Shown here one piece after another: positions 1 through 64,000 of a stretch of DNA of 64,000 bases. Source of the DNA: an uncultured Nitrospiraceae bacterium (lineage in GTDB: Bacteria > Nitrospirota > Thermodesulfovibrionia > Thermodesulfovibrionales > SM23-35); assembly GCA_963727775.1 (NCBI GenBank), contig CAVSHB010000001.1, forward strand, positions 352,001 through 416,000. The letters run 5' to 3'. The notes under the pieces were generated by a model, which was not told the origin of the DNA, did not search any database, and was given only the letters and a program-made list of their open reading frames with translations. The stretch's first letter is position 1. Every line of letters begins with the position of its first letter. A program made the position numbers and the translations under genes.

Positions 1-2
1 CC

Positions 3-479
3 GAGCCTGAAGAACCCCATATAATGGACCGGCCGCCGCGTAATTTACTGGAGCCTCTGTTTGAAAAACGAATCATCGTATTCAGCGTGCTGCAGGGGTT
101 AGGTGTATTGCTTGTTGTTTTGGCTGTTTTTCTCATTGCGATGTATAGGGGACAAAGCGAACAGGATGCCCGCGCCCTCAGCTTTACCACGCTTATTGTT
201 GCGAATCTCGGCTTAATATTAACGAACCGCTCATGGTCACGTACTATAATAAATACCCTGCATCAGCCTAATACCGCGCTTTGGGGAGTATTAGGCGGAG
301 CATTGTTTTTTTTGTGCATGGTACTCTACATCCCGTTTTTGAGAGAAATGTTTCATTTCAGCCGGCTGCATGTTGTTGACCTGGCTATCTGTTTTTCTGC
401 GGGGATTATAAGTATTATTTGGTTTGAAGGCTTTAAGATGATGAATAGCCGTCAAAATAAAATATCTTTTAAGAGCTGA
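3..479 (+). CDS. Cation-transporting P-type ATPase, C-terminal part (5' truncated by window)
   Basis: Frame is open from position 3: EPEEPHIMDRPPR followed by hydrophobic helices and 'ARALSFTTL..NL..ILTNRS', typical of the Cation_ATPase_C region. Confidence 0.85.
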   Translation, partial: EPEEPHIMDRPPRNLLEPLFEKRIIVFSVLQGLGVLLVVLAVFLIAMYRGQSEQDARALSFTTLIVANLGLILTNRSWSRTIINTLHQPNTALWGVLGGALFFLCMVLYIPFLREMFHFSRLHVVDLAICFSAGIISIIWFEGFKMMNSRQNKISFKS

Positions 480-486
480 ATATAAA

Positions 487-1056
487 ATGATGTCACTCGA
501 GGCATTGGTAACAACATATGGTTATTGGGCGTTGCTTATCGGGACGTTCTTTGAAGGAGAGACGATACTAATTATAGGAGGGCTCACAGCGCACCTGGGT
601 TACCTTGATTTGCGGATTGTAATACTGGTTGCATTTATCGGGAGTTTTTCGGGAGATCAATTCTATTTTTTCCTCGGGCGTTTTAAAGGCCCGGTCCTCC
701 TGTTAAAACATCCTGAATGGCATAAGCGTGTGAGTAAAGTCCATCAACTCATCGAGAGGTATCATGACTTCATAATGCTGGGGTTCAGGTTTGTATACGG
801 GATTCGTATTTTGACCCCTATCGTACTTGCAATGAACAAACGCGTCAGAACAAGCCGTTTTGTCATATTCAATGCCATCGGCGCCGTAATATGGTCAGTC
901 GGAGTTGCAGGGGGAGGATATCTGTTCGGGCGTGCACTGGAAATTGTTCTCAAGGACATCAAACGCTATCAAATCGGTGTGATAGTGATAATTTCTATTG
1001 CAGGTACTGTGATTTGGATCATTCATAAGTACAGGGAGAGAAGGAAGGAACCGTAA
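487..1056 (+). CDS. DedA family membrane protein
   Basis: 'FFEGETILIIGG', 'GDQFYFFLGR', 'RFVYGIR', 'FVIFNAIGAVIW' DedA/SNARE_assoc motifs. Confidence 0.9.
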   Translation: MMSLEALVTTYGYWALLIGTFFEGETILIIGGLTAHLGYLDLRIVILVAFIGSFSGDQFYFFLGRFKGPVLLLKHPEWHKRVSKVHQLIERYHDFIMLGFRFVYGIRILTPIVLAMNKRVRTSRFVIFNAIGAVIWSVGVAGGGYLFGRALEIVLKDIKRYQIGVIVIISIAGTVIWIIHKYRERRKEP

Positions 1057-1105
1057 TTATCTTTTTTATAATTTCGATACTGCCATGCAATATCCCGCGC
1101 AACAA

Positions 1106-1861
1106 TTATTTCACTATGCGTTTTCTCATAAGTCTGAAAGGATAGGGGGCAAGCAGGGCGGCGACGACTAATACCCAAACTATATCCCATCCCGGCGCCG
1201 AAACTTTCCCGGACGCGAACCCTCTGCAAATGTTTACGAGGTGGTAGAGCGGTGTAAAAAAAGCTATCTTTACAACTACAGCCGGCAGATTGTCGAGCGG
1301 GAAGAAGATACCTGAAAAAAGGAACAGCGGGGTCATAAACAGCGTATAGAAATAATTAAAGGAATCTATACCGGGCACTATTGCGGTGAATATGACCGAT
1401 ATCTCGGCAAAGATAAGCCCGCTTATGAAAAGAATCGGGATGGCCAGGATTATCAATGGGGAATCAGCAAGTCCGAACACGGATATGACAATAATAATTA
1501 TCGTGCCGTAAAGTAGGCTCTTTGTTGCTCCCCATATGAGTTCGCCTGCCACAAGATCTCCGATATTGACAGGCGTTGCGAGTATCGCATCGAATGTCTT
1601 TTGATAAGTCATCCTTACATAGGTGCCATACGTGCATTCATAGATCACGGCAAACATTGAAGAAGACGCGATGATTCCCGGAGCTATGAATTTAACATAG
1701 GGCACGCCGTTTATTTCCTTTACAAATGCGCCGAGACCAAGCCCCATGGCTGCAAGGTACAGGACCGGTTCGACGAAATTTAGGGCGATACTTGACTTAT
1801 ACAGCTTTGTATAAACCGTTAGATGCCTCTGCCAGACCCTGAATGCACGCTTAATGTTCAT
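1106..1861 (-). CDS. ABC-2 type transporter permease (NodJ-like)
   Basis: Six-TM pattern, 'YVKFIAPGI', 'PLFLFSGIFFPL', 'TPLYH'; directly downstream of an ABC ATPase. Confidence 0.88.
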   Translation of the reverse strand: MNIKRAFRVWQRHLTVYTKLYKSSIALNFVEPVLYLAAMGLGLGAFVKEINGVPYVKFIAPGIIASSSMFAVIYECTYGTYVRMTYQKTFDAILATPVNIGDLVAGELIWGATKSLLYGTIIIIVISVFGLADSPLIILAIPILFISGLIFAEISVIFTAIVPGIDSFNYFYTLFMTPLFLFSGIFFPLDNLPAVVVKIAFFTPLYHLVNICRGFASGKVSAPGWDIVWVLVVAALLAPYPFRLMRKRIVK

Positions 1862-1871
1862 AAGTATTCCC

Positions 1872-2603
1872 TCAGTCCTTAAGCGCCTTGCCTGTTAATT
1901 TTAGATACACCTCTTCCAAATCCCCTCCGTGAAGACCCATGAGGTTCGATGGAGTATCTATAGTTATTATCTTTCCTGAATCCATGATCGCCACCCTGTC
2001 GCAGAGGATTTCGGCTTCCTCCATATAATGAGTGGTGAGGACCAGTGTTGTATTTTTTGCTTTGAGACGGTCCAGCTTGTCCCATACGGAACGCCTGCTG
2101 TGCGGGTCGAGTCCGGTGGTCGGCTCATCAAGTATCATGAGCTCGGGATTATTGATCAATGACCGCGCCAGTATCAGCCTCCTCTTCATTCCTCCCGAGA
2201 GGCTGCCGATCTTCACATTTGCTTTTTCCTTCATTTCAACAAAATCGAGAAGTTCCCACGCCAAAGGCGAGGAAACCTTTTTCGGGATATCGAAGTACCG
2301 CGCATATACAATGAGGTTTTCAAGGACATTTAGATCCGGATCGAGATTGTCGTCCTGCGGCATGACGCCTATCCTTGCTTTAATCCGGCCCGGGTCTTCA
2401 ACGACGTTTATCCCGAATACCCTCAGGTCCCCGGATGTCGGAGGCATAAAGCAATATATGGTGCGCATTACCGTAGTCTTTCCGGCACCATTCGGTCCCA
2501 GAAACCCAAAACATTCTCCACTGAAAATTTCGAAATCCACTGCATTCACAGCTCTGAAGGAATCATAATCTTTGGTCAGTGCCTTTGCGCTTACTATGGT
2601 CAT
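1872..2603 (-). CDS. ABC transporter ATP-binding protein (NodI-like)
   Basis: Walker A GPNGAGKTT, signature LSGGMKRR, Walker B ILDEPTTGLD; start placed at MTIVSAK (2603), just after a -35/-10 promoter. Confidence 0.9.
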   Translation of the reverse strand: MTIVSAKALTKDYDSFRAVNAVDFEIFSGECFGFLGPNGAGKTTVMRTIYCFMPPTSGDLRVFGINVVEDPGRIKARIGVMPQDDNLDPDLNVLENLIVYARYFDIPKKVSSPLAWELLDFVEMKEKANVKIGSLSGGMKRRLILARSLINNPELMILDEPTTGLDPHSRRSVWDKLDRLKAKNTTLVLTTHYMEEAEILCDRVAIMDSGKIITIDTPSNLMGLHGGDLEEVYLKLTGKALKD

Positions 2604-2609
2604 AGAACC

Positions 2610-2638
2610 ATTATAGTCATGCCCGGACCCTTTATCAA
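2610..2638 (-). promoter_or_regulatory. Sigma70-type promoter of the nodI/nodJ-like operon (probably leaderless)
   Basis: TTGATA-N17-TATAAT-N6-ATG on the minus strand; no Shine-Dalgarno. Confidence 0.65.
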
Positions 2639-2702
2639 TTCGGTGTATAATTTGCAATCTTTTTCTATCGGAATAAGAAGTATTTGCACCGGGATATAAT
2701 TA

Positions 2703-2797
2703 ATGCTGAAGGAAGGTTGTTGTGTGCCGGTAATTCATGCCGTTCCCAGATGGCGGAAGAGTTTGCTCTGGAAATCGGCAAGGCTGCTTGCTCAGCT
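2703..2797 (+). pseudogene. arsC: Remnant of arsenate reductase ArsC (LMW-PTP family), N-terminus only
   Basis: Frame from 2717 reads LLCAGNSCRSQMAEEFALEIGK, the CX5R P-loop 'CxGNSCRSQMAE'; it is out of frame with ATG 2703 and similarity is lost after about 30 codons. Confidence 0.75.
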
Positions 2798-2993
2798 AAA
2801 CTTTTCTTAATACTTTTGACAAGAATATAGGGCAATTGTCGTAGTTGTCTGTTCCGCAGCAATTGTCCCTTTTCTGGTTATCGATTGCCATTGATGAGAA
2901 TGAGGCCATACATACATTAATGCCGTTGTATGGACATACCGTCTCGTGGCTACCGTATCTTGCTTGCTCTTGATGACCTGTGTAGATATTCAT
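2796..2993 (-). CDS. Small Cys-rich hypothetical protein (65 aa)
   Basis: Strong RBS AAAGGAGG before ATG 2993; CPY..C....CC......CPIF; has its own Pho-box-like promoter. Confidence 0.7.
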   Translation of the reverse strand: MNIYTGHQEQARYGSHETVCPYNGINVCMASFSSMAIDNQKRDNCCGTDNYDNCPIFLSKVLRKV

Positions 2994-3012
2994 ATCCACC
3001 TCCTTTGTTAAG

Positions 3013-3056
3013 ACTTTATCAAAAGGATATTACATGATTATGAAAGAAAGGTTAAA
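3013..3056 (-). promoter_or_regulatory. Pho-box-like array 1 plus -10
   Basis: Minus strand TTTAAC-N5-TTTCAT-N5-TGTAAT-N10-TAAAGT (11-bp period). Confidence 0.75.
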
Positions 3057-3098
3057 TTTTGAATTGAAAAGAAGAAGATTACCAGCATGTTTGACAAG

Positions 3099-4331
3099 TT
3101 ATTGAGGCATGTAGTAAGCAAGTCTGGCTTTTATGCTGTTTGCGAATCTATATCTCCATGATAATATGCCGGTCTCAGGACATGGCGACAGCATTGAATC
3201 CTTGCCGATTATGTATCTGTTTCCTCTCCATACAACCGTGGTAGACAATATAGGCGCAAACCAGATCAGACCGATAATGATGTCTTTGACCGGTGATAAG
3301 AAATACAGCAGGAAGCTCATTTTTGTTTTTATCTTTTTGCCGATATAGAAATCGCCCAATATTTTTATCGAGCTTACACCTGCCGCAAAAACCAATGTTA
3401 TCCTGGATGGCTCCCATAGAAATATCGGGAGAACAGACATAAACACGGCATTACTGAACAGTTCGGAAAAATACCTGATGCCGCCGATTTTCCATCTTAG
3501 CTTTCCCCATCTCGTATGCCTGTTGATGAATTTCCTTATGCCCCAATATTCGTTCACATTCTTGATAATATGATTGGACAAAATAACCTTCTTCCCCATT
3601 TTATGCATCTTTTGCCCGATCAGGTAATCTTCGGCAAGTACGTCTTTTACCGCTTTAAATCCGCCGATGGCTTCAAAGTCCTGTTTTTTCATAAGCATGG
3701 ATTTTCCAACAACACAGGGCATTTTAAGGAGTTTGTCCAGAAGGCAGACGCCGCCCAGAACAAAAGAATTCAGGTGCAGGTTCTCAAAGATCGAGCCAAA
3801 AGTGCGGCCTCCCGTCCCTTTTATCATATTGCTTACCAATCCTACTTCAGGATCTCGCATAGTGCTAACGATCTCCCGCAGGTAATTCTTATCAACAATG
3901 ACATTGCTGTCACTTATAAGAATATGCTCAAACCTCGCAATTTTGTATGCGGGGATAAGATTGTTGACTTTCGGATTAAGGCCGGCGTTGCATCGTTCCA
4001 CTATGATGGTAATATCCTTATCAGGATATTTGTCTTTTATCTTCCTTGCCACCTTATACGCGGGGTCATTTTGGTCCCGGAGTGAAAATATGACCTCATA
4101 TTCAGGATAATCCTGCATACAGATACTTGCAAGGTTATCGAATAGATTATCATCAAGTCCTTTGAGAGGTTTAAGGATAGAAACACCGGTCGGAGGCAAA
4201 GGTACATCTGTGCTTTCCTCTCCTCTGTTTTTACATTTTCCCTGCAGTGTTGCCCGGACCGCCCATATCTGAAGTCCATACCCGATAAGTCCCAGTGCGG
4301 CTACGCCCGCAAAAATCAAAAATATCTCCAT
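3099..4331 (-). CDS. GT21/GT2 glycosyltransferase, ceramide glucosyltransferase / HpnI-like
   Basis: N-terminal TM, 'VSILKPLKGLD', 'NPKVNNL', 'ISDSN', 'LAEDY', 'RHTRW' (QxxRW equivalent), 'VVWRGNRY'. Confidence 0.85.
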   Translation of the reverse strand: MEIFLIFAGVAALGLIGYGLQIWAVRATLQGKCKNRGEESTDVPLPPTGVSILKPLKGLDDNLFDNLASICMQDYPEYEVIFSLRDQNDPAYKVARKIKDKYPDKDITIIVERCNAGLNPKVNNLIPAYKIARFEHILISDSNVIVDKNYLREIVSTMRDPEVGLVSNMIKGTGGRTFGSIFENLHLNSFVLGGVCLLDKLLKMPCVVGKSMLMKKQDFEAIGGFKAVKDVLAEDYLIGQKMHKMGKKVILSNHIIKNVNEYWGIRKFINRHTRWGKLRWKIGGIRYFSELFSNAVFMSVLPIFLWEPSRITLVFAAGVSSIKILGDFYIGKKIKTKMSFLLYFLSPVKDIIIGLIWFAPILSTTVVWRGNRYIIGKDSMLSPCPETGILSWRYRFANSIKARLAYYMPQ

Positions 4332-4344
4332 CTGTTCTCCTTTC

Positions 4345-5037
4345 TTAATTTCTAAATAAAGTTATCGCGACGCCCTTGTTATGCCTGATACACTGTTTTA
4401 TTGAACCAATATCTTTTTCGCAATTCAGCAGGGTCTTCCATGAATAAACATGCCGCGGCCTGTGGAAATCACTGTTTGCGATATAGGGATACTTCTTCAG
4501 GCTTATCACATTGAACACATCATCTCTATTGGCAATCTCCCAGGCATCGATGTATTTGGCATACTTTTCCCTGTTATTCCACAGGAAGAGCGTGTCACGT
4601 ACGGCCATTTCCGAACTGTAGTGCGGATGACAGGCGATGATCAGTGCATCCTGCTGTTTAGCTTCAAGGAATATCTTTTCATAATCCCAGCAAGCAGGTA
4701 TAAACTTCCTTATGTTGAGTATGAGGATATGAGCGGACTTATCAGAAGTGAGGTGGTTTTTGGTAATCTCAACTCCCGGGATTACGAGCATTTGATATTT
4801 GTCCCACGCCCTTTCGGCTTCCCGCCCGACATGAGACATGTAGTCGTTGAAATTGTCCTCCGTGACCGAGAATCTGAAACGGTTTGCGAGTTTTCCGAAT
4901 GAATTGTCTCCGCTCACTACGTGGTCGGTTATGGCGATAACATCAAAACCGGCCTGTCCGAAGAGGTCAACTGCCCTTCTCAACTCTACCGAGCCGTCAG
5001 AGTACTTCGTGTGAATATGAAAATCACACAGTAACAT
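4345..5037 (-). CDS. PHP-domain metal-dependent phosphoesterase
   Basis: 'DFHIHTKYSDG', 'AITDH', 'PGVEI', 'CHPH', 'ANSDFH' PHP metal ligands. Confidence 0.88.
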   Translation of the reverse strand: MLLCDFHIHTKYSDGSVELRRAVDLFGQAGFDVIAITDHVVSGDNSFGKLANRFRFSVTEDNFNDYMSHVGREAERAWDKYQMLVIPGVEITKNHLTSDKSAHILILNIRKFIPACWDYEKIFLEAKQQDALIIACHPHYSSEMAVRDTLFLWNNREKYAKYIDAWEIANRDDVFNVISLKKYPYIANSDFHRPRHVYSWKTLLNCEKDIGSIKQCIRHNKGVAITLFRN

Positions 5038-5044
5038 TAATAAG

Positions 5045-5099
5045 ATTATAAATTTTATTAATTACAGGATTATGAAAAGAAGGTTAATATTCTGTTAAA
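5045..5099 (-). promoter_or_regulatory. Pho-box-like array 2 plus -10 (PHP-GT21 operon; probably leaderless)
   Basis: TTTAAC-N5-ATTAAC-N5-TTTCAT-N5-TGTAAT-N10-TATAAT-N7-ATG. Confidence 0.8.
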
Positions 5100-5116
5100 A
5101 ACTGATAATTTCAGAC

Positions 5117-5521
5117 TTATGAAAGGCTTAAATAAAAAGCTACCTTTTCCGTCAGATCAAAAACATTGCCATTTTCCGTCAGATCAAAAACATTGCCCTT
5201 GCATATATATCCATGCACTCCGGACTCAACCACAGCCGTTCTCAGGCTGTCTTCATCGTTGGAGGAATGAAAAACAACAGGTATATGTTTTGTGCCGCCG
5301 TTTGTCAGGATCATACCGGACAGTTTGATGCCTGAGAGGCAAGGCATATTAATATCCAGAAGGACAAGATCCGGCTGAATTGTTTTTACGAGATTTGTTG
5401 TGCCGACCCACATATGGTGTGTAAACACCTCATATCCTTCATTCTCCAATATTTCTTTTACAGTGACGAGAAGGTTTGTGTCATCGTCGACGACAAGTAT
5501 CTTTTTCTTAGTTTTCTCCAT
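5117..5521 (-). CDS. Single-domain response regulator (receiver)
   Basis: 'ILVVDDD', 'PDLVLLDINMP', 'GYICK'; overlaps the stop of the upstream kinase. Confidence 0.88.
   Translation of the reverse strand: MEKTKKKILVVDDDTNLLVTVKEILENEGYEVFTHHMWVGTTNLVKTIQPDLVLLDINMPCLSGIKLSGMILTNGGTKHIPVVFHSSNDEDSLRTAVVESGVHGYICKGNVFDLTENGNVFDLTEKVAFYLSLS
5145..5197. repeat. 27-bp in-frame tandem duplication in the receiver gene
   Basis: ttttccgtcagatcaaaaacattgcc at 5145-5170 and 5172-5197; encodes GNVFDLTEN-GNVFDLTEK. Confidence 0.9.
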
Positions 5522-6707
5522 ATGTTTCCTCCATGCTCGCCGCCGGTTTTAAAGGCAATGAGACTTCAAACGTTGTACCTTTACCGAATATGCTCGATAC
5601 ACTGATGCTGCCCCCCAGGATGTCCGTAAGGTTTTTGCAGATTGAAAGGCCGAGCCCCGTCCCTTCGTGTCTTTTGGTCATCGTATCTTCCAGCTGGCTG
5701 AAAGCAGTGAAGAGTTTTTCGAGGTCCTCTTCTCTTATCCCGGGGCCGGTATCACTGACGGATATCCTCAATTTGTCTGCGCCGTTAAAGAGGTACAAAA
5801 TAATCACACCGTTGTCGGTAAATTTCGCGGCATTACTCGTAAGATTGATCAATATCTGGCGGACCTTAATCGGATCGGACAGGAAAAACAGAGGGCCGTC
5901 ATGAGCAACTACTTGAACACTGACAGGCTTGTTACCCAAAAGAACACGGGTATTTTCAGCAACTTCACGGAGCAGCGCTCCCATATCGAAATATTCATTA
6001 AGAACTTCCATCTTGCCCGCCTCGATTTTCGATAGGTCGAGGATGTTTGTCACGATGGTCCTGAGATTGGTTGCACTTGACATCATAAGTGCAAGGCGGT
6101 CTTTCATCTGCCCTATGGCCCCTTTCTCATGAGACACTTTCAAGAGTTCGGTCAGCATAATAATCGCATTTACCGGAGACCGGAGTTCATGGGTAACGTG
6201 AGCGATAAACTGGGATTTCATCTCGCTCATCTTTTCGAGTTCCTTTGCCTTTGCGTGGACCAGTTCTTTTTGCATAATGCTGTTGGCCAGCACGTTGCTC
6301 TGTTGGACTACCATCTGCTTTACCGACAAAAGTCCTTTGTAGCGACCATCATCATCTACCACGATGATATCATCGTAAATGTCATGCGACGGTCTCTCCA
6401 GCGCCCTGTCCATGGCAATATCAAGTCTTTCCCGTTCGTTAAATACAAGCGGAGACGTGTCTGCGATTGCACTGATCGGCTTTTTCCCGTAGACTTCAAA
6501 TCCGTATCGTTTAAATACAGTCAAAAAGAGTTTCGGCCTCGTGATAAGTCCTTCGACATTCTTGTCTTTGACCAAAGCCAAGGCCTCGATATTTGAATCC
6601 TGGAAAAATCTGTCTGTAACATCTTTGACAGGCACATCCGGCGAAATATATTTGTTTGAAGTAATAAGCTTGCCGACTACCGATGATTCTGAATCAGATA
6701 CTGACAT
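5508..6707 (-). CDS. Cytoplasmic histidine kinase with N-terminal CBS-pair
   Basis: CBS-like 'DIIVVDDDGRYKGLLSVK'; H-box 'THELRSP', N-box 'QILINLTSNAAKFT', G1 'DTGPGI', G2 'GTGLGL'; RBS GGAGG; no TM. Confidence 0.85.
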   Translation of the reverse strand: MSVSDSESSVVGKLITSNKYISPDVPVKDVTDRFFQDSNIEALALVKDKNVEGLITRPKLFLTVFKRYGFEVYGKKPISAIADTSPLVFNERERLDIAMDRALERPSHDIYDDIIVVDDDGRYKGLLSVKQMVVQQSNVLANSIMQKELVHAKAKELEKMSEMKSQFIAHVTHELRSPVNAIIMLTELLKVSHEKGAIGQMKDRLALMMSSATNLRTIVTNILDLSKIEAGKMEVLNEYFDMGALLREVAENTRVLLGNKPVSVQVVAHDGPLFFLSDPIKVRQILINLTSNAAKFTDNGVIILYLFNGADKLRISVSDTGPGIREEDLEKLFTAFSQLEDTMTKRHEGTGLGLSICKNLTDILGGSISVSSIFGKGTTFEVSLPLKPAASMEETYGEN

Positions 6708-6763
6708 GTATTATCCTCCTCGGCGACGAAATTATCTTAATTACCTCGGCAGTGTTGAACAAT

Positions 6764-6819
6764 ACTATAAAGTTTTTTTAATTACAGGATTATTAAGGTA
6801 AGATTAAATGTCTGTTAAA
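6764..6819 (-). promoter_or_regulatory. Pho-box-like array 3 plus -10 (CBS-kinase/receiver operon)
   Basis: TTTAAC-N5-TTTAAT-N5-CTTAAT-N5-TGTAAT-N11-TATAGT; the distal repeat overlaps the GH1 stop codon. Confidence 0.75.
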
Positions 6820-8059
6820 ATGAAGACCTGCTTTTTATAAGATATGAATAATATGTTGCGGCATCGGTCGGCTTGCGTTCGAGTGTCTCAAAATCCACCT
6901 TATAAAGTCCGAAGCGGGCGTCGAGACCCTGAAGCCATTCATAATTGTCGATCAGCGACCAGTAGAAATAGCCTTTCACATCTATCCCGTTTCGTATGCA
7001 TTTTTCAACAACATCGATATGCGCTTTCATAAATTTTATCTTCTTCCTGTCATTGCGGGTTGCGATCCCGTTTTCGGTGATGATTAACGGGACATTGAGC
7101 TTTGACGCATATCTCAGCACTTTTTCAAGACCGCGGGGGTGTATTTCCCAACCCATATCAGTCAGTCCATATCCGTCGATGTCCCGGTGTCTCAGTTCGA
7201 TCCCCATTTTTTTGAAAGGGTTGAACCTTATATGGACCCTCGTGTAATAGTTGACGCCGAAGAAATCCAGCTTGCCCTTTATCGGAGCGGCAATTTCTAT
7301 GGCCTTACTGAATGGAAATTTTACACGCAAAGAGCCTGTGATAAACGCGTCAAGGAGCGAGTGATTGTAAAAGTATTTTGCGATCTTCGAAAGCAGTCTG
7401 TCGAGCGGGTTCCATCTATGCCATGGCGCCAGAGCAGCCATATTATGCGCCACGCTTACCAGTGCATCCGGTATGTTAGAATGGATAAAGTCATATGCTT
7501 TCCCGTGACATACGAGAATATTTTCCAAGGCCTTTATTGCAAATGCAGCATCTCTAATGCCCGGCGGCATGCATCCTTCAAGATATCCGCCTAATATAAG
7601 CACATACGGCTCATTAAAAGTTATCCAGTAACGGACTCCTTTTATTGTGGAGACGATCTTTTCAGTATATGCCAAAAACTTTTCGATAGATGCGTCTTCA
7701 TGCCAGGGATATTTTTTGATGAACCATAGCGGATGTGTGAAGTGATGCAGCGTAATCATGGGTTCTATATTATTTTCGGTCAGTATGTCCACTATTTCCT
7801 GATAATGCGCTATCGCTACGGTATCCCAAAGATTTTCCTTCGGTTGTATACGACTCCATTCAATCGAAAACCGGTACGCGTTTACTCCGAGATCTTTCAG
7901 GAGATTCAGGTCTTTTTTGTAGAGATAATAATGGTTTGTTACATCAGGGTTTGCATCCAGTATAGAGTCCCAGGACGTCCAGTCCGCATAGGGAGAGCCT
8001 TCGAGCTGGAAGGCGGACGTTGCAACACCCCAGAGGAAAGGATCTTTTCTTGTCGACAT
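6815..8059 (-). CDS. Glycoside hydrolase family 1 (beta-glucosidase-like)
   Basis: 'FLWGVATSAFQLEG', 'YRFSIEWSRI', acid/base 'TFNEP', nucleophile 'ITENG', 'WSLIDNYEW'. Confidence 0.93.
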   Translation of the reverse strand: MSTRKDPFLWGVATSAFQLEGSPYADWTSWDSILDANPDVTNHYYLYKKDLNLLKDLGVNAYRFSIEWSRIQPKENLWDTVAIAHYQEIVDILTENNIEPMITLHHFTHPLWFIKKYPWHEDASIEKFLAYTEKIVSTIKGVRYWITFNEPYVLILGGYLEGCMPPGIRDAAFAIKALENILVCHGKAYDFIHSNIPDALVSVAHNMAALAPWHRWNPLDRLLSKIAKYFYNHSLLDAFITGSLRVKFPFSKAIEIAAPIKGKLDFFGVNYYTRVHIRFNPFKKMGIELRHRDIDGYGLTDMGWEIHPRGLEKVLRYASKLNVPLIITENGIATRNDRKKIKFMKAHIDVVEKCIRNGIDVKGYFYWSLIDNYEWLQGLDARFGLYKVDFETLERKPTDAATYYSYLIKSRSSF

Positions 8060-8086
8060 TAATTTGTTTAACCGTGCCTTTCTAAT

Positions 8087-8118
8087 AAAAAAAGCCCTCC
8101 CGGGAAGGGGGGGAGGGC
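8087..8118 (-). terminator. Intrinsic terminator after the porin gene
   Basis: GCCCTCCC-loop-GGGAGGGC stem followed by T7 on the minus strand. Confidence 0.75.
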
Positions 8119-8148
8119 GAAGGGAAAGCAGTGCTTTTTATCTGGTAA

Positions 8149-9429
8149 TTAAAAAGCAACTTGCAAGGTGAGCTGGATTCTTTTGTCGTCCGACATGCCG
8201 GACTGCTTGTAATTCACGGTATCATAGTCAAGTAGCACCATATTCTTGTGCGGTTTATCTATGTAATATGCGACGCCGCTTATAAACCTTGCGTTCCAGT
8301 CATTTTTGATATTTGTGTTAGGGTCGAAATGGTCATATCTTCCGATCAAGCTGAATCTGTTAACGGGGTCTTTAAACATATCGTAGAGTTTCAATTCGGT
8401 AAAGAAAGAATAGCCTTTTTTCTCATTTGCATCGGCGCCGTCTTGGCGGCCTTTGCCCCAAAGATATTGACCTGTCAGGACAAAGTACTCATGCTCAAAA
8501 CTCGCGAATGCTAAATTTGTTTTCCAATCCGGCTCTGCGCTCGTATTACCTTTTCCGGTAATCCCGAAGTAGGTGAATTGAAGTCCCGGAATAATGTCGG
8601 GCAAAGGCCTCACAGTCACCCTTCCTTCGAAAACTTTGTTTTTGTTGTTCTCAGTCGCAGTATAGCCTCCGCCGTTGTACACGCCCGCCTCAATACTCCC
8701 ATAACGGCCGGGATGAGCGGAGTTTACATTCTTCTGATAGTCTTCGTCTACATATCCTCCCAAGAGGGTTTCAAAAGTCAGACCGTAGTCGGCTGAAACC
8801 AAGATGCCGTTTCTTTCGATGAACATGGTATCCTGCATGCGGTAGTAGTTTAGATTTTCTTCAAAGTCTTGCCACGGTACGGGCACTTCACCCCACTTTA
8901 GAGTAGGCTTGGTCAGAAATGCTATATCAGGGATATTAAATTGACCGTAAATGTACTTAAGCCTCAGAGTTAGAGAACCATTCATGTTGTTTGTTGAATC
9001 TTTCATGGTCGTCACATCCGAGGTTATCCGGGCCTGGAACCATGGCAAAAATTCCTTTTCCACGGTCAAATAACCGCGCTTTACAGCGAATGTGTTGAAT
9101 CTTGTATCTGCGTCGCCCGTGTGTCCTGTTTCTCCGTTCTGATAAGAAAGATACCAGAGACCTCCTATTTTGAACCCCTTGAGTGCCTTCGCAATCTTAC
9201 CGAGATCTTTCTTTTCCTCTGTTGATACTTCGGCAGCCTTCTGTTCGCCTGCCGGTTCCTTTTCCATCTCCTTCATGACCGACTTGGCCTCCTGTTCGGT
9301 CAGAATCCCTTTCTCAACAAGCTTCTTTAGGATCGGGTCCGTAATGTCCGCAGCCATCGCTGCCCCGGCCAATAGTAGCAGGCAGCATAGACTTAAAACT
9401 AAACATAAAACTGACACACCTCTCTTCAT
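8149..9429 (-). CDS. Outer-membrane porin, probably phosphate-selective (OprO/OprP-like)
   Basis: Signal peptide, 'DPILKKLVEKGILT' periplasmic N-terminus, amphipathic beta strands, C-terminal Phe ('LQVAF'); next to phoBR and carries a Pho-box-like promoter. Confidence 0.72.
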   Translation of the reverse strand: MKRGVSVLCLVLSLCCLLLLAGAAMAADITDPILKKLVEKGILTEQEAKSVMKEMEKEPAGEQKAAEVSTEEKKDLGKIAKALKGFKIGGLWYLSYQNGETGHTGDADTRFNTFAVKRGYLTVEKEFLPWFQARITSDVTTMKDSTNNMNGSLTLRLKYIYGQFNIPDIAFLTKPTLKWGEVPVPWQDFEENLNYYRMQDTMFIERNGILVSADYGLTFETLLGGYVDEDYQKNVNSAHPGRYGSIEAGVYNGGGYTATENNKNKVFEGRVTVRPLPDIIPGLQFTYFGITGKGNTSAEPDWKTNLAFASFEHEYFVLTGQYLWGKGRQDGADANEKKGYSFFTELKLYDMFKDPVNRFSLIGRYDHFDPNTNIKNDWNARFISGVAYYIDKPHKNMVLLDYDTVNYKQSGMSDDKRIQLTLQVAF

Positions 9430-9503
9430 TCTGCGTCCTCCTCTTAATAGATTTGATTGACATCTTCCACGAAGAATTACATTGCGTTATGCTATTGCAG
9501 ATT

Positions 9504-9558
9504 ACTTTACGGCGTGAATGTTACAGGAGTATTAAGGAAAGGTTAATTTTAGGTTACG
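9504..9558 (-). promoter_or_regulatory. Pho-box-like array 4 plus -10 (porin)
   Basis: CGTAAC-N5-ATTAAC-N5-CTTAAT-N5-TGTAAC-N10-TAAAGT. Confidence 0.78.
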
Positions 9559-9609
9559 CTGAAAAAAGCAGAATAATTATTAAGGTCTGTCATCAACTAC
9601 ATTCTTTAG

Positions 9610-11382
9610 TTAAACAACAGGGCATAGAATTTTGACTGTAGTTCCTGTTCCCTCGGTGCTTTCGATCTCCATTTCCCATCCCTGCGCCTTTACAAGATGT
9701 TTTACGATCGCAAGGCCGAGCCCTGTGCCTCCAAGCTCTCTTGAACGTGCTCTATCGACCCTGTAAAAGCGCTCCCCGAGACGTGAGAGATGTTTTCTGG
9801 GTATGCCCATGCCGGTATCTTCTATGGAGATCTCCACAGCGGGAGAGAGGGTCGATGAATCAATGTCTTTCTTTCCTTTTTGAACTTTTACCGTTACTCC
9901 TCCGGCTTCAGTAAATTTAATTCCGTTGTCTACAAGATTGAGGAGAATCTGAACGAGCCTGTCCCTGTCAGCCTCTAATTCTATAATGCCGGCAGGCAGC
10001 ATTTTCTTTAAAAAGAGCTTTTTTTTGTCGGCCTTATCTCTCAAGGTCGTGAAAACGCTGTCAATGATTTCATCGAGGTTCACGATTTTCTTTTCTATCT
10101 TTATATCTCCGAGTTCGATCCTTGAGAGAGCGAGGAGATCATTGACCAATGAATTCAGGCGTTCGCTGTTGTTCTTTATACTCTCAAGAAATTTAAGGGC
10201 ATTTTCCTTATCTTCTAAAGCCCCTTCAAGGAGGGTCTCTGCAAACCCTTTTATTGCTGTGATAGGCGTCCTGATCTCATGAGAAACATTGGCCACAAAA
10301 TCTTTCCTGACCTCTTCAAGTTTCCTGAGCCTTGTAATATCATGGAATGTCAGGACGATACCCGATATTTCACCTTGTAAAGCAAAGGGGGCCGCGGTGG
10401 TCAGCAGATAAAGCTCCCTGGGATAGGCGACCTCGATCTCACGGGATACCTTTTCCCCCCTTTCGGCAATGCTTTCGACTATGTCCATGAGTTCCGTTTT
10501 TCTTAAGGCCTCCAAGAGTGTTTTGCCCTCAATGCCTGAATAGTCAATCCCGAAGAGGTTGTTCAGAGCTGCGTTTCCCATAATTATCTTGCCTTTGGCA
10601 TCCGTCAGGACCAGCCCGTCCGACATATTCTTCAGTATCGCCTCCATCCGGGTTTTCTCTTCCTCGCTCTGCCGGAGCCTTAGGCCGAGATTCCGGGCCA
10701 TATCGTTTATGTTTTCCCCGAGTTCTCCCAGTTCATCTTTTCCTTTCAATAAAAGTCTTTTCCTGAAATTCCCGGCTGCCACCTCCCTGGAAAAGGCGGC
10801 AATCTCTTCAACGGATTTTGTTATCCTCCTCGTCTGTATCAAACCGAATACAACTACAACGAATGAGACCGCAAGTGACGCCACGATGATCTTCATCCTT
10901 ATGACATTCATTGCGCTATCAATATCATGGAGAGGAATGGAAAGTCTTAGAAAATATTTGTCCTGATTGTTATGGAATGTAATCGCAAGATAGAACAGGT
11001 TTCTCTGAATAGTTTTGCTGAAGCGAATGGAACTCCCGACATCGCCAATCTCGGCGTCTTTGATCTCCGGTCTGTTCAGGTGGTTCTCCATCTTCTCGGA
11101 AGGCTCGTCCGAGTCCCCCAGAACCAGGCCGGTATTGTCTATTATGGTGATCCTCGCCCCTGTTGTTTCTTTATACTTTTTGCAGAAACCATCGAGGTTT
11201 CCTTCGAAAGAAGACGGTATCTGCCCGGCTATTAAACGGGCCTGTATTAAAATACTTTTCCTAAGGTTCAGGATATAATTATTTTTAATGGAGCTCGATA
11301 GGTAGAATTCGAGTGAAATGAGAAGCAGCGCGGCTATGAGAAGATAGGCAATGAAGACCTTTCTGAACAGAACATGTTTCAT
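9610..11382 (-). CDS. phoR: Phosphate regulon sensor histidine kinase PhoR
   Basis: TM-periplasmic ('MENHLNRPEI')-TM-HAMP-PAS-HisKA 'KDFVANVSHEIRTP'-HATPase 'RFYRVDRARSRELGGTGLGLAIVKH'. Confidence 0.88.
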   Translation of the reverse strand: MKHVLFRKVFIAYLLIAALLLISLEFYLSSSIKNNYILNLRKSILIQARLIAGQIPSSFEGNLDGFCKKYKETTGARITIIDNTGLVLGDSDEPSEKMENHLNRPEIKDAEIGDVGSSIRFSKTIQRNLFYLAITFHNNQDKYFLRLSIPLHDIDSAMNVIRMKIIVASLAVSFVVVVFGLIQTRRITKSVEEIAAFSREVAAGNFRKRLLLKGKDELGELGENINDMARNLGLRLRQSEEEKTRMEAILKNMSDGLVLTDAKGKIIMGNAALNNLFGIDYSGIEGKTLLEALRKTELMDIVESIAERGEKVSREIEVAYPRELYLLTTAAPFALQGEISGIVLTFHDITRLRKLEEVRKDFVANVSHEIRTPITAIKGFAETLLEGALEDKENALKFLESIKNNSERLNSLVNDLLALSRIELGDIKIEKKIVNLDEIIDSVFTTLRDKADKKKLFLKKMLPAGIIELEADRDRLVQILLNLVDNGIKFTEAGGVTVKVQKGKKDIDSSTLSPAVEISIEDTGMGIPRKHLSRLGERFYRVDRARSRELGGTGLGLAIVKHLVKAQGWEMEIESTEGTGTTVKILCPVV

Positions 11383-11385
11383 TAT

Positions 11386-12084
11386 TTATTCATCGGTGAA
11401 TGAATAACCTATCCCCCGCATGGTCCTTATATATCTTGGATGCGCCGGGTCTTCCTCGATATTGGCCCGCAATCTCCTGATGTGCACATCCACTGTCCTC
11501 GGTTCAACATAGGCCTCATCCCTCCAGACAAAATCAAGAAGCTGGTTTCTGCTGAATACTTTCCCTCTTCTTTCAGCAAGGAAGAGCAACAGTTTAAACT
11601 CTGTCGCACTCAGCTTGATGTTCTTCCCTCCTATAGTAACGGTATACCGCTCCCTGTCTATTTCAAGCTCTCCTATTTTCAATATCTTTTCCGTTACAGG
11701 TTTTTCTCTTGTTCTTCTCAGAACGGCCTTGACCCTTGCAACAAGCTCTCTCGGGCTAAAAGGCTTGCCCATGTAATCGTCTGCTCCCATTTCGAGTCCG
11801 AGTACTTTGTCCACTTCTTCTCCCTTTGCGGTGAGCATAATAACAGGCAGTCCGGCAGTCTTAGGATCGTTCCTCAATATGCGGCAGAGATCAATCCCCT
11901 GGATCCCGGGCAGCATGAGGTCCAGCACAATTAGGTCGTATTTCCCTTTTCTTATCTTTGATAGGGCTGATTCTCCATCCGGGGATGAATCAACTGTGAA
12001 ACCTTCTTTTTTTAAATTATAGGAGACAAGCTCTACAAGATCGGCCTCATCGTCAACGATAAGGATATGTTTAGGTAAATCCAT
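11386..12084 (-). CDS. phoB: Phosphate regulon response regulator PhoB/PhoP (OmpR family)
   Basis: REC plus winged helix 'RTVDVHIRRLR', 'GLEMGADDY'; upstream of phoR; start at MDLPKH (12084). Confidence 0.88.
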   Translation of the reverse strand: MDLPKHILIVDDEADLVELVSYNLKKEGFTVDSSPDGESALSKIRKGKYDLIVLDLMLPGIQGIDLCRILRNDPKTAGLPVIMLTAKGEEVDKVLGLEMGADDYMGKPFSPRELVARVKAVLRRTREKPVTEKILKIGELEIDRERYTVTIGGKNIKLSATEFKLLLFLAERRGKVFSRNQLLDFVWRDEAYVEPRTVDVHIRRLRANIEEDPAHPRYIRTMRGIGYSFTDE

Positions 12085-12208
12085 GCTATATTTATAGCAT
12101 ATTGACATTTTGTGCGCAATCATTTCGGCAGGCTGTAATTATGGTATATACTTAAAGGGTCTTATTATGAGACTGTTAATATCAAAATGACGAAGGCAGC
12201 GGTGTATA

Positions 12209-13438
12209 GTGGAAGAGATTAAAAAACTTTCGGGGATCAAAGAGATTGCCGAGACAGCCGAACTTCTGTTGGCCTCCAGGGGAGAATATCAAAAGACAAT
12301 AAACATCATTGTCGAAAGCGCCATAAGAATATCCGGCGCGGACAGAAGCTGCCTGATAATAGGGAACAAGAAAGATGAGCTTGTAATTAAAGCAGGTTGC
12401 CCGCAACATTGTCATGGGATTGATGAAAAAGTCACTCCTGAGACAGGAGAAAAGTTTTTAAGACAGGTGATGAGCGCTGAATCTGTCGTTTTGGTCACGA
12501 ACCCCTGCGAGGACCGCCGCGTTGCTTATATGAGAGACCTCGCGACAGCCTGTAATGTTTCTTCAATATTGTTTTTGCCCCTGTCTTCTGAAGGCGAGCC
12601 GATAGGAGTTCTGGTTTTTGATTGGGTCGGCGGGAAAAAGATATCCAAAGATATTATTGAGAACATAAAACTTTTAGGCCGCCTGGCCTCAACCGCAATA
12701 GGCATGGAATATAAAGGCCGTAAGGAGCAGGAGAGAATATTGCAAGATGAAAAATTGCGCGTACTCGGCGAACACTCCTCACAGGTCGCGCATATAATTC
12801 GAAACAGTCTGCTGATAATAGGGGGATATTCAGGAAGATTGCTGAAATATTTATCAAAAGAGTCGAAATATGGAAAATCCAAATTCGACGGCGAGTTCAT
12901 CGAGACATTGACGGACAGTGCCGAAATAATCGACAATGAATCAAAGAAACTTGAAAGGATAATTAACGATATTTTAACTTTTACGAGTTTTAAAGAGCCT
13001 GTCCTGGGGTCCTATGATATTAACAGGTTCATCGAGGAAGAGTTGGCGCGGACAGTTATGGACGGGCCTAAACCGGTGATGAAACTGAGTAAGCGTTTGG
13101 ACGGGATGCATACTGCTTTTGATAAGAATATGCTCTCGATATGCATCGCTGACCTTATTCGTTATGTTGCAGGGGTCTCGGCTTCAAAAATTCTGGTAAA
13201 AACCAAACTGAAACCAAAACAGAAAGAGATAGTGATCTCTGTCATTCACAACGGAAAACAAATTCACCCTTATATGAGAAAAGATATATTTTCTCCGTTT
13301 GTTACATCGGAGATAAACGGTACCGGGCTGGGTTTGGCGAATGTCCAGTCTATTATCAGGAGCCATGGCGGGGACATTTCTGTTTTAAGCGGAGAGCTGA
13401 CGGAGTTCAGGATTACCCTTCCTCTAATAAAAATTTGA
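12209..13438 (+). CDS. GAF-domain histidine kinase-like protein with degenerate catalytic motifs
   Basis: N-terminal GAF; H-box 'AHIIRNSL'; G2 'GTGLGL' intact, but N-box reads 'DLIRYV' and G1 reads 'HNGKQI'. Confidence 0.75.
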   Translation: MEEIKKLSGIKEIAETAELLLASRGEYQKTINIIVESAIRISGADRSCLIIGNKKDELVIKAGCPQHCHGIDEKVTPETGEKFLRQVMSAESVVLVTNPCEDRRVAYMRDLATACNVSSILFLPLSSEGEPIGVLVFDWVGGKKISKDIIENIKLLGRLASTAIGMEYKGRKEQERILQDEKLRVLGEHSSQVAHIIRNSLLIIGGYSGRLLKYLSKESKYGKSKFDGEFIETLTDSAEIIDNESKKLERIINDILTFTSFKEPVLGSYDINRFIEEELARTVMDGPKPVMKLSKRLDGMHTAFDKNMLSICIADLIRYVAGVSASKILVKTKLKPKQKEIVISVIHNGKQIHPYMRKDIFSPFVTSEINGTGLGLANVQSIIRSHGGDISVLSGELTEFRITLPLIKI

Positions 13439-13591
13439 CGTCGAAATTTATGGGTGCCGGGAGATACAGTATTTGCGCTCATTCTCGGGCTTTGCCCTCC
13501 GATTGAGCCGCCATAAAAATTCACTTGTTGACTTTTATTAACAGAATGTGTCATCATTAACATTGAAGTTTCAGAAGTTTTTGTAAAGATG

Positions 13592-13625
13592 AGGCCACAA
13601 AGACTTTTAGCTTTGTGGCCTTTTT
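13592..13625 (+). promoter_or_regulatory. Terminator-like hairpin in the csp 5' leader
   Basis: AGGCCACAAAG-N8-CTTTGTGGCCT plus T-tract, lying between a promoter-like TTGACT-N18-CATCAT (13528-13557) and the csp RBS. Confidence 0.55.
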
Positions 13626-13672
13626 ATTGTGGCTATTCTGAGATTTTAGTTTATAAGTAAGGAGGGGAAAAG

Positions 13673-13873
13673 ATGTCAAAAGGAACGGTAAAGTGGTTTA
13701 ACGAATCCAAGGGTTTTGGCTTTATCACAAGAGAAGACGGCAGCGACGTGTTTGTCCACTATTCTTCGATCCAGGGCAACGGATTTAAATCCCTTGTCGA
13801 AGGTGATTCCGTCAGCTTTGATACTGAAAACGGCCCAAAAGGTCTTAAAGCTATCAACGTAACAAAAGAATAA
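13673..13873 (+). CDS. Cold-shock protein (CspA family)
   Basis: '[15 protein letters not shown]', 'DVFVHYSSI'; RBS AAGGAGG. Confidence 0.97.
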
Positions 13874-13882
13874 TCGACCGCT

Positions 13883-13915
13883 AAAAGTCCCCCTAATAAT
13901 TAGGGGGACTTTTTT
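13883..13915 (+). terminator. Intrinsic terminator after csp
   Basis: AAAAGTCCCCCTAA..TTAGGGGGACTTTTTT. Confidence 0.85.
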
Positions 13916-13953
13916 ATTGTGCGCCCGGCAGGACGCAGACCCTTGGAGGTGAA

Positions 13954-14331
13954 ATGGTACACAGACAGAATTATGTGGAAAACATGGAGCAGAACAAACA
14001 GCGCAAACTCGCAGCCGGTTTAATCTCTGAATGTTTCCCAAAAGTCTCGGACATAGTCATTCATATGACATACTACCAGAAAGCTGCAAATCCGGTCATG
14101 ATGAACCGGATCATTAATTTCTGGCCTTCACAATACGCTTACTTTAATATGGATTGCATGATAAAAGGCTGCGTTGACGGCGGGTTTGATCTTACTTCAG
14201 TGATTGCTAAAATGATCAAAAACCGCAAAAAGTCTGAAAAGGGAAAACTTACCTGTAACGGCAAAAGCGATACCCTGTCTTCAGACCATGCAAGCGTTAC
14301 ATATCAGATTAACGTAAAGTACAGCGGCTGA
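13954..14331 (+). CDS. Hypothetical protein, possible metal-binding (CxxxxC..C..H)
   Basis: RBS GGAGGTGA before ATG; 'DCMIKGCVDGGFDL...LTC...DH'. Confidence 0.65.
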   Translation: MVHRQNYVENMEQNKQRKLAAGLISECFPKVSDIVIHMTYYQKAANPVMMNRIINFWPSQYAYFNMDCMIKGCVDGGFDLTSVIAKMIKNRKKSEKGKLTCNGKSDTLSSDHASVTYQINVKYSG

Positions 14332-14385
14332 ATAAATAGCACTTCCCGCAATAAAACCCTGCTGATTCTTCAGAAATAAGCTGCT

Positions 14386-15174
14386 TTACACGGCGACGCA
14401 GGTTAATATCCTGTAATGCAGATAAGCGCAGAAACCATCCCTCGTGAGCATGAAAATGTCTTCCTTTTCTCCGAAGCATTTCACCAGTTCATCGCGCATT
14501 TCTGAAAGGCGGCGTTTACCGAGCCCGTAACGCTTTCCCAAATCCTGTGATGTCAGCGGCAACGCAGGCGCAGGGACGATTGATTTTATACTCCATCCCG
14601 CTTTCTTCAGACATCTGCAAAGGTATTCAGCGGTAGGATACCATTTATCTGTCCCCATATAATCATAGAGCCTGTTCAGACTACGGGCATCTCCGTCGTT
14701 TTTGAAGCAGGCCGTTTGATGTACAAAAAACTCACCCCTTTTCATTTGAAAACGCAGATGCCGCAAGGCAGGCATAAGGCCATCCTTCCCGTGATAATGG
14801 AGAGCGGAGCGCATCATAAAAAGAAAACGCCTGTCCTGCATTCCGGTATCTTCGCGTCTGAATGCATCGACCGCTTTATTGATCGGCACGATGCGGTCAT
14901 GCTGCGATATGTCGAGTTGTTTTTGCGACATGTCGAGATTCACGAGATGTATCCCGGAGTCTATTCTCCGCTTAATCAGCTCGCGGAGCAGGAAGCCGGT
15001 ACCCCCACCGATATCTACGACGACCCCGGGTCTTGATATATCGATAACTTTCAGCAGCACATCAATAAAAGGGGCTGCGACCGACGGGTCGGAAAAGTAC
15101 CCGCCGTGCATTATATGCCACCGAGAACCATGTATCCCAAATTCCTTACTGATCCGGTCATGTATTTTGGTCAT
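14386..15174 (-). CDS. Class I SAM-dependent methyltransferase
   Basis: 'VVDIGGGTGFL' motif I, 'NLDMS' motif II. Confidence 0.8.
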   Translation of the reverse strand: MTKIHDRISKEFGIHGSRWHIMHGGYFSDPSVAAPFIDVLLKVIDISRPGVVVDIGGGTGFLLRELIKRRIDSGIHLVNLDMSQKQLDISQHDRIVPINKAVDAFRREDTGMQDRRFLFMMRSALHYHGKDGLMPALRHLRFQMKRGEFFVHQTACFKNDGDARSLNRLYDYMGTDKWYPTAEYLCRCLKKAGWSIKSIVPAPALPLTSQDLGKRYGLGKRRLSEMRDELVKCFGEKEDIFMLTRDGFCAYLHYRILTCVAV

Positions 15175-15205
15175 ATGAAATATCGAAGCCTCATTCCTAT
15201 ATTAA

Positions 15206-16825
15206 CCCGAAAAATGCGTTTGCTATAGGCATACCTATAGAGTCAAGCCTATCAAGGCATTGGCTGATTTGTCGATATAAAAGCTAATACTGATGCTGTT
15301 TCTTGTTCCACCTCCTGAAAATTATGTTCTTTTTATCTAAATGCAGTGCAATTACCAAAACTGGGGGGAAAGTATTGTCCCACGCGGTTAAAGAGGTAGC
15401 GCAGTTTTGATCGTACTTTCTGCGTAAAGACAGAAATCCGCAATACAGGTTTCCTTCCATCCCATCCTAATTGGGCTGGAAGGACAAGATACTTGTACCG
15501 TAAGGTTTTCAAACGTTCTGTCTTTTCTTTTTGACCGAGTATCTGATGCCTGAACAGGACAAACAGATTGTAGATGAATACCCGAATAAGCATAGCCGCC
15601 TCCGTTGAGTAGAAATACTTCATCGAGAACCCGCCGAGTGCAAAATCCTCTTTCAGTTCCTTGATGGTATTCTCATCGTTCGCCCTATGCCTGCATTGCT
15701 TCCATACCTCATATGTAGAATCATGTGAATTGGTTATCCATACGCTATAACGATAATGCCCTGTATCAAACTCATCTCCGAAAAGAGACAACTCTTTTCC
15801 CATCGCGTGCGGTCTCTTCTTGACATCCTGGCGCACTGCAATAAACCTCCTGTCGATTATCCACTCTACATGCTGGAAGAAGAACTCAGTGATCCATATC
15901 CCTTCTTCTACCTGTGCCCAGTTTTGTTGTGCGTAGATTATCCTCTGCAGCGGACGATATAGGCGAGCAGCTATGATATATACTAATTCTCTCTTCTCAA
16001 GCAGTTCGATGAACTCCCTAAGATAAAATCCACTGTCTGCAATAATGCCCTTGATATCGATATGACCGTTGATCCTCTGCCATGTGGATTCAAAAAATCC
16101 AATAATGTTGTTCCATGACATCACGTTGCCGGGGCGGTTCCAAAGATTTATCACATACTTGTTTCTGTTAAGAAATGCCAGAAGCGGGCTGTGGCTACCA
16201 CGGCCCTTCTTCTTCGGGTTATATCCCCTCTTGACTCCCTCCTGTTTTCCGTATCGCTCAAGGACTGTAGAATCGAACGTCAACCAGTCCTCTTTGAGCT
16301 CTTTCCAGGGGATCAATCTCTTCAAGTATCCCCATAATCCCTCCGACATCTCTTCCACTTCCTTCAGTTTTCTGATCTTCCTGAAAAGCCTGCCCAATGT
16401 CGTCGAGGCGATAGGAAGCCTCTTCACTGCAAAAAGATCGGTGAAAATCTCCTGCCAACCAAGATAAAGTAGATGAGAAAACCTGCTGCCTCCCGCATAG
16501 ATCAGAAGGATGTATGCCAATACCTTGCTGTATATCCCCATTCCATTGGGTGAACTCTCATGGATCGGAATCACCTCTTGCAAAATTCCTCTCAATTTGA
16601 TCTTTTCAAAAAATGCAGCCAATAAACTGAATCCCCCATATGCCGTCATCTTCTTCTCCGTAAATCCAATCCTTACTTTATTTATTTCGATCTTTGTGCT
16701 ACATTTTGACTGCATATTTCTATTCTCCTTTCGTTTAGAGTTGATGGTCGGGTAAACCTATTGATTCTAATACGAAAGGAGAATTTCTTCGGGGATATTA
16801 TTTTAGGTCAACTGCACTTTTTGGG
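15206..16825 (-). mobile_element. Complete IS1380-family insertion sequence (1620 bp)
   Basis: Imperfect TIRs CCCGAAAAATGCGTTTG (15206-) and CCCAAAAAGTGCAGTTG (reverse complement, ending 16825), 13/17 identical; flanking TTAA direct repeat at 15202-15205 and 16826-16829. Confidence 0.85.
15333..16715 (-). CDS. IS1380-family DDE transposase
   Basis: 'TAYGG', 'TFDSTV', 'GYNPKKKG..SHSPLLAF', 'ADSGFY', 'RANDENTIKELK.DF'. Confidence 0.92.
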   Translation of the reverse strand: MQSKCSTKIEINKVRIGFTEKKMTAYGGFSLLAAFFEKIKLRGILQEVIPIHESSPNGMGIYSKVLAYILLIYAGGSRFSHLLYLGWQEIFTDLFAVKRLPIASTTLGRLFRKIRKLKEVEEMSEGLWGYLKRLIPWKELKEDWLTFDSTVLERYGKQEGVKRGYNPKKKGRGSHSPLLAFLNRNKYVINLWNRPGNVMSWNNIIGFFESTWQRINGHIDIKGIIADSGFYLREFIELLEKRELVYIIAARLYRPLQRIIYAQQNWAQVEEGIWITEFFFQHVEWIIDRRFIAVRQDVKKRPHAMGKELSLFGDEFDTGHYRYSVWITNSHDSTYEVWKQCRHRANDENTIKELKEDFALGGFSMKYFYSTEAAMLIRVFIYNLFVLFRHQILGQKEKTERLKTLRYKYLVLPAQLGWDGRKPVLRISVFTQKVRSKLRYLFNRVGQYFPPSFGNCTAFR

Positions 16826-16934
16826 TTAATGCATTTCATCATAGAAAAAAATAAAAGAGGCTATGGTGATTAGAGGCCTAGTGTCAAATAGGATTATTGG
16901 GGTGGTAGCTGTGAGCTGTCAATATAAAAACTTT

Positions 16935-18035
16935 CTATTTCTCGGCGGCTGTAAAAAGGTCCTTTATCTTTTCTTTAAAGGACTTTGCTACTTCATCCCC
17001 GTTTATACGCGCAAATTCTTCGAGGAGTTCTTTCTGCCTGGGAGTGAGGCTTTTCGGAACGTCTACATAAATTCTTACGAACTGGTCTCCTCTTCCGTGA
17101 GCGCCAAGCTTCTGGATGCCTTTGCCTTTCAAATGGAATATCTTGCCTGAAGGCGTACCCGATGGGACTTTGAGCTTATATGTGCCTTCGATGGTCGGGA
17201 TTTCGATTTCAGCTCCGAGGACCGCTTGGGGAAAGGAAACGGGCACATCGCAATAAAGGTCATTGCCGTCTCTTTTAAAGAACGGGTGTTCTTCAATGTT
17301 CAGATAAATATAGAGGTCGCCATGGGGCCCGCCGTGCAGCCCTATCTCTCCCTCACCCGATACCCTGAGTCTTGAGCCTGTATCGACGCCTGCCGGCATC
17401 TTTACGCTTAAGCTCTTGAATTTCCTGATCTTGCCCTGACCCTTGCAAGTCTTGCACGGGTCCGTAATGATCCTCCCTGCGCCCCGGCACTTGTCGCAGG
17501 TCCTGGAGATACTGAAGAAGCCCTGCTGGACCCTTACCTGTCCCGCGCCTTTGCAATTCGGGCATGTAACAGGTGTCTTCCCCGGCGCGGAGCCGGTCCC
17601 ACCGCAGTCGGCGCAGTCTTCCCACCTCGGTATCTCAATAGTCTTTTCCGCGCCGAAAGCCGCTTCCATAAGTGTGATATCAAGGTCGTATCTAAGATCA
17701 TTGCCTTTGGTTGGTCTCGTCCTGCGTTGTCCCGTGAACGTACCGAAAAAATCGCCGAAGATGTCTTCAAAGATATCACCGAACCCTGCGCCGAAGGGGC
17801 CGCCGTATCCGGCGCCAACACCTTCTGCCGTTCCGAACCTGTCGTAATTTGCCCTTTTCTCAGGATCGATCAGGCAAGAGTATGCCTCGTTTATCTCCTT
17901 GAATTTGTCTTCCGATTCTTTGTTGTCGGGATTTCTGTCAGGGTGGTATTTTAGGGCAAGCTGTCTGAACGCCTTCTTTATATCAGCTTCAGCCGCATCC
18001 CGTGAGACCCCGAGTAATTCGTAATAGTCCTTCAT
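16935..18035 (-). CDS. dnaJ: Chaperone DnaJ
   Basis: J-domain HPD, G/F region, four CxxCxGxG zinc-finger repeats. Confidence 0.97.
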
Positions 18036-18077
18036 ATTCATATCTTGTCAATTATAAGATTTGTATTCCTAAAAATT

Positions 18078-18187
18078 CACCCCCCTAAAATCCCCGTTTG
18101 GTAAAGGGGGATTTAGAGGGGTGGTCTATTTATCTTTTAATAATCTCCACGCACCATTTTTCTTAAAAGAGTGACATAGGGGGATTA
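18078..18187. repeat. REP-like GC-rich palindrome(s) between dnaK and dnaJ
   Basis: CACCCCCCTAAAATCCCCGTTTGGTAAAGGGGGATTTAGAGGGGTG (18078-18123) and a degenerate second copy at 18141-18187. Confidence 0.55.
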
Positions 18188-18206
18188 CTAAACGTTATTT
18201 TTAATC

Positions 18207-20138
18207 TTACTTTTTCTCCTTATCAACGTCTTCAAACTCGGCCTCAACGACTTCTTCTTCAGGACCCTTTGCGCCTGCCTGTGCCCCGGCGGCCCCCCCC
18301 GAAGGTCCGGCACCGGCGCCTGCATGCTCTCCCGCGCCTTTGTACATGTGTTCCGCCAGTTTATGCGACTTGTTCGAAAGATCTTCTACCGCGGATTTTA
18401 TCTCAGAAGCTTCGGTGCTCGTGTCTTTCAGCTTTTTGCATTTCTCGATCGCCTCTTCAATTTCTTTCTTCTCCGATTCGTTCAGCTTATCGCCGTAGTC
18501 TTTAACGGATTTTTCTACTGAATAAACGAGCGTATCAGCCTCGTTCCTTGCCTCGGCAAGCTGTTTCTTCTTCTTGTCGTCTTCAGAATGCGACTCCGCG
18601 TCACGCATCATCTTCTTTATTTCTTCTTCTGTAAGTCCGCTTGTCGCGGTTATTCTTATAGACTGTTCCTTGCCTGTACCGAGGTCTTTTGCAGATACAT
18701 GCAATATGCCGTTTGCGTCAATATCAAAAGTGACTTCAACCTGGGGGACACCTCTGGGCGCAGGCGGAATACCTATAAGTTCAAAATTGCCGAGCAGCTT
18801 ATTGTCCGAGGCCATTTCTCTCTCACCCTGGCATATCTTAATCGATACGGCAGGCTGGTTGTCTGATGCGGTAGAGAATACCTGGCTCTTCTTTGTCGGG
18901 ATGGTTGTATTTCTGTCTATTATCTTTGTGAATATGCCGCCGAGCGTTTCGATGCCGAGTGATAGGGGAGTAACATCGAGCAGCAACACCTCTTTCACAT
19001 CACCTTTAAGGACGGCAGCCTGAATGGCCGCGCCGACTGCGACTACCTCATCAGGATTCACAGTCTTGTTGGGCTCTTTACCGAAGAAGCCCTGTACCGT
19101 CTGCTGTACCTTGGGGGTCCTTGTCTGGCCGCCGACAAGCAGTATTTCATCGATGTTCGAAGGAGAAAGGGCGGCATCGGCTAAGGCATTTTTGCAAGGG
19201 CCTAAGGTGTTCTCGATAAGGTCTCCGACGAGTTGTTCCAATTTTGATCTTGACAGTTTCATAAGCAGGTGCTTCGGGCCTGTTGCATCGGCAGTCACAA
19301 AGGGCAGGTTTATCTCCGTATCCATAGCGGTGGAAAGCTCTATCTTCGCCTTTTCAGCAGCTTCCTTAAGTCTCTGCAATGCCATCTTGTCGCTTTTAAG
19401 GTCTATGCCCTGATCTTTCTTGAATTCTTCAACCATCCAGTCCATGACCCTTATATCAAAATCGTCACCGCCCAGGTAGGTATTTCCATTTGTGGATTTT
19501 ACCTCTATGACGCCTTCGCCGATTTCGAGTACGGACACATCAAACGTTCCGCCGCCGAGGTCATAAACACTGATTTTTTCCTCTTTTTTCTTGTCCATGC
19601 CGTATGCCAGTGAAGCGGCTGTCGGCTCGTTTATTATTCTCAGGACATTCAGTCCGGCGATCCTTCCAGCGTCTTTTGTCGCCTGCCTCTGGCTGTCGTC
19701 AAAATAGGCGGGGACTGTAATAACAGCTTCCGTCACCTGCTCCCCGAGATAATCTTCGGCTGCCTGTTTCAGTTTCTGGAGGATCATCGCAGATATCTCG
19801 GGCGGCGAATACTGTTTGCCTCTTATGTCTACCTGGGCGTCTCCGTTCGAGGCTTCAACAATCTTGTAGGGAAGTCTCTTCTTTGCGTGGTCAACTTCCG
19901 GAGTGTTGAATTTCCTTCCCATAAGCCTCTTTATGGAAAATATGGTATTCTCGGGATTTGTTATCGACTGCCTTTTTGCAATCTGTCCGACGAGCCTTTC
20001 TCCCTTATCGGTAATGGCCACAACCGACGGTGTCGTCCTGGCCCCTTCCTGATTCGGAATTACTACCGGCTCACCTGCCTGAACGACAGCAACAACAGAG
20101 TTCGTAGTTCCAAGATCTATGCCGACTGCTTTCCCCAT
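18207..20138 (-). CDS. dnaK: Chaperone DnaK
   Basis: 'GIDLGTTNS', 'TVPAYF', 'DLGGGTFD', C-terminal 'EAEFEDV'; start MGKAV at 20138. Confidence 0.98.
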
Positions 20139-20139
20139 A

Positions 20140-20748
20140 TTAAAGTTCCTCCTCTGCAATATTAGTTGTATTTATTTCTTCCTCCGTCCCTTCTTTTTCC
20201 GAAGCTTTCGGTTTTGCCGATACAGCGACCAGGGACGGCCTTAAGACTTTATCTTTCAACATGTATCCCTTTCTAAAGTCTTCCACCACTACATTTTCTT
20301 CCATATCTTCGCGCTCGACCTGAGACATGGCATGATGCACCATAGGATCAAAGGGTTTCCCCTCAGCCTCTATCTCGGTCAGTCCGAATTTCTCAAGTGT
20401 CTTCCTGAGTTCTTTTAGCGTGATTTCAACTCCCTGGACAAGACCGGAGGAGACATCGTTCGAGGCATGTTTCAGCGCCAAATCAAGATGGTCGATAAAA
20501 GGCAGCAGGTCATAAAGAAGATTTTCATTGCCGTATTTTATGATCTCTTCTTTGTCCCTGTTCACCCTTTTCTTGTAATTCTCAAATTCGGCATACAGTC
20601 TCAGATATTTGTTATTCATCTCCTGGACTTCGGCTGCCAGGCTATCCTGCTCATCCGAAGCCGATTTTTCAATGGCCTCTGCCTCGCGGGATTCATCTGC
20701 TTCATTGCCGGAGACGAGTTTGTTTTCGTTTACTTTATGCTTGCCCAT
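20140..20748 (-). CDS. grpE: Nucleotide exchange factor GrpE
   Basis: '[14 protein letters not shown]', 'FDPMVHHAM', '[14 protein letters not shown]'. Confidence 0.96.
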
Positions 20749-20750
20749 TT

Positions 20751-21785
20751 TTACCTTATTGTAAGCATCCTGGTAATAAACTTCGCAGTATTTTCTACTA
20801 TATAAATCGCGTCTGCATAATTCATCCGCGTAGGGCCGATTATCCCGACAACACCGATCTGCCGACTGCCCTCCCTGCAGGGAGAGACAACCACACTCAG
20901 CTTTTTCATCTCGTCAGTTGAATTTTCAGAGCCGATCAATATCTGGACCCCGTCCGCTTCCGATAGTCCGTCAAGCAGTTTGATGATAGTGTGTTTGTCT
21001 TCAATGGCCTTTGATAACTCTTTTATCTTTTTAAGATCAGAGAATTCCGGAAGATCGAGGACCTCTGATAACCCTGCTACAAAGAGTTCGCCGAACGGGA
21101 AATAAAGCGCCTCCTTGCATATAGTCATCGCCCTATAAATAAGCCTGTCGCAACTCGTTTTTTCCTTTGACATCTCTCTTAAAACTTTTATCCTGACCTC
21201 ATCGAAACTATATCCCGAAAATTCGGAATTCAGGTAAGCGGCAATCCTGTTGAGGTCCTTCTGCGAGATATCAGGATCAACCGATATGACCTTGTTCTTG
21301 ATCTGTCCTTCATCCGTAAATAATACCGCAGCTACCGCATCGGCTTTATATTTTAAAAGGTTGATCCTTTTGAAGGTCGTCATATCGGGCAGCGGGGATA
21401 TCGCAACCCCGAGATAGTGGGACAATATCGACAGGCTTCTTGTCGTCTCATTGAGCAGCATGTCGATGTCATTTCTTAATGTTTCAAGTTTTCTGTAAAG
21501 ACTCTGGAGCGCCTCCATATCTGAAGAATAATCTCTTTCCACCGCCAGCGAATCCACATAAAATCTGTACCCCATATCCGTCGGGACCCTCCCGGCTGAG
21601 GTATGCGGCTGCGTGAGGAACCCCATCTCCTCAAGGTCCGCCATTATGTTCCTTATCGTGGCAGGGGAAAGGCCGAAAGAGTATCTTTTTGTTACAACCC
21701 TTGACCCTACCGGGTCAGGGAAATTAATGTAACTCTGGACGACTGCACACAGAACTTTTTTGCTTCTTTCACTGAGCATTTGCAT
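20751..21785 (-). CDS. hrcA: Heat-inducible transcription repressor HrcA
   Basis: 'PVGS', 'SPATIRNIMADLE', 'QPHTSAGRVPT', 'IIGPTRMNY'; start after the CIRCE element (21785 or 21779). Confidence 0.95.
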   Translation of the reverse strand: MQMLSERSKKVLCAVVQSYINFPDPVGSRVVTKRYSFGLSPATIRNIMADLEEMGFLTQPHTSAGRVPTDMGYRFYVDSLAVERDYSSDMEALQSLYRKLETLRNDIDMLLNETTRSLSILSHYLGVAISPLPDMTTFKRINLLKYKADAVAAVLFTDEGQIKNKVISVDPDISQKDLNRIAAYLNSEFSGYSFDEVRIKVLREMSKEKTSCDRLIYRAMTICKEALYFPFGELFVAGLSEVLDLPEFSDLKKIKELSKAIEDKHTIIKLLDGLSEADGVQILIGSENSTDEMKKLSVVVSPCREGSRQIGVVGIIGPTRMNYADAIYIVENTAKFITRMLTIR

Positions 21786-21786
21786 T

Positions 21787-21813
21787 TTAGCACTCTCGAT
21801 GGTCAAGTGCTAA
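21787..21813 (-). promoter_or_regulatory. CIRCE operator
   Basis: TTAGCACTT-N9-GAGTGCTAA (one mismatch to consensus) directly before the hrcA ATG; TTGACA (21844-21839)-N18-TAAATT upstream. Confidence 0.93.
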
Positions 21814-21902
21814 TAATTTAACAAGTAACTGATAGGCGTGTCAAGGGTACGGATTGAATATAAGGCCAAATCAGGGCTCTCCGCGTGATCATAAATTTAG
21901 TT

Positions 21903-23705
21903 TTAGTCCGGCATTTCTTCTTCGCCTCCGTTACCGGAAGCCTCATGTTTCATAAGCTTTTCACAGCGAGCCAAATATAAGCGGACGACCGCATCGTCCG
22001 GATAATGATTGGACAGCGACGAGAATATCTCAAGCGCCTCGTGGTTTTTCCCGTCAAAATACAACGTTATACCGTACTCCAGGGCTTCTTTACTCATATC
22101 CTTCTTCTCAAGAATGCGGACCGGGTCGGCGTCGTAAACCTCATACAGAGAAACGGGAACATTTTTACCTTTGACCTGCACTTTATCCAGAAAACGGATA
22201 TGATATTTGTCCGGGTCATTGAGGTTGTCCAATGTCTCCCTGCTTATAATGACCGATACTTGGTAGAATTTTGTAAGTTTTTCCATGCGGGAGCAGATAT
22301 TTACGGCATCCGAGATGACGCTTCCATCCATACGCTCGTCTTCACCGATGGCACCGAGCATAAGTAGGCCGGTGTGAATGGCGATACCTATCTTGATCGG
22401 CTGATAACCCGAAGACACCCTGTGCTCGTTATACTCATCCACCCTCCTCAGCATGGTGATCGCCGAGGTCACAGCGTCGTCGGGTCCGCCCGGAAAGAGG
22501 GCCATAATCCCGTCGCCGATATATTTGTCTATAAAACCATTGTATAGGCGGATTGCCGGTCCTACGCGGCTGAGATAGCTGTTTATGAAATTGAAGGTCT
22601 CTGCAGGCGTCATGCTTTCCGAAAGCGTGGTGAAAGCCCTGATATCGGAAAAGAGGATAGTCATCTCCTTCTGTATCTGGTCGCCGAGCTGGACATCGGA
22701 GATGCTTTCCTTATTCAGAAACTCCAGGAATTTCCTTGGGACGAATCGGCTGAAAGAAGCAAGCAGTTTTTCGAGCGTTGCGGCATAATTCTGAATAGTC
22801 TCCGCCATGTAGTTAAGACTAAAGCCGAGCCTGCCTATTTCGTCATTGGACCTGATGGAAGAGCGGGCCGAAAAGTCTTTTCGCACATAGAGCTGGACTA
22901 CTCCGTCAAGGGCGAGGATGCCCCTCGCAAAAGTGTTTCCGAGGATGATGGATATGATCAGCGACAGGACAAGTGATATTCCTATGATGATCAAAGAGGT
23001 ATTTCGACTCGCGGTCAACGCCGCATCCACGTTGGCATCAATGACATCTATGCACAGTACAGCCAGCAATGTGCCTGAATGATCGTCTATTATCGGCGCG
23101 TAGGCAGAGATGGAGCGTACTTTATAAACAGGGTCATAAAAGGATTGATCTTCGACCAGAGCTCTCTTTTCGCGGACTGCACGCCAGAATACGGGGAATG
23201 TAGAGGCATCGAAAGGCGAGTTAAATCGGGATATCTGCTGAGTCGACTGCCTGTCCCCCGGCAGTTTTTTCAGGTCCGAAAGGGTATCGGCGTCAGCGAC
23301 ATAACGCGGAATTCCCTTATCTGTCGGACGGACTATATATGCATAGCGTATAAGCCGTCTCTCGATATCCCGGACTCTGTTCAACTGGTCCGAGATTGCT
23401 TTGAAATCCGCGGATTGTTCAACAGAGCCTGCCTCCTGACCGGACAACTGAGTGCCCATTCTGCTTGTCAGTCGTGAGAGTGTTGGCCTATCGATGAGAT
23501 AACTTCCCAGTTGTGCTATGTTGTTTGTTCTTTCCTTAATTTCCCTGAGCATACTGGCGTGCAGCACCTGATATGCGGAAATGGACAATACAGAGCTAAC
23601 AATGGCAGTAAAAAGGAAAAAGGCAAGTATGACCTTAAACCTGAACCCGAAGGACAATTTATCCTGCCCTTCTTCCACAGTCCGCGAGCGGAGGTTATTT
23701 AGCAT
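21903..23705 (-). CDS. Membrane-bound class III adenylate/guanylate cyclase (periplasmic sensor-HAMP-CYC)
   Basis: Two TMs, HAMP, 'ILFSDIRAFT', 'DKYIGDGIMA', 'DGSVISDAVNICSRME'; the K and D specificity residues suggest ATP as substrate. Confidence 0.9.
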   Translation of the reverse strand: MLNNLRSRTVEEGQDKLSFGFRFKVILAFFLFTAIVSSVLSISAYQVLHASMLREIKERTNNIAQLGSYLIDRPTLSRLTSRMGTQLSGQEAGSVEQSADFKAISDQLNRVRDIERRLIRYAYIVRPTDKGIPRYVADADTLSDLKKLPGDRQSTQQISRFNSPFDASTFPVFWRAVREKRALVEDQSFYDPVYKVRSISAYAPIIDDHSGTLLAVLCIDVIDANVDAALTASRNTSLIIIGISLVLSLIISIILGNTFARGILALDGVVQLYVRKDFSARSSIRSNDEIGRLGFSLNYMAETIQNYAATLEKLLASFSRFVPRKFLEFLNKESISDVQLGDQIQKEMTILFSDIRAFTTLSESMTPAETFNFINSYLSRVGPAIRLYNGFIDKYIGDGIMALFPGGPDDAVTSAITMLRRVDEYNEHRVSSGYQPIKIGIAIHTGLLMLGAIGEDERMDGSVISDAVNICSRMEKLTKFYQVSVIISRETLDNLNDPDKYHIRFLDKVQVKGKNVPVSLYEVYDADPVRILEKKDMSKEALEYGITLYFDGKNHEALEIFSSLSNHYPDDAVVRLYLARCEKLMKHEASGNGGEEEMPD

Positions 23706-24053
23706 CGGGTTTGAGAACCCCTAAGCGGAGTAACTATCAATTGCGATCACCCCTATTATTTCCGAAAATAGAGCAAAGCGTTGAAATACAAAATTACAAT
23801 GCTTGACAATAATTATACCAAGTTGGGGAAGCCTTTTGTCCCTTTCGTATGAGTAGGGAAAATTTTACAGAAGAGAAGGCTGCAGCTTGGTCACAGATTA
23901 GGTATATTTTATTGATCTCTGATTGCACTGACCACAATTATGTCAGACTGCTCGGATGTTTGTTTCAGAAAGGCATGTTTCCGGTTTGATCCTTCCTGAA
24001 AGCTGCACCCCGCGATTGTGATATAATTGTACGGAGTACAAGTGGTAATAACC

Positions 24054-24179
24054 ATGATACATAATGTAAAAGCAGAAAAGGAAATTGAAACAATCCTATT
24101 GCATCTCGAACAGCAGAACGATCTCATGCTCAAGATTCTTCATCATTTGGAAAAGGGGAGCCGAGAAACTAAAGACTGA
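24054..24179 (+). pseudogene. Probable C-terminal remnant of a DUF1003-like membrane protein
   Basis: NVKAEKEIETILLHLEQQNDLMLKILHHLE resembles the DUF1003 C-terminal coiled coil (recalled pattern, not searched). Confidence 0.4.
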
Positions 24180-24479
24180 AATTTCGAAAGACAACTTTAT
24201 GTACGCAGCAACTTTCAGCAGGGCACATTGCCAATAAATGAAAATCGTTAACAACATTCTCTACATTGGTGCTCTCACTCGAGGTAAGTTGTCCGGAGAA
24301 CCGAGTTGAACCGATACGATCCAGTCGGCTTGCCCCCCGATAAAAGGTGACGGGAGTGAGCGGGCTCCGTACAGGGAAGAGTATCAAAAAGAAGGCGACG
24401 ATATCCAAGTTGTATGACCAAGTCAATGCAGCCCTCGACCAAGGTATACCCCAACTTCTAAGCTCCGAGCAGCAGGACC

Positions 24480-25347
24480 TTAGAAGCGAAATCCCATACC
24501 CGCCCCGAAGTAATGGGTGAAGCCGCCTAGATCTCCGGCAAGGCGCACTCCTGCCTCCAGATCCACCACCCAGCAGGGCATGATCAGGTACTGGACGCCG
24601 CCGTCCGCGTTGTAGCCGGCACCCTTGCTCGGCCCGGTGCTGCTCTGCCCAAAAATTTCACCGAAGAACTGAAGTCGCTCTACAGGTTGCCAAGTAGCGA
24701 CAAGATTGGAAATGAGACTCGTGAAACGTCCGTCCCCTGCAAGCACTGGAGTAGTCTGCGAGCTTACGCCGAGCTGAAGGGAGAGCCCTACCTGCTCGCT
24801 CAGGGCATAGGAAGCTATGCCGTTAAAAGCCACGCCAAGGCCCCGACTTCCGAAGGCGGAATCCCCCAGATGGCAGTGTGAACAGGGCTTCCACAGCACC
24901 AAGCCAATACCGGGTATAGCCCAATTCGTGCTTAAAGCCGAGTGTTACAGCAGAAGAGCCGGAAATCTCTTGAGCCGGACCGACCGAAATAGCGTGAGTC
25001 CTTTGTCGGTTATAATTGGGGGGAAGAAGGACGAACTCGTTCCTGCCGGGAAGGCCAAAGCGCACCTCGGCCTGGGGATAATTGTCTGCCGTGCCACCAC
25101 CGAGCCCCCTCAAGTTGGCGTATTGGGAACCCATTTCCAGCACGAATTGTCCCGAAGGGACCACACAGGAGCTGTCTGAGACCGTCGGGCGGTCCACGAT
25201 GGCAAGCAGGGCCGATGGGCCCGAGCAAGGGTTAGGGATAGCAGTCTCCTGCTCTTCAGCATAAACCTTCCCCCAGACCGCTAACAGGACTATGAGAGCG
25301 AAAGAGACCCGAACCACACAGCACACGATCAACCCTTCCTTGGCCAT
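24480..25347 (-). pseudogene. Outer-membrane beta-barrel 'transporter' (MetA-pathway/phenol-degradation-like), frameshifted
   Basis: 'DRPTVSDSSCVVP.G..VLEMG' N-terminus, C-terminal 'GAGMGFRF'; two ORFs join as FTLPSG|DSAFGS if one G is removed from the G5 run at 24863-24867. Confidence 0.75.
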
Positions 25348-25435
25348 TCTCCCTCATCTCGCATTTCTTCAAGCATCGTCCGAGACAATTCCCATATAGG
25401 CGATGTAAAAAATATACCCTCTGCTTTTGACACTA

Positions 25436-25790
25436 TTATACAGCGTCAATATAAACTATGAAGCTATCCGCAAGCTTCCTTCCTCTTCTAAGGAAGATGA
25501 TGTGCTCCGCTTTTATTTTATTTACCTCTGTTATAAATGATGTTAGATCGATCTCTGTCTTTTCCCAATCTTTTGGCCTTGTGTTCACGACATGCAGTTT
25601 TTGGCGGAAACCGAATTCGAACCCGATAGGCATCATGAGACCTGCTGAAAACAGAGATGAGAAAAGGTATCTCTGTTTGAGCCCGTCTATGTTACCGTTC
25701 AATTCCTCGTAAAGCCTCACTGTATCGTGACTTTCAGAAAAACTGACGGAAGGGACGATGTCCCGTGTGAGATCATACTGCTGTATTATC
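25436..25790 (-). pseudogene. Internal fragment of a GH13 (alpha-amylase-like) gene
   Basis: Frame reads QYDLTRDIVPSVSFSESHDTVRLYEELNG...MMPIGFEFG; 'SHDT.R' is GH13 conserved region IV; the N-terminal catalytic part is absent. Confidence 0.6.
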
Positions 25791-26603
25791 CACCCCGGAG
25801 ATCATATCAAGAATCCTTTTGCGGGCTTCGTCGAGTAATTCCGCGGGCTGCGGCCACTGTTCAAGAATTATAGAGCCTGAAAACCCGCGTTTCTTTAAAC
25901 GCGCTATGAGTCCCTTTATCCCCGCCGGGTCTGTTCCGGCAGGTCCCGTAAAGATCGGCAGGTGGCTGTCGTAATCCCCGTAGTTTTCGTGAAGATGTAT
26001 ATGAATAATCGGCGTTTCGGGATCAAGCAGATCGATGTACCTGAGATAGTCGTTCCGCGTCGAATTGCATAGGTTGGCATGTCCGATGTCGAGGCACATG
26101 CCGATAGCAAAGTTGTGATGAGAATGGAGTTTGTTAAGATATTTGAACAGCTTATTGAAATCTTGAGGGGTTGTATCGAAAGTATTTTCTATGGAAAGTT
26201 TTATCTTGGATTGAGATAGGATCTTCGCCAGCGGCAAGATCGCTTCGGCATAAGCTTCGATACCCTCACCGGTATAAAAATGGATATTGAAAAGCGTAGC
26301 GCTTATGTCTTTGGCAAACTCTATGTCCTTCCAGTAGCGTTCAGCCGATGCTTGTATTAACGGTCTTGCATGGATAGACATATGAACGGAAAGGGAGATG
26401 TTCTTTGTGGCCGCGGTTTCTCTGATGACAGCCCTGGTCGTTGCAGGGATATCCTCCACAGTCCATCCTTCACCCGATTCTTTTTTGTCCGGGAGCCACT
26501 CAAAGGCATCGAAACCATGAGCCGCGGCGTATTCGAAAGGCAGTAATATGGGAACGGCAAAAAAAGAGGTTTGATTGCCGATGCGGACCTTCATTGCTGT
26601 CAT
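25773..26603 (-). CDS. Sugar phosphate isomerase/epimerase-like TIM barrel (AP endonuclease 2 family)
   Basis: 'LSIENT', 'CLDIGHAN', 'HIHLHEN..D.DSHL', 'IILEQW' metal ligands. Confidence 0.8.
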   Translation of the reverse strand: MTAMKVRIGNQTSFFAVPILLPFEYAAAHGFDAFEWLPDKKESGEGWTVEDIPATTRAVIRETAATKNISLSVHMSIHARPLIQASAERYWKDIEFAKDISATLFNIHFYTGEGIEAYAEAILPLAKILSQSKIKLSIENTFDTTPQDFNKLFKYLNKLHSHHNFAIGMCLDIGHANLCNSTRNDYLRYIDLLDPETPIIHIHLHENYGDYDSHLPIFTGPAGTDPAGIKGLIARLKKRGFSGSIILEQWPQPAELLDEARKRILDMISGVDNTAV

Positions 26604-26664
26604 AAAGACCTGCGTCGGCATAATCTGATAGGTCTTCTACGGTGCGTATTCAATTTTGAGACCC

Positions 26665-27678
26665 TTAATAAGCGCTTTTTAATAATCCCTTTAATTCAAT
26701 GAGGGTTTTGAAAACCTTCTGCGTTTCTTCAATGCTCCTTGACCCGGTGCCGCACGACGGCGTCAACAGCATTTGCGACAACAAGAGGTCTCCGGGCAGC
26801 AACTTTGATAACCGCTCAATCCCGACATCAAAGCGTTTCTTTATTGAGGAGGCATCTTCTCCCATGATAGCTTCGGTTGTCGGGACGATCCCCCATGCGA
26901 GATAGCCGCCATTTCTCAGAAATCCGGCGAATTCCGCAGGGTATATCGAGACTGTATCGAGATAATCATAGGCGTCGAAGCTGATGACATCGGCCCCGCT
27001 GTTTATTATCAGAGGCCAGTCAGCCTTACTGCAGCAATGAATGCCGGGAATGCCGCCTGCCTGTTTAATGGAATCCGAAGTTTCTCTCAGAAGCCTCAGC
27101 GCCTCATCGGGGGCTACGCCGATATAACTTGAGCTGCCGAGGGCGGATAGGATAGGCTCGTCAATGAAGATAATCACCTGATCGGCGGATTGCTTCAGCA
27201 GTTCGACCTGCCATCTTATTTTGGCCTTTAGGACCAAAAGAGAAATCTCCCGCAGTTCCTCGTCAAAATAGATAAGCCTGTTTCCCGAGTCTTTGAGTCC
27301 CAAGGTAAAAGTCAAAGGTCCGGTAACGTGTCCTTTAAGGAATTGAAAATGTCTGTCTTTTATCATCCCCAAAAATGTGTGAAGCCCTTTTGCAAATGTC
27401 GCCGAAACGGCAACCTGCCGGTCTTCAGTATAAGTCTCGTAGAAATTTGTTAGGTCGTCTCCGTGTCCTCTATCAATCCAGACGGTCTCCCTTGTTTCGT
27501 TGATCTTTAAAAATGGGATGCCTTCTGAAAACTGGGGGACCATCGATTCAAGGAATGATAATGCGGGCAACTGCGGCCAAAAAGGGATATCGAATGTTTC
27601 GAGCACAAGTCTGCATGCTTCCTCGGGGTCGGTATGAGGAAGACTTCCAATGCCGGTTGTTAAAAATGGAGTAAACAT
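26665..27678 (-). CDS. Cobalamin-independent methionine synthase-like (core/half-size MetE family) protein
   Basis: 'TTGIGSLPH', 'FIDEP', 'GIHCC', 'LTPSCG' Zn ligands; start MFTPF placed after the upstream terminator. Confidence 0.75.
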   Translation of the reverse strand: MFTPFLTTGIGSLPHTDPEEACRLVLETFDIPFWPQLPALSFLESMVPQFSEGIPFLKINETRETVWIDRGHGDDLTNFYETYTEDRQVAVSATFAKGLHTFLGMIKDRHFQFLKGHVTGPLTFTLGLKDSGNRLIYFDEELREISLLVLKAKIRWQVELLKQSADQVIIFIDEPILSALGSSSYIGVAPDEALRLLRETSDSIKQAGGIPGIHCCSKADWPLIINSGADVISFDAYDYLDTVSIYPAEFAGFLRNGGYLAWGIVPTTEAIMGEDASSIKKRFDVGIERLSKLLPGDLLLSQMLLTPSCGTGSRSIEETQKVFKTLIELKGLLKSAY

Positions 27679-27695
27679 CTGTCTCAGGTTCGGTA

Positions 27696-27739
27696 TTTTT
27701 AACAGGTCCGCCCCTTTCAAGGGGCGGACCTGTTAAAAA
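27696..27739. terminator. Long perfect inverted repeat / terminator after the bS22-like gene
   Basis: TTTTTAACAGGTCCGCCCCT-TTCA-AGGGGCGGACCTGTTAAAAA. Confidence 0.8.
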
Positions 27740-27754
27740 GGTCATATAAAATAC

Positions 27755-27853
27755 TTATTTACTTTTTCTTCTCTGGAATTTTGTCTTCTTCCTCAGCTTA
27801 TCGTGTTTATGCTTGCTCATTTTCTTTTTGCGCCATTTTTTAACGTTTCCCAC
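27755..27853 (-). CDS. 30S ribosomal protein bS22-like (AURKAIP1/COX24 domain), 32 aa; not in the ORF track
   Basis: GTG start with GGAGG RBS (27861-27865); MGNVKKWRKKKMSKHKHDKLRKKTKFQRRKSK. Confidence 0.88.
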   Translation of the reverse strand: MGNVKKWRKKKMSKHKHDKLRKKTKFQRRKSK

Positions 27854-27935
27854 TCATTCACCTCCTCATATTAAGTAAACAGTAAACAGCTAACAGTAGA
27901 CAGGTAAAAAATATTGTTTTGTTGCTGAATACTGT

Positions 27936-30900
27936 TTACCGTCCACTGCCTGCTGTATTCTTTTTATATTCTCTCGCCTGGTCCATGAATGCCTCGATCT
28001 GCATCTCTGTTGTCGCTGATTCAGTCCCGTCATACGGTATGCTGATGCATGGAATCCCGTAGTCCCGGGTAACGCCTCTCAGGATTGCGGTAACAATAGT
28101 GCCCGGCATACAACCGAAAGGCATGGCATTTATGATCCCTGAAGCCCCTTTGTCTAAAAGATCGATGCTTTTCCCGATGCTTAAAACAGCCTCGCCCTCA
28201 AAAGAGCTATGTATATACGGTGAAGCCTTCTCAAGAATCTCTTCCGTCGCAGGTTCTTTCAGTGTCTTCAGAAATCCCTTAAAAAACTTTGCAGATTTAT
28301 GCTCTATCCTTAGCTGGAAGAACCTTTTCAGGAGAAAATTAATAATAGCAGACTTTTCCTTTTTTAACAACGCCTTCTTTAGACCCATCAGGTTTACATA
28401 GTAAATCCATTCCTCCGCAGGGGCGAGCCATACCTCACCGCCCAGCGCCTCAACCTTTCTTACAAGGTTTTCATTGGAGAACTTATGGGACCTGACAAAT
28501 ATCTCCCCGACTATCCCGATCAACGGCTTTCTGCCATTCTCCCTCGGCATATCCTCAAAATCTTTTCTCATTTCACCAAGGATCACTTCCAGTTTACCGT
28601 TATTGCTCGTTAATGACCGGTATAATTTTTTTAGATAATTCCGGTAAAGCTCGTCTGCAGAACCCTTGCTTTTTTCATATGGTCTTGTCTCATGAAGGCT
28701 CTTTGTAAGAAGTTCGTAGGCGATAATACCCTTCCATGCATGCATCGTAAAATCTTTTCCGACAATACCGAGGTCTTGATAAAAGGTTGTGTCCTGATTC
28801 GGTGAAAAAATCGGGACATCATTATAACCGAGTGTGTCAAGGACAGACCTATGAAAGACGTTATACTGGCCGAATCTGCATGGACCTGTGCCTGAAGGCA
28901 TGAAGAATGCGCTTTTCCCGGCAGTAAAGTCAGGTTCAAGCACCTTCTTTAACATGTCGCCTGTGGTGACCGCGCAAGGGTAACATTCCTTCCCGGAGAC
29001 ATATTTCTTGCCGAGGTCTGTTGTTTTTTTGTCGGATTCCGGGAGAACTTCCGCCTCTACACCGCAATGCTCGAAAGCGGCCGCAATTGCAAATGCGTGG
29101 TCCGACATGCGGGGGATGTAAACAATGCGCCCCCTGCCGAGTGATGTCTGGACATGTGAAGGTTTTCCCTGAGACTCGCGGCTTCCGGCGGCTTGCAATA
29201 CGGGTTCAGGTTGACGGTGTGATATGCTGTCAAGGAACGCCTCGCACCGCGTGATAGCGCCTGCATCGGCGCTGTGTTCATCGATCTCTATATGGAGGAA
29301 GGGTTTCTCTCCCATTTCTTTCTTGAAGTATTTCAGAATGAAAGAGTCGGGGCCGCAGGAGAAATTGCCTATATAAATTGCATAGAGGTTTTTCATGCCT
29401 TTGATAAACCGGGCGGTTTTTAATATCTTTTGCCCTGATCTCCAGTACATATTCGGCCATTCATCGTCTATTGAACGGCCTTCCAGCGGCAGGAAGTCAA
29501 AAGGGATTGACTGTATGCCGAGGTCTGCAAGTTTGCTCGGTATCTCAAGATTTACCCCGCTGTCGAGGGCATTGTAAGCCCTCCCGACGATAACGATTGC
29601 GTTGTCCTTCAATGAAGACAAGACTTCAGCGCTTTTTGCTTTTATTGCATCGGAAAATCTGTCCTGTGCGCTAAATGCCATATCTATTGCCTTTGATATG
29701 CCGGACCTTTTCAGCCTGAGCGGTTTGAAAGAACGCACGATTTCATTCGTCAGAAATTTTTTCCCGTGCTGCAGATCTACAACAGGCGCAATAACCCGAA
29801 TGGCGTCAAATGCGATCCGCGATACATAAGGGATTGATTGGGTATAGGGGCATGACAATCCTGTGCCTTTTTCTTCGGGATTATTAAGGTTAATAAAACT
29901 CGGCAGGAAAACGGCGTCGACATTTTTATCGAGCAGATACTGGATATGCCCGTGCGCGATCTTTACAGGGAAACAGGCTTCCGACAATACCCGCTCCAGT
30001 CCGAGATTAACTACCTGCCTGTTTGTCTTTGGAGACACCACCACTTCAAACCCGAGTTCCCATAGAAGTGTAGTCCAGAAAGGAAGGTAATCGTGAAAGA
30101 AAAAGATGTAGGGAATTCCAATTTTAAATTTTAAATTTTGAGTTTTGAGTTTTGAGTTTTCTTTTCGCTCTTCGTGCTCTTTCCATAACATTTCATCCCT
30201 GAACGAAAAGAGGTCAGGAAGGCCGGAGGTCTTTCTTTTCCTTATGTCATATTTTTCGCATCTCCCGCCGTAGAACAGAAAGCCTTGTTCACCGACAATC
30301 TTCACCCTGTTTATTTCACAGATATTCGGACACCCCTTGCACTCAAAAGACGATATCTCGTAAGGCCGCTGCGAAAGCTCAAACCCCTTAAAGGTAGTGA
30401 CGCGGCGACCTGTCCGTTCCCCCGTGCCTCCGTTTCCCCGTGCCTCTGATCCCTTATGTCCTTTTATCTCTGCGTCATTGCTTTTCATATGCTTCATGGC
30501 GATCATGGCCATGCCGATTGCTCCTGTAACATCATGGTCGGGAGGGACTGTTATATTTGCGCCGAGATATTTTTCGAAGGCGGCCACAACAGACTTGTTA
30601 AAGGCTACACCGCCCTGAAAGAATATATTTTTGCCGATCTTTTTCCCTGCAACGACCCTGTTTATATAATTCTGCACGATGGAGTACGCAAGTCCCGCGA
30701 GGAGGTCGTTCCTGTCGGCGCCCTTCTGAAGGTTTGCAAGCAGAGAATTCTCCATAAACACGGTGCACCTCTCCCCGAGCCTGCACGGATTTTTCGCAGA
30801 TAACGCATGCTGTTCGAACTCGCCTTTTATCGAGATATTCAGCTTCTCCGCCTGCTCTTCAAGAAAAGATCCCGTGCCGGCAGCACAGGCCTTATTCATC

Positions 30901-32324
30901 TCGAAATCAACGATGACGCCGTTTTCCAATGAGATGTATTTTGAGTCCTGGCCCCCGATCTCGAATATGGTGTCCACGTTTCCATCTATGAAAGCAGCTG
31001 CCGTAGCCTGGGCTGTAATCTCATTTTTTACAATGTCCGCGCCGACATAGTCAGCAATCATGTATCTGCCTGAGCCTGTAGTGCCGACCCCCAGGATCCT
31101 GACTTTGTTCGATATCTCATCTCCAATTTCCGCAAGCCCCTGTTTGACTGCATCAATGGGTCTTCCCGCAGTCATAAGGTATCTTTTAGCCAGGAGTTTT
31201 CCCTGCACATCAATAACAGCAAGATTGGTGCTGATAGATCCGATATCAATTCCGAGCCAGGCATCGATGAGTCCTGAGCCCTGGTCCTTAACGCCGGGGG
31301 CAGCAACATCGCCATGTTCTTTTCTTTCTAATCTCCCCTCGCGCTCCTTTGCTAAAATAGAGGCGAGGTGTTTACTTGCAGGTAGTGGATTCGGCTGATG
31401 ACTGACGGGCGATGACCCATTACCCAGAGGCGGATATCCCTCATCCGACGGCCTGTATGAGTTGAGAAAATTTTCAAGCAACACGATATCGAACCGGTTG
31501 GCGCTTCCCGTATGTATATTTTTCAGCGCGGCGCCGATCGCCCCCATGAGCGCGTAATCCTCAGGTACCAATAGATCATTAAGGCCGAAGATTTCCTTAA
31601 AGGCCCTCACCATACCGCTGTTTGCGGCAACTCCTCCCTGGAATGATACAGGAGGGATGATTTTTCGTCCCCTTGATATGGAACCTTTAAAATTCCTTGC
31701 AACTGCAAAACAGAGACCTGACACAATATCTTCGATAGGGGTCGCGATCTGCTGGAGATGGATCATATCGGACTTCGCGAATACACTGCACCTGCCTGCA
31801 ATCCTCGGAGGCCGCTCCGATTTAAGAGCCATGGCGCTCAATTCTTCTAGCGTGAGACGAAGCCTTTCCGCCTGCTGGTCCAGAAATGAACCGGTGCCTG
31901 CAGCGCACACGGAATTCATCGAGAAGTCTTTTATGGAGCGTCCGTTTTCACTCAAGAGGATGAGTTTTGAATCTTCTCCGCCCATCTCGATTATTGTCTT
32001 TATATGCGGGAACAATTTATGCGTAGAATAAGCGTGAGCAACAATTTCATTTACCGGATCTATGCCGAAGACAGAGGCAATCATCCTTCCGGCGGACCCG
32101 GTGACCGAAAGTGAAAACGTCTCGGGTGGCTGAGAAACGGTCCGGTTTTGCGGTTTAGCGACTCCTTTAGTCTCCGGCTTAACCAGTTTCTTCAGGAGTT
32201 CATAGGCCGCGCTGATAGGGTGTCCCTTATGTCTTTCATAATGACTGTAAAGCTTATTCCCTTTTTCATCAAGAACAACAAGCTTAACACTTACTGAACC
32301 TGCGTCAAGTCCGATGTAATTCAT
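27936..32324 (-). CDS. Acyl-CoA dehydratase activase fusion (two BadF/BadG/BcrA/BcrD ATPase domains plus DUF2229-like)
   Basis: Two 'GLDAGSVSVK'/'GIDIGSISTN' ASKHA motifs, two 'MN..CAAGTGSFL', 'RCSVF'/'RCTVF', 'ACFPVK', 'CGPD', 'PFGCMPG'. Confidence 0.92.
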   Translation of the reverse strand: MNYIGLDAGSVSVKLVVLDEKGNKLYSHYERHKGHPISAAYELLKKLVKPETKGVAKPQNRTVSQPPETFSLSVTGSAGRMIASVFGIDPVNEIVAHAYSTHKLFPHIKTIIEMGGEDSKLILLSENGRSIKDFSMNSVCAAGTGSFLDQQAERLRLTLEELSAMALKSERPPRIAGRCSVFAKSDMIHLQQIATPIEDIVSGLCFAVARNFKGSISRGRKIIPPVSFQGGVAANSGMVRAFKEIFGLNDLLVPEDYALMGAIGAALKNIHTGSANRFDIVLLENFLNSYRPSDEGYPPLGNGSSPVSHQPNPLPASKHLASILAKEREGRLERKEHGDVAAPGVKDQGSGLIDAWLGIDIGSISTNLAVIDVQGKLLAKRYLMTAGRPIDAVKQGLAEIGDEISNKVRILGVGTTGSGRYMIADYVGADIVKNEITAQATAAAFIDGNVDTIFEIGGQDSKYISLENGVIVDFEMNKACAAGTGSFLEEQAEKLNISIKGEFEQHALSAKNPCRLGERCTVFMENSLLANLQKGADRNDLLAGLAYSIVQNYINRVVAGKKIGKNIFFQGGVAFNKSVVAAFEKYLGANITVPPDHDVTGAIGMAMIAMKHMKSNDAEIKGHKGSEARGNGGTGERTGRRVTTFKGFELSQRPYEISSFECKGCPNICEINRVKIVGEQGFLFYGGRCEKYDIRKRKTSGLPDLFSFRDEMLWKEHEERKENSKLKTQNLKFKIGIPYIFFFHDYLPFWTTLLWELGFEVVVSPKTNRQVVNLGLERVLSEACFPVKIAHGHIQYLLDKNVDAVFLPSFINLNNPEEKGTGLSCPYTQSIPYVSRIAFDAIRVIAPVVDLQHGKKFLTNEIVRSFKPLRLKRSGISKAIDMAFSAQDRFSDAIKAKSAEVLSSLKDNAIVIVGRAYNALDSGVNLEIPSKLADLGIQSIPFDFLPLEGRSIDDEWPNMYWRSGQKILKTARFIKGMKNLYAIYIGNFSCGPDSFILKYFKKEMGEKPFLHIEIDEHSADAGAITRCEAFLDSISHRQPEPVLQAAGSRESQGKPSHVQTSLGRGRIVYIPRMSDHAFAIAAAFEHCGVEAEVLPESDKKTTDLGKKYVSGKECYPCAVTTGDMLKKVLEPDFTAGKSAFFMPSGTGPCRFGQYNVFHRSVLDTLGYNDVPIFSPNQDTTFYQDLGIVGKDFTMHAWKGIIAYELLTKSLHETRPYEKSKGSADELYRNYLKKLYRSLTSNNGKLEVILGEMRKDFEDMPRENGRKPLIGIVGEIFVRSHKFSNENLVRKVEALGGEVWLAPAEEWIYYVNLMGLKKALLKKEKSAIINFLLKRFFQLRIEHKSAKFFKGFLKTLKEPATEEILEKASPYIHSSFEGEAVLSIGKSIDLLDKGASGIINAMPFGCMPGTIVTAILRGVTRDYGIPCISIPYDGTESATTEMQIEAFMDQAREYKKNTAGSGR

Positions 32325-32496
32325 AGCTGCTCCGATTTCTTGAAATTATAACACAGACCTGGATGATCTTTAATAACAAGGTATAGAGAGCATTTTTCAC
32401 TAAGAAGTTAAACCTCACGATATCTTCCTCTTTGGCGTAGGCTAAATAATATATTAAGTCTCTATATGTAATACAGATAAACATAATATTATTTTC

Positions 32497-32525
32497 TTGA
32501 CATTTAGTGTGCTTTTTAATATCCT
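32497..32525 (+). promoter_or_regulatory. Sigma70-type promoter candidate for the TPS locus
   Basis: TTGACA-N17-TATCCT in an AT-rich intergenic region. Confidence 0.5.
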
Positions 32526-32555
32526 TTTGTATAATAACTTAGAGTTGTTTCGGAA

Positions 32556-34214
32556 TTGGGTGCCCATTTTGTTGATGATTTAACAATATTGCGAGAGGGG
32601 GCAATTATTAAATTAAATCCTTACAGAAAAGTATTTTTGTCCCTTAAACTATTCTTGTCTCTTGTAATTTTCACGGCATACCTGTTCGTATTTCCCAACC
32701 TTTTGCCGGCAGCTGAACAAGGCGGCTTCTTAATAACAAAGATAAATATCAAAGGCAATACCGTTGTCAGTTCAAAAGACCTCGGCAGGCTGATAAAACA
32801 CTATGAGGGCGCCCGCCTGACTTTGCCTGAGCTGCAGAAGATAGCTGCTCTCATAACAGAGGAATATAAAAAGCGCGGGTACATCATAGCAACCGCCTAT
32901 GTGCCTGAACAAAGCATAGTAAACGGTACAGTCGAGATTGCGGTGCTGGAAGGCAAGGTAGGCGAAGTGATTGTTCAGGGCAATCACAGATATTATTCGA
33001 CAGAGTTTATCAGGAAACACTTCGACCCGGTCAAAAATGCGCCGGCGTTAAACCAAGACAATCTGGAAAGGGCGCTCTTGGTACTGAATGAATATCCTAA
33101 GCTCAGTGTTAAAACCACATTGCAGGCAGGAAAGGAACCCGGGACCACGGACCTCATCGTAACAGCAGATAATTCCCTGCCTGTTAATGTCACTCTGGAC
33201 TACAATAACTTCGGGTCGCGGTTTGTAAGCAGGAACAGGTACGGCGCGGCGTTTGATGTCGGCAACCTGGTGAGAGAAGGCGCGATTCTCTCGGCCCGCG
33301 GGGTCACAGGAGATGACCCTGACAAGATGCTCTATGGAAGAGGAGCATACAGTATTCCCTTAAATACCCTCGGCACAAGACTCAGCGGTTATTATGCGAA
33401 TGGTTATTCCGATATCGGAGCACAACTTGAAGCCCTCGGCCTGAAAGGTAAAACCGAGGCGTATGGCCTTTATATTACGCACCCTTTTATAAAGAGGACG
33501 AGCGTCAGCCTGACCGCTGAGTTTGGTTTCGATATAAAAAATGCAAAACAAACCGTATTTGCTTCATCAAATCAAACGGACAAGAATGACAGGACCCGTG
33601 CTATAAGGGGAGCAGTGAACTATGAAGCAATTGATCTCTCCGGCAGGACAACAGCGGCCTTTACCGCTTCGCAGGGGCTCGGTGATATCCTTGGCGCAAT
33701 GTCCGACCATGACGAGTCGTCAAGCCGGGTAGATGCCGATAACAGATTTACGAAATTCAACCTTGATATATTACGGCTTCAAAGGATATATCCTTTCTAT
33801 AAGGGAGAAGCGTTTGTTTACGCAATCCTCAGGGGCTCGGGTCAGTGGTCTATAAACAACCTTGTCGCAAACGAACAGTTTGCCGTCGGCGGCTCCGAAT
33901 CAGTGAGGGGTTATCCCGAATCGGAATTTGTGGGAGACTTCGGGTATTCTGTTTCCGCTGAACTCAGGGTCGCTCCTTTGGTCAAGAAAGACCTTTTTCA
34001 ATTGGCCTTTTTTATCGACAACGGCGGAGTTTATCAGAGAAATCCGGGGACCCAGATTGGAAACCATAACATAACAGGCGCTGGCACAGGGATCCGCCTG
34101 AATCTTCCATACGATATTAATATAAGGGCGGACGTCGGTTTTGCCATAGGTCCTGATAAGAATTCGGAAGGCAAGAAAACTGTCTTTTATGTACAGGCTG
34201 CAAAAAGGTTTTAG
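32556..34214 (+). CDS. Two-partner secretion transporter TpsB (ShlB/FhaC/HecB family)
   Basis: POTRA ('ITKINIKGNTV', 'YKKRGYI', 'AVLEGKVG'), 'DYNNFGS', VRGY motif 'SVRGYPE', C-terminal Phe; exact start uncertain. Confidence 0.92.
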   Translation: MGAHFVDDLTILREGAIIKLNPYRKVFLSLKLFLSLVIFTAYLFVFPNLLPAAEQGGFLITKINIKGNTVVSSKDLGRLIKHYEGARLTLPELQKIAALITEEYKKRGYIIATAYVPEQSIVNGTVEIAVLEGKVGEVIVQGNHRYYSTEFIRKHFDPVKNAPALNQDNLERALLVLNEYPKLSVKTTLQAGKEPGTTDLIVTADNSLPVNVTLDYNNFGSRFVSRNRYGAAFDVGNLVREGAILSARGVTGDDPDKMLYGRGAYSIPLNTLGTRLSGYYANGYSDIGAQLEALGLKGKTEAYGLYITHPFIKRTSVSLTAEFGFDIKNAKQTVFASSNQTDKNDRTRAIRGAVNYEAIDLSGRTTAAFTASQGLGDILGAMSDHDESSSRVDADNRFTKFNLDILRLQRIYPFYKGEAFVYAILRGSGQWSINNLVANEQFAVGGSESVRGYPESEFVGDFGYSVSAELRVAPLVKKDLFQLAFFIDNGGVYQRNPGTQIGNHNITGAGTGIRLNLPYDINIRADVGFAIGPDKNSEGKKTVFYVQAAKRF

Positions 34215-34285
34215 CGATGGCGAGTAATATTTTTAAGACATACAGGAATAACAAATTTTATTTTAAAGGCAACAAGGAGGGGAAT

Positions 34286-37200
34286 ATGTTGTCACGAATG
34301 AACATTGATTTAAGCAGGACGGGACGGACAGATTGGATGAGAAAAATGTCTAAAGACGCGCTGGCTGTTTTGGGGATTTGCATCTTAATGCTCATGCCCG
34401 CGTTGGCGCATGCCCTGCCGCAGGGCGGGAATGTTATAGGGGGTAGTGCGTCCATTTCAACCCCTAATTCCGGAACGATGAATATCGTCCAGAGCACGAA
34501 TAAGGCGATCATCAACTGGCAGGGCTTCAGCATAGACACCAATGAACTGGTGAAGTTCGTCCAGCCGGGCTCGTCCGCTGTTGCCTTAAACAGAGTCGTC
34601 GGTATTGACCCCTCTTCAATACTCGGACAGCTCTCCGCCAACGGCAAGGTTTTTCTTGTCAACCCCAACGGGATTTACTTCGGCAAGAATGCGAGAGTGG
34701 ACGCCGCAGGTTTACTGGCGACCACGCTGAATATCAAAGACAACGATTTCATGTCAGGCAATTATTCATTTACGCAGGACCAGGACAAGGCGCTTTCTTA
34801 CATTATTAATCAGGGCAAGATCGTAATCAACGATAATGGCTTTGCGGTGCTCGTTGCTCCGCTCGTTTCTAATGAAGGTTTGATCGTTGCTAACCTCGGA
34901 CAGGTGAAGATAGGCGCAGCCGAACAGTTCACCGTGAACTTCGACGGTAATGGTCTCATCAATTTCGCCATCTCAAATTCTAATGGCCAGACGCCGGGCA
35001 CGGTGTTAATCCCCTCAAGCCAGGTCACTGACCTTATTAAGGCGGTTGTAAATACCTCTCAGATTGTTGAGGCAGGACAGGTTATCGAAGAGAACGGAGT
35101 TGTTAAACTCGTCGGCGCAAGCGGCGTTGCAATCAACTCCGGAACGATTCAGGCAAACGGCGCACCGGGACAGAAAGCAGGAAGTATAGAATTGAACTCA
35201 ACACAGGCAACTATTGTCGCCACTGGCGGTTTGATTACCGCTAACGGAGTAGGTGAAAACTCATCAGGCGGAGAGATTAAGATTCTCTCTGATATGCAAA
35301 AGGGGTTTACCGGCCTAGGACTTGGTTCTGCTATTGAAGCGAAGGGCGGTATAACCGGCGCCGGCGGATCGGTAGAAATATCCGGGCATGGTTTTCAGAC
35401 ATGGGGTTCGATTGATGTTTCAGCAACCGGTGGTGTCGCAGGTACAATATTGCTCGACCCGGCCAACATCACAATAGTGGACAGCCCGAGTGGTACTAAT
35501 GCATCGGATTATAATTTTACGGGTGGAATACATCCACTGCCCGATAATTTGGGCACGGGGTTCTTTTTCGCTACAGGTGGTCATGATTATAACGCCAATG
35601 GAACCCTAAATGAAATCTCCTCCGGGTACCTTACTACATTAGCTGGAACGATTGTTCTGCAGGCAACAAATAGTATTACAATCAATCAGATAACTCTAAA
35701 TCCTTTAACATGGGCATCTCCCACCAATCTTGTTTTACAGGCTGGTGGGAAAATTGCGTTCAGTAGTGTCGGCCCGTTTACTATAAACACCGATGGCGGT
35801 AGTATCCAGCTGGAAGCCGACTCTCCCCACAGCGTTGCTGCCGGTGGTCTCTATGATGGTAATGGAAAGGTTGATTTGGGCAGCGTTACCTTAAATACTG
35901 GCGGCGGCAATGTGACCATTATTGCCGGGGCCAATACTGCGACGCCTATCGATGCGACAGCTGCAACACCTCCATCGATAAATGCCGGTGCCGGAAACGT
36001 CAATCTCGCCTATTCTAATGGCCTTAATCCCGTAGGGGGGATCCTCTAACTATCAATGCTAATTTTAATAAGTTACTGAACATTATTAGTACCACCGGAA
36101 TTGTTACTGTAGGCCAGGCGACAACTGCTGGCACTAACGGCTTGGGTGGTGCGAGCGCAATACCCCTTACCAACGGTGCCATAACAGTAGGCGCGGGGAT
36201 CTCAAACGCATCTATTGGGGAACTTCAGCTTATTGGCACTTCTATTAATGGTGATGGAAATATTGCCCACAGAATAGGAAGTGGTGGAACCGCTCCTGCG
36301 GACGTGGTATTACTTGCAACAGGTGCATCGGGCTTTATCGGCGCACCGGGGACTGAAGTGATTATTGGAACTGGAGTTACGTCATTGAGCGCTGATACAA
36401 CGGCATCAAACGGGAATATATATATCACAAGTGCATTTGGAGATATTCCGGTAAATGTTATTAACGCAGGGACAGGGAACGTGACCCTTAATGCTGCATC
36501 ATCTATAAGAAATGTCGCAACTCCATCAACAACAACGAATATCATTGCGAATACTGCTTCATTGTCAGCCGCAACCGGCATAGGGACCCTAGGGACCCAC
36601 TTGAATATAGATGTTGGGACATTGACTCAGGCTTTATCCAATAGCGGCAATATTGCGATTGATCTATGGGACGTAACCAGTAGCGGCGTTACGGTGGGCT
36701 CTGCAACAGGCGCAGTAGCTACAACGGGCGGCGCTGGAAATATAGTATTGACTTCGCACAGCACGAATACGACGACAATATATACTGTTGGGGCTTATAA
36801 CGGCAGTACGACTATAACGAGCGCGGGGAACCTTGTTGTTGATAACGTTTCTGCCGATTACGCTGTTGGCGGGGGAACAGATCCGATTAATATTGCAGTT
36901 AATACCGCAGGCGGTCTTCTAACTTGGCAAGCCTTGGCCGGGAATACGCATCCCCATACAATAACTACAAACTTTGCCGGATCTAACGGCCCGATTACTT
37001 TAAGAGCCGACCAAATGGACTTTCAAGGCGGCGGTGTTACTAATTTGATTGCTGCGGGATCAGGGACAGTGACACTGAAGCCGTTTAGCTTAGGGACAAT
37101 AATAGGGATCGGAAGTGCCGACAGCGGGACGACCCTCGGCTTGACTGCAGCTGAGCTAAACATGGTATCGACCACCGGCACTGTCGTTATCGGCGATCCA

Positions 37201-40200
37201 GCAAATACGGGCGGTATCCAGATAAGCGCAGCTACGGACCTTTCTGCTGCAGGATTTACCAACCTGGCTTTGATTACGGGGAACACCGGAACATCAGCTA
37301 CAACCCCGGCAATTTATGATGGAACAACATGGACCGGCGGCTCCCTTCTGACATTGCCCGGCACTTTAACACTCGATGCGAAGGGCGGGATAGATGTGAC
37401 CACTGCCGTCAACACAATAGCGGGCATTTCGCGCACAGCAGGCGATATTTTCATAGAGGAATCAAACGGCTTAATAATCGGTAATGGTTATGGAGGGGTA
37501 ACCGGTCTTACAACTACTGCAAGTTTTATTAAGGTAGTAGTTGCCCTCGGCGACCTTGCGATCAATGCTGATATAACTTCAGCTGGAGGCGCTGGAGATG
37601 CAGCGCTGTACGCAACAGCGGGCTCGATAACCCAGGGTGGCGGCACGATAACGGCGAACAACCTGATACTGAGCGCATCGACGGGTATAGGAACATCCGG
37701 GAACAACATCCTGACTGATGTGACCACGGTTGCTGCGGAGACGACATCAGCCGTGACCGGAGATATTTTCATACATGAGAAGGACACAACGACTCTTGAT
37801 GGATTAACGATAGGCAGCGTGACGATAGATTCAAATACGGTAACGGGAATAAACAGCAGCCCATCAAATGGTCTTATCAAGATAACGGTAGATACCAATA
37901 ATTTGGCTATCAACAACGATGTAAACGCCGGCACTGGAGATGCAGCGCTGTACGCAACAGCGGGCTCGATAACCCAGGGTGGCGGCACGATAACGGCGAA
38001 CAACCTGATACTGAGCGCATCGACGGGTATAGGAACATCCGGGAACAACATCCTGACTGATGTGACCACGGTTGCTGCGGAGACGACATCAGCCGTGACC
38101 GGAGATATTTTCATACATGAGAAGGACACAACGACTCTTGATGGATTAACGATAGGCAGCGTGACGATAGACGGGGATACGGTAACGGGAGTAAACAGCA
38201 GCCCATCAAATGGTCTTATCAAGATAACGGTAGATACCAATAATTTGGCTATCAACAACGATGTAAAGGCCGGCACTGGAGATGCAGCGCTGTACGCAAC
38301 AGCGGGCGCGATAACCCAGGGTGGCGGCACGATAACGGCGAACAACCTGATCCTGAGCGCATCGACCGGTATTGGAACATCCGGGAACAACATCCTGACT
38401 GATGTGACCACAGTTGGTGCGGAGACGACATCAGCCGTGACCGGAGATATTTTCATACATGAGAAGGACACAACGACTCTTGATGGATTAACGATAGGCA
38501 GCGTGACGATAGACGGGGATACGGTAACGGGAGTAAACAGCAGCCCATCAAATGGTCTTATCAAGATAACGGTAGATACCAATAATTTGGCTATCAACAA
38601 CGATGTAAACGCCGGCACTGGAGATGCAGCGCTGTATGCAACCGCGGGCGCGATAACCCAAGGTGGCGGAACGATAACGGCGAACAACCTGATACTGAGC
38701 GCATCGACGGGTATAGGAACATCCGCGAATAACATTTATACTGATGTGACCACAGTTGGTGCGAAGACAACATCAAGCGGCGATATTTTCATACATGAGG
38801 GCGATGGTTTAACGATAGGCAGTGTGACGATAGATGGGGATACGGTAACGGGGATAGACAGCAGCGCAGGGCCTGGGCTTATAAAGATAGTGGTGGACAA
38901 CGACAACCTGGCGATCAACAACAAAGTAAACGCTGGTGGTGGAGATGTGGCGCTGTATGCCTCATCGGGATCGATAACGACAAACGGCGGCGGAATGATA
39001 ACGGCGAACAACCTGATACTGATCGCATCGACGGGTATAGGAACATCCGCGAATAATATTCTGACTGATGTAACGACGGTTGCTGCAGAGACAGCGTCAG
39101 TCGTGACCGGCGATATCTTCATAAACGAGAAGGACACAACGACTGCTGATGGATTAACGATAGGCAGCGTAACGATAGACGGGAATACGGTAACGGGGAT
39201 AGACAGCAGCGCATCAAATGGTCTTATCAAGGTAACTGTGGACACCAATAACCTTCTGATCAACAATGCTGTAAATGCCGGGAGCGGCAATGTTGAACTT
39301 ATTGCAACTGCCGGAAGCATAACCGATACAGGAGCGCCGGGAATTACAGGGACTCAACTCATACTAAAAGCAGCAAACGGTATAGGCATTGAACCTGGGA
39401 ATCCGCTTGACACCACGGTCTCTCAGTTGGATGCTGTCAACACTACAAACAATGATATCAACATATCTAATACAGGAGACCTTGAATTAAAAGACCTGAA
39501 TGCCGATACATTCTCAGTTCAAAATCAGGTACTGAACGGTGTTATAAGATTAACAAATGCAGGGAAAATAACAGTAACTGACACAGTCCAATCAAAGGAT
39601 GGTCTGATAGATTTTACTGCCAGTTCTCCAATAATAATTAACGCAAACATATTATCCGGCGGCGGAAATATTAATCAGACTGCAAACAATCCAGACGGAT
39701 ATATTTATGTTAATGCAACATTGGATTCTACTGGCGGCGCAGGCGTGGGTGATATCAACCTGACAGCCAATGGCGTAGACGGCTCCAATCGGAGCATTGT
39801 TATGAATTCAGTGTCGGGCATAATCAACGCAAAACACGATGCCATTCTGCTCGCTTCCGGAGGTGGTTCAGGAGATATTATAGTATCCAAAATAACAGCA
39901 GGCAACCAGATATCCATAACTGCCAATAACGGCTCGATACTGGATGACGAAGTTGAAACAACCCTGCTTTCTGCTCCGAGTATAATTCTCAATGCATCGG
40001 GTGACATCGGGAACAAGAATACTCCGCAGGCTGATCCGTTCCCACCTAAGGGGTATATTGATATCGATGCCGCGCCATTGCCGACCATGAGTCTTACAGG
40101 CCAAAACATATATGTGAATTTAGTCGGGGTAGGTGGATTACATACTTCTCAGATAACGTTCCTTAATATAACCTCACCGACCGGCGAACTTGGGCTTGCA

Positions 40201-43200
40201 GCCGACGGCAATCTTACAATAGATAATGGTCTTCTGGTGCTTGATACTCCGGGTAACCATAACCACAACGTATATCTTTATTCAACGGGCGCATCAATCC
40301 TTGATGCACATGACCCGGGATTGGGTGACCCGCCAGGACACATCCTTGATATCCGCGCTAATAATCTCTTCATGCGGGCGGCGGTAAATATCGGAAGTTT
40401 CTCGCCTCTGAATCCGATTGAGGTTGATCTTGGCACGTACCCGGCCGATGCGAGTGCAGGAGTGGACAATGCGATCTATTATGGCTATGACGGCGGACCG
40501 GCTTTTGATATATTTGCAAACAATTTACACGGGGTAAACATATATGTCGGCGCATCGGGGAATATTACTGTTGGCACTATCGGAGATAATACAAACCCTC
40601 CATATCCAAATACAGTAAATGTAATAGTAGATGCAGGGAAAAATATCTACGACGACCTTGATGATAGAACGTGGATTACCTCCCAAAATATCAGTCTTTT
40701 CGCAGTAGGTTCGATCGGGCAGGACGGTAGCAGCGTCGGCACCGATTACCTCGGTAATTCTCATACCAATATAGCCGGCAACAGGGACATCAACGATACG
40801 GATGATATCGATATCCATCTGACGGCAAGCCATCTTACTCTTATGTCCGGTGGCGATATTTATGTGACCGACAACAGCGGCCTGTTGAAGATGAGCGATA
40901 TTACGTTTGTTAATAATTTGGCTCTGCCGACACCGATTTGGAGAGGCACTCCGATGGGTACGGTCAATAACATAGTTTTGGGAGAATCTGCCGGGAATAT
41001 TCTCGTTGATGCGACCGTCAATTTGATCGATGGAGGCAGCGGCGACAATTTAACTCTTGCGGCTACCAACCTTACAAGGACAAGCGGAAACATAACTGGT
41101 ACCGATGCTACGACAAAGGTTCTGGTTGACAATTCTTTATATCTCGTTGCCGACCAAGGTATCGGCAGTCTCGTTTCAGGCACAAACCCTCTATATGTAA
41201 GGGCTCGGCAGCTGTCAGCGTATAACTATTCCTCCGGGGATATCAACTTTGACCTGGAGCGTGATGCAGGTCTGTTAGAATCGGTGGAAATAACGGAACC
41301 GTTTACGGGAGCCGGATTTGGAATCCAGAACGACGCTGGAAACGTGAAAGTGGTTGGACCTTCTCTTTCAGTGCTCTCAAAGGTTGACACTGTTCTTGCC
41401 GGCGGTTCAATCGAACTGGATGCCATTAAAGGCAGCGACCTCTTAATTGATGCTCCTATTCTCTCCGGCGGAGGCGACGTTACCAATACCGCAACCGGGA
41501 ATATACAGATTACGAACAACGGCAAAATTACAACAGCCGGCGGTAAATACACGGGAACAGCGGACAGTGACAGTAACGGTGCAGGCTGGTTTCATATGAC
41601 AGACGGTGGCTTTATCGACACCACTGGCGCACCAGATAATACAATAACCATCAGCGCTGGTGAAGAAGTGATCCTTGGCGTATTAAAAGCAGGGACAAGC
41701 GATGTTAAGATTACATCAACCGGCAGCTATATATCTGACGGTGGAGATGGCAATGCCGTAAATAACATAAGCGCCAACAATCTGGAACTGCATGCGGACA
41801 ATGGGTATGTATTGATAGAAGGTATAGATGTAAATACCGTGACCGCAACCAACGTGGCCACGACAATTACGTTGAGTGATATCAATGGGATAACTCTTAC
41901 GAGTCTGACTACCAATAACGGAACCATCGATGTAAAAGCAGGCGGTCTTATGACCGCAACCAATGTGGTGGCGGGCGGTACAGGCGATATCAGCCTTGAA
42001 ACGACTGCCGGGAATATAGCTATAGGTACAGTCACTGCAATAGGAGATGCCGTAAGGTTGAAGGCGGGTGCCAATATTACCCAGGGTGCTGGTCCTGGTA
42101 TAACTGCCTCGAATCTTTATCTCGCAACAGTATTCGGTAGTGTTGGGGCTCTTGGTAACCCTTTATTAACAAATGTTAGTTCGATTGATGATTTGGGCCC
42201 TGCTGGTTCCGATAATGTCAGGGGTAATAATATTTATATTCAGGATTCTAAAGCCGTAGACATTGGAGGCATCAATGGGTTGAGTACCTGGGCATTTTCT
42301 AACGGTATTATCGACATAAGAGTAAATGGTGCAATGCGAGCTTCCAGTATTTTTGCAGGAGGTAACAGCGATATCTCCCTTACAACGACGGGCGGGATTC
42401 TACCTCTCATCCAGGTTGGAACTGTTACTGCAAACAATAATACTGTGACTATTGATTCGGCCAGTTCAATCGAGATGCTTAATGCCGGCAGCAAGATTAC
42501 CGCACAGAACCTGTATCTGGCTTCCAATTCAACAACAACTGTAAGAACGGATGTTGATTTCATTGACAATGTTGCGACAAAGAACGCGGCAGCGTCTACT
42601 CTCCTGATCGATGAAGACAGTGGAGCAACCCTCGGTTCAGTAAACGGACTTTCTACAAATAGCGGACCTATTACAGTAAATGCAGCTCTTAATGGTACGG
42701 GAACACTAACTGCAAGTTCTGTTACTTCCGGCGGAAACAATAATATTACTTTAACGACAACAGTCGCCAACAGCGATATCCTTGTTGGCAGTGTGAACGC
42801 AACGGGGGCTACCGTTGCAATTCTCTCTTCAGGCGCAATTGAACAAACCGGTGGAGGTGTCAACATCACTGCTGATTCTGCCCGTCTGGAAGCCAGGACA
42901 GGAATAGGAGATACAGGCGGAGCAATAGAGACACAAGTGTCCACGCTTGCTGCATTGAACACTACAAATGACATTATTATCGCGAATAATAATGTTGTAC
43001 CGGGTGCACTGGATATCAACACGGTCACAGCAGGCGGAACAACTACCGGGATAACCAATGGAATCGGAAATATAACGTTGGATAACTGGGGTGCGTTAAC
43101 AATATCCCAGCCGGTCAGTATAACAACAAGCGGCAGCATAAATTTGACGGCGCACAGCCCGATAAATGTGAATGCAAGTATTATAGCGCCGGGTGATATC

Positions 43201-46200
43201 ACCCTGACAGCGCTTGAAAATACCATTACGCCTGGAGCCGGAGATGACATAACAGTTGGAAACGGCGTGCTGACGCCTGTAATACGGTCTTCAGGGGGCA
43301 ATATCTTACTGCAGGCTGGTGACGACATTATCCAAAATACAGGGACGATCATCCAGACTTTGGGGCCAGCCAATACGATTACCCTCCACGCTGGAAATGA
43401 TGGGACAACTCCTGATAATGATGGACTTGGTGCAATTACTCAGAACGGCACAGCCCGTATTCTCTCTCAAAATGGGAATGTCACACTGACGGCACTGCAG
43501 AATATTTCGGTCAATGATGTGAATGCAGGGAATGCGCTATTGACTGTGACATCGACGACCGGTTCCATTGAGGAGACAATGCCTGGGGACGCGCAAGTGG
43601 ATCTGACAGCGGGTACCCTGGTTTTGAGCGCTGTGACCGGAATAGGGACAAACGCCGCTGCACCTATCGAAACAGCGGCCACGACGATTACTGCGAACAC
43701 AACGAACGGTAATATCAACCTCGCAAATACCAATACAGGTGCGACGACAGCTACCTCGCTGACGACAGGGACAGGGAACATAGACTTTGCCCAGCAGGGA
43801 GGCGGTGCCCTGACCGTGACGACTGCAACTACCACCGATGGATATATCAATATCGGGGTTACCCAGGGTGATTTAATAGCCGGATTAATAACTGCCGGTG
43901 GTGCTGGTAGAAATGTGACCTTAACGACCACTACCTCGGGCAATGTATTTGTGGATAATGTAACCGCAACCGGCGACAGGATAACGATAACCTCAGCAGG
44001 CGCTATAGAAGAAAATGGCAATGATCCTGGAGCTGATTTGACCGCAGATGAGCTTGTGCTTAATGCCCAGAGCGGGATTGGAAACCTCGGGACCATCGAG
44101 ACACTGGCAAATAAGCTTGACGCGGTGAATGTGAATAACAAGATTGATATTAAAAACTCCGGCGCATTGACGCTTGTTGATTTGAATGCGGACGGGTTCT
44201 CTGTGAAAAATACCAATGGAGCAACAAGCATCGTTGCGGCCTCTCCGCTGACGGTATCGTCTGATGTGATCAGCGGTTCTGACATCTTACTGGCTGCTAC
44301 AGAAAGTGCCGGTGCTGATGACCTTACGGTGAATGCGAATATTACTTCTACAGGTGGGAATATACTGCTGCAATCCGGAGACAATATCATCCAGGCGACA
44401 GGAACTACCATTCAGACTAATACAGCGGGAAAGACTATTCAATTGGTTGCCGCCTTTGGAGACACTGACAACATAGGTGGGATCACCCAGAACGGCACAG
44501 CCCAGATAGTTTCCAATAATGGGGATATCACGTTAACTGCCAGGGATACGATTTCCCTGCAGTATGTAAATGCCGGAAGTGCGCTTTTGACCGTGACATC
44601 GACGAACGCATCCATAGAGGAAACCACGAATGACGTTGCAGTTGATTTGACTGCCGGGACACTTGCGTTGAGTGCATCTACCGGAATCGGTACCACAGGA
44701 ACGGCGCCGATTGAGATAGCAGCGACGGCAATAACTGCGAACACGACGAACGGCAATATCAACCTTGCCAATACGAATGCAGCAGCAACGACAGCGACTT
44801 CGCTGACGACGGGGACAGGCAACATAATCTTCACACAGACTGGTGGAGGTTCACTGACGGTAACGACGGCAACAACCACAAGTGGTGACATAAGCATATC
44901 GACCATCACATCGGGCAACATCTTTGTTGATAATGTAAGCGCTCCTGGAAATATTGTTACCATTATCTCTGCCGGTTCCATAGAAGAGGCAACGCCTTTC
45001 GATCCCGGCGCCGACATCACAGCAAGTTCTGCGAGGCTGGTAGCAGTGAACGGGATAGGAGATCAAGGCACAATAGAGACGGCCGTATCTACCCTTGCGG
45101 TATCGAATACGACCAATGACATAAGACTTCAGAACAACAGCATTGGATCACCGGGTGCACTGGACATCAACACAGTCACAACATTAGTAGGTCCAGTGGG
45201 TCCCACTTCAGGGATCACCAATGTGACAGGGAACATAATCTTAGATAACTACGGCGCATTAACGATATCCCAGCCGGTAGCTGTAACAACGAACGGTTAC
45301 ATACAGCTGACGGCCCACAGTCCGATGAATGTTAACAATAATGTTACAGCGCCGGGGGATATCACCCTGACGGCTTTGGAAGTTACTCCCGCTGTTCCGA
45401 ATGTAGATAACCTGACGATAGGCAATAGTGCGCTGATTAGGTCAACAGGCGGAAATATATTGCTGCAGGCTGGGGACAATATAGTCCAGAACACTGGAAC
45501 ATTAATCAATACAACGGTCGCGGGAAAGACGATCACTTTAACCGCCGCATATAATGACAATGACAGCAACGGTGGAATCACCCAGAACGGCACGGCTCAG
45601 ATAGTTTCCAACAATGGAAATATAACTTTAACCGCGCACGATACTATTTCAGTGATGTACGTAAACGCTGGAAATGCAGTGCTGACAGCGACTTCAACGA
45701 ACGGTTCGATCGAGGAAACGACGAATGACCCTGCGGCTGATTTGATCGCAGGGACGATAATTTTGCAAGCTGCAACCGGCGTGGGTACACTGGGTACGCT
45801 GGAGATTACAGGTACGAATATTTCGATAGACAGCAGTGGATCAGGAGCAATCGATGTATTGAGTCTGGCGATAAATCCTGTGGTTGTGTCGAGCCTGACT
45901 ACGGGGACACCGGGCGGAGGGATCGAAAACGGACCGATTACGTTTGCACAGACGGGGAACCAACCCTTAACAGTTCAGAATGCTTCTACTCAGCAAGGAA
46001 ATATAGTTGTAACCAACACTGGCGCAAATCTCACTATCGGCACAATGACGGCCGGAGCCGATCCGGGAAGCACGGCCAGTAATGTTGTCTTAACAACGCT
46101 TACAAGCGGTGACGTATATGTAGACAATGTGACCGCTGCAGGCGACAGAATAACGATAACATCAGCAGGCGCGATAGAGGAGACGCCTGTCGATACAACA

Positions 46201-49200
46201 GCTGATTTGACTGCATACGAGCTTGTGCTGAATGCGCAGACGGGTATCGGGAACCTCAACACCCTTGAGACACAGGCGAGCAGGCTTGATGCGGTGAATG
46301 TCAATAACAAGATAGATATCAAAAACTTCGGCGCATTGACGCTCATTGATTTGAATGCGGACGGGTTCTCTGTGAAAAATACCAATGGAGCGACAACCAT
46401 CGTGGCGACATCTCCGCTGACGGTGGCGTCTGATGTGATCAGCGGGTCTGATATCCTGTTAGCTGCTATGGAAAATAACGGCGCAGGAGACGATCTTTCA
46501 GTTAATGCGAATATTACTTCAACAGGCGGAAACATACTGCTGATGGCAGGTGATAACATCACCCAAGCAACATTGACGACAATTCAGACAAATACTGCCG
46601 GGAAGACAATACAATTGATCGCCGCATCCGGAGATACGGACAATATCGGCGGAATTACCCAGAACGGGACTGCATTGATTCAGTCGAACAATGGAGCGAT
46701 TACACTGACCGCTCGTGATACGATTTCTCTGATGAATGTGATTGCCGGAACATCGAGTATTACAGTGACATCGACAAATGCGTCTATCGAGGAAACGACA
46801 AACGATGCAGCTGCGGATTTGACTGCCTCCACATTGGTCCTCAAGGCTGCAACCGGAATTGGAACTACCGGAACTGCACCGATCGAAACAGCGGCAACTA
46901 CAATATCCGCGGACACCACGAACGGGAATATTAACCTGGCCAATACCAATGCTGCAGCTACGACTGCGACTTCACTGACTACCGGCACAGGCAACATACT
47001 GTTCAGCCAGGCGGGCGGCGGACCGCTGACCGTGAACACAGCGACAACCGGCATAGGTAATATCGGGATCAGTGTTACCGGAGCGGACCTGACAGCGCTG
47101 GTAGTATCTGCCGGGACTGTGGGTGGTGGAGTTGGAAACGGAAACGTAACTCTGACAACTACCGGCTCGGGTAATATTTTTGTTGACAACATTACCGCTT
47201 TGTCGGACACGATAACAATTAATTCGGTAGGGGCGATCGAGGAACTGCTGCCCGGTGACGCAGCTGTTGATCTGTCGGCGGGCGCGTTGGTCCTAACCGC
47301 GGTTACGGGCATCGGTACGAATGCAGCTGCGCCGATTGAGATAGCAGCTTCGACAATAACTGCTAACACGACGAACGGCAATATCAACCTCGCAAATACC
47401 AATGGGGGAGCGACAACAGCGACCTCAATAACGACAGGTGTCGGCAATATTATCCTCACGCAGAATGGCGGAGGACCATTGACAGTAACGAATGCGGTAA
47501 CCGGATCCGGATATGTCAGCATCGGGGTAACTCAGGGCGACTTAATAGCCGGTACCATAACCGCAGGCGGGAACAATCCGGTTAATCTGATGACTACCAC
47601 ATCAGGCAATATTTTAGTGGATAATGTAACTGCAGCCTCAAATATCGTTACTATTATCTCCGCCGGTTCTATCGAGGAATTGGGAGCCGATGCTGGCGCG
47701 GATGTTACGGCTAGCTCTGCTCGGCTTGTAGCGGTCAATGGAATAGGTTCGTTAGGTACAATAGAGACAGCGTTGTCCAACCTTGCGGCATCGAACACTC
47801 TACATGATATTAACCTTGCGAATACGGGCGCGCTGAATATCACGACAGTGGCAACAGCAGCAACCCCGGGGCCGGCGGGTTCTACTTCCGGAATAACCAA
47901 TGGAACAGGGAATATAATTGTAGATAATATCGGTGCGATAACAATATCCCAGCCGGTTCTTGTAACAACAAGCGGCAACATAAATATCACTGCACACAGC
48001 CCGATAACTGTGCTTGCAAATGTCACTGCACCTGGAGACATCACCCTGACGGCTTTGGAAACGACTCCAGCGGCTGCAGGAGACAATCTGACGATAGGGG
48101 ATGGAGTTGCGACTCCGACTATTCAGTCAACTGGCGGAAACATCCTTTTACAGGCAGGGGACAACATTGTTCAGAATTTAGGGACTACGATCCAGACGAC
48201 CGGCGCAGGAAAGACGATCACTTTAACCGCCGCATACAATGACAACGACAACAGCGGCGGGATCACCCAGAACGACACAGCACAGATAGTTTCCAACAAT
48301 GGAAACATTACCTTAAATGCCAGAGATACGATTTCTCTGCAATCTGTAAATGCAGGCACTGCGCTCTTAACAGTAACATCGACAAACGCATCCATAGAGG
48401 AAACCACGAATGACGTTACAGTTGATCTGACTGCTGGCACATTGGTTCTGAAGGCTGTCACCGGAATAGGAACCACTGCTACCGCTCCTATAGAGATAGC
48501 GGCTACTACGATTAGCGCGGATACGACAGGTGGAAACATTAATCTTGCCAATACCAATACAGTAGCCACTACTGCAACTTCGCTGACGACAGGTACCGGA
48601 GACATCAATTTCACACAGACAGGCGGCGGTCCACTGACAGTCACAAACGCGGTGACCACTGTTGGGAATATCAACATAGGGGTAACCGGGGCTGATTTAA
48701 CAGCTGTAACCGTAACTGCGGGAGGTAGCGGTAAGAATGTGACCTTAACAACAATTACATCCGGCAACGTATTGGTGGATAATGTGACTGCCGATGGAGA
48801 CCAGATAACAATTACATCAGCCGGTTCCATAGAAGAAGTGTTGCCGGGTGATGCGGCAGTGGATCTGACTGCTGCGGTATTGAACTTGAACGCTGTGAGC
48901 GGAATCGGTACGAACGCAGCCGCGCCGATTGAAACAGCAGCGACGACGATAACTGCTAATACTACGAATGGCAACATTGGTCTTGCCAATGCCAATGCTG
49001 CAGCAACGACAGCAACCTCACTTACTACAGGAACAGGGAACATCCTGTTCACACAAGTAGGTGGCGGTCCTTTGACAGTAACTAATGCAACGACCACAAA
49101 TGGAAATATTCTTATATTCTCCGACGCTACAATGACGGCAACGAGTGTAATAGCAGGAGGACCCGGCACGTATATAGTTTTGTCGGCAACCTCTGGAGAT

Positions 49201-52200
49201 TTACTCGTTGGGGATGTGGAGGATGCGGGCAACTATGTCAAATTAGCGGCAGCCGGAGCGGTAGTAGATAATAAAGCTGGGAATAATGTGATAGCGAACA
49301 CTCTGGCTATAGACGCAGGCACAGGTATCGGCAGTGGAGACGCATTGGAGACACAGGTGACGAACCTCGCGGCGAGGGTAACGACAGGGAACGGTAATAT
49401 AGAGGTAGCCAACACAGGGAACCTTTACCTTGTAGATGCAGCAGGCTGGGGTTATGCGGTACAGAACTTCGGGACAGGAGGGATTAACCTAAGTGCGGCC
49501 TCTGACGTAGTGGTAATATCTCCTGTAATATCCCATGGTGGGGCAGTAGTCCTGAATGCGACCACAGGGTCTATTAATCAGGTACTTGGCGGAAATATAC
49601 TGACTAACGGAGGTTCGTATACAGGCACAGCGTCAGGCAGTTACTGGATGGCGGATGGATCAGTTGTCAATACATGCAATGGCGCAATAACCGTCACTGC
49701 AGGTGGAGACATAACAATCGGACAACTTATCACCGCCGATACCGTTCACCTGACTGCCGGTGGAGCAATATTTGACGGAGATACCTGTGGGGGTTCATGT
49801 AGTTCTGAAGACATTCTGGCAGATACAGCTATATTGTCGGCAGGAACAGGTATCGGAAACGGCAATCCGATTGAGATTAAGGTAAATAACCTGACAGCTA
49901 CAACCCTTACAGGACTGATCAACATCAACACGAGAGGTGCAATAACGCTAACCGATCTTGAGACCACCGGTAGTGGAGATATCCTTTTCACCTCCAGCGG
50001 AACGATAACAGCCACGAAGGTGATCGCCACAGGAGGAAACATCGCATTAAATACAACATCCGGAGATATCATTGCCGGTGATATTGAGGCAGTGGGCAAT
50101 GTTATCATGTTAACGGCAGCTGGGGCCGTAAGCAGCGGACCGGCGAACAACATTAAGGCGACAACACTCGTGATAGATGCAGGCACAGGTATCGGCAGTG
50201 GAAATGCTTTAAAGACACAAGTGGCGAACCTTGCAGCAAGGGTAACAACAGGGAACGGTAATATAGAGGTGGCCAATACAGGTAATCTTTACCTTGTTGA
50301 TGCAGCAGGCTGGAGTTATGCAGTACAGAACTTCGGGACAGGAGGTATCAATATCAGCGCGGCTTCTGACGTAGCGGTAATCTCTCCTGTGATATCCCAT
50401 GGTGGGGCGGTAGTTCTGAATGCGACCACGGGGTCTATTATTCAGGTACTTGGCGGAAATATACTGACTAACGGAGGTTCGTATACAGGCACAGCGTCAG
50501 GCAATTACTGGATGGCAGACGGAGCCGTTGTTAATACAGGCAATGGCTCTCTAAAGGTTAATGCGGGTGGTGATATAACAATCGGACAGTTAATTGCCAC
50601 TGAGATCGCTCAGATTACATCGGGTGGAGCCATTATTAATGGTGGGAATACGGGCGGAGAAAACATCCAGACTGAGACAGCCATATTGTCGGCAAATACA
50701 GGGATCGGGAACGGCAATCCTATAGAGACCAATGTAAATGACCTGACAGCTACAACGGTTGCCGGGCCGATTAATATCAATGAGACAGACGCAATAAGAC
50801 TGGTGGATATTGAGACCGGTAACGGAAACATTGCAATAACATCCGGCAACACAATGACAGCCACAAAGGTAATAGGGGCAGGAAGCGGGGCGTTTATTTC
50901 ACTATCAACCGCTGGAGACTTACTGGCCGGAGATATAGAGGCAGTAGGCGGCTATGTCAAGTTAGCGGCTGCAGGAGCTGTGATCGACAATAACGGGGAT
51001 TTGAATAATGTGATAGCGAATACTCTGGCTATAGACGCAGGCACAGGTATCGGCAGTGGAGGCGCATTGGAGACACAGGTAACGAACCTTGCAGCAAGGG
51101 TAACAACAGGGAACGGTAACATAGAGGTAGCCAACACAGGGAACCTTTACCTTGTTGATGCCGCAGGCTGGGGTTATGCGGTACAGAACTTTGGGACGGG
51201 AGGTATCAATATCAGCGCAGCCTCTGACGTAGTGGTAATATCTCCTGTAATATCCCATGGTGGGGCAGTAGTCCTGAATGCGACCGCGGGGTCTATTATT
51301 CAGGTACCTGGCGGAAATATACTGACTAACGGAGGTTCGTATACAGGCACAGCGTCAGGTGTTTACTGGATGGCTGACGGAGCGATTGTAGATACAGGCA
51401 GCGGCGTCCTGACTGTCAATGCAGGTGGTAATATGACCGTTAATCAGTTTACGACTACCGGTATAATATTGCTGAATTCAGGCGGAGATATTTTTGTCGG
51501 AGATATAGAGGCAGTAGGCGGCTATGTCAAGTTAGCGGCTACAGGAGCTGTGATCGACAATAACGGGGATTTGAATAATGTGATAGCGAATACTCTGGCT
51601 ATAGACGCAGGCACAGGTATCGGCAGTGGAGGCGCATTGGAGACACAGGTAACGAACCTTGCAGCAAGGGTAACAACAGGGAACGGTAACATAGAGGTAG
51701 CCAACACAGGGAACCTTTACCTTGTTGATGCCGCAGGCTGGGGTTATGCGGTACAGAACTTTGGGACGGGAGGTATCAATATCAGCGCAGCCTCTGACGT
51801 AGTGGTAATATCTCCTGTAATATCCCATGGTGGGGCAGTAGTCCTGAATGCGACCGCGGGGTCTATTATTCAGGTACCTGGCGGAAATATACTGACTAAC
51901 GGAGGTTCGTATACAGGCACAGCGTCAGGTGTTTACTGGATGGCTGACGGAGCGATTGTAGATACAGGCAGCGGCGTCCTGACTGTCAATGCAGGTGGTA
52001 ATATGACCGTTAATCAGTTTACGAGTACCGGTGTAATATTGCTGAATTCCGGTGGAGCTATCCTAAATGGGAGAACCGGTGGAGGAGTTAACATTAAGGC
52101 AGACACAGCAGGGTTGTCGGCTGTTACAGGCATCGGGGTTGGAAACGCCATAAGGACACATGTAAACCATATATCTTCAACAACAATAACGGGGCCGATA

Positions 52201-52557
52201 AATATCATTGAAGTAGACGACCCTTCCATTGGAGCTTTGGACAATAAGGTTGATAAAAGCACAATGAATATTGATAAGAATAATGATAATATTTCCGCTT
52301 CAAGCTCTCAAATCTGGCGGTTTAACGGCAGGACCTGGGAGCAAAATGAGCTTGATGCGCAAATCGCAGAGGCAGGAAACCCCGAGGAAATTTTCAGGGC
52401 TGTGACCCCTGACCTTAAGATCGAAACTCGTGAATTTACCAAATATGCAGTTGTGCTTTTCGAACCGGTTACTGATGCAAAGATAAGTGAATCCCTTGAT
52501 CAGGATGATTTCAGCGCCCAGATGAAGAAAAAGTGGTGGAGGTTTATTGCCCGATAA
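34286..52557 (+). CDS. Giant filamentous-haemagglutinin-like TpsA exoprotein (~6,090 aa), split by a one-base frameshift at 36035-36040
   Basis: RBS AGGAGG; signal peptide ending 'ALAHA|LPQGG'; TPS domain 'INWQGFSI', 'FLVNPNGIYFG'; the second frame is open from 36040 (GAT CCT CTA ACT...) to 52557; G/T/A/N/I-rich beta-helix repeats. Confidence 0.88.
37594..39282 (+). repeat. Five tandem ~342-bp (114-aa) coding repeats in TpsA
   Basis: Units start at 37594, 37936, 38278 and 38620 (342-bp period; first three near-identical, fourth shortened to 321 bp) and 38941 (diverged). Confidence 0.92.
50929..52049 (+). repeat. Near-perfect 570-bp (190-aa) tandem duplication near the TpsA C-terminus
   Basis: 'ggagatatagaggcagtaggcggctatgtcaag' at 50929 and 51499; related diverged copies at about 49210 and 50080. 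Confidence 0.92.
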
Positions 52558-52648
52558 TGGGCTTGATTAAATAAAGAATTATTAGATATCATAATATTTC
52601 GCTTTGCATGGAAATACTTCAATAAAATAATTAAGGAGGATCGACAGG

Positions 52649-53080
52649 ATGAAGCATCATTTCGTAAAAGTAGTCGCAATTTTGATTGGGGTTTTGTTAA
52701 CAACCGGATTTTGTGCTGCAATTGTGCAAGCGCAGGAAGGACAGCAGCAACAGCAGGCGGGCAAGACAATCTTTGATTATAAGGCTGAGCTGAATCTGAC
52801 TGACGATCAGGTGAAAAAGATAAAAGATAGTTTAGCTGACCTGGATAAAGAGGTAAGAGTTTTCAGGGCTAGATTGACCCTTATTGATGTTGATTTACAG
52901 AAGCTTATGGAGAAAGACGGCGATATGAACGAGATAAAGAAAAAGGTCAATGAGGCATATGAAATCCAGGCGTCTATAAAGATTGCCGACCTTGAGGCTG
53001 CAAGGAAAATAAACGGGGTTTTGAAACCTGAGCAACTCAGAAAATGGAGAGAGATTCAGGCTAAAGCGTCAGGTAAATAA
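52649..53080 (+). CDS. Spy/CpxP-like periplasmic helical protein
   Basis: RBS AGGAGG; signal peptide; LTxxQ motifs 'LNLTDDQ' and 'LKPEQ'. Confidence 0.78.
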   Translation: MKHHFVKVVAILIGVLLTTGFCAAIVQAQEGQQQQQAGKTIFDYKAELNLTDDQVKKIKDSLADLDKEVRVFRARLTLIDVDLQKLMEKDGDMNEIKKKVNEAYEIQASIKIADLEAARKINGVLKPEQLRKWREIQAKASGK

Positions 53081-53104
53081 TTTTCTTCGAATAAAAGTCT
53101 TTAG

Positions 53105-53151
53105 AATAAAACCCCTGCAGCATTGCGAGCATTGCGGCGGGGGTTTTTATT
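53105..53151 (+). terminator. Intrinsic terminator ending the TPS locus
   Basis: AATAAAACCCCTGC...GCGGGGGTTTTTATT. Confidence 0.7.
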
Positions 53152-53155
53152 GCCC

Positions 53156-53287
53156 TCAGCTGTGTTTAAGAGGGGAAAACCTCGAAGGTACTTTTTCCAT
53201 GTAGGATATGTAAATCTTGCCGAAATGATTCAGCAGTTCTCTCTCTTCTAAAGGAATGATTAAAGTATTGACTGTTATGAAATCCAA
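53156..53287 (-). pseudogene. C-terminal remnant of an isoprenylcysteine carboxyl methyltransferase (ICMT/PEMT)-like gene
   Basis: Frame reads FITVNTLIIPLEERELLNHFGKIYISYMEKVPSRF, matching the 'EE..L...FG..Y..Y...VP.RF' signature; an in-frame TAA lies just upstream. Confidence 0.65.
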
Positions 53288-53395
53288 TTAACTTGCTCAT
53301 GCATAAAAGACTATCATGCGCAAATGCAATGTCAATATTATCACTGGAGTAATAAGTTCACGTTTAGAGGCGGATTTGATAACATAATTTAATAT

Positions 53396-54010
53396 ATGAT
53401 TAAAGCTGTCGTATTTGACTTTGGCGGGGTGCTGGCTGAAGAGGGTTTCAGAGAAGGACTCAAGGCGATCGGAAGAAAAAACGGACTCAATCCCGATAAT
53501 TTCTTTGCTGTTGCCGGTGAACTTGTATACCAGACAGGATACGTAACCGGTATGTCTGATGAATCCGCCTACTGGAGTGCAGTAAGAAAAAAGACTGGAA
53601 TTTCCGGAGACGATAAGGATCTTAGAGAAGAACTTCTGAAAAGGTTTGTATTGAGAACTGAAATGGTGAGATGCGTAGAAAAACTAAAATCTTCCGGTTT
53701 TGTTGCCGCTATCCTGAGCGACCAGACAAACTGGCTTGACGAGATTAACAGGAAAACGCCTTTTTTTCATTATTTCCACTATGTCTTCAATTCTTTCCAT
53801 ATCAGGAAAAACAAACGAGATACTACAATCTTCGGGGATATTTGCTCGGAAATGGGACTCAAACCACACGAAGTTCTTTTTATTGATGATAACAAAGAAA
53901 ATATAAAAAGGGCGTCGGGTAAAGGACTAAAGGTGATACACTTTAAGGATGTAAAGAATTTTGAAATGGAAATCGAAAATGAAATAAGGGAAACAGGAAC
54001 AGAGGATTGA
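53396..54010 (+). CDS. HAD-family phosphatase
   Basis: Motif I 'VVFDFGGVL', motif II 'ILSD', motif IV 'LFIDDNKEN'. Confidence 0.9.
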   Translation: MIKAVVFDFGGVLAEEGFREGLKAIGRKNGLNPDNFFAVAGELVYQTGYVTGMSDESAYWSAVRKKTGISGDDKDLREELLKRFVLRTEMVRCVEKLKSSGFVAAILSDQTNWLDEINRKTPFFHYFHYVFNSFHIRKNKRDTTIFGDICSEMGLKPHEVLFIDDNKENIKRASGKGLKVIHFKDVKNFEMEIENEIRETGTED

Positions 54011-54031
54011 AAATTTACGGGGAGGTTTGAA

Positions 54032-55483
54032 ATGAGGGCAAGAAATATTTTCATGTGGCCGGTTACTATTTTGGTATTTGTTTTTTGTAGTTCCATTGCG
54101 GTTGCAGGAAGCAATGACAGCAAAACGGGTATTCTTTCAACCGGGTTGGAAGATCAGACAGGAGTCGCATTGACTATCTATAATGTAAACCTCGGGCTTG
54201 TGAAAGACCAGAGAAAGATAAAACTGTCAAAAGGCACATGTGAATTGAAGTTTATGGATGTTGCATCCCAGATAATTCCAACAAGCGTGCATATAAAATC
54301 ACTGATAGACCCCGCAAGCCTCCAAATATTTGAACAGAACTATGAATACGATCTACTCAACCCTCAGAAGCTCCTCGATAAATATGTTGGGAAAGATGTA
54401 AAGCTCTACTACAAAAATCCGTATACGGAGAGAGAAGAGATTATTAAAGCTTTGCTCCTGTCAAATAACGGCGGACCGATTTTCAAGATCGGGGACGAGA
54501 TAACCTTCGGACATCCCGGACGGATTATATTCCCGGGGGTCCCGGAGAATCTTATCTCGAAGCCGACCCTTGTGTGGCTTCTCGAAAATAATCTTGAAGC
54601 GGAACAGAGGGTTGAAGCGTCGTATTTAACGAACGGTATAACATGGAGGTCCGACTATGTGATGACATTGAACGACAAGGATGATAAGGCAGATCTTTCC
54701 TGTTGGGTCACTATTGATAACAAGAGTGGCGCAACATATAAGAGCGCTCAGCTCAAACTTGTTGCAGGAGATGTGCATAGGGTTAGAGATGAAAATGAAT
54801 ACAAGGATAAGATGAGGCTGTTTGCGGAGGCAGCTGCAAAGCCTGCGCCGCAATTTAAAGAAGAAGAATTTTTTGAATATCACATATATACATTACAGAG
54901 GCCTGCAACGATTAAAGAAAGCCAGATAAAGCAGATAAACCTTGTAACCGCCGGCGATATCCCGGTGAAGAAAGAACTTATATTTAACGGTGCAAGGTAT
55001 TACTACTATAGCCAGTACGGCGAAGCCGTGACACAGCAGAAGGTTGGAGTATTTATAGAGGTAGAAAATAAGAAGGGAAATAACCTTGGAATACCGTTGC
55101 CCAAAGGTATTGTAAGGGTATATAAGCAGGACAAGGAAGGAAGCCTTCAGTTTGTGGGAGAGGACTCGATTGACCATACCCCGAAAGACGAAAAGATCAG
55201 GATAAAACTCGGAGATGCCTTTGATATAGTCGGGAGCAGAAAACAAACTGACTGGAAAAAGATTGCCTATGATACCTATGAAGCGGCGTTAGAGGTCTCT
55301 CTTAGAAACCATAAGAAAGAAGATGTGATTGTTAAGGTTCTTGAGCCAATCCCGGGTGACTGGACAATCCTCAATTCATCTCACGAATATACAAAGACAG
55401 AATCATTCACCGCAGAGTTCAATATTCCTGTACCTAAAGATAAAGAGGTGAAAGTCACATATAGGGTGAGGATGAGGTTTTAA
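54032..55483 (+). CDS. DUF4139-domain exported protein
   Basis: Signal peptide, '[13 protein letters not shown]', 'EQNYEYDLL', 'PLPKG.VRVY', 'IDHTPKDE'. Confidence 0.85.
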
Positions 55484-56355
55484 GGGTTATTCGTCAGCAG
55501 AGGAAATCCCATTTCTTCTCTCTGATGATGGTAAGCCTTTGCACAGAACCTCGCAAGATTCCTTACGCGTGCGATATACCCCGTTCTTTCAGTGACGGAA
55601 ATGGCGCCCCTTGCATCAAGAAGGTTGAAGGTATGGGAACATCTTAAGCAGAACTCATATGAAGGGAGCACCAGCCCGAGCTTATTGAGCCTGATTGATT
55701 CTTTCTCATACGAGTCAAACTGTTTCACCAGGAGTTCAGTGTCGGCATAATCGAAATTGTATTTTGAGAATTCCACTTCATCCATGTGATGTATTTCTCC
55801 GTATTTTATCCCCTTGCACCACTGGAGATTGAACACATTGTCCACTTCCTGTAAATACATGGCTATCCTTTCAAGCCCGTAAGTCAATTCAAGCGAGACA
55901 GGTTTAAGATCAATTCCCCCGACCTGCTGAAAATATGTGAACTGGGTGATTTCCATGCCGTCAAGCCATACCTCCCAGCCGAGGCCCCATGCCCCGAGAG
56001 TCGGCGATTCCCAGTCGTCTTCAACAAATCTGATGTCATGTTTCAAAGGATCTATCCCGAGATAAGAAAGACTATCCAAATAGACTTCCTGACTGTCAGA
56101 CGGAGATGGTTTCAGGATGACCTGATATTGATAGTAGTGCTGAAGCCTGTTCGGGTTTTCTCCATACCTGCCGTCAGTAGGTCTCCTTGACGGCTCAACA
56201 TAAGCTACTTTCCATGGCTCAGGTCCCAGTACCCTGAAGAATGTAGCTGGGTGGAATGTGCCCGCGCCCACTTCAATATCGTATGGTTGTAAAAGGATAC
56301 AGCCTTTTTCCGACCAGAACTGTTGGAGCTTTAAAATCAAATCCTGAAAATACAT
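55480..56355 (-). CDS. glyQ: Glycine-tRNA ligase alpha subunit
   Basis: 'GAGTFHPAT', '[16 protein letters not shown]', '[19 protein letters not shown]', 'ELTYGLER'. Confidence 0.97.
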
Positions 56356-56467
56356 AGAACCTCCATAGAAGTATGAAATCATAAAAGAAGGACGGGAGTT
56401 TTGTCAAATCTAATCGGATACAACTCTGACGGCTAAACAGGGTATTATTGTGGTATAATTTCCAAAC

Positions 56468-57577
56468 GTGAATAAAAAAATTCTCATGAAAGGCAATGAA
56501 GCGATTGCTGAGGCGGCAGTCCAGGCAGGCTGCCGCTTTTATGCCGGCTATCCGATAACCCCTCAGAATGAAATACCCGAGTATCTGTCATGGAGAATGC
56601 CGGAAGTCGAAGGCATATTTGTACAGGCCGAAAGTGAACTTGCAGCAATTAATATGGTTTATGGCGCTGCCGCAGCCGGCTTAAGAGCTATGACTTCGTC
56701 CAGCAGTCCCGGGATAAGCCTGAAACAGGAAACGCTGTCATACCTTGCCGGAGCTGAACTGCCGGCGGTAATTGTCAATATGCAAAGGGGTGGTCCCGGC
56801 CTTGGAAATATTTACGGGAGTCAATCGGATTATTTCCAGGCGGTTAAGGGGGGAGGACATGGTGATTATAAGCTGCTTGTATTTGCCCCCTATAGTCTTC
56901 AGGAGTTGTGGGATTTGACAATGATAGCTTTTGATAAGGCTGATGAATATAGAAATCCCGTTATGATACTCGGGGACGGTATTGTCGGCCAAATGATGGA
57001 ACCTTTTTATCCGAGCCCTTATTCGAAGCCAAACCTTCCGGAAAAAGACTGGATACTGAATGGATGCAGAGGCAGAGAGTCAAGAGTGATCAAATCTCTG
57101 TATATGGGAGACGGCGAACTTGAAATGCGCAATAACATACTGCAGAAAAAATATATGGGGATGCGGGATAAAGAGGTCAGGTTTGAGAGTTATTTTGCTG
57201 AAGATTCCGATGTATTGGTTGTCGCATTTGGAATTGTTGCAAGGATTGCCTTATCGTCAGTAATAAAGCTCAGACGCGAAGGGATTAAGGTCGGGCTTTT
57301 CAGACCTATCACACTTTTTCCGTTTCCTGAAAAGGAACTTCGTTTGCTTGCAGGAGAGAATAGACGCTTTATTACAATAGAAATGAATGCAGGGCAGATG
57401 GTAGAAGATGTGAGGCTGTCAGTAAACGGCAGGTCGGAAGTATTGTTTTACGGAAAAGCCGGCGGCTCTATCATAATGCCTGAAGAGATAGAGGAAAAGA
57501 TAAAATTAATGGTAAGCCGACGGCTTCATTTAGCAACTCCTGAAATATTCAAAGATTTAACCGAACAGAAGTTGTAG
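56468..57577 (+). CDS. vorB: 2-oxoacid:ferredoxin oxidoreductase alpha subunit (VorB-like)
   Basis: 'LMKGNEAIAEAA', 'GYPITPQNE', 'QAESE', 'TSSSSPGISLKQE', 'EMNAGQM'. Confidence 0.85.
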   Translation: MNKKILMKGNEAIAEAAVQAGCRFYAGYPITPQNEIPEYLSWRMPEVEGIFVQAESELAAINMVYGAAAAGLRAMTSSSSPGISLKQETLSYLAGAELPAVIVNMQRGGPGLGNIYGSQSDYFQAVKGGGHGDYKLLVFAPYSLQELWDLTMIAFDKADEYRNPVMILGDGIVGQMMEPFYPSPYSKPNLPEKDWILNGCRGRESRVIKSLYMGDGELEMRNNILQKKYMGMRDKEVRFESYFAEDSDVLVVAFGIVARIALSSVIKLRREGIKVGLFRPITLFPFPEKELRLLAGENRRFITIEMNAGQMVEDVRLSVNGRSEVLFYGKAGGSIIMPEEIEEKIKLMVSRRLHLATPEIFKDLTEQKL

Positions 57578-57648
57578 TATTCCAACAACTGTTTCCAAAA
57601 TTTGTTCTGATAATTAAGAAGATTTCTTGCAGGTAACAAGTAATGGCG

Positions 57649-57810
57649 TTATTGCTCTTCTACTTTCTCCTCTGAATCTGTTCCCTCGATGGTTTCTTGG
57701 GGCTTATTTTCCTTGCTCAAACGCCGTTGTCTTTTCTCTTCCTGCTTTTTTTGACGCGATAATTCTTTTCTTCTCTTTTCACCTTTAAATACTCCAGCAC
57801 GCTTTGCCAA
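57649..57810 (-). CDS. Small basic hypothetical protein (53 aa)
   Basis: TTG start with GGAGG RBS at 57816-57820; MAKRAGVFKGEKRRKELSRQKKQEEKRQRR... Confidence 0.6.
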   Translation of the reverse strand: MAKRAGVFKGEKRRKELSRQKKQEEKRQRRLSKENKPQETIEGTDSEEKVEEQ

Positions 57811-57938
57811 TGTGACCTCCTTGGTGTTTTCAGAAGTATTATATTCTAAGCATGATTCCAAAGGCAATCGTAAGGCGCATAAATATTAATGATATCCTTA
57901 TTTTTTACCGGAGGGTAAAATTTTTTATGCCACATGTC

Positions 57939-57967
57939 TTGACAAAAAAATACTGATCTGGTAATAT
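57939..57967 (+). promoter_or_regulatory. str operon promoter
   Basis: TTGACA-N17-TAATAT upstream of rpsL. Confidence 0.7.
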
Positions 57968-58020
57968 TTTCACTTGCTGTATAAACCGGCTTTTGTAATT
58001 AACCAATGTATGGAGGAAAT

Positions 58021-58392
58021 GTGCCTACTATAGCACAATTAGTAAAAAATGGGCGTGAAAAAGTCAGGGTAAAGACCAAAAGCCCGGCATTGAGAGGATG
58101 TCCTCAAAAAAGAGGGGTTTGTGTCAGGGTCTACACTACAACACCAAAAAAGCCTAATTCTGCCTTAAGAAAAGTTGCAAGGGTAAGGCTTATGAATGCT
58201 ATGGAGGTCACAGCGTATATCCCTGGAGTCGGCCACAACCTTCAGGAACATTCTATTGTGATGATAAGAGGCGGGAGGGTAAAGGACCTTCCCGGAGTCA
58301 GATACCATATTATAAGAGGTACCCTCGATTCTATGGGAGTTGCGGATAGAAGACGGGGTAGGTCGAAATACGGGGCTAAGAGGCCCAAATAA
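58021..58392 (+). CDS. rpsL: 30S ribosomal protein S12
   Basis: GTG start after GGAGG; '[11 protein letters not shown]', '[10 protein letters not shown]'. Confidence 0.98.
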
Positions 58393-58405
58393 GAGAGAGT
58401 CATAA

Positions 58406-58876
58406 ATGCCAAGAAGAAGAGTTGTAGAAAAAAGAGATATTCTGTCAGATCCTAAATATAACAGTAAAGTTGTCAGTAAATTTGTCAATGCATTAATGGA
58501 GAGCGGCAAGAAATCCACTGCGGAGAGAATCTGCTACGGCGCATTCGATATTTTAAAGACAAAGACCGGTAGCGACCCGCTGAAAGTCTTTAAGACTGCG
58601 CTTGAAAACGTGAAACCTGTCCTGGAGGTCAAACCGAGAAGAGTTGGCGGCGCAACATATCAGGTGCCGGTAGAAATAAGGCCGCACAGACGTGCCGCGT
58701 TGGCTTTTAGATGGATTATCAATTATTCGAGGGCAAGAAGCGAAAGGACTATGCAGGAAAAACTGGCAGGGGAATTATTTGATGCTTTTAACAGTACGGG
58801 TTCTTCCATAAAAAAGAAAGAAGATACCCACAAAATGGCCGAAGCCAACAAGGCTTTTGCCCATTATAGATGGTAG
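58406..58876 (+). CDS. rpsG: 30S ribosomal protein S7
   Basis: '[11 protein letters not shown]', '[13 protein letters not shown]'. Confidence 0.98.
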
Positions 58877-58894
58877 GAATAGAGGAGAGAAATT

Positions 58895-60973
58895 TTGTCA
58901 AGGGTTTCATTGGAGAAGACACGCAATATTGGCATAATGGCGCACATCGATGCGGGGAAGACTACAACTACCGAACGAATCCTCTATTATACAGGCGTTA
59001 CCTACAAGATTGGAGAGGTGCATGAAGGTACTGCTGTCATGGACTGGATGGTTCAGGAGCAGGAAAGAGGCATTACCATCACCTCTGCCGCTACAACATG
59101 TTTCTGGAAAGACTGTAGAATCAATATCATAGATACTCCGGGGCATGTCGATTTTACAATCGAAGTAGAAAGGTCTTTACGCGTGCTTGACGGCGCTGTT
59201 GCGGTTTTTGATTCTGTTGCAGGGGTTGAACCTCAGTCGGAAACGGTATGGAGGCAGGCTGATAAATATGGTGTGCCCCGTATCGCTTTTATGAATAAAA
59301 TGGATAGGGTAGGTGCAGATTTTTTTATGAGTGTAAGCAGTATAATAGAACGCCTCGATGCAAACCCCGTTCCTGTGCAACTACCCATAGGAGCAGAGGA
59401 TAAATACAGGGGTTCTATAGACCTTACCGAAATGAAGGCAATATTTTTTGATGATGAAACATTGGGAGCAAGTTATACCGAAGGAGAAATCCCGGAGGAG
59501 CTTCTGCCTATAACACATGAATACAGAGAGAAAATGATCGAAGCCTTGGCTGACACAGATGATATGATTATGGAGAAATATCTGGGGAAAGAAGAAATAA
59601 GTATAGATGAAATAAAAGCAGCGCTGCGAAAAGGCACTTTGGAGTTGAAGCTCACTCCCGTTATATGCGGATCGGCCTTTAAGAATAAAGGTGTCCAGCA
59701 TTTGCTTGATGCTATCGTTGATTATCTTCCTTCTCCGATTGATATCCCTCCTGTCGTCGGGAAAGTGCCGGATAGTGATTCCGTGATTGTCAGGCATGCC
59801 GATGAGAGTGAACCATTTTCCGCTATTGCGTTTAAGGTCATGACAGACCCGTTTGTCGGGCAGCTCACCTTTATTAGAGTCTACTCCGGCGTATTAAGTG
59901 CCGGTTCCTATATATACAACTCAACGAAAGATACAAAAGAAAGAGTCGGCAGGCTTCTGAAAATGCATGCGAACAAGCGTGAGGAAATAAAGGAAGTTGC
60001 TGCGGGTGATATTGCGGCAGTTGTCGGGCTTAAACACACACTTACGGGAGATACACTTTGTGACGAAAAAAGTCCGATTATTCTTGAGGCAATAGTGTTT
60101 CCTGAACCTGTTATGTCTGTTGCAATTGAGCCGAAGACAAAGGCAGACCAGGAAAGGCTTTCCCAATCGTTGGCTAAACTTGCCCAGGAAGACCCGTCGT
60201 TCAGGGTTTCTTTTGATGAGGAAACAGGTCAGACAATTATATCCGGTATGGGGGAGCTTCACCTTGAAATAATTGTGGACAGACTGCTTAGAGAATTCAA
60301 GGTCGGGGCGAATGTCGGAAAGCCGCAGGTTGCCTATAAAGAGACAGTTCGTGGAACTTCAAAGGCGGAAGGAAAGTTTGTAAGGCAGACAGGTGGGAGA
60401 GGACAATATGGTCATGTTTATATCGAGATTGAACCATTAGAGCCGGGTAAGGGATTTGAATTTGAAAATAAAATTGTTGGAGGGAGTATTCCGAGGGAAT
60501 ATGTCCCCGCCGTAGAAAAAGGAATAAAAGAGGCGGCAGACAGGGGAATTCTGGCAGGATATCCTGTTGTTGATTTAAAGGCAAAGCTTTACGATGGGTC
60601 ATATCATGAGGTTGACTCTTCTGAAATGGCATTCAAAATTGCAGGGTCCATGGCATTTAAGGAAGCAGTAAAACGGGCAAAGCCGATCCTCCTTGAGCCG
60701 ATCATGGGGATTGAGGTTGTGACCCCTGAAGAATACATGGGCGACGTGATAGGCGACCTTAATTCCCGTCGTGGAAGAATTCAAAACATAGAGAGAAGGG
60801 GAAATGCCCAAGTGATTAAGGTGCAGGCGCCGTTAGCGGAGATGTTCGGCTATGCTACTGATTTAAGATCAAAAACACAGGGCAGGGCCACATATACAAT
60901 GCAATTTTCACATTATGACGAGGTTCCTAAGGGTGTTTCCGAAGGAATTATCGCATTGGTAAAAGGCGAATAG
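58895..60973 (+). CDS. fusA: Elongation factor G
   Basis: 'AHIDAGKTT', 'QERGITI', 'DTPGH', 'NKMD'; position in the str operon. Confidence 0.98.
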
Positions 60974-60997
60974 TGCCATCGAAGAGAAGGAGGAAAA

Positions 60998-62197
60998 ATG
61001 GCAAAGGCTAAATTTGAGAGGGTAAAGCCTCATGCGAACATAGGGACGATCGGGCATGTAGACCACGGCAAGACGACGCTGACGTCGGCGATAACGAAAG
61101 TATTGGCGATGAAGGGGGGAGCGACGTTCAGGTCATTTGACAGCATCGACAATGCGCCTGAGGAGAAGGCCAGGGGAATCACGATAGCGACTGCGCATGT
61201 AGAGTACGAGACGGACAAGAGGCATTATGCACATGTAGACTGTCCGGGGCATGCGGATTATATAAAGAACATGATAACGGGAGCGGCGCAGATGGACGGA
61301 GCGGTGCTGGTAGTATCGGCAGCGGATGGGCCGATGCCGCAGACGAGGGAGCATATTCTGCTTGCGAGGCAGGTAGGGGTACCATATATAGTGGTATTCA
61401 TGAATAAAGTAGACATGGTAGATGATCCTGAGCTTTTGGATTTAGTAGAGCTTGAGATGAGGGAGTTATTGACGAAGTATCAGTTTCCTGGGGACAAGAT
61501 ACCGGTAATAAGGGGCAGTGCGTTAAAGGCGATGAACAGCACGGGCACGGAACCGGGAGCAGAAGAGTACAAGTGCATTTTTGAGCTTATGGATGCGGTA
61601 GACAGTTATATACCGACGCCTGACCGACCTATAGACAAGCCGTTTTTAATGCCGATAGAGGATGTATTTACGATTTCCGGGCGTGGAACGGTGGTGACAG
61701 GCAGAGTAGAGAGGGGAATAGTTAAGGTAGGAGAAGAAGTAGAGATAGTGGGATTGGGTGAGACGCGCAAGACGGTGGCCACGGGAGTGGAGATGTTCAG
61801 GAAACTGCTTGACGAAGGTCGTGCCGGAGACAACGTAGGGGTATTGTTAAGAGGTATAGGGAAGGAAGAAGTAGAGAGGGGGCAGGTATTAGCGAAGCCT
61901 GGTAGCATAACGCCGCATACGAAGTTTAAGGCAGAGGTGTATATATTGACGAAGGAAGAGGGCGGAAGGCATACCCCGTTTTTCAAGGGTTACAGGCCGC
62001 AGTTTTATTTCAGGACAACTGATGTAACAGGTGTAGCGCAGCTTCCTGAGGGGGTAGAGATGGTGATGCCCGGCGACAATGTGACCTTGGCGATTGAACT
62101 CATCTCGGCTATTGCAATGGAAAAAGAGTTGCGCTTTGCCATTAGAGAGGGTGGAAGAACCGTAGGCGCCGGCGTTGTTACAGAGGTAATACAATAA
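60998..62197 (+). CDS. tuf: Elongation factor Tu
   Basis: 'GHVDHGKTT', 'DCPGHADY', '[13 protein letters not shown]'. Confidence 0.99.
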
Positions 62198-62286
62198 TAT
62201 AATGAAAAAGAAAGAATGTAAAATGGAGAAAAATTCCTGTACGATTTGCATTTTACATATACCAATGGAGCTAAGCAATTAAGGTG

Positions 62287-62592
62287 ATGAACCAAAAGAT
62301 AAGGATAAAATTAAGGGCTTACGATCACAGAATACTCGATAGGTCTGTGAAGGAGATAGTGGACACAGTTCAAAGGACAGGGGCAAGAATAGCCGGACCG
62401 GTCCCTCTGCCTACAAGGATAAGCAGGGTAACTGTTCTCAGGTCTCCTCATGTAGATAAGAAGTCCAGAGAGCAATTTGAGATCAGAACTCATAAAAGGT
62501 TAATAGATATAGTTGATCCTACGCCGCAAACTGTTGACGCTCTAATGAAACTGGAGCTTGCAGCAGGAGTTGATGTAGAGATAAAGCTGTGA
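62287..62592 (+). CDS. rpsJ: 30S ribosomal protein S10
   Basis: 'GPVPLPT', '[14 protein letters not shown]'. Confidence 0.98.
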
Positions 62593-62663
62593 TAATAAAT
62601 TAGCCCGATAATCAGTTTCTGCTTTAATATATAATGATCGGCAAATAGTTCGGAGATAGAGGA

Positions 62664-63275
62664 ATGATAGGAATATTAGGAAAAAAGCTCGGCATGACAC
62701 AGATATTCACTGAAGATGGAAAGGCATATCCTGTTACCGTTGTTGAAGCAGGACCATGTTGTGTCATTCAGGTGAAGACGCTTGATAAGGATGGCTATGA
62801 GGCTGTTAAAATAGGTTTTTCTGAGATGAAAGAACAGAGAGTAAACAAACCCTTGGCAGGTGTCTTTAAGAAAGCGGGAGTTAAGCCATATAAGTTATTG
62901 AAAGAATTGCAGATTGGCGGCTTAAAGGTCGGTGAATTTGTAACCGTGGAAAAATTTGTTAAAGGAGATAGAGTTTCCGTTTCCGGCGTATCCAAGGGCA
63001 AGGGATTTCAGGGTGTTATGAAAAGGCACAATTTTTCCGGCGGGCCTGGTTCTCATGGTTCAATGTTTAATCGTGCGCCGGGTTCTATAGGCGCAAGCTC
63101 ATATCCATCGCGGGTATGGAAAAATCAGAAAATGCCTGGTCATATGGGGTCCGAGAATGTAACAGTGAAAAACTTGGAAATTGTGGACATTAAAGTTGAC
63201 CAAAATCTGCTCTTAATTAAAGGGGCAGTCCCGGGTGCGGCAGGGACATACATAGAGATTAAAAAGGAAGATTAA
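62664..63275 (+). CDS. rplC: 50S ribosomal protein L3
   Basis: 'GKKLGMTQ', '[13 protein letters not shown]', 'RAPGSIG'. Confidence 0.98.
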
Positions 63276-63276
63276 C

Positions 63277-63906
63277 ATGCCAGAAGTTGAAATAAGAGAC
63301 AAGAATAATAATATAGTTGGGAAGCTTAACCTTAAAGATGACGTCTTCGATGTCAGTGCAAAGCAAGGCGTAGTCCATAAGGCAATAGTGAATATCCTTG
63401 CAAACCAGCGGCAGGGCACTCATGCGACAAAGACAAAAGGACTTATTAGCGGGGGAGGCAAGAAGCCGTGGAAGCAGAAACATACGGGAAGGGCAAGGGC
63501 AGGTAGTATCCGTTCTCCTTTATGGAGAGGGGGAGGTACGGTCTTTGGTCCACAACCGAGGGATTATTCATTTAAGCTCCCCAAAAAAGTAAAAAGGCTT
63601 GCTTTAATGTCTGCTTTCCATGAAAAGCTTTCGAGTGGAGAAGTCATGATAATAGACACATTGTCCGTGGAGAAGCCTAAAACAAAAGAAATGATTTCAA
63701 TCTTGAAAGGCCTCGGTCTTAATAACAAAAGCGTGCTCATAATACTTCCCGAAAAAGATGACACGATTACACTTTCTGCCCGGAATATACCGGGTGTTGC
63801 TGTAACAAGAGCTATGGATCTCAATACCTATGATATCCTTGCTTATAACATGCTCCTTATGACTAAAGAAGGGGCGTCACGATTAGAGGAAATAAAAGGA
63901 TCATGA
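63277..63906 (+). CDS. rplD: 50S ribosomal protein L4
   Basis: 'RQGTHATK', 'KPWKQKHTGRARAGS'. Confidence 0.98.
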   Translation: MPEVEIRDKNNNIVGKLNLKDDVFDVSAKQGVVHKAIVNILANQRQGTHATKTKGLISGGGKKPWKQKHTGRARAGSIRSPLWRGGGTVFGPQPRDYSFKLPKKVKRLALMSAFHEKLSSGEVMIIDTLSVEKPKTKEMISILKGLGLNNKSVLIILPEKDDTITLSARNIPGVAVTRAMDLNTYDILAYNMLLMTKEGASRLEEIKGS

Positions 63907-64000
63907 AAAATATTTATACTATAATTAAGAAGCCTTTGTTTACGGAAAAGGGCGGACATCTTAAAGAATCAGAAAACAAAATACTTGTCGAAGTCGCAAA
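63903..64000 (+). CDS. rplW: 50S ribosomal protein L23 (partial, runs off the window)
   Basis: ATG overlapping the rplD stop; MKNIYTIIKKPLFTEKG. Confidence 0.9.
   Translation, partial: MKNIYTIIKKPLFTEKGGHLKESENKILVEVA

What the first reader, a model, noticed from the sequence alone, without database searches (positions are those of the whole stretch)
2796..12084. Candidate PhoBR-controlled phosphate-starvation lipid-remodelling island (PHP esterase + GT21 glycosyltransferase + GH1 + porin + CBS kinase)
Seen: nine co-oriented genes from phoB to a small Cys-rich ORF, with four promoters sharing one repeat array; the PHP and GT21 genes are only 13 nt apart under one of them. Established: phosphate-starved bacteria replace phospholipids with P-free glycolipids by pairing a phosphoesterase (PlcP, calcineurin-like fold) with glycosyltransferases (e.g. 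Agt/Pgt, and the Caulobacter glycosphingolipid transferases); GT21 enzymes glucosylate ceramide, and HpnI is hopanoid-associated. Inference: a PHP-fold esterase replaces PlcP to free phosphate, GT21 makes a glucosylated lipid (ceramide, hopanoid or DAG), GH1 reverses the step, and the porin imports phosphate. I do not know of this combination being described.
Basis: partly seen in the sequence, partly recalled or inferred. Interest (0 to 1): 0.85.

Follow-up and report, generated by a model that had tools for sequence, protein, structure and literature searches.

The report
Phosphate-starvation glycolipid module with PHP esterase
In this Nitrospirota genome a gene island behind predicted phosphate-starvation (PhoB) boxes likely swaps membrane phospholipids for sugar lipids, and an uncharacterised PHP-fold phosphoesterase likely does the job that the unrelated enzyme PlcP does in other bacteria.

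Summary
Observation confirmed: nine minus-strand genes, four 11-bp-phased arrays, PHP 13 nt before GT21. The arrays are very probably Pho boxes: the best other genome match precedes pstSCAB-phoU, and a matrix learned from other genomes' pstS promoters ranks three of the four in the top 6 of 3668 upstream regions (79).

The conserved unit is PHP-GT21 plus GH1. In 221 Nitrospirota genomes PHP occurs in 69, GT21 in 68, both in 67, all three in 59 (77). Porin, CBS kinase and phoBR are variable neighbours.

PHP likely replaces PlcP. No PHP genome had a strong PlcP-type hit, while 17 others did (94). There the PlcP-type gene follows a GT28 MGDG synthase (3 loci; 108, 110), and the same GT28 family is fused to this PHP in 13 of 150 representatives (33, 115).

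A hopanoid acceptor is unlikely (shc in 16 of 67). Diacylglycerol is favoured; ceramide is a serious rival (59 of 67 carry a bCerS-like gene). No activity was tested.

This is a new variant of known Pho lipid remodelling. The scan already reported this module in five other genomes (69).

The parts
11386..12084 (-). PhoB-like OmpR-family regulator (232 aa from ATG 12084)
   Evidence: Best NCBIfam model TIGR02154 PhoB, 282 bits vs cut-off 296; no other ORF in the genome above 43% identity
9610..11382 (-). PhoR-like sensor kinase (sCache-HAMP-PAS-HisKA-HATPase)
   Evidence: Pfam; NF046044 PnpS 406.6 above cut-off 400, phoR_proteo 286 below 334
9521..9563 (-). Predicted Pho-box array for the porin
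   Evidence: ranks 4th of 3668 genome upstream regions with the independent pstS matrix
8149..9429 (-). Outer-membrane barrel resembling phosphate-selective porins (accessory)
   Evidence: No Pfam or NCBIfam hit; Atlas neighbours include PF07396 Porin_O_P clusters at 0.97; 10 of 80 loci
8087..8118 (-). Terminator-like hairpin with U7 tail between porin and GH1
   Evidence: z -1.2, so weak statistically
6815..8059 (-). GH1 beta-glycosidase of the BGPh type; NEP149 and ITENG327 motifs present; no hydrophobic signal segment (core partner)
   Evidence: Best PDB hit 1VFF, E 1.6e-88; motifs and hydropathy; in 60 of 69 PHP genomes
6782..6824 (-). Predicted Pho-box array for CBS kinase + receiver
   Evidence: 3rd of 3668
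5508..6707 (-). Soluble CBS-HisKA-HATPase kinase (accessory)
   Evidence: Pfam; no TM segment; 12 of 80 loci
5117..5521 (-). Single-domain receiver with an in-frame 27-bp tandem duplication (5145-5198) (accessory)
5062..5104 (-). Predicted Pho-box array for PHP-GT21, followed by TATAAT 9-14 nt before the PHP ATG
   Evidence: 140th of 3668 here, and above the 99th percentile in 38 of 76 relatives
4345..5037 (-). PHP metallo-phosphoesterase of the TM0559 family, all nine canonical ligands present (H7 H9 D14 H39 E90 H103 H137 D190 H192) (core)
   Evidence: PF02811; 2ANU E 2.8e-64; ligands
3099..4331 (-). GT21 membrane glycosyltransferase; DS141, LAED232-235 and R271xxRW motifs present; not HpnI (core)
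   Evidence: PF13506; TIGR03472 247.6 below cut-off 310; PDB hit human glucosylceramide synthase E 2e-39; motifs
3030..3072 (-). Predicted Pho-box array for the small ORF
   Evidence: upstream region 6th of 3668
2796..2999 (-). 67-aa four-cysteine protein of an unnamed family, frequent in these islands; possible metal binder, role unknown
   Evidence: 34 of 80 loci; C22, C30, C48 invariant and C56 near-invariant in 42 sequences; no convincing Pfam or PDB match; 82% paralog behind its own array on C4

Best explanation
When phosphate runs short, PhoB likely binds the four arrays and switches on a PHP-GT21 pair in which the PHP enzyme likely strips phosphate from a membrane lipid and the GT21 likely adds a beta-linked hexose to the freed diacylglycerol, giving a phosphorus-free glycolipid. 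Shown: the genes, the arrays, their match to pstS promoters, and the near-obligate PHP-GT21-GH1 partnership. Inferred: the PHP substrate. It could be a phospholipase C-type cut of PG/PE, as PlcP makes, or dephosphorylation of phosphatidate; I rate these about equal, slightly favouring the former. Also inferred: DAG (or its ether analogue) as main acceptor, with ceramide possibly accepted too, as for Pgt. The BGPh-like GH1 is predicted to act on the lipid glycoside at the membrane, most simply hydrolysing it to recycle the acceptor. The porin, CBS kinase-receiver and small Cys protein are separately switched accessory members of the same regulon.
For: Pho control: the best non-training match of the array precedes pstSCAB-phoU. 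The independent pstS matrix (consensus TGTAACA-N4) ranks own pstS 1st and the window arrays 3rd, 4th, 6th and 140th of 3668. The half-site fits the D. vulgaris PhoB repeat (c/t)GT(n)AC and the period fits the E. coli 7+4 box (PMC3333781 passages). Partnership: GT21 near PHP in 78 of 80 loci; 67 of the 70 genomes with either gene have both. Lipid context: OlsF-like gene in 16 and flippase-like gene in 15 of 80 loci, plus pstS, psiE, alkaline phosphatase, PhoH. PHP swap: GT28 MGDG-synthase region fused to PHP in 13 of 150 representatives, 11 with all nine ligands, including Verrucomicrobiota records. GT2 lies beside PHP in 13 of 80 distant loci. Strong PlcP-type hits occur in 17 of 221 genomes, none PHP-positive; none among 11 further PHP genomes. 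A PlcP-type gene follows an MGDG-synthase gene in family f23. DAG: Pgt is a GT21 with a Pho box that favours DAG over ceramide. G063 (one contig, 98% complete) keeps PHP-GT21-GH1-OlsF with no bCerS-like hit and only a 46% Spt-family hit. In f18 the bCerS-like gene is no commoner in PHP genomes (30 of 37) than overall (38 of 48). GH1: nearest structure is the membrane-bound alkyl-glucosidase BGPh.
Against: No activity, expression or lipid data exist for these genes. Characterised PHP enzymes that I recall act on soluble phosphomonoesters, cyclic phosphates or RNA, not lipids. About 25 of 80 distant PHP loci have no lipid gene beside them (my list), and in 9 the PHP sits next to a calcineurin-like phosphoesterase rather than in place of one. 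PlcP/PHP exclusivity follows family lines, so it is not many independent events, and the PlcP label of the probe rests on a recalled motif. bCerS-like genes are in 59 of 67 PHP+GT21 genomes, and in 8 of 9 such genomes of a second phylum against 65 of 251 background. The GT21 is only about 26-27% identical to HpnI and to a rhizobial GT21, and about 32% to human glucosylceramide synthase over 257 columns (my count). GH1 has no array here and in only 3 of 56 relatives, and lies behind a terminator-like hairpin.
Confidence: 0.55

Rival explanations
1. Same Pho-controlled remodelling, but the product is glucosylceramide: GT21 is a true ceramide glucosyltransferase, PHP frees ceramide from a phosphosphingolipid, and GH1 is a glucosylceramidase.
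For: The genome has a reductase-Spt-GNAT operon of the cerR-spt-bCerS type on C4:170902-174157. bCerS-like gene in 59 of 67 PHP+GT21 genomes. Every family with PHP-GT21 also has it, and f17, f19-f23 have neither. 8 of 9 vs 65 of 251 in a second phylum. Best PDB hit is human glucosylceramide synthase. PMC10667739 passages say Thermodesulfovibrio has sphingolipid potential and that monoglycosyl ceramides correlate with Thermodesulfovibriona ASVs.
Against: G063, G046 and G061 keep the pair without a bCerS-like hit. There is no enrichment within f18. No spt or bCerS-like cluster was among the frequent neighbours in the 80 loci. PHP's fused partner elsewhere is a GT28 DAG glycosyltransferase. The Spt scores 580.6, under the 640 cut-off, and the bCerS label is inferred from operon layout only.
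Confidence: 0.25
2. GT21 makes the phosphorus-free glycolipid, but PHP is a soluble phosphatase that recovers phosphate from released head groups or other cytoplasmic phosphoesters, so it complements rather than replaces a phospholipase.
For: PHP has no TM segment. In 9 distant loci it lies directly upstream of a calcineurin-like phosphoesterase, 7 of them with acyltransferase genes, often between pst and phoBR. Others stand beside pst genes or are fused to receiver-kinase domains. PMC3972451 notes that the head-group phosphatases are unknown.
Against: No PlcP-type gene was found in PHP-GT21 genomes to make the acceptor. PHP is fused or coupled to three different GT families. GT-linked members carry a more basic amphipathic segment after H39 (median moment 0.61-0.69, net charge +0.5 to +3) than unlinked ones (0.55, -1.5); this is weak evidence.
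Confidence: 0.13
3. GT21 is an HpnI-type hopanoid glycosyltransferase.
For: Best NCBIfam hit is HpnI; this genome has shc; G063, G046 and G061, which lack the bCerS-like gene, do have shc.
Against: Below the HpnI cut-off. A separate HpnI above cut-off lies beside hpnJ near the hpn cluster, only 27% identical. 51 of 67 PHP+GT21 genomes had no shc hit.
Confidence: 0.03
4. The module works on non-lipid glycans (for example a surface polysaccharide or periplasmic glucan), with GH1 trimming it.
For: Weak GT2 and polysaccharide-synthase model hits; GH1 enzymes are mostly active on soluble glycosides.
Against: GT21 is by far the best Pfam model; neighbours are lipid and Pho genes, not glycan export genes; GH1 is closest to BGPh.
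Confidence: 0.04

Closest known systems
PlcP + glycosyltransferase lipid remodelling (plcP-agt; plcP next to the GT21 Pgt) of Alphaproteobacteria, SAR11 and others (PMC4796936, PMC3972451, PMC8231724; passages read)
   Same: Pho-box control; a metallo-phosphoesterase gene directly upstream of a lipid glycosyltransferase; OlsF/OlsB-type genes in the same regulon; GT21 family as in Pgt
   Different: The esterase is a PHP-fold TM0559-family protein, not calcineurin-like; the GT21 is a separate clade (about 26% to a rhizobial GT21 whose identity with Pgt I did not establish); a BGPh-like GH1 is a near-constant third partner; hosts are Nitrospirota
Desulfovibrio alaskensis G20 phosphate-limitation lipids (Agt homolog Dde_3613, OlsF homolog Dde_3661; PMC5193443 passages)
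   Same: Sulfate reducer replacing phospholipids by glycolipids and ornithine lipids
   Different: Uses a GT4 Agt; the words PHP, phospholipase and phosphoesterase do not occur in that main text
Thermotoga maritima TM0559 (PDB 2ANU, named 'hypothetical protein')
   Same: Full-length match, E 2.8e-64, same metal ligands
   Different: Different segment after the H39 ligand; its gene context was not examined and I read no paper on its activity
Pyrococcus horikoshii BGPh (PDB 1VFF), membrane-bound long-alkyl beta-glycosidase (PMC4687101 passages)
   Same: Best structural relative of the GH1, 301 bits vs 252 or less for most other GH1s
   Different: Archaeal; no known link to phosphate starvation; the hydrophobic mound was not modelled here
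HpnI (TIGR03472)
   Same: GT21 family
   Different: Below cut-off, outside the hpn cluster, mostly in genomes without shc

Membership tests
Pho regulon member | 11-bp-phased direct repeats upstream of the gene, shared with the pstS promoter | tested here: met
   (met for porin, CBS kinase, PHP-GT21, small ORF; not for GH1 or phoBR)
Pho regulon member | PhoB binding and induction at low phosphate | not testable with these tools
   no RNA holder listed
PlcP-glycosyltransferase remodelling operon | Calcineurin-like PlcP phosphoesterase | tested here: not met
   The esterase is PHP fold; no LpxH/PlcP-type hit in this genome
PlcP-glycosyltransferase remodelling operon | Phosphoesterase coupled to a lipid glycosyltransferase under a Pho box | tested here: met
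PlcP-glycosyltransferase remodelling operon | Phospholipid hydrolysis to DAG and glycolipid formation | not testable with these tools
   needs enzyme assays and lipidomics
PHP phosphoesterase, TM0559 type | PF02811 and nine metal ligands (HxH, D, H, E, H, H, DxH; list recalled) | tested here: met
GT21 | PF13506 above cut-off; D, D, ED and RxxRW motifs; N-terminal anchor | tested here: met
   158 bits vs 21.7
HpnI | TIGR03472 cut-off; hpn cluster; shc in genome | tested here: not met
Pgt orthologue | Close similarity to Agrobacterium/Mesorhizobium Pgt | tested here: inconclusive
   Pgt itself was not available; an unannotated S. fredii GT21 is 26% identical
Glucosylceramide synthase | Ceramide pathway in host and ceramide as acceptor | tested here: inconclusive
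   Pathway-like operon in 59 of 67, not found in one near-complete single-contig genome; acceptor not testable
GH1, BGPh-like | NEP and TENG catalytic motifs; nearest solved relative 1VFF | tested here: met
Phosphate-selective porin O/P | PF07396 match | tested here: inconclusive
   No HMM hit; Atlas feature neighbours with PF07396 at 0.97

The most novel reading that the evidence does not exclude
The TM0559-type PHP family is a second, structurally unrelated class of cytoplasmic phospholipase C. It is interchangeable with PlcP and is used with GT21 in Nitrospirota and a second phylum, fused to GT28 in Verrucomicrobiota, and paired with GT2 elsewhere. With the BGPh-like GH1 it forms a reversible phospholipid-glycolipid switch that helps explain the glycolipids of phosphate-poor anoxic habitats, and it is invisible to plcP-based surveys.
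Probability: 0.33. Interest if true: 0.75.

Novelty: new variant of a known kind. Interest (0 to 1): 0.55.

Why it matters
Lipid remodelling in the environment is surveyed with plcP as marker (PMC4796936). If a PHP enzyme does the same job in anaerobic Nitrospirota and in Verrucomicrobiota, that marker misses whole lineages, and a structural-genomics 'hypothetical' (2ANU family) gains a testable function. It also offers candidate genes for the monoglycosyl diether and ceramide lipids that PMC10667739 links to Thermodesulfovibrionia in phosphate-poor serpentinite fluids. Relatives in records named Thermodesulfovibrio carry PHP-GT21 with GH1 nearby (L043, L045, L048, L050), so the test is feasible. 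The strategy itself, and GT21 as a Pho-controlled lipid glycosyltransferase, are known.

Tried and rejected
1. First independent motif test scanned one strand. It learned the reversed motif from divergent promoters and did not rank the window arrays highly (best rank fraction 0.17). The two-strand version did; its 21 training regions include five promoters counted twice and four with no real site.
2. Hopanoid acceptor: rejected.
3. Nine-gene island as a conserved unit: rejected; many loci are contig-truncated, so neighbour counts are lower bounds, and the phoB count (30 of 80) may include other OmpR regulators.
4. PHP::GT21 fusions P0052 and P0150 are single-member clusters with truncated domains; not counted as evidence.
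5. Flanking ABC-2 transporter and DedA genes: no array, not conserved near PHP; excluded.
6. AlphaFold of PHP without alignment (pLDDT 35) and of the small protein (pLDDT 58): unusable, so no fold search was run.
7. No RNA holder listed.
8. PHP not found in plasmids; the viral scan matched 3 stretches but returned 0 loci.
9. GH1 as an SFR2-type lipid transglycosylase (recalled idea): paper search empty, no sequence available; left open.
10. Literature: ten full-text searches listed no paper describing a PHP-GT21(-GH1) module. Subscription papers are largely missing; Stankeviciute 2022 and Devers 2011 were not held, and their supplements could bear on the bCerS and Pgt labels. The TM0559 search was seen as a listing only. 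PMC11181052, PMC10132767 and PMC11334938 were searched by terms only.
Full report
Setting. The window is C1:352001-416000 of a 3.43-Mb, 96.8% complete genome. The closest PHP relatives are in records named Thermodesulfovibrionales.

Observation. All nine genes, the 13-nt PHP-GT21 gap and the four-copy array are real. Each array has three or four half-sites 11 bp apart. Held-out copies are matched or exceeded by only 4-6 of 6.86 million genome positions.

The arrays are probably Pho boxes. A matrix from the four copies finds, as best new site, the promoter of pstSCAB-phoU. The next three sites lie in a sister island on C4 with a receiver, an EAL-CBS-GGDEF gene and small Cys proteins. A matrix learned only from 21 pstS upstream regions of other genomes (TGTAACA-N4) ranks own pstS 1st and the CBS kinase, porin, small ORF and PHP regions 3rd, 4th, 6th and 140th of 3668. 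A first one-strand version failed on the window sites. In relatives the site is strong before PHP in 38 of 76 loci, psiE 8 of 12 and porin 6 of 9, but before GT21 in 1 of 79, GH1 3 of 56 and control genes 0 of 13. The half-site agrees with the D. vulgaris PhoB repeat and the period with the E. coli box (PMC3333781 passages). Binding was not tested.

What is conserved. In the best 80 of 160 PHP loci, GT21 was present in 78, GH1 56, the small protein 34, phoB-like 30, phoR 18, CBS kinase 12 and porin 10. Other frequent neighbours were OlsF-like (16), flippase-like (15), a YfcE-type phosphoesterase (15), pstS (17 and 7), psiE (12), alkaline phosphatase (5) and PhoH (5). In 221 whole Nitrospirota genomes PHP was found in 69, GT21 in 68 and GH1 in 65; 67 had PHP and GT21, 59 all three, and 74 any of them. 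Losses within genera are shared (for example 8 of 10 in g9 for all three genes). The unit is therefore PHP-GT21 with GH1. The rest are mobile members of a Pho island. The pair also occurs in the phylum of G221 (PHP in 11 of 251, nine at 69% or more).

PHP. It is a full-length relative of TM0559 (2ANU) with all nine ligands. The deep search gave 947 representatives at E<=0.001. Of the 150 listed, 13 carry an N-terminal GT28-like region, five of them with an MGDG-synthase Pfam hit near or above cut-off and best NCBIfam match diglucosyl-DAG synthase for P0010. Named cluster members are Verrucomicrobiota. In 80 more distant metagenome loci, 13 have a GT2 directly upstream, 9 a calcineurin-like phosphoesterase downstream (7 with acyltransferase and GNAT genes), 12 are PHP-GT21, and about 25 have no lipid neighbour. 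So the link to lipid glycosyltransferases recurs, but does not cover the whole family.

PlcP. This genome gave no LpxH-model hit and none of the seven Metallophos ORFs read looked like PlcP except one distant 390-aa protein. A PlcP-type probe (label from a recalled motif) hit 17 of 221 genomes strongly, all PHP-negative; only one PHP genome had a weak 28% hit. In the three f23 loci read, the PlcP-type gene follows a GT28-like gene, confirmed by Pfam for L208. With the published plcP-next-to-Pgt arrangement (PMC4796936 passages), all four combinations of two esterases and two glycosyltransferase families exist. That is the pattern expected of non-homologous replacement. It is inference, and lineage-confounded.

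Acceptor. Hopanoid is unlikely: shc was found in 16 of 67 genomes, and the true HpnI is elsewhere. Ceramide is possible: the genome has a cerR-spt-bCerS-like operon, present in 59 of 67 and enriched in the second phylum (8 of 9 vs 65 of 251). But G063, a single-contig genome, keeps the module intact without it, and f18 shows no enrichment. DAG is available to all, is the substrate of PHP's fused GT28 partner family, and is preferred by the GT21 Pgt, which also accepts ceramide (PMC3972451). Environmental lipid data link Thermodesulfovibrionia to both glycosyl diethers and glycosyl ceramides (PMC10667739).

GH1. Its best structure is BGPh, a membrane-bound long-alkyl glucosidase. It has intact catalytic motifs and no signal segment. 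Only 5 of its 65 genomes lack PHP. It lacks its own array and follows a terminator-like hairpin here, which would suit a turnover enzyme not co-induced with synthesis. Hydrolysis versus transglycosylation is open.

Accessories. The porin resembles Porin_O_P clusters by language-model features only. The CBS kinase and receiver alternate with EAL-CBS-GGDEF genes in relatives, in line with c-di-GMP genes in the D. vulgaris Pho regulon. The small four-Cys protein has no convincing family match.

Novelty. Ten full-text searches listed no description of the module (see Tried and rejected). Five earlier notes of this scan describe it in other genomes; I saw them after forming my reading, and they agree but are not independent. 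The whole-genome profiles, the PlcP exclusivity with GT28-PlcP in the same phylum, and the ceramide/hopanoid counts were computed here.

Verdict. Pho-controlled phosphorus-free glycolipid module about 0.85; PHP supplying the lipid acceptor about 0.65; full best explanation with DAG 0.55. New variant of a known kind; interest 0.55.

Noticed in passing
L084 (G000:C4:235600-239100): A second array-marked island in the same genome: TusA-like ORF, receiver paralog (56%), EAL-CBS-GGDEF gene, an 82% paralog of the small Cys ORF and a second small Cys ORF, with three arrays.
   Followed up: partly
L081:1902-5157 (G000:C4:170902-174157): Reductase, Spt-like and GNAT operon of the cerR-spt-bCerS type; the GNAT gene was found in 93 of 186 Nitrospirota genomes, almost all in this order, f16 and f18.
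   Followed up: partly
L082, L083 (G000:C1:46000-75000): Hopanoid cluster (hpnN, hpnK-like, shc, hpnA, hpnH, hpnJ, hpnI), rare in this order (4 of 40 searched).
   Followed up: partly
L208:335-2448 (also L209, L210): GT28 MGDG-synthase gene overlapping a PlcP-type gene; the PlcP-type gene was found in 13 of 13 genomes of family f23.
   Followed up: partly
L141, L129, L138, L142: PHP + 372-aa calcineurin-like phosphoesterase + acyltransferase + FeeM/GNAT between pst-phoU and phoB: a candidate phosphorus-free aminolipid module.
   Followed up: no
L186:14809-16938, L189:4724-6679; P0055: PHP domain of the same family fused to receiver and histidine-kinase domains, beside phoBR.
   Followed up: no
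window 5145-5198: 27-bp tandem duplication adds nine residues to the end of the receiver protein; absent from the relatives viewed.
   Followed up: partly
window 5038-5052: TATAAT ends 9 nt before the PHP ATG and no ribosome-binding site is visible, suggesting a nearly leaderless transcript.
   Followed up: no
window 1106-2600 and 487-1056: ABC-2 exporter pair with a near-consensus promoter (2638-2610) and a DedA/VTT gene next to the island; not conserved with it.
   Followed up: partly
window 15333-16715: 460-aa ORF that reads like a transposase (from sequence only, not scanned).
   Followed up: no
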